DNA from: Myxococcota bacterium
GTDB taxonomy: Bacteria > Myxococcota_A > UBA796 > GCA-2862545
Direction: 5' to 3'
Assembly (NCBI GenBank): GCA_039208735.1
Contig: JBCCQY010000094.1
Location: 1 to 35,940 of the forward strand
DNA: 35,940 nucleotides
A program made the translations under genes and the position numbers. Positions 1 through 35,940 of this stretch are shown here, piece after piece (position 1 is the first letter of the stretch; each line of letters begins with the position of its first letter). Under the pieces are notes generated by a model that saw nothing but the letters and a program-made list of their open reading frames with translations, was not told the origin of the DNA and made no database searches.

Positions 1-205
1 ATGAGTTCTATTACTCATCACTATCTCTCCAGGTGGAATTATTCTGAGACCACATTCCTGTTCCAGCCATGACTATAATGTGAGTGCATGAGATGTGTAG
101 ACGTGAGTGAGCCATACACATGGGTTCAGTCCAAAATATATTGCAGAGGTGAGATATGATTGGTGGGCTAACACACCAAGGTGTTTTGATTGGCTGGACT
201 GACAA
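1..205. other. Compositionally foreign segment (probable chimeric or contaminant sequence)
   Basis: Hand count gives 86/200 G+C (43%) with one CpG, against clearly GC-rich flanking genes. An in-frame TGA at 200-202 replaces the 5' part of nuoL. Confidence 0.75.
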
Positions 206-208
206 ACC

Positions 209-961
209 AGCCGACCCATGAAGCTCACCGCGGTCATGTTCGCCATCGGGGCGGCGGCGCTGGGAGGCTTCCCCTTCCTGTCGGGCTTCATCAGCAAGGA
301 CATTGTGCTCGAGGCGCTCTATGAGTCGGCCCGCAACGATGACCCCCTGCTGTGGTTCCCCTTCCTCGCCTGTCTCGTCACGGTGGGATTGACCGCCTAC
401 TACATGACCTATGTGTTGGCGGCGGCGTTCTTTGGTAAGCAATCGCGCCGAGCCTATCGCGCCAAGGAAGGCGATTGGTCCATGCAGATTCCCATGGTCC
501 TATTGGCGGTGCCTTCGCTCTTTGTGGGCTTTGGGATCACCTTTTTCGCCGGGTCGTTGCAGATTGGCACCCACGGGCCGTTGCACCTGGGGGGCATTGG
601 CTTCCTCGGGTTGGTGGCATCGCTGGTGGGGTTTGCCACCGCACTTGGCGTGCTGTTCTCGCGGGGGGGCGGCCTGGTGTCGGCGCTCACTCCCATCGGC
701 ACGGTCCTCAAGTTGGGACCGGTCAATTGGACCTACGACCAGCTTTACCGCCGTACCCTGCAATTGGCAGGGGGGGTGGGATGGGTCGACCGCTACATGG
801 TCGACGGGGTGGTCAACGCGATCGGAGGGGTGACCCTGCTGCTGGGGCAGTGGTCGCGGCATCTACAGACCGGCCGGGTGGGTGACTACCTCTACGCCGT
901 AGTCGGTGGGCTTGTGCTGCTTGCAGCGTGGAGCCAGGTCATGGCATGGGTGGTGCGCTGA
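209..961 (+). CDS. nuoL: NADH-quinone oxidoreductase subunit L, 3' fragment only
   Basis: GAAALGGFPFLSGFISKDIVLE, LTAYYM and the terminal VDGVVN...LQTGRVGDYL motifs; directly precedes nuoM. The N-terminal part is absent. Confidence 0.9.
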   Translation, partial: SRPMKLTAVMFAIGAAALGGFPFLSGFISKDIVLEALYESARNDDPLLWFPFLACLVTVGLTAYYMTYVLAAAFFGKQSRRAYRAKEGDWSMQIPMVLLAVPSLFVGFGITFFAGSLQIGTHGPLHLGGIGFLGLVASLVGFATALGVLFSRGGGLVSALTPIGTVLKLGPVNWTYDQLYRRTLQLAGGVGWVDRYMVDGVVNAIGGVTLLLGQWSRHLQTGRVGDYLYAVVGGLVLLAAWSQVMAWVVR

Positions 962-2670
962 TGACGGAGACGATCCCCGCGGCAGGCGGATTCCCCATCC
1001 TCTCGTTCATCGTGTTGATGCCGCTTGTGGCGGCCATTGTGCTGCTGTTCATCCCCGATACACAGCGATCGGTAGTGCGCGGCTGGGCGCTGCTTGGCTC
1101 GGCCCTTTCGGCCTTGGCCTCGGGCTTCCTCGCGTGGCGGTACTTCACCGAAGCGACGGACGGCGGACTGATGTTCCTCGAATCCGTCGTCATCGTACAG
1201 AAGATCGGGTTGACCTACACGCTGGCCTGCGACGGGTGGAGTGCCGTACTGATGCTGCTTACGGGCATCATCACGTTCAGCGGCACTTGGGCCTCGTTCA
1301 CCCTAGAAGACCGGCCTCGCGAGTTCTTCGTCTTCCTGCTCGTGCTGGTGGCCGGGGTCTACGGCGTCTTCGTCGCACAAGACCTGCTGTTGTTCTTCCT
1401 CTTCTACGAGATTGCGGTGTTGCCGATGTACCTGCTCATCGGCATTTGGGGCAGCAGCGGAACGATTCCGCCGAGTGGCCCCTTCGGCTGGGCCTACCGC
1501 ATGCTCGATGTGGGCACAAAGCACTACGCGGCCCTTAAGCTCACCTTGATGCTGCTCGTCGGGTCGGCGCTCATCCTTGCGTCCTTCCTTTGGATTGGTG
1601 CGGAGTCGGGGTCGTTCCTAATGACGCGCATCGTCGACGAAGATCTGCCTTGGGAAGGGCAGTTCATCGTGTTCCCGCTGCTCTGGATCGGGTTTGGCAC
1701 CCTGGCTGGACTGTGGCCCTTTCACACCTGGTCGCCCGATGGCCATGCCGCAGCGCCCACCGCAGTCTCGATGTTGCACGCGGGCGTCCTCATGAAACTT
1801 GGGGCCTTTGGCGTCATGCGGGTGGGCATGGTGCTGTTGCCCCTTGGTGCCCGAGACTGGGCGATCGTCGTGGGCTTTGTCGCCTGCGTCAACATCTTCT
1901 ACGGCGCATTGTCAGCGATGGCTCAGCGCGATCTGAAGTACGTCATCGCCTACAGCTCGGTAAGTCACATGGGCATCGTGTTGTTGGGCGCGGCGGCGCT
2001 GAACGAGGCGGGCTGGAACGGGGCGGTGTTCCAGATGTTCGCACATGGCGTGATGACGGGCCTCATGTTCGCGCTGGTGGGCATCCTTTACGAACGGACC
2101 CACGACCGCTGGATTCCCAACCTCGGTGGGTTTGCGCGCATCATGCCCGTCGTGGCCGCAGGGTTTGTGCTGGCGGGTTTGTCGTCTCTCGGCATGCCCG
2201 GAACGGCGGGATTTGCGGCCGAGCTGCTCGTCTTCGTGGGCTCGTGGAGCATCCCCGCGGTGCTCCCGGAAGGCGTCGACCAGGGCTACGCACACCCCTT
2301 CGGTCCGCTGTGGGCGCTGGTGGGCATCCTCGGAGCCTTCCTTACCGCGGTCTACGTGCTGAAGGCAGCCCGCGAGATCTTCTTTGGCGATGGGCCACCC
2401 GAGCGCTTTGCCGCGCTGCAAGACGCCGTGGGCACTGAACGAGTGGCGTTGTGGACCCTCGGGGCATGCATCGTCATCTTCGGGGCTTGGCCACGCCTGC
2501 TGCTCGACCTCGTGAACGAGACGACGCCGCGCTACGTCGCGCCGTTTGCGATCGAGGCGTCAGAGAACGATGACGCCAGCGCACAGACGGTGGTCGAAGA
2601 CCCCGAAGACCTAAAAGACCCCTACGAAACCGAATCGAGCGACCGAACGCCGCGCGGGGAGGACGGGTGA
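961..2670 (+). CDS. nuoM: NADH-quinone oxidoreductase subunit M
   Basis: FYE(TM5), PFHTWSPDGH..APT, VLMKLG, IAYSSVSHMG, GFAAE motifs; TGATG coupling to nuoL; acidic C-terminal tail. Confidence 0.95.
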   Translation: MTETIPAAGGFPILSFIVLMPLVAAIVLLFIPDTQRSVVRGWALLGSALSALASGFLAWRYFTEATDGGLMFLESVVIVQKIGLTYTLACDGWSAVLMLLTGIITFSGTWASFTLEDRPREFFVFLLVLVAGVYGVFVAQDLLLFFLFYEIAVLPMYLLIGIWGSSGTIPPSGPFGWAYRMLDVGTKHYAALKLTLMLLVGSALILASFLWIGAESGSFLMTRIVDEDLPWEGQFIVFPLLWIGFGTLAGLWPFHTWSPDGHAAAPTAVSMLHAGVLMKLGAFGVMRVGMVLLPLGARDWAIVVGFVACVNIFYGALSAMAQRDLKYVIAYSSVSHMGIVLLGAAALNEAGWNGAVFQMFAHGVMTGLMFALVGILYERTHDRWIPNLGGFARIMPVVAAGFVLAGLSSLGMPGTAGFAAELLVFVGSWSIPAVLPEGVDQGYAHPFGPLWALVGILGAFLTAVYVLKAAREIFFGDGPPERFAALQDAVGTERVALWTLGACIVIFGAWPRLLLDLVNETTPRYVAPFAIEASENDDASAQTVVEDPEDLKDPYETESSDRTPRGEDG

Positions 2671-4601
2671 TGGAGTCCCTCATCATCGGGCCGCTGGCCA
2701 CCGACTTCGTCCTGTTCGCGGGCATCCTGTTCATCCTCGTGACCGACCTCATCAGCAGCGAAAAGCACCTGCTGGGCTGGGGGGCACTGCTCACGCTCCT
2801 CGCCGGCCTGCTGACCACGTTCACGCTGGGGGAGTCGTTCGGCGGTCTGGCGCTCGATGGGGCTTACCTTGGGGACCCTGTCGCACTTTGGTTCAAGCGC
2901 ATCTTCCTCATTGCTGGGGTCATCGCGACGCTCGGGTCCATCATGGATCTGTCGGAGCGGTTCGCGGGTCGGCAAGGTGAATATTGGGTGCTCCTGTTGT
3001 CGAGCATCCTCGGTATGAGCCTGCTGGCCGGGGCGCGGGATGTCGTTCTGCTCGTCGTGGCCTTCGAACTGATGAGCATCCCCTTGTATGCGCTGGCGGC
3101 ATGGAATCGGGACGAAGCCCGCGCCGTCGAAGGGTCGCTCAAACTCTACCTGCTCGGCGCGGTCTCATCGGTCACCATGATGTTCGGCGTGGCGATCCTC
3201 GTGGGGCTCTCCAATGCCACGGTTCTCGACGAGATCGCACTGTACGGGATGGCCTCGCCAAGCCCGTTGATGCTCCTTGGGGCCGTGATGGTGCTCGGAG
3301 GCGCCAGCTTCAAGCTCGGCGTGTTCCCTTTCCACATGTGGGTGCCCGACACCTACCAAGGGGGCACCACCCCGTTTGTGGCTTTCCTATCCGTGGCGCC
3401 GAAGGCCGGCGCGATGGCCGCGCTGGTGCGGGTCCTCCTCGCGGCAGACGGTGCGCTGTTGGCGGGCGTGAAGCCCATGCTGCTTACGTTGGCCGCCGCC
3501 ACCATTGTGATGGGCAGTCTGTTTGCCCTCCATCAACAAGAAGCCCGGCGGTTGCTTGCCTATTCGGGGGTGGCGCACGTCGGTCTGATGCTGATGGCGC
3601 TGGCGCCAGGCGATGAACCGTCACTCGCGATGCTCATCGTCTACCTGATCGTCTATGTGTTCACGAACATGGGCGCGTTCCTCGTCGTGCACGCCGTGGC
3701 GGGCAACAAAGGCGACGAGTTGAGGCTTCTCGACGGCTTGCACGCGCGGAGTGGCTGGCTTGCGGGCACCATGCTGCTGTTTTTGCTGTCGCTGGCCGGG
3801 ATTCCGTTCGTGGCCGGCTTCTGGGCCAAGATCTTCGTGTTCTGGGCCGCGTGGCAGGGCTCGCTCGGGTGGCTCGTCGTGCTGGCCGCGCTGATGTCGG
3901 TGGTGTCGCTGTACTACTACCTGCGCGTGGTCGACGCGATCTTCATGAAGCCTCCGCATCCCGAGGCTCCCCCGCTGACCACCGACTTTGGCACCAGTGC
4001 CGCGATCTTCATCTGTGCCGCATTCGTCGTGATTCTGGGCGTGGTGCCGCGGGCCATTGTCGATCCGGCCTTCGCTGCATCGGTGCGGTTCGAAGCCGGG
4101 GTTCCGACGGAGCGACTCGCGTTAGTGGCGGAGCGCTATGCGCGCGATGCGGCCACGATTGCGCCGCCCGACCCTGAGCCTGGCACGGCAGAACCAGCGC
4201 TCGACATTACGCGTCCCCCGGTTCTCATCGCCGAGCCTGAGCCCGAGGAGCCCGAATCCCAATGGGCCGCGTTCGACATTCGCATTCCGTTCGACCGTCG
4301 CGCTAAGGCCGTGCGGCAGCAGTTCAAGGAGCCGATGGCCAAGATCGTTGAGGTCATGTTGGCCAATTCCGAGTTGCGCTTGCGGCTCGAGGCTCGGGCC
4401 GCGCGAAGCCAGGACGTGGAAGAGGACGAGGCCTTGGCGACGAGCTACGCCAATCTGGTCATCGACGACCTCGCAGCCGCGGGCATCGCCCAAGACCGAA
4501 TTCGCATGAAGATCGTGGGGTCTTCCGAAGGTCGCGGCAGGGCAAGCAACGAGGTGTTCCTGTGGCTCGACGACGGCATTCGTCCACGGCCCGAGCGGTG
4601 A
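2670..4601 (+). CDS. nuoN: NADH-quinone oxidoreductase subunit N with Pro/Glu linker and C-terminal OmpA-like domain
   Basis: FELMSIPLY, FKLGVFPFHMWVPDTYQG, VAPKAG, RRLLAYS, SLAGIP..GFWAK, YYYLR motifs, followed by a ~170-aa soluble extension. Confidence 0.93.
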   Translation: MESLIIGPLATDFVLFAGILFILVTDLISSEKHLLGWGALLTLLAGLLTTFTLGESFGGLALDGAYLGDPVALWFKRIFLIAGVIATLGSIMDLSERFAGRQGEYWVLLLSSILGMSLLAGARDVVLLVVAFELMSIPLYALAAWNRDEARAVEGSLKLYLLGAVSSVTMMFGVAILVGLSNATVLDEIALYGMASPSPLMLLGAVMVLGGASFKLGVFPFHMWVPDTYQGGTTPFVAFLSVAPKAGAMAALVRVLLAADGALLAGVKPMLLTLAAATIVMGSLFALHQQEARRLLAYSGVAHVGLMLMALAPGDEPSLAMLIVYLIVYVFTNMGAFLVVHAVAGNKGDELRLLDGLHARSGWLAGTMLLFLLSLAGIPFVAGFWAKIFVFWAAWQGSLGWLVVLAALMSVVSLYYYLRVVDAIFMKPPHPEAPPLTTDFGTSAAIFICAAFVVILGVVPRAIVDPAFAASVRFEAGVPTERLALVAERYARDAATIAPPDPEPGTAEPALDITRPPVLIAEPEPEEPESQWAAFDIRIPFDRRAKAVRQQFKEPMAKIVEVMLANSELRLRLEARAARSQDVEEDEALATSYANLVIDDLAAAGIAQDRIRMKIVGSSEGRGRASNEVFLWLDDGIRPRPER

Positions 4602-4687
4602 CGCAGCTCGGTTGACGCGTCGGTCGTGCGGCTCAAGCGAAGGGGGCGGGGCACCGAAGATCGGGGCGAACGCAGGAGCCCATTGCG

Positions 4688-5086
4688 ATGTCGACGCCTC
4701 CGGATCTTGATTCTCCCGATGCATCGGACCTCGCGGCCACCGAGGCCGGCACGCCCGCCCGACGGTCAGCGATCGGTGCGACCATCATCGCCCCGTTCGA
4801 CGAGATGTCCGATGCGGGCCCCGAGCCGATTCGTGTCGCCCGCATGTCGCCCGTCCCGGCCCCCACCCCGGATGCGGACGCCGAGACCCAGCATCGCATC
4901 GTCGTGCATCAAGATCAGCTGCCTACGCAGGGCCTCCGTCAGGTGCCCGGCAAGGCCAAGCGCAACCTGCTCGCGGAGATCCCACGGTGGGCCTGGATTG
5001 CGGCCGCGGTCGCAATGTTCATGTTGGCTTCGCTTGGATTCACGCTCATTGGAGTGGCAATCGCCTTGTACATCGCCTTTGCGTAG
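4688..5086 (+). CDS. Hypothetical membrane protein (disordered N-terminus, C-terminal TM helix)
   Basis: GGAG RBS upstream; hydrophobic C-terminus; fills the gap after nuoN. Confidence 0.65.
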   Translation: MSTPPDLDSPDASDLAATEAGTPARRSAIGATIIAPFDEMSDAGPEPIRVARMSPVPAPTPDADAETQHRIVVHQDQLPTQGLRQVPGKAKRNLLAEIPRWAWIAAAVAMFMLASLGFTLIGVAIALYIAFA

Positions 5087-5101
5087 GCAACGCGCTGGCG
5101 G

Positions 5102-6040
5102 CTAAACGCCCGGCGCAAAGTCCTTGTCGAACGTCCAGTCTTCGATCGGAACATAGGCGCTGTCGCCCAGCATCGGTCGGTCATTGTCGTCGAGAAGTAG
5201 CATCTGACCAAAGGTGTGGTAGCCCCGGCCTGTCCGGGCGCTGGGGGTCGGCTGACCGCCCACGTACCACACCCGCTCGACCATCAGGCCCGTGGCCTGG
5301 TCGAACCGCGAGACACCTTCGTAGTTCAGTTTGAAAGTGTCGGAGTTGCGGAGCGCGAGAATGCGCCCAGGAACCTGCGCCGCCTTGCCCTGAGATTGAA
5401 CGACCCAGTGGCTATCGACCTCGTCGAGTCGATGCACGACAGAGGAGATCCCTAACGGTGCGGTGGCGGAAGGCATTTCGAGCAGCTCGGTGCGTGGTTC
5501 GAACCATGACGTACCGGTGGACACCCATTCCGGCAGATCCACTTGCAGAGGCGCCACGAGCCGCATTGCGAGTTGGCGCATCAATTCGCGCTGACGCCGC
5601 TGCGCCCGGTCACCCTGGACCACGGGGGGCAGATCCGTCGAGAGGATCGCCCGATCGTCCCGAACCGTGAGCCGCACATGCTCTCCGGTCAGGATGGTGT
5701 CCCATTGGTCGAGCACCCAGACGCCTTCGGGGGTGGCCGAGTCCCCCAGCACGAGGGCCTGAATCGCGATGTCATCGATCGTGCAGGTGACCGCCCACCG
5801 ACGACTCCCCCGAGGAGCATCCTTGTCGCAGTCGAGCACCGCGCGCATGCGCAGGCTCTCGGTCGCGGCGATCTGACCCTCTTGGATGCCCAAAACGGTT
5901 GCGAGCGGGAAGCGGAACTCGGTCTGCACGAGCCAGCGTTGCTCCCATTGCAGGAAGGGATCGCCCCACACGACGATCTCCTGATCGACCTCATCCAAAT
6001 GCGGATGGGCGAACGCAAGCGCGGACAGCGACAACAACAT
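5102..6040 (-). CDS. Hypothetical exported protein
   Basis: AGGAGG RBS; signal-like N-terminus (MLLSLSALAFA); 312-aa ORF. Confidence 0.75.
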   Translation of the reverse strand: MLLSLSALAFAHPHLDEVDQEIVVWGDPFLQWEQRWLVQTEFRFPLATVLGIQEGQIAATESLRMRAVLDCDKDAPRGSRRWAVTCTIDDIAIQALVLGDSATPEGVWVLDQWDTILTGEHVRLTVRDDRAILSTDLPPVVQGDRAQRRQRELMRQLAMRLVAPLQVDLPEWVSTGTSWFEPRTELLEMPSATAPLGISSVVHRLDEVDSHWVVQSQGKAAQVPGRILALRNSDTFKLNYEGVSRFDQATGLMVERVWYVGGQPTPSARTGRGYHTFGQMLLLDDNDRPMLGDSAYVPIEDWTFDKDFAPGV

Positions 6041-6109
6041 GAGGCCTCCTGAGACGACAATCGTCGGTGTACCCTACAAGTGTACAGGAGGCGCCAGGGG
6101 TAAAGCCAC

Positions 6110-7348
6110 CTATTTTGCGGCTACGTCCAAGGCCGCGGGAATTCCGTAGGCTTCGGTACCGTGCTCGTGTACATCGAGCCCGCCGTGTTCTTCCTCAGCA
6201 CCCACCCGCATGCCAATCGGGCGATCGAGGACGAACAACAGTACTCCACCGGTCGCCATGCAAAACACGGCGACGGCGGCCACGCCGGTGAGCTGAGCCA
6301 CCAGGGACACTTCAGGAACGAAGATGCCTACGGCGAGGGTGCCCCACACACCGCACACCAGGTGGACGGGGACCGCGCCTACCGGGTCGTCGATGCCCGC
6401 CCGCACCAGCGCTTCCGAACTGAGGACAAGCAAGCCTCCGGCCAGCGCGCCGACGCCCGTAGCCACGATTGGGGAGAGCACATCCGCGCCTGCCGTGACG
6501 GCAACAAGCCCGGCAAGCGCCCCATTGAGCGCGATCGAGAGGTCCGGCTGGCCCAAGCGTGCCCAGGAAGCAAAGGCCGCTACGAGCACGCCCGCCGCTG
6601 CAGCGAGCGTCGTGGTGACGGAAACGTAGGAAATGGCTGCGGGGTCGGCGGAAAGGACCGAACCACCGTTGAAGCCGTACCATCCGAACCAAAGCAAGAG
6701 CACGCCAATCGCGGCCAGAGGTGCGGAGTGGCCGCGGAAGCCCTTCCCCTCAAAGGCACCGATTCGTGGACCGATCCACCATGCGGCGAGGAGTGCCGCC
6801 CAACCCCCCACGCCATGCACGATGGTCGAGCCGGCGAAGTCGTGGAATCCGGCCTTCAGCAGGAATCCTCCTCCCCAGTGCCAAAAGCCCACGATCGGGT
6901 AGACCACAGCCACGTACAGCGTGCTGAAGATGAGAAAGCTTACCAGGCGTACCCGCTCGGCCACCGCGCCGCTCACGATGGTGGCGGCCGTCGCGGCGAA
7001 CATCGCCTGGAACAGAAAGTCGGTCCAATAGGTGTAGGCGCCGTCGGCGTAGGCCGCGGTCACGCCGCGGGCATCGGTTCCAATCCCAAAGCCGGCGAAG
7101 CCGAAGACACCGCCCGCGAAGGATTCGCCAGGGTACATCAGCGAAAAGCCTACGGCTGCGTAAGTGAGCAGCCCAATGCTTAGGATGCAGATGTTCTTGA
7201 ACAGGATGTTCACCGTGTTTTTCGCGCGCGTACTTCCCGCTTCGAGGGCGGCGAAACCAAGGTGCATCGTGAACACGAGAAAGGTCGCGACGAGCATCCA
7301 GGCATTGTTCAGCCAGAACTGCACGTCCGTCGCGGTGACGGGGTCCAT
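6110..7348 (-). CDS. amt: Ammonium transporter (Amt family)
   Basis: GFAALEAG, FQAMFAAT, SGAVAER, DFAGS, twin His (IVHG, PVHL), GWYGFNGGS, DDPVGA; start reassigned to ATG 7348 with GGAG RBS. Confidence 0.96.
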   Translation of the reverse strand: MDPVTATDVQFWLNNAWMLVATFLVFTMHLGFAALEAGSTRAKNTVNILFKNICILSIGLLTYAAVGFSLMYPGESFAGGVFGFAGFGIGTDARGVTAAYADGAYTYWTDFLFQAMFAATAATIVSGAVAERVRLVSFLIFSTLYVAVVYPIVGFWHWGGGFLLKAGFHDFAGSTIVHGVGGWAALLAAWWIGPRIGAFEGKGFRGHSAPLAAIGVLLLWFGWYGFNGGSVLSADPAAISYVSVTTTLAAAAGVLVAAFASWARLGQPDLSIALNGALAGLVAVTAGADVLSPIVATGVGALAGGLLVLSSEALVRAGIDDPVGAVPVHLVCGVWGTLAVGIFVPEVSLVAQLTGVAAVAVFCMATGGVLLFVLDRPIGMRVGAEEEHGGLDVHEHGTEAYGIPAALDVAAK

Positions 7349-7381
7349 GTCGATTCTCCGAAAGACGTCGCGGTAGGCGTC

Positions 7382-7398
7382 TTCAGCATTCGTGCCAG
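7382..7398 (-). promoter_or_regulatory. Putative sigma54 (-24/-12) promoter of amt
   Basis: Minus strand CTGGCACGAATGCTGAA: perfect TGGCACG -24 box and correctly spaced but non-canonical -12 (CTGAA instead of TTGCA). Confidence 0.6.
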
Positions 7399-7449
7399 AC
7401 GCCGACTTTGAAACAAGCAGGAGAATCGGTAGGGAACGGATCGATTGGT

Positions 7450-7494
7450 CTACATAAATGTAGGTGCCGTCCAAGAATCCTACGTCTGCGTAGG
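7450..7494. promoter_or_regulatory. Two CTAC-N6-GTAG palindromes, candidate enhancer-binding-protein sites
   Basis: CTACATAAATGTAG (7450-7463) and CCTACGTCTGCGTAGG (7479-7494), centres 30 bp apart, upstream of the sigma54-like box. Confidence 0.55.
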
Positions 7495-7495
7495 G

Positions 7496-7996
7496 CTACA
7501 TCGGCGAAAGCTCGCACTCGTAGATGTCCAGGACGCCGCTGATGATGCCGGTACCGGGGTCAATCGAGCCATCGAAGAGGAAGCCTCGATACGAACTCGT
7601 GTCGATGTCGAGGGTCAAGTCGGAGCCGACGCGGGTGCCCGATATCTCTGCGTCATAGCCGTTGTTGTACATGTAGTTTCCGTAGCCGTAGGTGACTTCG
7701 AGGGAGCCTATGCCCGTCACCTGACCCTTGAGCAGCTCGGTCAACTCCATGCGCAAGAACGCACCGTAGGTGTAGTAGCTACCGCCTCCTGAATCGACGC
7801 AGTCGCCTTCCCACGTGCCGTTCAGGCCCAGATCGACGCCGGTGTCGGTGCCCTTGCCCAAGACGCCGGTGTCGGTTGGGTTGGTCGGTGGTGTGGTGGT
7901 GGTGGTGCCCGGGGGGAGCACGGGCGGCACATCCCGCCGCACCGCGGGTTCCGTCTCTGTTGAACAGCCAGCAAGCAAGGCGAATACGGTGAACAT
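7496..7996 (-). CDS. Hypothetical lipoprotein (paralogue A)
   Basis: GGAGG RBS; lipobox LAGC; Pro/Thr linker; LNGTWEGDC...CEL domain. Confidence 0.75.
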   Translation of the reverse strand: MFTVFALLAGCSTETEPAVRRDVPPVLPPGTTTTTPPTNPTDTGVLGKGTDTGVDLGLNGTWEGDCVDSGGGSYYTYGAFLRMELTELLKGQVTGIGSLEVTYGYGNYMYNNGYDAEISGTRVGSDLTLDIDTSSYRGFLFDGSIDPGTGIISGVLDIYECELSPM

Positions 7997-8055
7997 CGTA
8001 GCCCCTCCATTACGGGCGCAGATTACCACCTGAATGTGGGCTCCGCAGGGCGCGC

Positions 8056-8550
8056 TCAATCCGCCTGGAGTTCACAGTTCGGAGCGCCACTTAGTCCGCC
8101 GGTGATCGTACCGGTGAAGGGGTTCAAGGTGCCCGTCAACACGCGATAGAACTTGGGACCGGCAAACGTGAGCAAGATTTGCTCATTGAGGTGCGTGCCG
8201 ACGATCCCCACGCCGTAGCCATCGCCCCCGTAGGTGTAGCTGCCGTTGCTGTACAGGAACTCAAGGCGTCCTTCGCCCGAAACGTTGCCCATGCCATCTT
8301 CATCGACGTTCATGCGCACATTGACGATCGTGGCCACGCCACGGGCGGACGTGTCTTCGCAGGTGCCTTCCCACGTTCCACTGAGGGTCAGCGTGAGTCC
8401 CGTGTCGTCGGTCTTCATGGGAATCGTGCTTGATCCACTGTCCCCATTGCCGAGCTGAGTGGGTGGAGGAACCGGAGGAATTTCTGGAGGGATGAACGGC
8501 TCATCTGGCTCGGCTGAACACCCGAGGAGGAGGGCGAAGGCGGCAAGCAT
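8056..8550 (-). CDS. Hypothetical lipoprotein (paralogue B)
   Basis: GGAGG RBS; lipobox LLGC; Pro-rich linker; LSGTWEGTC...CEL domain. Confidence 0.75.
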   Translation of the reverse strand: MLAAFALLLGCSAEPDEPFIPPEIPPVPPPTQLGNGDSGSSTIPMKTDDTGLTLTLSGTWEGTCEDTSARGVATIVNVRMNVDEDGMGNVSGEGRLEFLYSNGSYTYGGDGYGVGIVGTHLNEQILLTFAGPKFYRVLTGTLNPFTGTITGGLSGAPNCELQAD

Positions 8551-8639
8551 GTGGAATCCTCCCAAAGTGTGAGGCGCACAGAGGGGCAGTATACGGCAGG
8601 GCCGGCTCGGCGCGCTATCGTCTGCCCTCGGAGGGGCGG

Positions 8640-9371
8640 GTGTATCCAATCGAACCGCGCAACGGACGGCTCTTCGTGCTCGAAGGCATCGATGGGACGG
8701 GCAAGACCACCCAGGTTGCCGCGCTGACGGCGTGGCTGCGAGGTTTGGGGCTCGTCGTCCAGGCACGTCGTGAGCCGACGATGGGGCCGCACGGGCGTCG
8801 CCTGCGTGAGAGCGCAAAGACCGGCCGGCTTTCGGTCGAGGAGGAGCTTCGGCTGCTCGAACTCGATCGCCGGGCGCACGTGACCGACGTGATCGGACCT
8901 GCATTGGTGCGGGGAGAGGTGGTGGTGCTCGACCGCTATTACTTCAGCACCGCCGCCTATCAGGGAGCCCGGGGAGCCGATCCAGCCGAGATTGTGCGGC
9001 ACCACGAGTCGTTCGCGCCTCGTCCCGATCTCACCCTGGTGTTGGACCTGGCGCCAGAGACGAGTCGCCAGCGCATCGTCGGACGCGGTGAGGTGGATGC
9101 CTTCGAAGGGCTCGAAGATTTACGGCGGTGTCGAACCATCTTTCAGTCGCTGCTCGCAGACGACGTAAGGCTCTTCGATGCGTCGGTCTCGCCTGAGGAG
9201 CTGACCCCAGACCTTGCCGCAGCGCTATGGCGAGTCTTTGAGGAGACGACACCAGGACTGCCTCCGTTCCCCGAACCCGGGCTTGGCGATGCATCGTGGC
9301 AGGAGCGGGCTCGCCTCGCACTCGCCACCTCGCCGGGGCTCCTCACGGACGATAGCGGAACCCATGGCTGA
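8640..9371 (+). CDS. tmk: Thymidylate kinase
   Basis: EGIDGTGKTTQ P-loop, REP, LDRYYFS.AAYQG, PDLTLVLD motifs. Confidence 0.95.
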   Translation: MYPIEPRNGRLFVLEGIDGTGKTTQVAALTAWLRGLGLVVQARREPTMGPHGRRLRESAKTGRLSVEEELRLLELDRRAHVTDVIGPALVRGEVVVLDRYYFSTAAYQGARGADPAEIVRHHESFAPRPDLTLVLDLAPETSRQRIVGRGEVDAFEGLEDLRRCRTIFQSLLADDVRLFDASVSPEELTPDLAAALWRVFEETTPGLPPFPEPGLGDASWQERARLALATSPGLLTDDSGTHG

Positions 9372-9987
9372 TGGACTGCGCCTGCTGGTCTATGATGACA
9401 CCTGCACCCATGACTTGATTGGGCCGATCGGTCTCACGCACACCTGGCGCGTGGGGGCCCGACTCTACGCGGGACTTGGCCGCCTCGACGCCGCGAAACC
9501 AGCTCGGAACTGGGTGGAGGCGCTGGACTGGCTGTCGACGGTGCGGCGAAGCGAGCCCATCCGCGAGGTGCAGTTCTGGGGCCATGGCAACTGGGGCACG
9601 GCTCGGATCGGACGCGACATCCTCAATCGAGAGGCTTTGAGCCTAAGGCACCCGCTGCATCACGGGTTGCGTGACGTCCGCGAACGGTTGATACCCGGGG
9701 CATTGTGGTGGTTTCGGACGTGTGAGACCTTCGGGGCGACCCGCGGATTGGACTTTGCCCAGGCGTTCACGGACTTTCTGGGCTGCGATGCGGCAGGCCA
9801 TACCCACATCATCGGACCTTGGCAAAGTGGCCTGCATCGACTGTCGCCTGGGCAACGACCGCACTGGCCGCCGACCGAGGGCGTTCGACAGGGCACGCCA
9901 CATGAGCCCCGCCGGGCATGGCGGTCTCAACCTTGGCGACCCCACACCGTTCATTGCCTGCAAGGGGCCGTGCCACGGGGCTGGTGA
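9364..9987 (+). CDS. Hypothetical protein, possible caspase-fold/DUF4347-like His-Cys protein
   Basis: Overlaps the tmk stop; VQFWGHG and WWFRTC strand-end motifs. Confidence 0.65.
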   Translation: MADGLRLLVYDDTCTHDLIGPIGLTHTWRVGARLYAGLGRLDAAKPARNWVEALDWLSTVRRSEPIREVQFWGHGNWGTARIGRDILNREALSLRHPLHHGLRDVRERLIPGALWWFRTCETFGATRGLDFAQAFTDFLGCDAAGHTHIIGPWQSGLHRLSPGQRPHWPPTEGVRQGTPHEPRRAWRSQPWRPHTVHCLQGAVPRGW

Positions 9988-10274
9988 ACCTGCATCAGGG
10001 CTCGTCTTCGCCGCTCTGTCGTGTATCTTCTGAAACTGCAGAAACACCGCTGGTAACCCGTTTGAAACGGTCTCGACCTGGGGGGTGGCGTACCTTCCCC
10101 TCAGCTGATGGAGGCGCTGTCTCAGCGTCACCGGCAGCGTCCGTCGCGTGGATGTCGTTCCCCCCCTTCAGCACCTCGCGGCGGCGCTGCCGGCAGTCTC
10201 CTCGCCGAACGTCACGCTCGTGACATGGAGTCCGCGACGATCGCGGAACACCTTCCAGTACACCTGGAGGGACC

Positions 10275-11861
10275 ATGAGGTTGCGAGTTTGGGTTGGCTT
10301 GGGTTCGTTGGGAATGGCGTTGGGCTGTCCGTCCGCGACGCCCATCGTGGAAGTGTCGTCTCCCGATCTCACCACGCCTCCATCAACCCCTCCGTCGACG
10401 CCTCCAACGCCGACGACTCCACCGTCGGCCCGGTGCGGCGATGGGGTGCTCGATCCGGGTGAGGCCTGTGACAACGGTGAAGCAAACGCCGATGATGGGG
10501 ATTGCACGACCGCATGTCAGCTCGCACGATGTGGAGACGGTTTCGTTCACGCGGGGGTCGAAGGCTGCGACGACGAAAATGGCTTTGGCGGCGATGGCTG
10601 CAGTCCCCAATGCGCGCTCCCCTACGACCTCGACCTTTCGACGGCGTTGGAGATCATGGGCACGATCGACAACCCCCTGGACGATGCGCGAGGTGGGGTT
10701 GACGTGAATGATGACGGGTTCGACGACTTGGTGATCGTGTCCCAGCCGACGTTCTTTTTTAGTGATCCGTCCATCCATGTCGTCTATGGCCCGCAGACGG
10801 GCGACAGCACCCTGGACCAAAGTGATGTTCGGATTTCCGGGTGGCCGCAGGAGTTCTATGACGCGATGACGGTTGGCGATTTCGATGGCGATGATCACGC
10901 GGATCTTGCCGTGGGTTTTCGGTTCGTGGGCGGCGGCAGCGTCTACGTCTACTCGGGGGCCGACCTTCAAACGTCGGCCACCCAGCTGATCACACCGGGA
11001 CCGGAAGACCATCTTGGGGCGAGTCTCGCCGCTGCGGATGTGGATGGCGATGGCGTCGACGAACTGCTGGTGGGGGCTCCGCAGGCGAGTCTGCCGGTCG
11101 CCTCTGATGCCCAACAGGGAGCCGCCTATGTGTTGGCTGACCCCGCCTCCGGCTGGGTGGAAGATTCGGCGGTGGCGACCTTTGCGGGGGCCAACGAGGG
11201 CGATGGGACGGGTTACCGCGTCGACGGGGTCGGTGATCTCGATGGCGATGGCCATGACGAGATTGCAGTCATTTCCCTCATTCCTGACGGGCAGTCCCGC
11301 ATCGACATCTTCTCTGGACCTCTCTTGGGGGCGTTCGATGCTTCGGATGCGGTGGCTACGCTCTTTGGGTCGGAACGGAGCGTGGGCATCGCGCGGGCAG
11401 CTTCTGCCGGCGACGTCAATGGGGACGGGGTTGGCGATCTGCTGATCGGACTGCCGTTCGAGGACGACGACCGTGGCGTGGTGCAGCTTTGGTTGGGTCC
11501 CGTGGCGGGGACCCTCGATGCCTCCCAGGCCGATGCCACCATCACGGGCGTCGATCCCGACGACAACCTCGGCTTCGGGTTGGCCGGGGTGGGCGATCTC
11601 GACGGGGATGGCTACGGCGAGATCTTGCTCGGGGCGGCCAACGTAGACTTCAACCAAGGTGCTGCGTACCTGTTCCGGGGGCCGCTGGAGGGAGACCTTG
11701 AGGTTCGCAATGCCGAGGTCACGATGCGGGGAGCCGACCTGTTCACGGGGTGGCGCACGGGCTCGGCCGGGGACTTCGATGGAGACGGCATCGATGATGT
11801 ATTCGTGGCGACCTGGGACATCGTCGGCCGACTGTGGGTGGTGAGTGGTGCCTCGCTTTAG
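10275..11861 (+). CDS. Lipoprotein with myxobacterial Cys-rich repeats and FG-GAP/integrin-like beta-propeller
   Basis: Lipobox ALGC; CGDG..E.CD repeats; multiple GD(F/V/L)(D/N)GDG..D and LVGAP repeats. Confidence 0.88.
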
Positions 11862-12742
11862 ACCCCCTCTTTGGTGAGCCCTCCGAGGAGTTTAGGCGCC
11901 TGAGTTCGTGCGAATCGTGCGAAGTGATCGATGATCACTCGGATTCGCGGGCTATGGCGCAGATCGGAATGGGTAAGGATCCACAGCGAGGAATCCCCGA
12001 GGCGGGGTTCGGTCAGCCGCACGAGCCCTGGGTCAGCGTCGCCAAACACACAGGCGAGCGACAGGACGGTATGCCCGCGCCGGGCCGCTTCGAGGAGGAC
12101 GGGTACGGAGTTGGCGTACATCACCACGGGCTGGTCGGGTGAAGTGGCGGCACGGGCTGCCTCCAAGGTCCCCGTCGTGCTCGACGACCACCCAAACCAC
12201 GGCCAGGTCTCGCGGGGACGATTTAGCAGCGAGGGCGCGCCGTACATCGCTTCGGCCATGGGCGCCAGACGTCGCCCCACGAGATGCTCCGGTGGGTCCG
12301 CGACCCGCCGCAATGCAACGTCGGCTTCCCGTCGGGTGAGGCTGCGAAAGTCGTCGTCGACCACCAATTCGAGGTCGAGTTGAGGGTAGCGGTCGGTGAA
12401 GTTCCGCAATTCGTCGATCCAGAGCGTGGCCAGTAGCTCTGGCAGGGTGAGGCGAAGGAGCCCGGTGGGCTCCTCATCGACCCCATCCAAGCGTCGCCCC
12501 AACGAAAGCAGTTGATCTTCCACCGCAACCGCGGCTTCGACCACTGCCTCCCCAGCCGCGGTGAGTCGGACCCCCCCTCGCAGGACGTCGAACAGCCGAA
12601 TCGCAAGCTTCTCTTCGAGGGCCCGCAGCCGGCGGGTCACCGTGGTTTGATCCACGCCAAGGGCGCGGGCGGCTCGGGTCAAGGTGCCTTCGCGAGCGAT
12701 GGACAGCACGAAGCGTAGGTCATCCCAAGACTTCAGCGTCAT
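11858..12742 (-). CDS. LysR-family transcriptional regulator
   Basis: [44 protein letters not shown] substrate domain. Confidence 0.95.
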
Positions 12743-12879
12743 CGATGCCTCCCCCCCAAGACCTGCATTTTTGCGACCGGTGGCCGCCAAGGTTCGGGTT
12801 TTGCTTGGTCATTGCTTGGCTATGGAGCCGAGGTGACCCCTATCGTGCTCGGGGCCGCATCGAACCAAAGGAGATGCCC

Positions 12880-13380
12880 ATGAAACGGGCGGAATCGATC
12901 GACATCGAAGCTTCCCCCGACAAGGTCTGGGCCGTGAGTGCCGAGCAGTTCGCCGATATTGGCGTCTGGTCGAGTGGCGTGACGCGGTCTCATGCCCTGC
13001 CCCTGACCAGCCAAGCCCAGGTCGGGCAATCGCTCGGGGTTGCCGGTCGCGTGTGCGAAACGCCCCAAGGCGAGACGATTGAGACGCTGACCGAACTGGA
13101 TGCGGCAAGCCGGACCTTCACCTACGAAATCACGGGTGATGCAATGCCATTCTTCGTGAAGCGCGCCACCAACACCTGGTCCGTGACGCCATTGGGTCCG
13201 AACCGGACTCGCCTCACCATGTCGGTGGAGATGCAAAGGAAGGGCCTGGTCGGCGCGGTGATGGATCCGATGATGGGCTTTGGCATGGGTCGGGTGCTTC
13301 GCACGAACCTCGAGGATCTCAAGCACTTCATCGAGACGGGGACCCAGACGGCGCGAAAGGCGAAGCTCGCCACGGCCTGA
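12880..13380 (+). CDS. SRPBCC (START/polyketide cyclase-like) protein
   Basis: IDIEASPDKVW, GRVC, C-terminal LEDLKHFIETG helix; AAGGAG RBS; divergent from LysR. Confidence 0.88.
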   Translation: MKRAESIDIEASPDKVWAVSAEQFADIGVWSSGVTRSHALPLTSQAQVGQSLGVAGRVCETPQGETIETLTELDAASRTFTYEITGDAMPFFVKRATNTWSVTPLGPNRTRLTMSVEMQRKGLVGAVMDPMMGFGMGRVLRTNLEDLKHFIETGTQTARKAKLATA

Positions 13381-13433
13381 CACCGTCATTCGGGGGTGGT
13401 GTCGCAGGCATTCGGCGCAGGTTAGCCAGCGCT

Positions 13434-14003
13434 ATGGCCAAACGTGACGAACAGCGGCGCACCAAGCGCCTGGCGAAGCAAAAGAAGCGGCGGGCGAATG
13501 CCTCTCGTCCGTCGAAGGATCCGGGGAGCATGGTGGCGGCGCCGCCCCCCTCGACGTCGGGGGCCAGCCAGTGGCCGCTGGGCGACTGCCTCGTGAGCGA
13601 ACGCTACGACCAGCCTTCGGCGGAACTCACCGCAGTGGTCACCCGAGTCCATCCGGACGGACGAGCCATGGCGGCGTTCGTCGAACTGGATCGCGCGACT
13701 GAGGGGATTCGGAGCATCAAGCTCCAGGGCTTCCCGTCGCTCGACAATGTGTACGGCGAATGTGCGAATCGCTCCGAGCGTTCCGACCAGGCGATCATCG
13801 GCGCGCCATCTGGCATCGTGGCGGGACTGATCGTCGATGCCTACGAAAACGGATCAAACCGCCGTCCCGCGGGCTGGGACAAGCTCGAACAGCTCCTTCA
13901 CGACATTGAGCCGCTCGAGGCCCGGCCGGCCTTTGGGGAGCCGCCCGTCGACAAACCGAAGGGCGGGGGGCTGCTCGACCGCCTGTTCCGGTGGCTCGGC
14001 TAG
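13434..14003 (+). CDS. Hypothetical protein with basic N-terminus
   Basis: 189-aa ORF filling the gap, convergent with the next gene; no recognised motif. Confidence 0.7.
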   Translation: MAKRDEQRRTKRLAKQKKRRANASRPSKDPGSMVAAPPPSTSGASQWPLGDCLVSERYDQPSAELTAVVTRVHPDGRAMAAFVELDRATEGIRSIKLQGFPSLDNVYGECANRSERSDQAIIGAPSGIVAGLIVDAYENGSNRRPAGWDKLEQLLHDIEPLEARPAFGEPPVDKPKGGGLLDRLFRWLG

Positions 14004-15424
14004 CGGGCGCGACGGCGACGCAAGACGGCGAGGAACAGCAGGGGGGTGAGCATCCACGCCCGGCTGCCATCGTCGTTGTTGTTGCAGCATCCGCCGAGGG
14101 CGGTGCCCGGAGGGCGGGCGGGCGCCGTATCTTTGAACGTCTCGGCGATGATCCAGCCCGTGTTGGCCGAACCGACCCACTCGTAGGCCCCTGCATCGGG
14201 TGAGGCACCGTCGCGGGCGACCCGGTTGAAGTCTTCGATCGGGATGTAGGCTTCGCCGAGCGGGGTGCCCGCGTCGCGCGCCCGAGACCCGGGGGACAGG
14301 TAGAAATCGAAGTTGTCGATGTCCATGAAGTCGGCGACCCCGCCGCCTTCAATCACGAAGTCGGGACGGACGATCACATCGAAGCCCTCGATGAGCCCCG
14401 TGACCACATTGTTGGAGATGAAGTTGGTGGTGTCGGGGGGAAGGTCTTTGCCGTACTTCTTGTAAAAGTCGGGCTCGGACCTCGGATCGTCGTACAACAA
14501 GCTTCGGCCCGTCGAATTCGACAGCACGTTGTTGGCGAAGACAAGGCCTTCCCGGTCGAACCAATCCCGAAGGAATGCGCCGTAGCCATTGGTGCGCGCC
14601 ACGGTGTTGTGGCTGATCTGTACATCGAACAGGGTGTCGCCCTCGTCGTGCGCGAAGATGCCCTCGTCGCCCGTCTCGAAGATGACGTTGTTCTGAACCA
14701 AGGCAGGACCGTACACGTCGATCCCGTCGTCCTCGATTTGCCAGATCGCATTGCCACGAGCCACGTTCTGCTCGCCGAACTGGGTGTCGGGAAGGATGAG
14801 TCCGTCCGCTCCGGCCCGGAACACCACATTGTCGAAGATCTCGACGGCCTGGGTTCCTGGGTAGAACAGAAGCCCCGTGTTGCCGACGTCATGAACCAGG
14901 TTGTTCTCGACGAGACTGTCCTGCATCCAGCAGCCGCCATCCGGACAGCCAACGACGATCCCCCCGCCGTCCTGGACGGGGCCCACCTCGTTCAGAGCGA
15001 TGCGGATGTTGTTGGTGTCGCCCTCGATGCGAAGGCCACTGTTGCGAACGTTTCGCATCACGCAGTTGGTGACCGTCACGTTGGTTGAATCGGCCACCTG
15101 GAAGCCCAAGTGGTTCGTCTTTTCCGGGTCGACCCCTTCGAAGATGATGTCGCTCACGTCGACGTACGCCGAGTTGACGACCCGAGCGACGTAGCCACCG
15201 CCACTGCTGCGCAGGACGGTGCCTCCGTCGGGTGCCCCAACGATTCGAATGGGGTTGGCGGATTCGCCAAGTCCCTCCCACGTAACGGTGCCCTCGAGTT
15301 CGAACGTGCCCGCTGTGAAGGTGACGGTGTCACCCGCAAGCAGCGAAGACGTGACGACACCTACATCATCGCCCGGTGACACGGTCACGCTTGCGCCGTG
15401 TGCCAAAGCAGCCATCCACCACAT
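14000..15424 (-). CDS. Right-handed parallel beta-helix surface protein with MYXO-CTERM-like anchor
   Basis: Repeated xNNxx strands, PDAGAYE motif, C-terminal GGCC...hydrophobic...RRRR; GGAGGAG RBS. Confidence 0.85.
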   Translation of the reverse strand: MWWMAALAHGASVTVSPGDDVGVVTSSLLAGDTVTFTAGTFELEGTVTWEGLGESANPIRIVGAPDGGTVLRSSGGGYVARVVNSAYVDVSDIIFEGVDPEKTNHLGFQVADSTNVTVTNCVMRNVRNSGLRIEGDTNNIRIALNEVGPVQDGGGIVVGCPDGGCWMQDSLVENNLVHDVGNTGLLFYPGTQAVEIFDNVVFRAGADGLILPDTQFGEQNVARGNAIWQIEDDGIDVYGPALVQNNVIFETGDEGIFAHDEGDTLFDVQISHNTVARTNGYGAFLRDWFDREGLVFANNVLSNSTGRSLLYDDPRSEPDFYKKYGKDLPPDTTNFISNNVVTGLIEGFDVIVRPDFVIEGGGVADFMDIDNFDFYLSPGSRARDAGTPLGEAYIPIEDFNRVARDGASPDAGAYEWVGSANTGWIIAETFKDTAPARPPGTALGGCCNNNDDGSRAWMLTPLLFLAVLRRRRAR

Positions 15425-15445
15425 CGCGATCTCCTCCGTGCCCCG

Positions 15446-17638
15446 CTATTGGACCGACGGCCCGCCGGTATATCCCCGGTCGTTCCGGGTGTTGTCAAGC
15501 GCGTCATTCCACTGTGGCGCCGGGTTGCCCGAGTCGAGCAGGGGCGAACCCGAATCTGGCACGAGGTTGTCGTTGCCGGGATTGGCATCGTCGTTGAAAA
15601 ACACGATGCCGGGATCCTCAACGAGGTTGGTCTCGTCGAGGGGTTCGCCGTTACCGTCCACAATGGCCCCTGCAAAGTGGACCAAGGTGTTCGTAAGGAA
15701 TGCCGTGTTGTAGTCGACCACCGCGGTGCTCCCCGGCGCAACGTACAACGCGGATTCGCCATCGTTGGCGAGCATCATGTTGGACGTGATGAGCAGGTCG
15801 GCGTTGGCGGGAGCGAGTACGGCGATGGCGGCCCCTTCGAACCCAATGGCCTGATTGCCCGTGAGGGTGTTGTTGTGGAAGGCAAAGCCACTGGGATCGG
15901 CTTTGCCACCCAGCACGACCAACGCCCCGCCTTCGCCAAGGGCAGTGTTGTCCTGGAAGCGATTGCGGTTCATGGCGCCTGCGGTGGGTACGAAGCCACG
16001 CGTCGCGATCGCGCCCCCGGCGGTGGTGGCGTCGTTGCGCCAGAACCGATTGCCCTCGATGGTGGCGGCGGGGGTGGCTCCGGTCAGGTAGATGGCCCCA
16101 CCTTCGGCCCCCGTGTTGTCGTCGAACAGGGCCCCGACGATGGTGAGTTCGGCGGGCGCTTCGGCCCGAATGGCTCCACCCTGGGCCGCCGCTACGTTCC
16201 CCTGGTAGAGCGTGCCTTCGTCGTCCCGCAGGACCGACCCGGCCAACGTGATGGCGCCGGCATCGTCGCCCGCTTCGTTATCGATGAACGCGCATCCCGG
16301 ACCGATCGTTAGCGAGCCCGAGGTGACCGCGATGGCCCCTCCGTCGGCCGCGCTGCGGTTGTCCTCGGCGACCACGTTCGAAAGGGTCAGGTCCGCGGTC
16401 GTGACCTGCACGGCCCCGCCGTCTAGCGGCACATCGCCCCCTGTGAGGGTCAAGTTTGCAAGCGCCACATTGGCGAAGCCTGTCACCGTGACATGCGGCG
16501 TGTCGGCCGCGGCCTCCAAAATGACATCGGTGGGATTGCCCGACTGGCCGGCAAGCGTCACCGTTTCGCCATCGATCGTGACCCCAATGTCGGGGTAGGT
16601 GCCCGGCTGGAGGACGACCCGGCGACACACGTCGTCAAGGTTGGCAAGGGCGAAGGGAATCGTCTCGAACGGATCAGCGTCGGTGCCGGCACCTTTGTTG
16701 CTGCCGTTGGGCGAAACGACCACGGGGAAGGCGTTGGGATCGTTGTCGTCGCAGTCGCAGGCTTGCGTCACATCGTCGGGGTCGCACGGACCCTGGGGCG
16801 TACACACCGATACGCCATCGTTGTCGGCATCGATGTCGTCGGTGCCGCCGTCGCAATCATTGTCGACGCCATCACAGACCTCGATGCCATTGGGCGTGGC
16901 CCTCGGCTCGTTGTCGTCGCAATCGCCATCGCACAGCGTGAAGCCATCGTTGTCGACGTCGTTGCGTTCGGCGGTCAACGGATCGCAGTCGTTGTCCTTG
17001 TTGGCCTCGTCGCAGATCTCGTCCATGCCCGGATTGACTTCGTCGTCGAAGTCATCACAGTCCCCCTCGCAAACGAGCCAATCGTCGTCGTCTTCGTCGA
17101 GTTCATCGGCCAGCAGTTCGTCGTCACAGTCGTTGTCGATGCCGTCGCAGATCTCGGTAGCGCCCGGATAGACCTGGTCGTTGTCGTCGTCACAGTCGCC
17201 CTGGGCGGCGGAAAATCCATCACCATCGGCGTCCTCGGCGGACAAGCCACCCACCCCTCGGAGCGTCACCGAAACACTGGGCTCGATGGCGGCGTCGGTG
17301 CGCACTTGCAATGCGCCTGTGTACTGCCGACCCTGTTCTTCGGGCTCGATGATCACCGTGATGATGCCGGACTGTCCGGCCGTGATTGTTTGCACTGCGG
17401 CTCGGTCGACCGAAAACACATCGGGATCGCCATTGGTCAGCGTCACCGACAGCAAGGTGATGGTGCCGCCGCCCTCGTTGGTCAGGGTGAGGTCCGCCGT
17501 CGTTGGGGAGTCCACGGGGGCCACGCCAAAATCAATCGTGAGGGGGCTCACGGTGAGTCGGGATGGCCCTGATTCGCCGTTAAACCCACCACAGCCGACA
17601 AATCCCATGAATATGAAAGCCGATGCGGTGCGTATCAT
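15446..17638 (-). CDS. Large lipoprotein: Ig-like domain, DCDD/E.CDG.DNDCD metal-binding repeats, GGAI beta-helix repeats
   Basis: Lipobox FVGC; IDFG..LTN.G Ig-like region; Cys/Asp repeats; F.xN.A..GGAI repeats; ATGA coupling to the upstream gene. Confidence 0.85.
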   Translation of the reverse strand: MIRTASAFIFMGFVGCGGFNGESGPSRLTVSPLTIDFGVAPVDSPTTADLTLTNEGGGTITLLSVTLTNGDPDVFSVDRAAVQTITAGQSGIITVIIEPEEQGRQYTGALQVRTDAAIEPSVSVTLRGVGGLSAEDADGDGFSAAQGDCDDDNDQVYPGATEICDGIDNDCDDELLADELDEDDDDWLVCEGDCDDFDDEVNPGMDEICDEANKDNDCDPLTAERNDVDNDGFTLCDGDCDDNEPRATPNGIEVCDGVDNDCDGGTDDIDADNDGVSVCTPQGPCDPDDVTQACDCDDNDPNAFPVVVSPNGSNKGAGTDADPFETIPFALANLDDVCRRVVLQPGTYPDIGVTIDGETVTLAGQSGNPTDVILEAAADTPHVTVTGFANVALANLTLTGGDVPLDGGAVQVTTADLTLSNVVAEDNRSAADGGAIAVTSGSLTIGPGCAFIDNEAGDDAGAITLAGSVLRDDEGTLYQGNVAAAQGGAIRAEAPAELTIVGALFDDNTGAEGGAIYLTGATPAATIEGNRFWRNDATTAGGAIATRGFVPTAGAMNRNRFQDNTALGEGGALVVLGGKADPSGFAFHNNTLTGNQAIGFEGAAIAVLAPANADLLITSNMMLANDGESALYVAPGSTAVVDYNTAFLTNTLVHFAGAIVDGNGEPLDETNLVEDPGIVFFNDDANPGNDNLVPDSGSPLLDSGNPAPQWNDALDNTRNDRGYTGGPSVQ

Positions 17639-18279
17639 GGGGTTTCTTCCTCTTCTTCGGAGAAGTCCGCGAAGCAGATGCTGACGTCGCCCTCCACGAC
17701 TCGGAAGGCAAAGCCGCTTTCGTCGCTGGCGCGATGGGCGTAGTACACATCGATCGGTGCGACGCCGGCATCCATCTCGAAGGTGTACGTTTCCCGTTCG
17801 AACGACTGAATGCCGGGGCGTTCGACCACGGGATCTCCGTCGATGTAGACCCACGAGTCATCGGAAGAACCAACCACCAACGTCACATCGGTGTCGTCCC
17901 AGGCCCGAATCCACGCTGACCAGTGCACCGAGAAGAACGACGGATCGCCTTCGAGACCCTCATCGACGCGCCAGAAGTTCCGGCCGAAATCCAGCGTGGG
18001 GTCGAAGTCCTCGAACGCCTCGCGTTCAAACCAGTCGAGCTGGGTGGGGTCGGTGCCTGCGGGCGGGTCCGCGGGCCGTGGCAGGACGTCGGGATGGTCG
18101 ACGGTCAGGTTGTAGTACTGGCCTCGCCACCCCTGAAAGCAGTTCTGCCAATCGGGAGGACCGCCCCGCTCGGGCTCATCCCCCGGTGGCTCGGCCGGAG
18201 GCACCACAGGGCCCCGGACGAGGGTGGACTCGCGGCTACAGCCCGTAAACGACAGGAGGACACCGAGCGAAACGAGCAT
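17635..18279 (-). CDS. PA14-domain lipoprotein
   Basis: Lipobox FTGC; GWRGQYY, FSVHW, SSDDSWVYIDG motifs. Confidence 0.85.
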   Translation of the reverse strand: MLVSLGVLLSFTGCSRESTLVRGPVVPPAEPPGDEPERGGPPDWQNCFQGWRGQYYNLTVDHPDVLPRPADPPAGTDPTQLDWFEREAFEDFDPTLDFGRNFWRVDEGLEGDPSFFSVHWSAWIRAWDDTDVTLVVGSSDDSWVYIDGDPVVERPGIQSFERETYTFEMDAGVAPIDVYYAHRASDESGFAFRVVEGDVSICFADFSEEEEETP

Positions 18280-18281
18280 GG

Positions 18282-18683
18282 TCAGGACTCCTCTGGCGAG
18301 CCGCTAAAGGAAGCGCGCCCAATCGAAGGAAACACGTCACAGCGAAGGTATTCTTCAAGCAGCTCCCGCTCGACGGGAAGCATCCCGCCGGCCGGAGGCA
18401 TCGTCTGATCCCCGATGGCCTCGGCCTCGATCAATTCGGCCCAGAACAACACATCTTCCTCATTGTCGAAGTCGATGCCCATCGGTGCGCCGCCGCGTTG
18501 GGCTTCGCGCACGAACTGACTGTGGCAGGGACGACAATGGCGTCCGATCAGTCCGTCCCCCGTGTTGTCGTAGTCGAGCGGGGGTTCGCGGAGGCAGGTG
18601 TTCGTGAGCGGGACGCCTTGGCCAATCACCGCATCCCCGCATCCCAGCACGAGGACCATCGAACCCAGGAAAACCGTTCGCAC
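18282..18683 (-). CDS. Small monoheme c-type cytochrome lipoprotein
   Basis: GAGGAG RBS with GTG start; lipobox VLGC; CRPCH heme motif and distal MPP. Confidence 0.82.
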   Translation of the reverse strand: MRTVFLGSMVLVLGCGDAVIGQGVPLTNTCLREPPLDYDNTGDGLIGRHCRPCHSQFVREAQRGGAPMGIDFDNEEDVLFWAELIEAEAIGDQTMPPAGGMLPVERELLEEYLRCDVFPSIGRASFSGSPEES

Positions 18684-18704
18684 GCAGACTCCTCGGGCAA
18701 CAAT

Positions 18705-18731
18705 GCCCGAACCCCAGTTTGGGGTTCGGGC
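18705..18731. terminator. Perfect 12-bp intergenic hairpin (terminator or mRNA-stability element)
   Basis: GCCCGAACCCCA-GTT-TGGGGTTCGGGC; no strong U-tract. Confidence 0.45.
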
Positions 18732-18791
18732 GCATCGGGTCTTAGTGTACCGCCGGCACACCTACAACGGTGCGCCAGCGGGGTTGGAGGC

Positions 18792-20075
18792 TTAGGCGCC
18801 GCGGACGATGGCGTCGAGGACGTCCACGCCCGGAAGCACGGCAGACGGATCGAGACCGCCAATCTTCATGAGGGCCAAACCGACGTGCTCGCAACCGAGC
18901 ATGGTGCCGTTTTTGGACCGTTCGCCCGTCGTGAGGTCGACGGGTTCGGCGATGAGCGAGCCATCGGTGTAGCCATAGGTCCGGCCACCGTTGACGCCGG
19001 CCCCCGCTACGAGGACCGAGCCATAGGGCCAGTGATCCTTGCCGCCGCCGCCATTGAGCTTCGGGGTGCGGCCAAAGTCCGACATCGCCACCACGGTGAC
19101 CTCATTGATGAGGAACTGTGTGGTGTGACCGGGGGTCGTCGAGAGGTGCTCGAACAGTTCATTGAGCGCGGCGTAGAAGTTGTTTTGGGCCGGCGCTTGA
19201 ACCGTGTTGTTGCCGTGGCTGTCGTAGCCGCCGGGGATTCGGATCATCGCCGTGCGGGCGAGGCCCAACCGGAACATTTCGGCTGCCTTCACCGCGTTGT
19301 CGACGATGTTGTTGCCGAGGTCATCGAGACCCGCTTCGAATTCGCGACCTTCGAGTTCCATGCCTCGTTCAATGTTCGAGAGCAGGCCATCGGCACGCTC
19401 CCGCGCGAGCCCCTTCTGCTGCGAGGCGAAGTCGGCCACGCGATTGAACACGAACTTGTCGACGATGTCGTCGGCGGGCGGCCGGGCCACCGGAGCGGCC
19501 GCGTCGGCGCGACCGTTGATGGAGCCGTCCATCAGCGACAGTAGCGTTCCGCCACCCGCCCGCACGACGGCCTGACCACTCGTGCCGGCGAACGAAGGAC
19601 CGCTGAACACGATGTGGGGCAGTGGGTACTCGATGCGCGAGTTCGCGGCCAATGTGGTGGGCCAGTCGGCGTACGACGAAGCCGAGGTGCCGGTGAGCAT
19701 GAATTGAGTGCCCGAATCATGCCCGACGCTGTGGGCGTCGACCCCATTGATGATGGCCGAGTAGCCGCCCCAATTCTCGAAGAACTCGTCGACAGGCAGG
19801 CGATTCGGACCGCTCGTCCACTGCAGCCGGCCCTTGGTGCCGAGCGTGGTCATCGGGTCCATGTCGACACCATCGGTGTCGAAGTGCGGGTCGAGGACGG
19901 TCGTGGTGTCCCACGCGCCACCGGCCCAGAAGAAGATGAACTTGCGCTCAAGTGGCGCGGCTAACGCCTGTTTCGGGTACCAAAGCCCGGCGCTTGCAAG
20001 CAACCCGGCCGAGCCACCCAGGAAGGCGCGCCGCGTCAGCTCGCGCCGGCGCTTGCGCTCGTGAAACGTGGACAT
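18792..20075 (-). CDS. Tat-exported DUF1501-family protein
   Basis: TRRAFL twin-arginine signal; GAWD, GGYDSH, MSDFGRTPKLN..GKDHW, GG.TYG.TD motifs. Confidence 0.9.
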   Translation of the reverse strand: MSTFHERKRRRELTRRAFLGGSAGLLASAGLWYPKQALAAPLERKFIFFWAGGAWDTTTVLDPHFDTDGVDMDPMTTLGTKGRLQWTSGPNRLPVDEFFENWGGYSAIINGVDAHSVGHDSGTQFMLTGTSASSYADWPTTLAANSRIEYPLPHIVFSGPSFAGTSGQAVVRAGGGTLLSLMDGSINGRADAAAPVARPPADDIVDKFVFNRVADFASQQKGLARERADGLLSNIERGMELEGREFEAGLDDLGNNIVDNAVKAAEMFRLGLARTAMIRIPGGYDSHGNNTVQAPAQNNFYAALNELFEHLSTTPGHTTQFLINEVTVVAMSDFGRTPKLNGGGGKDHWPYGSVLVAGAGVNGGRTYGYTDGSLIAEPVDLTTGERSKNGTMLGCEHVGLALMKIGGLDPSAVLPGVDVLDAIVRGA

Positions 20076-20092
20076 CGTGAGCCTCCTTGGGC

Positions 20093-21748
20093 TTAGTAGA
20101 AGAGGACCTGAGGATCGCGAAGAACCGCGGAGACCACGCCGGCCCACGCGAGCGTAGGGGACGCCTCGACCGAATAGAGGCCCTTCCAGACCTCGACGAG
20201 TTCCGCCGGCTCCCGCGCTTCAAGGGCGAGCGGACGACCGGTGATGGTGAGGTAGAGGTGCCGGATCTGCTCCTCGAACGCCTCGGGGCTGCTCTGGGGC
20301 GTGTCTTCGATGGTCACGAACCGAAGCAGGATGGCCTCATCGGTGCGGCCCGGGTCGAGATCGTGCTGGGCGACGTACCAGGCCGCGGACTGTGCAAGCC
20401 GCTCCTGAATGAACGTGAGGCCGACGGTCGGCGTATACTGGCGCTCGGTCACGAACAGGCTGTCGATGCCGCCCGCCAGGGTCGGCAGGCCCATGTCCTG
20501 GTTCCGCAGGCCGTCACGGCCGTTGAACAGCCAGGTATAGCCGGTCTTGTCCTTCATGAAGGACGACAGCTGTTCGGGCGAGACCAACTTCTGACCGGCC
20601 AACCGTTCGTTGAGCGCGGCTTCCTTGGCGCCCTGAGCGCGGTATTCCTCGTCGCTGACGATGGACAGGACGAGGTCCTTGAGGTTCATGTCGGTGTTGC
20701 GGAATTCTTCGGCGTGCACGGACACGGCCGTCCAGTCCGCATCGACCATGTCGCGCTGCGTGAGGCCTTCCCACACGGTCTGGACCGCGCAGTCGGCGAA
20801 CCGGTCGTCTTCGGCCAGCTCCTGGGCGAATTCGATGATGTTGCCGGTAGGACGACCGTAGTATGCGGGCTCCTTCCCGGCGTAGAGGCGCCAATCTTCC
20901 TCGGCCTCGGGACGGTAGAACGTGCTCTCGATGCCCTCTTCGGCGTCAAAGTTGAAGAAGCCGAAGAAGTTCGCCGACATGGGGTCGAGCGACGCGTGAC
21001 AGCTTTGGCAGCCCGGCGAGATGCTAATCGCGTTTTCGGGGTCGACAATGAGCAGGTCGACCGCGGCCCGGTTGAGCACGATGGGGCGCGACAGGTAGTC
21101 GTCGCACAGGAACATCTTGCTCACCGCGTTCGCCCGGTGACGGTTCGCGTTTCCGCCCATGGACGGGTAGCGCTGCCACGTGGTGGTCATGGTCAACATG
21201 CCGGCGTGGGGACGCCCATCGTCGTAGGTCGCGGGCACCCAGCCGCCATCGGCGTCGGCGGGGTAGTCAATGTTCCAGAACTGGGCCAGTTCTGCGTTGG
21301 CCATCGTGTGGGGCGCCGTGACCATGTAGCTGTAGGGCAGGTCGTTGAGCACGACGTACTCGAGCAGCGACAGCACCTCACCCGCGATGATCTCTGCCAT
21401 CCGGCGGTCATCGATGTCGCGCAATGCAGGAATGCCGTTGGTCGAGAAATAGGTCTCGCCGGTGCGTACCAGGTAGCGCTCGTTGAAGATCTCTTTGATC
21501 CGCGACAAGAACCGCGGGTCGTCGATCCAGGTCTCGGCGTGCTGGCGGTAGAGCACGTCCCGTTCGAGGGAGTTTTCGTACGCCCACAGCTCCTGCTCGG
21601 TGGGCTGAACCCCCCGCAGGTCCATCGACAATCGAATCAATTCACTGCGCGCATCAAGGAGGTCGACCGACGGCTCCACCGTCTCCTCCGGTTCGCCGCA
21701 GCCCAACAACAACGCGGCCATGAGCCCGATCGGGGCAAACTGCCTCAT
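20093..21748 (-). CDS. Heme-c lipoprotein of the DUF1588/DUF1585-like type (partner of DUF1501)
   Basis: Lipobox LLGC; RLSMDLRG..P, HAGMLT, FLC, CQSCH..LDP motifs; GGAGG RBS. Confidence 0.8.
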   Translation of the reverse strand: MRQFAPIGLMAALLLGCGEPEETVEPSVDLLDARSELIRLSMDLRGVQPTEQELWAYENSLERDVLYRQHAETWIDDPRFLSRIKEIFNERYLVRTGETYFSTNGIPALRDIDDRRMAEIIAGEVLSLLEYVVLNDLPYSYMVTAPHTMANAELAQFWNIDYPADADGGWVPATYDDGRPHAGMLTMTTTWQRYPSMGGNANRHRANAVSKMFLCDDYLSRPIVLNRAAVDLLIVDPENAISISPGCQSCHASLDPMSANFFGFFNFDAEEGIESTFYRPEAEEDWRLYAGKEPAYYGRPTGNIIEFAQELAEDDRFADCAVQTVWEGLTQRDMVDADWTAVSVHAEEFRNTDMNLKDLVLSIVSDEEYRAQGAKEAALNERLAGQKLVSPEQLSSFMKDKTGYTWLFNGRDGLRNQDMGLPTLAGGIDSLFVTERQYTPTVGLTFIQERLAQSAAWYVAQHDLDPGRTDEAILLRFVTIEDTPQSSPEAFEEQIRHLYLTITGRPLALEAREPAELVEVWKGLYSVEASPTLAWAGVVSAVLRDPQVLFY

Positions 21749-21893
21749 GCTGCCTCCAAGGAGTTCCGTGGGTGGGAGTGTCGCCCACTCTCCTCGGCAC
21801 AACAAGGGCGTACTGTCCCAAAACCGCACTTTTCGGGTCTCGGTGATGCGCCCTATGGTGCAATTCCGAGAGGGTGATCGAGGAGCAATCAGA

Positions 21894-22034
21894 CTAAATA
21901 CGGCCCTTCACGGGGAGTCCAACCCCGGTGATGGCCGGTGCCGGCCACGTTGACGCCACCGCCACGATGGGTTCCCCGGCGGCTCGCCCAACCCTTCCAA
22001 ACCCGCCCGTGATGGCGATGATGCGGTTCTGCAT
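21894..22034 (-). pseudogene. Internally deleted short-chain dehydrogenase (SDR) remnant
   Basis: 46 codons joining an SDR N-terminus (IIAITGGFGRVGRA) to an SDR-like C-terminus (AITGVGLPVKGRI-stop). Confidence 0.7.
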
Positions 22035-22083
22035 GGGACCTACCATGTGTTTGTGAGCCCGAGGGCTCGATTGAAGGTCGATT

Positions 22084-22308
22084 CGAACCGCCTTGTGGGC
22101 CGTCGAGTCGGTTCGTGTTTCGTGGAGGGGGTGCGACTCGGACAGAACCGGAATGGGGCCTTGCGGCGTGACCGCGTCCTGGAGTGTCGGGCCGGGTCCC
22201 TCCTCCACGACCTCGAATTCCAACTTGCGGCTTGGACCGCGCCATTGGGTAGGCCGAGGCGGGGGAGGAGCTCCCGGAGCGCCGAGTTGCCGCTCAACCT
22301 GGGAGCCC
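22084..22308 (+). ncRNA. Bridge RNA of the IS110 element (ends approximate)
   Basis: Stems 22084-90/22109-15, 22120-28/22202-10 and 22211-15/22255-59; loops carry target guides ATGGGGCCT/GGAG and donor guides ATTCCAACT/GGTAG. Confidence 0.85.
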
Positions 22309-22312
22309 ACCC

Positions 22313-23497
22313 ATGACCGTGTCTCACGAGCTGTTCGTTGGCATCGACGTCGCGAGCCGGAAGCTCGACGTTTGCTTCGTCGACATCGACGGCAACCCCA
22401 TTCGCGGGGCTCTGCACGTCGCGAACAACCCCTCGGGGTTCTCCGAGATCAAGCAGGCCATCGAGGCCGTCTCGGACGGACGACGAACCCTGCTCGGCTG
22501 CGAGTCGACGGGGGCCTACCACCGCCCGCTGTTGCGAGCGATGGAGCCCCATGTCGACATGATCGAGCTCAACCCCCTGACCATTCGCCGGTTCACCGAG
22601 CTGCAGTTGAGGGGCTCCCGGTCCGACCGGACGGACGCCAACTCGATCGCGCAGTACCTGCGTACGTTTCGCCCCTCCCCGTCGACGGTGCCCCAGCGCG
22701 AGCGCCGAGACGTGGCGATGGCCGTGCGGCTGCGTCGCAACCGCGTCGAGGAGCGGACGGCCAAGAAGAACTCGCTGCGTCGCTACCTGGGCGAGTGGTT
22801 GCCCGGGTTCCTGACCGCGTTCCCAGGCCGAACGCCGCTGTGGGTGGTGGCCTTGTTCGAGGCCTACCCCTGCCCTGCCGAGCTCGCTGCGCTGACGGTC
22901 GAGCAGCTGGCCGAGGTCCGGACGCCCGGGGGCGCGCGAATCGGCGCCAAGAAGCTGGCCCGCATGCAGGCGTTCCTCGCGACGACGCTGTGCGACCCCT
23001 GGTCGCCCGTTCTCCGGGAAGGGGTCGGGCAGCTCGTTCGCGACCTCGTCCGCGCCGAGCGGGACCTGGCCGAGCTGGAGCGGCACATCGAGGCGGCCAC
23101 CGAGGACCTCGAGGACTGCCGCCTGCTGCGGACGGTTCCCGGCATCGGGGCGCTGACCGCAGCCGTCGTGGTCGCCGAGGTCGGCGACCTCCGCCGCTTC
23201 GAGACCGTCGACCACTTCATCGGCTACTGCGGGCTGTGCCCACGGTCCAAGCAGAGTGGGGACGGGACGGCCACCGGCAAGATGGTGCGCAAGGGCAACC
23301 GCATGCTCCGGCTGCAGCTGCTGCTGGCTTCGACCACCGCACGGCGGAGCAACCCGCAGGTCCGCGCCTTCTACCAGCGCCTCCGGGAGCGTGGGAAGTC
23401 CGCCAAGTGCGCGGGTGGCGCCGCCGGACGCAAGCTCGCCACGCAGCTCTACGCCATCCTGAAGACCCGGAGGGACTACGACCCCGACCGCCTCTGA
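22313..23497 (+). CDS. IS110-family DEDD recombinase/transposase
   Basis: VGIDVA, CESTG, SDRTDA (DEDD); VPGIG, GL.P..KQSG (catalytic Ser), GN..LR, RKL motifs. Confidence 0.97.
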   Translation: MTVSHELFVGIDVASRKLDVCFVDIDGNPIRGALHVANNPSGFSEIKQAIEAVSDGRRTLLGCESTGAYHRPLLRAMEPHVDMIELNPLTIRRFTELQLRGSRSDRTDANSIAQYLRTFRPSPSTVPQRERRDVAMAVRLRRNRVEERTAKKNSLRRYLGEWLPGFLTAFPGRTPLWVVALFEAYPCPAELAALTVEQLAEVRTPGGARIGAKKLARMQAFLATTLCDPWSPVLREGVGQLVRDLVRAERDLAELERHIEAATEDLEDCRLLRTVPGIGALTAAVVVAEVGDLRRFETVDHFIGYCGLCPRSKQSGDGTATGKMVRKGNRMLRLQLLLASTTARRSNPQVRAFYQRLRERGKSAKCAGGAAGRKLATQLYAILKTRRDYDPDRL

Positions 23498-23794
23498 GGG
23501 GGGAAAGGGTGAGGACGGGGCCGCACCAAAGTCGGTGCCGACGGCCGAAACCAGTCGGGTCCGCGGTCCACCGCCCTCGTCGGACCGTCTAGCCAATCCG
23601 CCGGCAAGTCTCCTGCGAGCTTGCCTGATGCCCCCGTGCGACCTCACTTCTCTTCGCCTTCGACCTGGAGGGGGGCGGGCGACGCGAGGGCGGGGGCCGA
23701 ATGGCCCCTCGCGGCGAACGCCCTCCCGACCGTCGAACCCACTCCGTTGGAGCCCACGTGCAATGCAGCAATCCGCAGAGGCCGATCATCGTGC

Positions 23795-23818
23795 TTGACG
23801 CGCAACGTCATTCCAACT
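23795..23818 (+). promoter_or_regulatory. -35 half of the circle-junction promoter
   Basis: TTGACG + 17 nt + T; joined to the left end (ACCAT, 22042-46) it yields TACCAT as -10. Confidence 0.8.
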
Positions 23819-24010
23819 CCTGGGTGCGGCGTAACGAGGCCGGAGCCTGCGTTTCGGGGTTTGAGGCGGTTTGAGCGCAGGTTCCTACCAGGTGACAGGC
23901 AAACCTTTTGACCCCCGACTCGAGCCCAGGAAGATAAGCCAGGCACCTTGGTGGCGAGGTGGCCTCCAAGTGAGGCGGTGATGCGCCGCGACGACTTTCG
24001 GAGGCCCGAC

Positions 24011-24331
24011 GTGCGTGCAGGTTTGATGCTGGCGATGGCCATCGTGGCTGAGGTGGCGGCCACTTCGGCAATGAAGGCCGTCTCGCAAGGCGGCAGCACG
24101 TGGCTCATCGCGATGGGGCTCGGCTACCTCATCGCATTCGTCGGGCTCATCGAGGCCATGCGAAGCATGCCCCTCGGGATTGCCTATGCGTTGTGGTCGG
24201 GCTTTGGCACGGTGGGAGCGGTTGCGGTCGGTGCGGTGGTGTTTGGCGAACGCTTTGGGGTACCCCAGATCATCGGCACCATCCTCGTGATCGTGGGGGC
24301 GGCCCTGCTCAATCTCACCACCGAGGCCTGA
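24011..24331 (+). CDS. SMR-family (EmrE/Qac-like) small multidrug transporter
   Basis: GGAGG RBS with GTG start places the conserved Glu at position 14 (AIVAEV); PLGIAYALWSG.G, FGE motifs; 106 aa. Confidence 0.92.
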   Translation: MRAGLMLAMAIVAEVAATSAMKAVSQGGSTWLIAMGLGYLIAFVGLIEAMRSMPLGIAYALWSGFGTVGAVAVGAVVFGERFGVPQIIGTILVIVGAALLNLTTEA

Positions 24332-24333
24332 CC

Positions 24334-24786
24334 TCACATCGACGTTTTGACCTTCGGTCGGGCGGCATCGGTGGTCTTCTGCAGCGCCTCATCGGTGTTT
24401 CGCGTGTACGCCTCCGAGGCCGAGGTGCAAGGCCCACAGGGATCGTCATGGTGATGGGACTCATGCTGTTCCATCGCCACTTCTCGGGCGACCTCCACCA
24501 GGCTGAGCGTTGCGGCCGCTTCCATTTGAGCGGCCGCCTGCTTGGTGAGGCGACGTCCGTCGAGGCTCTGGGGGCCGTCTTCGTCCTCTTCGGCTTCGGC
24601 TTCGAGGTTTTCCATCTTCTCGAAGCGTCGGCGTTCGGGGTCCGTCGACCGCGCAGCTTCCGCCGCAGGAATTGGAGCGACCTTCGGTATGGCCGGAGGG
24701 CCCGGGTCGGGCCGTTCCGGGGGTGGGTTCACCGCCGGCACGGATTCCGGCAGGGGCGGAACAGTGCTGATCGGGCCGAGTTTCAT
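24334..24786 (-). CDS. Hypothetical low-complexity protein
   Basis: Pro-rich ORF with HHHDDPCGPC; fits between neighbours. Confidence 0.55.
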   Translation of the reverse strand: MKLGPISTVPPLPESVPAVNPPPERPDPGPPAIPKVAPIPAAEAARSTDPERRRFEKMENLEAEAEEDEDGPQSLDGRRLTKQAAAQMEAAATLSLVEVAREVAMEQHESHHHDDPCGPCTSASEAYTRNTDEALQKTTDAARPKVKTSM

Positions 24787-24836
24787 GCCGGCCGCTTCGG
24801 ATCACGACCGCTCGCATTGCAAACGAAAACGCTCGA

Positions 24837-26261
24837 TCAATCGCAGGTTGCGGGCGTGGCGAGGTTGGCCGCGCACCCCTCGCAGTCGGCCCCAATGTCG
24901 AACGCGTAGGCGTTGTACTCCGTCACGCCGTACATGAAGCCCCGGAGGTCCTCACCCTCGACGACGGCCAGCCGGTCGATGTTGCTTGTGTCGACGATCA
25001 GATCTTCGACTTTGAAGAGCGTGGCGGCATCGGGGGTGGGGAGGATGTCGAGCTTGGTTCCCAGGGTTCGAGCTGTGATCAGCGCATCCCTGCGGAGTTC
25101 GGTCGGGGGGGCCGCTCCAAAGGAGGGGTCTTCGGCCGGTCGTGCGAACATCCGGTCGCGGGTCAGGAGGGTGCGCGCGGCGAGCCACAGATTGGGGTCG
25201 CCAAACGGTGTGTCGTCTTTGTCGCGGCCGCAGCTGCCCCCAATGGAAAGCTGCTGAACGAGAATGGGACGATTCGCGCGAATTCGCCCGGGTTGATCGA
25301 GTTGCACCCGCGCGGTGTCACCGGCCAGGGCCAGAGTCGCGACCGGCTCGCAATCGAGGGTGACCACCGTGCCGGGCTCGGCGGCCTGGAGGAGCACGTA
25401 TTGGTAGGGCTGCTCGGGCCATGGGGCCACCAGCCAGTCCGTGGCCCAGCGACTGAGGGGCGGCACCTGCTCCCAGGTATGGTTTGCGCCTTCGCAGTCG
25501 ATCGAAGGATCGACCCCGCCGGAGAACACCGCCACCCGCTGGTCGGCATTGACCGTGGTTCCCGACAAGTCGCCCTCGGCCTGAACCTGAATCAGTTCTC
25601 CCGCCTGCAGCGTGGTGGAGAATGGCGCGGTGGGCGGCCGCAGGTCTGCCGTGGCGACGGTTGGGGTGATCGTGACGTTCGTGTCGTTTTCGGTGGCCAC
25701 CACCACGAAACTGCTCGGAGATTCACCAAGATCGTCCGGCACGGCCATCACCCGATGGGTCACGCCGAGTTCGGTGATCGGCAACAGACGTGTCGACTCG
25801 GTAAAGCCCTCCCGGTGGTGAAATGCAATCGCGTTCACCGGGTCATCGGTGAGCAATTCGAGGCCAAGGGGAAACACGAAACCGCTTGCGACGGGCTCGA
25901 GCTGGGTCTTGGGCAGCGGCACGACCGTGATGCCAGGATTGACGAGGGCCTGCAGCCGGAACCCGGAGGCTTGACCTACGATTTCGGCGCGCGTCGCGAC
26001 CTGGCTCTCGATCCAGACTTCGAACCTGGCCGGAGGAGCGTCAAAGGGGCTCGCGCTCTCCATGAAACCCAGCGCGAACCGGGTTCCGAGCGTGCTGTAG
26101 TCGGGCGAATCCGGATCGACGGGACGCAACCCATCGAAACCCGTATCCTTGGGGGTTCCGTCTAGTTGCTCGACAAAGCCTCCCTCGCGCGGCGGTCGGC
26201 TGATCTGGAATTCACGGCTACAACCCGTAAATATGAGTATCGCGATGAGGGAGCGGAGCAC
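24837..26261 (-). CDS. Lipoprotein with IgGFc-binding-protein N-terminal-like domain
   Basis: Lipobox FTGC; G.RF..GFM, VVATENDT.VTI, GDLSGT.V.AD..VAVFSG, H.WEQ.PP...W, GDP motifs. Confidence 0.82.
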   Translation of the reverse strand: MLRSLIAILIFTGCSREFQISRPPREGGFVEQLDGTPKDTGFDGLRPVDPDSPDYSTLGTRFALGFMESASPFDAPPARFEVWIESQVATRAEIVGQASGFRLQALVNPGITVVPLPKTQLEPVASGFVFPLGLELLTDDPVNAIAFHHREGFTESTRLLPITELGVTHRVMAVPDDLGESPSSFVVVATENDTNVTITPTVATADLRPPTAPFSTTLQAGELIQVQAEGDLSGTTVNADQRVAVFSGGVDPSIDCEGANHTWEQVPPLSRWATDWLVAPWPEQPYQYVLLQAAEPGTVVTLDCEPVATLALAGDTARVQLDQPGRIRANRPILVQQLSIGGSCGRDKDDTPFGDPNLWLAARTLLTRDRMFARPAEDPSFGAAPPTELRRDALITARTLGTKLDILPTPDAATLFKVEDLIVDTSNIDRLAVVEGEDLRGFMYGVTEYNAYAFDIGADCEGCAANLATPATCD

Positions 26262-26287
26262 GGACACCTCCCGGAAAGGCCTCCATG

Positions 26288-27232
26288 TTAACGGTTGACG
26301 CGTTGGTCCGAGTCGTTTTTGTCCGATGACCAAGCTGCATCGACCCCTTTGGCGATGGCTCGGGCCAGGGCACGCACGCGCGACTCATCGATCTCTTGCT
26401 CGGCAAACGGTGACCACGCACAGACGAGGTCGCGTCGGACTTCAAAGCCGAACACTTGGCCTGGGTAGAGCGTCGAAAACCGCCACCCCTGGGTGACCGG
26501 GTGAAGCCGATAGGTCGCCGAATCTTCGAGGAGGAGGCCCAAGGGGCGTACGGCCTGGCCCACTGCGGGCACCATACGGGGCGGGCAGTAGGAGGTGCCG
26601 CTCTGATCCCGACCGATCACGTCCAGGTGCGGTCGAAGCGGTGATGCAGCGTAGATCTCGGGCTCATGCACACGCCGCAGTTCGTTGACGATGTTGGCAT
26701 CAATACGGGCAATGGGCAGCGACCGGGGACCGTAGGTGTGAGGGTTGAGGGCAAGCCCTCCCGATGCGCACACCTCGGCGTAGGCCTCGTCGGCGGCTTG
26801 TACGTAGGCCGCATGCATGTCGGTGAGGCGCCGTTGGTCGCTTGCATTCGTCACATACGGGGGCATGGCTTTGGTCAACCCGGCTTCGGCGAGGTTCTCT
26901 CCTTCATCAAAGTCGGTTCTGCGGTTGCAATCCACGAACGTTCGAGGAATCTGGCATTCGAGGAGCAGAATGTGGGATTTGGGCCGTAGCACGAGCCACG
27001 CTTCGGCCATTGCTTCGGCCAGCGCCCATGCGCCGACATCGGTGTTGACGTGAAAGAACTCGTGGAGTTGGTCCGGAAACGGGCCTTCGAGTTCGTTGAA
27101 CAGGGCGTCGTAGTGCGACCTGCGGTCCGCGGCGTGCGGCACCTCGATGAGCAGGTCGGGCACAGCACCTGGATCGCCTGCCGGACCCACTCGATGGTGC
27201 ACATGAACGACGGATTCGATGCTGGACGGCAT
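26288..27232 (-). CDS. N-formylglutamate amidohydrolase-like (Zn exopeptidase fold) protein
   Basis: IEVPHA, TD, PR.FVDCNR, H.AY, HTY, FEVRRDL motifs; GGAGAGG RBS. Confidence 0.72.
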   Translation of the reverse strand: MPSSIESVVHVHHRVGPAGDPGAVPDLLIEVPHAADRRSHYDALFNELEGPFPDQLHEFFHVNTDVGAWALAEAMAEAWLVLRPKSHILLLECQIPRTFVDCNRRTDFDEGENLAEAGLTKAMPPYVTNASDQRRLTDMHAAYVQAADEAYAEVCASGGLALNPHTYGPRSLPIARIDANIVNELRRVHEPEIYAASPLRPHLDVIGRDQSGTSYCPPRMVPAVGQAVRPLGLLLEDSATYRLHPVTQGWRFSTLYPGQVFGFEVRRDLVCAWSPFAEQEIDESRVRALARAIAKGVDAAWSSDKNDSDQRVNR

Positions 27233-27319
27233 GCCTCTCCCGCGGCGGGGCGTTGGCGTGCGGGTAACCCGGCCCCGGCATGCCTTTCGCGGTCCGCAAC
27301 GCCTGGCTATGGTCGGCAC

Positions 27320-28048
27320 ATGCCCGAATCCTCACCGCCGAAAGGCGATCCCGAGGTCGTTGCCGCTCTTGCTGCCGTGAAGGACGTCACCGACTTCTCG
27401 GACCGGCTTGACAGGCTCTCGGCCCACTTTGTTGGCCGCCCCTACCTTGCGTTCACGTTGGTGGGTGATGCGACCACGCCTGAGGAACCGGTGGCGCGCC
27501 TCGACGGGTTCGATTGCGTCACCTACGCCGAGTCCGTCATCGCGTTGGCCCGTAGTCAATCTCCCTCGGACTTTGGTCGGGAGCTGCGAGCCCTGCGGTA
27601 CGACCGGGGCAGGGTCGATTGGGCGGCGCGCAACCACTTCATGAATCGGTGGATCGAACGAAACCAACGCGACGGATGGGTCCAACCTGTGTTGTCGTCC
27701 GCGCAGGTGAGCACGGGTGAGGTTCGTCATCTCGATCTGCTGTCGGGGTACGAAGCCCAGTCCTGGGCTGTGACCTACGTTCCAGTTTCTGCGCTGGAGC
27801 GCTTGGCCGCTGCAGCCGAGGTGGGAGATGTGGTGGCGTTCGTTTCCCGCAAGCCCAATCTCGACACGTTCCATGTCGGACTCTTGGTTCCGCCGCAGGG
27901 TGAACTGCCGCTGCGGGTGAGGCACGCCGGTCGTAAGGCCGGACAGGTCATCGAACAGCCCCTACACGAGTTCATCACCATCAACGACGTTCCGGGTCTG
28001 CTTCTCGCTCGCCCGGTCCCCCCGCCGCCCGCCGAGGAGGCCGTTTGA
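27320..28048 (+). CDS. DUF1460 (AmiA-like NlpC/P60) N-acetylmuramoyl-L-alanine amidase-like protein
   Basis: G.PY...L, FDCVTYAE (Cys), LRY..G, RNHF..W, HVG (His), HA; no signal peptide. Confidence 0.88.
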   Translation: MPESSPPKGDPEVVAALAAVKDVTDFSDRLDRLSAHFVGRPYLAFTLVGDATTPEEPVARLDGFDCVTYAESVIALARSQSPSDFGRELRALRYDRGRVDWAARNHFMNRWIERNQRDGWVQPVLSSAQVSTGEVRHLDLLSGYEAQSWAVTYVPVSALERLAAAAEVGDVVAFVSRKPNLDTFHVGLLVPPQGELPLRVRHAGRKAGQVIEQPLHEFITINDVPGLLLARPVPPPPAEEAV

Positions 28049-29514
28049 AGCCAATCACCGCGGTGCTGTCCATCGAGGACGCACCCGAAGCCACCGCCCA
28101 GCGCCTCGCGGCGACCGATTTGGTCGAGCGGATTCTCCTGCTTGTACCCCCAGGTCAAGGGGGTCAGCGCTACGTCGGTCGCATGGTGCTCGACGCGATT
28201 GAAACATCGGACCCAGGGTCGGGAAGCACCGTCCACGCCATCCTCGAGCGCACCACCACGCCCGGCCTTTTGCGCCTCGATGGGGTCGTCGATCCTCACC
28301 CGACGGCGTTGCGGCGCATGCTCAACGTGATTGAAGGCACCGGGGCGGCCATGGTGTTCGGCGACTACGTGGCCGAGAATGCGGACGGATCGACCACGGC
28401 CATCCCGTTGTCCGACTACCTGGGGGGCAGCCTCCAAGACACCTTTCCGTTTGGTCCTATGCAGCTGTGGTCCACGTCGGCCCTGAAGCGCGCGGTGGCG
28501 ACCCACGGCCCGGTGACCGAGCGCAAGGTGCATGGATGGTATGACGCTCGGCTTAAGGCGAGCCACGAAGGGGCCTTTGTGCGGCTTGCGGAGCCGCTTG
28601 CCACCACCAAGCCGCGCGACGTGCGCAGGAGCGGCGAGAAGGTCTTCGACTACCTGACCGCCTCGCGCGAAGCTCAGATCGAGGCGGAGGGAATTGCAAC
28701 CGAGCATCTGGAGCGCATTGGTGCGCGCCTCACCGGCCCGTTCGAAACGTATGTGGCCGATGGCGACTGGGCCGTCGAAGCCAGCGTGGTGATTCCCGTG
28801 CGCAATCGCATCCGCACGGTTCGGGATGCGGTTCGCTCCGCGTTGTCGCAGACGGTGGACGTGAGTTTCAACGTCATCGTGGTCGACAACCATTCGACGG
28901 ACGGCACCACGGAAGCCTTGCGCGAGATTGCGGCGACCGAACCACGATTGGTCCACGTGACGCCCGAACGCAAGGATCTGGGCATCGGTGGGTGCTGGAA
29001 CGTGGCGGTGTTTCATCCCAAGGTGGGCCGCTACGTCGTTCAGCTCGACAGCGACGACTTGTACCAGGGCAACGACACCTTGCAGCGCATGGTCTCGCTC
29101 CTTCAGAGCGGCTGTGGGCTCGTGGTGGGGTCCTACACGCTCGTCAACATGGAGCTGAACGAAATCCCGCCTGGTCTCATCGACCACAAGGAGTGGACAG
29201 ACGACAACGGGGCCAACAATGCGCTGCGCATCGGAGGACTCGGGGCGCCCCGGGGCTATCCCACCGCGCTGTTGCGGGAGGCCCCTTTTCCCAACGCCAG
29301 CTACGGCGAAGACTATGCCGCCGTGCTGCGGGCCTGTCGCCAGTACCGGATTGGCCGCATCTACGACTCGCTGTACTTGTGCCGTCGCTGGGAAGACAAC
29401 TCTGACGCAGACCTGCCCCCGGCCACGAAAGCCCGCTACCAGGCCTACAAAGACGGTGTGCGAACGCTCGAGATTGCCGCTCGGCAGCGCCTGTTGCGGC
29501 AGGGGGACGCGTGA
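28045..29514 (+). CDS. Family 2 glycosyltransferase with N-terminal extension
   Basis: SVVIPVRNR, VDNHSTDGT, QLDSDD, SYGEDY motifs; TTG start coupled to the upstream stop. Confidence 0.92.
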   Translation: MKPITAVLSIEDAPEATAQRLAATDLVERILLLVPPGQGGQRYVGRMVLDAIETSDPGSGSTVHAILERTTTPGLLRLDGVVDPHPTALRRMLNVIEGTGAAMVFGDYVAENADGSTTAIPLSDYLGGSLQDTFPFGPMQLWSTSALKRAVATHGPVTERKVHGWYDARLKASHEGAFVRLAEPLATTKPRDVRRSGEKVFDYLTASREAQIEAEGIATEHLERIGARLTGPFETYVADGDWAVEASVVIPVRNRIRTVRDAVRSALSQTVDVSFNVIVVDNHSTDGTTEALREIAATEPRLVHVTPERKDLGIGGCWNVAVFHPKVGRYVVQLDSDDLYQGNDTLQRMVSLLQSGCGLVVGSYTLVNMELNEIPPGLIDHKEWTDDNGANNALRIGGLGAPRGYPTALLREAPFPNASYGEDYAAVLRACRQYRIGRIYDSLYLCRRWEDNSDADLPPATKARYQAYKDGVRTLEIAARQRLLRQGDA

Positions 29515-31826
29515 GCGACTGGAACTCGGCGCTCGTGGATTGGGCGACCGTTGGTGCCGATCCGCTCGCCTCCCTGGGCGACCGCCTTCCGGTGTTCCTC
29601 AAGTGGCAAGCCGAGCGCTGGCCACGCTTGGCGCAGGCCCTCGAAGGCTTGGGCAAGGTTCGCACCCGCTCGGTCATGGTGGCCGGGGCCCCTGTTCAGC
29701 TGCAATTCAATCCCGGTCGTGCGGTCAACAGCACCGCCAAGGTGGACCCGGCGTCGATCGCGAAGCGCAAGTGCTTTTTGTGTCCCGAGAACCTTCCTCC
29801 AGAAGAGAAAGGCATCCCGTTTGGCGAGCGGCTCATCTTGCTTGCGAATCCCGGTCCCATCCTCGAGGACCACTTCGTGTTGGCGCACCGCGAGCACCGG
29901 CCTCAAAACGCCCTGGAGGCCTTGGCCGACCTGGTTGAGTTCGCCCAGCGCACCGATGGCGCGTTCACCGTCATCTACAACGGGCCCACTTCAGGCGCTT
30001 CGGCTCCAGATCACCTGCACCTGCAGGCGGTGCGGGCGCGGAACATGCCGCTGGAAACGAGGATCGTCGACGCGCTGGGGGCCGATGGAACGGTGGGCAC
30101 CGAGGTGCTCGATGCGGAGGGGGTGCGCGGATTCCACGATGACGCTGGAGGACGCACAGTCATCGGTCTGTACGGCGCCCCCACGGCCGTCGAACGCGTG
30201 GGTCGCCGGGTGTTGCGATTCTTGTCGGCGGGAAGACCCGACGAAGCCCGCCTCAACCTGATTGCGACCGCCCTCGACGCGAGCCGAGTGCTGCTCATGG
30301 TGGTGCCTCGCGCCGCCCACCGGCCGCAGATGTACTTCGCGTCGGGAGACGCCCAGCGCTTGGTCAGCCCTGGGGCCATCGACATGGGCGGCGTCATTGT
30401 GACGGTGCGGGAGCAGGACTTCGAACGTCTGTCCGAGTCCGATCTCCAGCAGATTTTTTCTGAGGTGTCGCGCCCCATCGCGCCGGACGCGCTTCGCGGC
30501 TACCTCGAAGGGGGCCGCATGACCGAACCGCACCTCCGTGTGGGGCTCGCACAGCTCCGCACCACTGCACGCCTGACGCTGCCCGCCGGCTACGCCATCA
30601 ATGAGGCGTCGGTGCCTGCGGGCGTGGTGGACGTCACCCTGAAGGGAGGCCGCGTCACCGTCCAGCATGAAAGTGGCCCCCGGTTTACGGGTCCTGAGGT
30701 GGACATTGCGGGCCCATCCGGCGCCGCGTTCGTGCTTCACGACATGACGGTCGGCGTCGACTTTCACTGGGAACATGACGAAGACCTGAGTTTCGACGGT
30801 CGGGTTTCACTCGAATCCAGAGGTGAGACCTTCGATGTGGTAAATACGATTGGTCTTGAGGCCTACCTCAAGTCGGTCATTTCATCGGAGATGAGCGCAG
30901 ACGCACCCAAGGCCTTGCTCGAGGCCCACGCCATCATCAGCCGCAGTTGGCTGCTGGCACAGCTCGCGGGTGCGGCAAAGCCGGCCGAAGCGCCCCCGGG
31001 CCTCCGCCCGATGCTTGGAGGCCAGCGGCTGACGTTGTGGTACGACCGCGAGGACCATCTGTTCTTCGACGTCTGTGCCGACGACCACTGTCAGCGCTAC
31101 CAAGGCGTGACGCGCACGAGCACCGCCGCTGCGGTGGCGGCCGTGGAAGCGACGCGCGGTCGGGTGCTCACCTACGCAGGTGAGATCTGCGATGCGCGGT
31201 TTAGCAAGGCGTGCGGTGGCATGACGGAGGTCTTTGAGAGTGCGTGGGGCGACGAGCCGGTGCCTTATCTACAGGCTTGTGTCGATTGGGAATCGACGGA
31301 ATGGGCGTTGCCCCTGACCGACGAAGCCAATGCAGACGCGTTCATTCGCGGATCTCCTCCGGCGTTCTGCAACACCACCGATCGGGCGCTCCTCGATCAG
31401 GTGCTTCCGAAGCTCGATCACGAGACCACTGAGTTCTACCGCTGGGAAGAGGTGGTGACGCGCGAGCAGGTCCGGGAGTGGGTCAAGGCCAAGGCGGGGG
31501 TCGACCTCGGGCCGATTCAAGCCCTCAAGCCTGTCCAGAGAGGCCCCTCGGGTCGGCTCACCGAACTCGCGATCATCGGAGAAGTGAGCCGTCTAAACGT
31601 AGGGAAAGAACTCGAAATTCGGCGAATTCTGTCCGATTCCCACCTCTACTCCTCGGCCTTCGTCATCGACGAGGTCGAGGGTGGGTTCCGCCTGCGAGGT
31701 GCGGGATGGGGTCATGGGGTCGGGCTTTGCCAGATCGGCGCCGCCGTCATGGCGTCTCGAGGATACGGCACCGACGCCATTCTCGCGCATTACTTCCGCG
31801 GAGCAGTGCTCGAGACCCTGTACTGA
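29511..31826 (+). CDS. DUF4922 (HxHxQ nucleotide-phosphorylase-like) / SpoIID-LytB fusion
   Basis: QFNP.R..STAK, CFLC, YNG..GASAPDHLHLQ; then LEAYLKSVISSEM, DVCADDHCQRYQG, G.GWGHGVGLCQ.GA. Confidence 0.9.
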   Translation: MSDWNSALVDWATVGADPLASLGDRLPVFLKWQAERWPRLAQALEGLGKVRTRSVMVAGAPVQLQFNPGRAVNSTAKVDPASIAKRKCFLCPENLPPEEKGIPFGERLILLANPGPILEDHFVLAHREHRPQNALEALADLVEFAQRTDGAFTVIYNGPTSGASAPDHLHLQAVRARNMPLETRIVDALGADGTVGTEVLDAEGVRGFHDDAGGRTVIGLYGAPTAVERVGRRVLRFLSAGRPDEARLNLIATALDASRVLLMVVPRAAHRPQMYFASGDAQRLVSPGAIDMGGVIVTVREQDFERLSESDLQQIFSEVSRPIAPDALRGYLEGGRMTEPHLRVGLAQLRTTARLTLPAGYAINEASVPAGVVDVTLKGGRVTVQHESGPRFTGPEVDIAGPSGAAFVLHDMTVGVDFHWEHDEDLSFDGRVSLESRGETFDVVNTIGLEAYLKSVISSEMSADAPKALLEAHAIISRSWLLAQLAGAAKPAEAPPGLRPMLGGQRLTLWYDREDHLFFDVCADDHCQRYQGVTRTSTAAAVAAVEATRGRVLTYAGEICDARFSKACGGMTEVFESAWGDEPVPYLQACVDWESTEWALPLTDEANADAFIRGSPPAFCNTTDRALLDQVLPKLDHETTEFYRWEEVVTREQVREWVKAKAGVDLGPIQALKPVQRGPSGRLTELAIIGEVSRLNVGKELEIRRILSDSHLYSSAFVIDEVEGGFRLRGAGWGHGVGLCQIGAAVMASRGYGTDAILAHYFRGAVLETLY

Positions 31827-31835
31827 GGAGGCTCG

Positions 31836-32303
31836 ATGGCGGTTCACTATGTTTCGAAGATCCGCGTCGTGCGGCATCAAGGTCCGGACCGGACGGCCAC
31901 GATGCCCGGCGGCGAGGACGTTCCCTTCGGCGTGCACGGTGCGATCGCGGAGCACTACGGCGTGTCGATGGAGGGCCGACCCGTCCATAGCGCGACCATT
32001 GACTACGTCGTCGCGGCGGCCGCGGGTTGACTCACCGGTACCTTCGGCGGTGCGCTGGAGGCCCGGAAGATTGACGCGAGCAACGGCAAGCTGTGGTCCG
32101 AGACCGAGGGCGATGTCGAAAAGGACGACGGGGTGTTGGTCATCAAGCGGGTGCGCGTGACCTACCATCTCAAGGTGGGGGCCGATGCGGATCGGAATGC
32201 GATCCAACGCGCCTACGACCATCACGCGCGGTTTTGCCCTGTCTACCGCAGTCTTCATCCCCAAATCGAGTGCACGACGACGTTGGTTCTCGAAGAGGGA
32301 TGA
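31836..32303 (+). CDS. OsmC/Ohr-like protein, probable selenoprotein (UGA at 32028-32030 read as Sec), 155 aa
   Basis: Frame stays open past TGA for 90 codons: AAAAG-U-LTGTF...FCPVYRSL; the TGA sits at the first catalytic Cys position; GAGGAGG RBS. Confidence 0.88.
32035..32066 (+). promoter_or_regulatory. Candidate bacterial SECIS hairpin
   Basis: CCTTCGGCG-GTG-CGCTGGAGG 9-bp stem with G-initiated loop 19 nt after UGA; lower CCGG/CCGG stem. Confidence 0.75.
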
Positions 32304-32307
32304 TCCG

Positions 32308-32859
32308 TTAGTGTTGGCGGTCGAACCTTGCAATAGGAAGGTGCGGGGTGGCCCAGCGCTGCGCTCGGGCTCCTGCAACCTCCCCCGACCGGTCGATCGC
32401 TGCGGCCAGCACGCCTTGGTCCAGCATCACGTCCCACACCGTCCGGTAGGCGAGAAGGGGCTCGTCTCGGGCATTGAAGCCACGCACTCGGTCGGTGCCG
32501 AGCCAAAGCGATCCGGTGAAGGCAAGGGCTCGCCTTAGGTTTCGGTAGGCGTGATCCCACGTGGGCCATACGCCCGGTTGCCATTGGTTGCCGACGAGGC
32601 GCTGGGTACGCCGTTGACGCCGGGTCGGACACACCCCATCGAGACGCGGGGGCCGGGCATCGTCGGTGAGTCGGACGTGCAGGCGGTCGAGGATGAGCGC
32701 CCCATCCAGTGCGTAGACCCCATACCAGCCTCGAGGGCACGGTGAAAGACCAGTGACCACCTCGATTCCGTGGGTAGCCGGTTCGAAGAGAGAGTCGCCC
32801 ACGATTCGAACGAGGTCGAACGAGCGGCCCGCGAAGCGTACTCGATCGGTGATCGGCAT
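32308..32859 (-). CDS. Hypothetical protein
   Basis: ORF fills the gap; has a SPCPRGWYG.Y motif; start uncertain. Confidence 0.55.
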   Translation of the reverse strand: MPITDRVRFAGRSFDLVRIVGDSLFEPATHGIEVVTGLSPCPRGWYGVYALDGALILDRLHVRLTDDARPPRLDGVCPTRRQRRTQRLVGNQWQPGVWPTWDHAYRNLRRALAFTGSLWLGTDRVRGFNARDEPLLAYRTVWDVMLDQGVLAAAIDRSGEVAGARAQRWATPHLPIARFDRQH

Positions 32860-33026
32860 GACCCAGAGCGTAGCATGATTCACAGGTGTGCACGCGAAAT
32901 TGGGCCCGCGTCATCACTTTTCGAACGCCAAGTTCGTACGCCGCTGCGGATCGGCGGGTGAGCAGGTGGGGGATTCCCGGTGTTAGAGACGCTGCTCTCG
33001 GCCATCGCTGGCCATTCGGAGCGTCT

Positions 33027-34178
33027 ATGCGCGCGTTGACCTTCAACAAGGCCCGGGAAGACTGGGCCGCGTCCCGAGGAATGCAGCTCGAAGATGTCGA
33101 GCTTCCCACCTTGTCCACGCCCCAGGACCAGTCCTCCGTCATCGTGAAAGTGCGGTACGCGGGGTTTTGTGGCACGGACCGAGGCATATGGTCTCGCAAG
33201 GCCATGGGGGACATGGTCCTGTCGTCGCTCGAAGCGGAAGCCGCAGAGCGGCGGGTGTTCGGGCACGAACTCCTGGGGGAAATCGTCGAGATCGGCGAAC
33301 GCGTGGCCCACAAGTACGATTACGCAGTGGGTGACATTGTGAGCACCGAGTCGCACATCGTCTGCGGCGTTTGCTACCAGTGTCGTCGCGGCGAGTTCCA
33401 CGTGTGCGCCAACGAACGGATCATTGGGGTGTCGATGGACGGGTGCTTCGCCGACTACGTCAAACTCCCCGCCAAGGCGCTGTGGCGCACCGACCTGTCT
33501 CGGATTCGACCCGAGATTGCGGCCGTCCAAGAGCCCTTCGGCAACGCGGTGCACGCGTGTCAGGCCACCGATCTACGAGGGCAGACGGTTGCGGTTCTGG
33601 GCACCGGCACCATCGGCCTGTTTGCCGTGTTGGTGGCGCGGGGCATGGGGGCTCGCCGCGTCATCGGCATCGAACCCGACGAAAAGCACCGAAACCAGGC
33701 GAAGAAGCTGGGGTGTGATGCCGTCTTTGTGCCCGGGCGTTCGCCGGCCGAGGCCCCTTGGCAGGCTGACGAAGCGCTACGCGAGGCGGTCCTCGACTAC
33801 ACCGATGGCGTGGGGGTCGATGTGGCCATGGAGATGTCGGGCCATCCGAGTTCCCTCAACAATGCCCTGAAAATCGTGCGACGCGGGGGCAACGTGGTGT
33901 TGTTTGGCCTTCGGAACGGCGATGCCCAGATCCAGGACTTCCACAAGATCATCATGAACGGCATCCAGCTGCACGGCATCGTGGGTCGACGCATCTTCGG
34001 CACATGGGAAATGACGCGGGCACTTCTCGAAAACACGAGCAACGGGATTCAGGACGCGATCTGGGAGGTCATCCTGAATCGAGGCCAGGAGAGTGTGGTT
34101 GACATTGACGACTTCACGCCGGAGTCGTTCGAAGAGGTGATGCGACGCTTCACCAATCCGATCTTCAAGTTTGCCTAA
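33027..34178 (+). CDS. tdh: Zn-dependent medium-chain dehydrogenase, L-threonine 3-dehydrogenase-like
   Basis: CGTD, GHE, ESHIVCGVCYQC..G..HVC, QEPFGNAVH, G.G.IG, EMSG, GI.GRRIF.TW motifs. Confidence 0.8.
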   Translation: MRALTFNKAREDWAASRGMQLEDVELPTLSTPQDQSSVIVKVRYAGFCGTDRGIWSRKAMGDMVLSSLEAEAAERRVFGHELLGEIVEIGERVAHKYDYAVGDIVSTESHIVCGVCYQCRRGEFHVCANERIIGVSMDGCFADYVKLPAKALWRTDLSRIRPEIAAVQEPFGNAVHACQATDLRGQTVAVLGTGTIGLFAVLVARGMGARRVIGIEPDEKHRNQAKKLGCDAVFVPGRSPAEAPWQADEALREAVLDYTDGVGVDVAMEMSGHPSSLNNALKIVRRGGNVVLFGLRNGDAQIQDFHKIIMNGIQLHGIVGRRIFGTWEMTRALLENTSNGIQDAIWEVILNRGQESVVDIDDFTPESFEEVMRRFTNPIFKFA

Positions 34179-34256
34179 AGATGGGATGAGGAGGCCGGTC
34201 CTCCAGAACGGGGCACAATCCCCGGGTGTGTGACAGCACCAACAGGAGAACCGGCC

Positions 34257-35291
34257 ATGCTCGAGAATAGCGCAGTATCTGTAGGTTTGGACGTGGGTGA
34301 TCGCTGGACGTACTTCTGTGCCGTCGACCACGGGGGCATCGTTCTTCAGGAGGGCCGCGTTCCCTCGACTACCCAGGGCCTGAACGGGATCATCAAGACG
34401 TTCCGACGTGCCCAATGGGTGATGGAAGCCGGAACCCATTCGTTCTGGATGGATCGACATCTCTGTGGCTCTGGAATTGAGAACATCGTCGTGAATCCTC
34501 GTCGGCTGAAGGCGGTCTCGGACTCGTTGCGAAAGACGGATCGGTCAGATGCAGCGATGCTGGCTCTGCTCGGCATGTTCAACCCGAAGCTCCTCTGGCA
34601 GGTCCGACACCGCAGCTACGATTCCCAGCTTGGGCTGGGGCTTCTCAAGGTTCGGGAACAGCTCGTTCGAACGCGAACCAAGCTGATCAATACGATTCGT
34701 GGGTTGGTGAAGTCATTCGGCGCTCGCCTGCGCTCATGCGATACCGCGCGATTTCATAAGTTGCGCCTCGATGTTCCGGACGGACTGCGTGAGGTAGTGG
34801 AGCCGCTGTTCGACGTCATCGAGACGCTGCAGACGAAGATTGGAGAGCTGGACAACCAGATTTTGCAGCTCGCGCAATCCAATCCAGCTTCCGAGCGACT
34901 GATGAGTGTCCCCGGGGTCGGTCCGATCACATCCCTCGCGTTTGTCCTGGTGATCGATGATCCCACGCGATTCGCAAAGACCCGGCAGGTCGGCGCATAC
35001 CTTGGATTGACCCGACGCATCGACCAAAGCGGGGACTCGAATCGGGAACTCGCCATCACCAAAGCCGGCGACAAGATGCTTCGTAAACTCCTGGTTCAAT
35101 GCTCCCATCTGGTCCTTCGTGACAAAGCCCCGGACAATGCCCTGAAGCAGTGGGGCCTCCGGCTCCTCGATCGCGGTGGGCGAGGGGCCCGAGGGAAAGC
35201 CGTGGTGGCCGTAGCGAGAAAGTTGGCCACCCTCCTGCTCTCCCTCTGGAAGAAGAACCAGACGTTCCAGGCGTTTCCGGCTGCAGCCTGA
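34257..35291 (+). CDS. IS110-family (IS1111 group) recombinase/transposase
   Basis: VGLDVG, MEAG, KTDRSDA, VPGVGP, YLGL....QSG, ITKAG, AVARKL motifs; AGGAG RBS. Confidence 0.97.
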   Translation: MLENSAVSVGLDVGDRWTYFCAVDHGGIVLQEGRVPSTTQGLNGIIKTFRRAQWVMEAGTHSFWMDRHLCGSGIENIVVNPRRLKAVSDSLRKTDRSDAAMLALLGMFNPKLLWQVRHRSYDSQLGLGLLKVREQLVRTRTKLINTIRGLVKSFGARLRSCDTARFHKLRLDVPDGLREVVEPLFDVIETLQTKIGELDNQILQLAQSNPASERLMSVPGVGPITSLAFVLVIDDPTRFAKTRQVGAYLGLTRRIDQSGDSNRELAITKAGDKMLRKLLVQCSHLVLRDKAPDNALKQWGLRLLDRGGRGARGKAVVAVARKLATLLLSLWKKNQTFQAFPAAA

Positions 35292-35393
35292 ACCGGTGAA
35301 CCCAACCAGGATCCCCCGCTACCGATGACTTCGCCTTCTTCACGCACCGAACGAGCTTCGGCAACTGCGACACGCGCTTCGCATCCTCTGCAT

Positions 35394-35586
35394 CTGCAGG
35401 TTGAATGCGATCTAAAGATTGCAGTGCCCGCTCACACGGAGCCCAACATGCAGCGATGGGCCGTCGACTGCGGATGGAAGCCTGGCTGGCGTGAAGATGC
35501 GGGCGAAGAACGGGTCGGGTCGCGAGGCTCGGGCGGGGTGAAGCCCCGCGCCCCTCCCGTTCCCACCAGAATCTCGCCCGATCAAC
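35394..35586 (+). ncRNA. Bridge/seek RNA in the right end of the IS1111-type element (ends approximate)
   Basis: Stem 35394-35403/35444-35453 encloses CTAAAG and CACACG, which match the flanking target; ATGGAAG (35474-80) matches the element's right end. Confidence 0.75.
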
Positions 35587-35697
35587 TTGACTTGGACTGG
35601 CCTCCTCATGGAAGCGTGTGGACAGTTTCCGCATGCGGTCAGAATTCGGCTCTCCAGACTGGACAAGCGAACACTGAACATTTAATCATGCTCCCTC

Positions 35698-35940
35698 ATG
35701 AAGGGTCTGGTGCCATTCCTCGACGAACTCGTCGCGCTCGCCGATGCTCACCCCACGCGAGGGCCGGTGGGAGCGTTGCGTCGGTTCCTTGCCGGCGTGC
35801 TCTGGATCCTTCGGACCGGCGCGCCGTGGCGGGACCTCCCGAGCGCATTCGGCGCCTGGAACAGCGTGTTCCGCCGGTTCCGGAGATGTGAGCGGTCGGG
35901 CCGATGGGCGCGGCTCGGGATCCGGCTGGCTCGCGTCGAG
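35698..35940 (+). CDS. IS5-family transposase N-terminal region, runs off the window
   Basis: GVLWILRTGAPWRDLP..FG.WNSVFRRFRR....G.W signature; frame open to the window end, so absent from the ORF track. Confidence 0.88.
   Translation, partial: MKGLVPFLDELVALADAHPTRGPVGALRRFLAGVLWILRTGAPWRDLPSAFGAWNSVFRRFRRCERSGRWARLGIRLARVE

Follow-up and report, generated by a model that had tools for sequence, protein, structure and literature searches.

A complex I subunit NuoN continued by a domain of predicted OmpA-like fold in a small clade of Myxococcota

The NuoN protein of complex I continues, in a group of Myxococcota, into an additional C-terminal domain that descends from the OmpA-like family. 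We regard this complex I, with its extra periplasmic domains, as a real and rare variant that is confined to one clade. The variant was studied in a window of 35,940 nucleotides, which is the whole stretch of DNA that was analysed. Its source genome (G000) consists of 288 contigs, is 92.7% complete and has 6% contamination, while a second genome of the same genus (G001) is sister to it. The features are collected in Table 1.

Table 1. Position of the fusion gene, its parts, its neighbours and related domains. Coordinates refer to the window unless a contig (C) or locus (L) is named.
Feature	Coordinates	Strand	Remarks
nuoL, 3' part	211..961	+	nuoA B C D H I J K and the 5' part of nuoL at the end of contig C114
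nuoM	958..2670	+	TIGR01972 above cut-off; stop overlaps the nuoN start
nuoN-OmpA fusion ORF	2670-4601	+	ATG 2670 to TGA 4601, 643 aa, single frame
NuoN core, residues 1-473	2670..4088	+	14 predicted membrane helices, usual short terminal helix; TIGR01770, hydropathy
Added conserved segment, residues 474-490 (FEAGVPTERLALVAERY)	4089..4139	+	conservation in 7 records
Pro/Glu-rich spacer, residues 491-529	4140..4256	+	26% Pro, 26% Asp+Glu
OmpA-like domain, residues 530-643 and stop	4257..4601	+	114 residues; predicted beta-alpha-beta-alpha-beta-beta
Degenerate wall-binding motif	4389..4448	+	E574-A-R576-A-A578 for E-G-H-T-D; L-A-T-S-Y593-A for L-S-x-x-R-A
Small ORF downstream of nuoN	4688..5086	+	132 aa, low-complexity N-terminus, C-terminal hydrophobic helix
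NuoJ with insert, G000	L069 9733-10566		
NuoJ with insert, G001	L077 1501-2307		
Asp-less OmpA-like domains, G000	C164:15674-15964, C93:1471-1749, C38:36658-36909		
Asp-less OmpA-like domains, G000 (continued)	C3:54316-54528, C181:4521-4814, C218:4482-4694		

The gene has the place that is expected of nuoN: it closes the nuo operon, following nuoL and nuoM, and it is the only copy in G000. The operon order nuoA B C D H I J K L M N is found on one contig in G001 and is split across C114 and the contig of the window in G000. The core reaches 333 bits against TIGR01770, a slim margin over the cut-off of 332.6, with positions 8-471 of the 472 in the profile aligned to residues 13-463. Solved NuoN chains align with the core to residue 470 (8e9g_N) or over 16-465 (3rko_N), and the last membrane helix lies at approximately 3996-4049. 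The residues used for pumping, E133, K215, K245 and K387, are all retained; K245 and K387 are presumably K247 and K395 of E. coli NuoN. E133 and K215 are the E. coli residues E133 and K217 named in PMC3046159. Judged by these intact residues only, the core would still pump protons.

Both G000 and G001 lack nuoE, nuoF and nuoG in the operon, which leaves 11 operon genes. NuoF- and NuoG-like matches are found in all five genomes of the genus, in every case below the cut-off, and in G000 they lie within a formate dehydrogenase cluster. The sole NuoF-like gene of G000 is near the gene of the formate dehydrogenase alpha subunit (L099 7148-8668 and 12527-15253, contig C5). This alpha gene contains a single in-frame TGA, the same in 5/5 genomes of the genus, which probably encodes selenocysteine. 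It is speculation that the cluster could provide the electron input for an 11-subunit complex I.

Small differences are also seen in the neighbouring genes. Relative to genome G004, a loop of nuoM (window approximately 2280-2330) carries an insert of 13 residues in G000 and 24 in G001, and an acidic tail of about 30 residues (window 2560-2667) is present in G000 alone when G000, G001 and G004 are aligned. The small ORF behind nuoN has no match in a Pfam search. A 47% identical homologue follows nuoN in G001, and ORFs of 72-76 aa with its short motif follow nuoN in G002 and G004, while no homologue was seen among the G003 ORFs of at least 70 aa. The small ORF is older than the fusion and not part of it, a candidate accessory subunit that may belong to the operon. 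Neither a promoter nor a convincing terminator was found at positions 4000-5200. Further downstream, an ammonium transporter (PF00909; window 6110-7474, minus strand) lies behind the nuo genes in both genomes. Between it and the operon there is in G000 a gene of 312 aa (window 5102-6040, minus strand) that has no Pfam match and is not there in G001. A gene of 293 aa (L069 5467-6348, minus strand) lies between nuoB and nuoC on the opposite strand in G000 and is absent from this place in G001; from its sequence we take it to be an AraC-type regulator with a GyrI-like domain.

The fusion itself was the first claim of an earlier note on this DNA, and it holds: the frame is continuous and the junction is found in independent sequences. 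A stop codon after the NuoN core, which the note had named as evidence against a fusion, is absent from the ORF (2670-4601, by reading of the frame), from the fused relatives and from a contig of sequencing run X2. This contig comes from a different study; it covers 3946-4625 and shows 16 differences but zero gaps. A contig of run X1 also bridges the junction without gaps; X1 may be the source of the window and is therefore not independent. A search of sequencing runs listed no RNA run with this sequence. In codon-position GC the OmpA-like domain matches the NuoN core.

An artefact, that is read-through or a misassembly that fused nuoN to a fragment of a neighbouring gene, might be suspected in such a fragmented and contaminated assembly, in which the contig ends on both sides of the nuoL break are foreign. 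However, the fusion is shared by six distinct proteins that were obtained from NCBI, JGI and Logan, the contigs of X1 and X2 cross the junction gap-free and the codon-position GC of the domain is that of the core. The independent sequences refute the artefact, and we give it practically no chance. The contig ends themselves are a separate matter. Positions 1-210 of the window are foreign sequence (GC 0.45 against 0.64, and a depth of approximately 4000 against 9-13 in run X1) and are a misassembly inside nuoL; a contig whose loose end lies at 211 runs on into nuoL-like sequence. At the end of C114 (L069 approximately 11930-12118) the last approximately 45 nuoL codons abruptly diverge from G001 and resemble the NuoL of another organism, and this is probably a chimeric contig end.

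Profile searches gave seven fused records, all of which also match the NuoN Pfam family. One of them is a fragment identical to another over the compared ranges, so that six distinct fused sequences remain. The combination of NuoN and an OmpA-like domain, which the earlier note had proposed to look for in relatives, is thus present in G001 and in four more distinct proteins. For two of the fused records the source gives the name NADH-quinone oxidoreductase subunit N, Myxococcota bacterium. The G001 contig with the fusion (C37) is titled Enterobacteriaceae, yet its NuoN groups with Myxococcota-labelled proteins and the title is probably a mislabel. Among the six fused lineages the cores are 78-89% identical, with one close pair at 97%. 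Between G000 and G001 the core is 83% identical and the domain 47%.

For comparison, 41 genomes were searched for NuoN; 24 had a match, and 30 of the 33 matches were retrieved as loci. After the last helix all 28 unfused NuoN rows, from 22 genomes and including three of the same genus, have 15-36 residues, while the six fused proteins have 183-190. In a tree of the NuoN core the six fused proteins form one clade (support 100/100), nested with three unfused members of the genus. This pattern shows a single origin, and one ancestor within the genus would have gained the domain as a C-terminal extension of NuoN.

At the level of the order, 2 of 154 genomes carry the tail domain of NuoN, namely G000 and G001. 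In a phylum sample of 400 other genomes, for each of which 11 candidates were scored, nothing more matched at E 1e-8, and homologue searches that used the tail, or the NuoJ insert described below, as a single query sequence returned only the own proteins of G000. These searches would miss cases in which NuoN had been joined elsewhere, independently, to an OmpA domain of the canonical type. Several candidates were rejected: two long repeat proteins that match approximately 30 positions by chance, two metagenome loci with 48-residue frames lacking NuoN, five weak order-level matches that are ordinary OmpA-family proteins with GHTD or GHAD, and one more ordinary OmpA-family protein.

That the tail belongs to the OmpA-like family is seen from several profiles, each of modest strength. 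PF00691 matches the domain alone with E 0.0015 and 19.2 bits over residues 541-620, which does not reach the Pfam cut-off of 27.2 bits; it gives 13.7 and 14.4 bits for two homologues and no listed match for two other inputs. Nine NCBIfam families match the domain, the best with E 4e-5, and all nine are families of proteins with OmpA-like domains. The C-terminal domain of PorE matches with E 0.005, and the first matches in the ESM Atlas are OmpA (0.94). As a control, an HMM was built from the 26 other OmpA domains of G000. It gives the NuoN domain 21.8 bits; of 500 shuffles, 468 received a score and the highest was 7.1. Two fused homologues reach only 9-10 bits. A profile search against PDB sequences with a four-row alignment found nothing better than E 0.19. 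No donor gene was identified in G000, where the best of the 26 OmpA domains is 24% identical to that of NuoN.

The predicted structure agrees with the profiles. The AlphaFold input was four fused homologues, without any canonical OmpA sequence, and the model of the domain has pLDDT 89.7 and pTM 0.83; three of the five models are above pLDDT 87, the others at 66 and 55. Domains of Pal, PorE and OmpA are the top Foldseek matches (E 2e-6, TM 0.73). In a wide structure search the best match has Z 12.8 and an rmsd of 2.6 over 103 aligned residues, and clearly unrelated folds appear only at Z 6.5 or below. Ranks 1-32 of this search are proteins with OmpA-like domains. The model thus has the OmpA-like fold that the earlier note had suspected, with a mixed four-stranded sheet and two helices on one face, although the third helix before the last strand is missing. 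Further, strands 3 and 4 are joined by a link that lacks a helix and is shorter than the canonical one by about 9 residues.

The residues that bind the wall are a different matter. The family motif of OmpA-like peptidoglycan binders is given in 10.1101/641415 as TD-x10-LS-x2-RA-x2-V-x3-L, and in Acinetobacter OmpA Asp271 and Arg286 bind diaminopimelate, according to PMC12108004. None of the seven fused records matches the motif. The position of the Asp is Ala in 7/7, and that of the Arg is Tyr in four and Phe in three, while the canonical NRRV reads xNEV or xNQV. The changes from GHTD to ARAA and from RA to YA were thus correctly read by the earlier note, and the residues that it quoted (IPFDRRAKAV...LEARAA...DEALATSYANLVIDDLAAAGIAQDRIRMKIVG) lie at 539-617, after the Pro/Glu-rich spacer. 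With the Asp/Arg clamp lost, canonical wall binding is most likely gone. Since both the Pfam cut-off and the binding motif failed, we do not class the domain as a peptidoglycan binder. Wall binding should nevertheless not be dismissed lightly: of the motif Salmonella SiiA has just L-x3-R, yet it binds peptidoglycan at pH 5.8, for which the non-motif R162 is essential (10.1101/641415).

Among the 26 other OmpA domains of G000, the Asp is retained in 20, the Arg in 24 and the pair of them in 19. As 19 keep both, the wall ligand appears unchanged and the canonical ligand is evidently still used in this organism. Judged from the sequences, partial degeneration of the motif is not rare among the OmpA domains of G000; six others are without the motif Asp, and four of these have G001 orthologues with 72-83% identity.

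What replaced the motif is itself conserved. Over the domain, 28 positions are invariant across the seven records, at a pairwise identity of 43-66% among distinct lineages. They include R543, E574, R576, D586, G617-S618-x-E620-G621-x-G623-x-A625-x-N627 and W632-x-D634-D635-G636-x-R638. When aligned to the canonical motif, about half of the invariant residues lie towards the ligand pocket end of the domain, and they would fit a rebuilt ligand site equally well. In composition the domain ranges from neutral to acidic (11-19 K+R against 18-24 D+E).

Between core and domain there is a connecting part that is also shared. In the added segment F474, E475, P479, L483, V486, R489 and Y490 are invariant in 7/7 fused records, and dN/dS for residues 474-497 is 0.18 between G000 and G001; the segment probably forms a helix along the periplasmic face of the subunit. 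All six full sequences have a spacer of 39-40 residues, with 21-28% Pro and 23-26% Asp+Glu. Over 474-529 the identity is 38-62% among distinct lineages and 79% in the close pair.

The domain is predicted to be periplasmic. NuoL, M and N share 14 helices of similar orientation, and in NuoL a lateral helix, which runs along the cytoplasmic side, connects the two additional helices (PMC3046159). With the lateral helix in the cytoplasm, helix 15 has to begin, and helix 14 to end, in the periplasm. Fused NuoN has 14 hydrophobic segments, placed by hand, and its tail has a maximum hydropathy of 1.14 and no further hydrophobic segment. With these hand-placed helices the loops contain 4 Lys+Arg on the side of the C-terminus vs 12 on the opposite side. 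Hydropathy and charge are therefore consistent with the periplasmic side assumed in the earlier note.

Selection on the domain was studied by comparing G000 and G001, using simple two-sequence estimates of dN/dS at a dS near 1. These give 0.12 for the core and 0.45 for the OmpA-like domain, with a bootstrap range of 0.28-0.68 and 0 of 1000 resamples reaching 1. As a control, 21 reciprocal-best pairs of OmpA domains were taken from the same genomes. They are 57-88% identical (median 77%) and have a median dN/dS of 0.15; none is as low in identity as the NuoN domain, and one has a higher dN/dS (0.52). The NuoN domain is thus under purifying but loose selection.

NuoN is not the only subunit with an addition. 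In G000 and G001 NuoJ has an insert of approximately 105-115 residues between its last two helices. It is present in 2 of the 16 NuoJ compared, the other 14 of the family being without it (15 of 49 genomes matched in the NuoJ survey), and the 2 of 154 order genomes that match it are the two with the NuoN fusion. This co-occurrence in two sister genomes, out of six fused sequences, is one event and not a correlation. The insert has a dN/dS of 0.37, and its model is beta-alpha-beta-beta-alpha-beta at pLDDT 70. The best Z in a structure search is 7.6, a value common to many unrelated ferredoxin-like folds, and there is no Pfam match, no usable Atlas match and no Foldseek match at E 0.001; for these reasons no family is assigned. 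Support for a SPOR, SIMPL or FtsX-like domain was not above background. In mycobacteria the C-terminus of NuoJ reaches the cytoplasmic arm (PMC10068793), so the loop with the insert would be periplasmic. Further, NuoN touches NuoK and NuoJ surrounds NuoK, according to PMC9035099, which would place the NuoN domain and the NuoJ insert near each other. A complex prediction of the two gave a score of 0.12 against a mark of 0.32 and counts neither for nor against a contact.

What the domain does is proposed here from sequence and models, and from six fused sequences that all come from uncultured organisms. We tentatively favour a repurposed protein-docking or scaffold arm on the 11-subunit complex I, which we find quite possible. 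The C-terminus would exit the membrane into the periplasm and be followed by the short conserved helix, an extended spacer of about 39 residues and the OmpA-fold domain. The domain, without its clamp for diaminopimelate, would then act as a supernumerary subunit in cis, and together with the ferredoxin-fold insert of NuoJ it would make up a set of periplasmic additions to complex I. Candidates for the partner are the insert of NuoJ, another complex I and proteins of the periplasm or outer membrane. Because the residues that grip the wall are missing, such an arm is more probable than an ordinary wall tether, and the loss of both clamp residues together with the relaxed rate argues against a normal anchor. 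The docking arm is weakened by the domain being the fastest-evolving OmpA-like domain in the G000/G001 pair, which fits a weak function, and by a spacer that exceeds the need of a domain resting on the complex. It is weakened further because the co-occurrence with the NuoJ insert is a single evolutionary event and because the invariants at the pocket end fit a rebuilt ligand site. A tolerated passenger, fused by a rearrangement at the operon end, with its ligand site lost by disuse and no role in complex I, we hold to be rather unlikely. It would persist only to stay folded and to avoid periplasmic proteolysis or aggregation. Its conservation is the lowest of the OmpA-like domains compared, its binding residues are lost, all 28 unfused NuoN rows make do with their short tails and the lineage has other small accretions, such as the loop insert and acidic tail of NuoM. 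However, a single stop codon would remove the domain, yet six lineages keep the frame; this, the fixed length of the spacer and replacement residues that are invariant and not random argue against pure drift.

A non-canonical wall tether is unlikely in our view. Here the spacer would cross the periplasm, and a rebuilt pocket (R543, R576) would hold peptidoglycan or another envelope anion, so that complex I stays in place in the way that MotB holds the flagellar stator. To our knowledge there is no reason for a quinone-coupled, torque-free pump to need an anchor. The layout of membrane protein, extended spacer and OmpA-fold domain is that of MotB and SiiA, the conserved 39 residues could reach an estimated 10-12 nm when extended, new arginines at the pocket end are invariant and SiiA binds peptidoglycan in spite of its reduced motif (10.1101/641415). 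In contrast, SiiA retains the motif Arg where the NuoN domain has Tyr or Phe, in addition to Ala for the Asp; the domain is neutral to acidic, and it is less conserved than the canonical binders of the same genomes. Thus, of the tether to the wall or to a partner that the earlier note had proposed, the MotB-like wall part is weakened, with the clamp replaced in 7/7 records and conservation below that of the 21 pairs, while tethering to a partner fits better. A further idea, which we consider unlikely, is that complex I is anchored in the envelope by the fixed-length spacer and rebuilt pocket and that, with the NuoJ insert, a periplasmic superstructure positions the pump. If true, a respiratory complex would here possess an envelope tether of its own, and if the domain binds the wall, respiration would be linked to the architecture of the envelope.

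Returning to what is common to these readings, two neighbouring subunits of the membrane arm appear to have gained periplasmic-face domains in one small clade. This would be a dated natural case of supernumerary parts arising by fusion, and of an OmpA fold that is reused after its ligand residues were lost. In the open-access literature searched, with most subscription papers outside the search, we found no described example of the fusion, in line with the earlier note, and no description of accessory or periplasmic domains of Myxococcota complex I or of NuoN-cytochrome c fusions.

Compared with canonical NuoN, Nqo14 and NdhB (TIGR01770; 3RKO_N, 8E9G_N, 8QBY_N, 6HUM_B), the protein has the same antiporter-like core, with 14 predicted helices, the same pump residues and the same place at the end of the operon, but differs in the long tail past the last helix and, in G001, in an operon without nuoEFG. 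With Pal, OmpA, OprF and PorE (PF00691; 4PWT, 3TD3, 5U1H, 6TOP) the domain shares the predicted fold, at Z 11-12.8 and an rmsd of 2.0-2.8 A over approximately 100 residues. It differs from them in Ala and Tyr/Phe at the equivalents of Asp271 and Arg286, in the absence of the third helix and in being carried by a respiratory subunit of the inner membrane. MotB, PomB and SiiA likewise join a proton-handling inner-membrane protein, a linker and an OmpA-like domain, and in SiiA the motif is also reduced. However, they have one membrane helix, a MotA-type partner and the motif Arg, while fused NuoN has 14 predicted helices and no such Arg; the single N-terminal helix with a channel Asp that is typical of stators is not found in it. 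Lineage-restricted extra mass is also known from mycobacterial complex I (MSMEG_2064 and the extensions of NuoB, C, H and J) and from Nqo16 of Thermus. These additions probably brace or regulate the complex (PMC10068793) and sit at the cytoplasmic peripheral arm. In contrast to these cytoplasmic additions, those of NuoN and NuoJ are predicted to be folded domains on the periplasmic face, added in cis.
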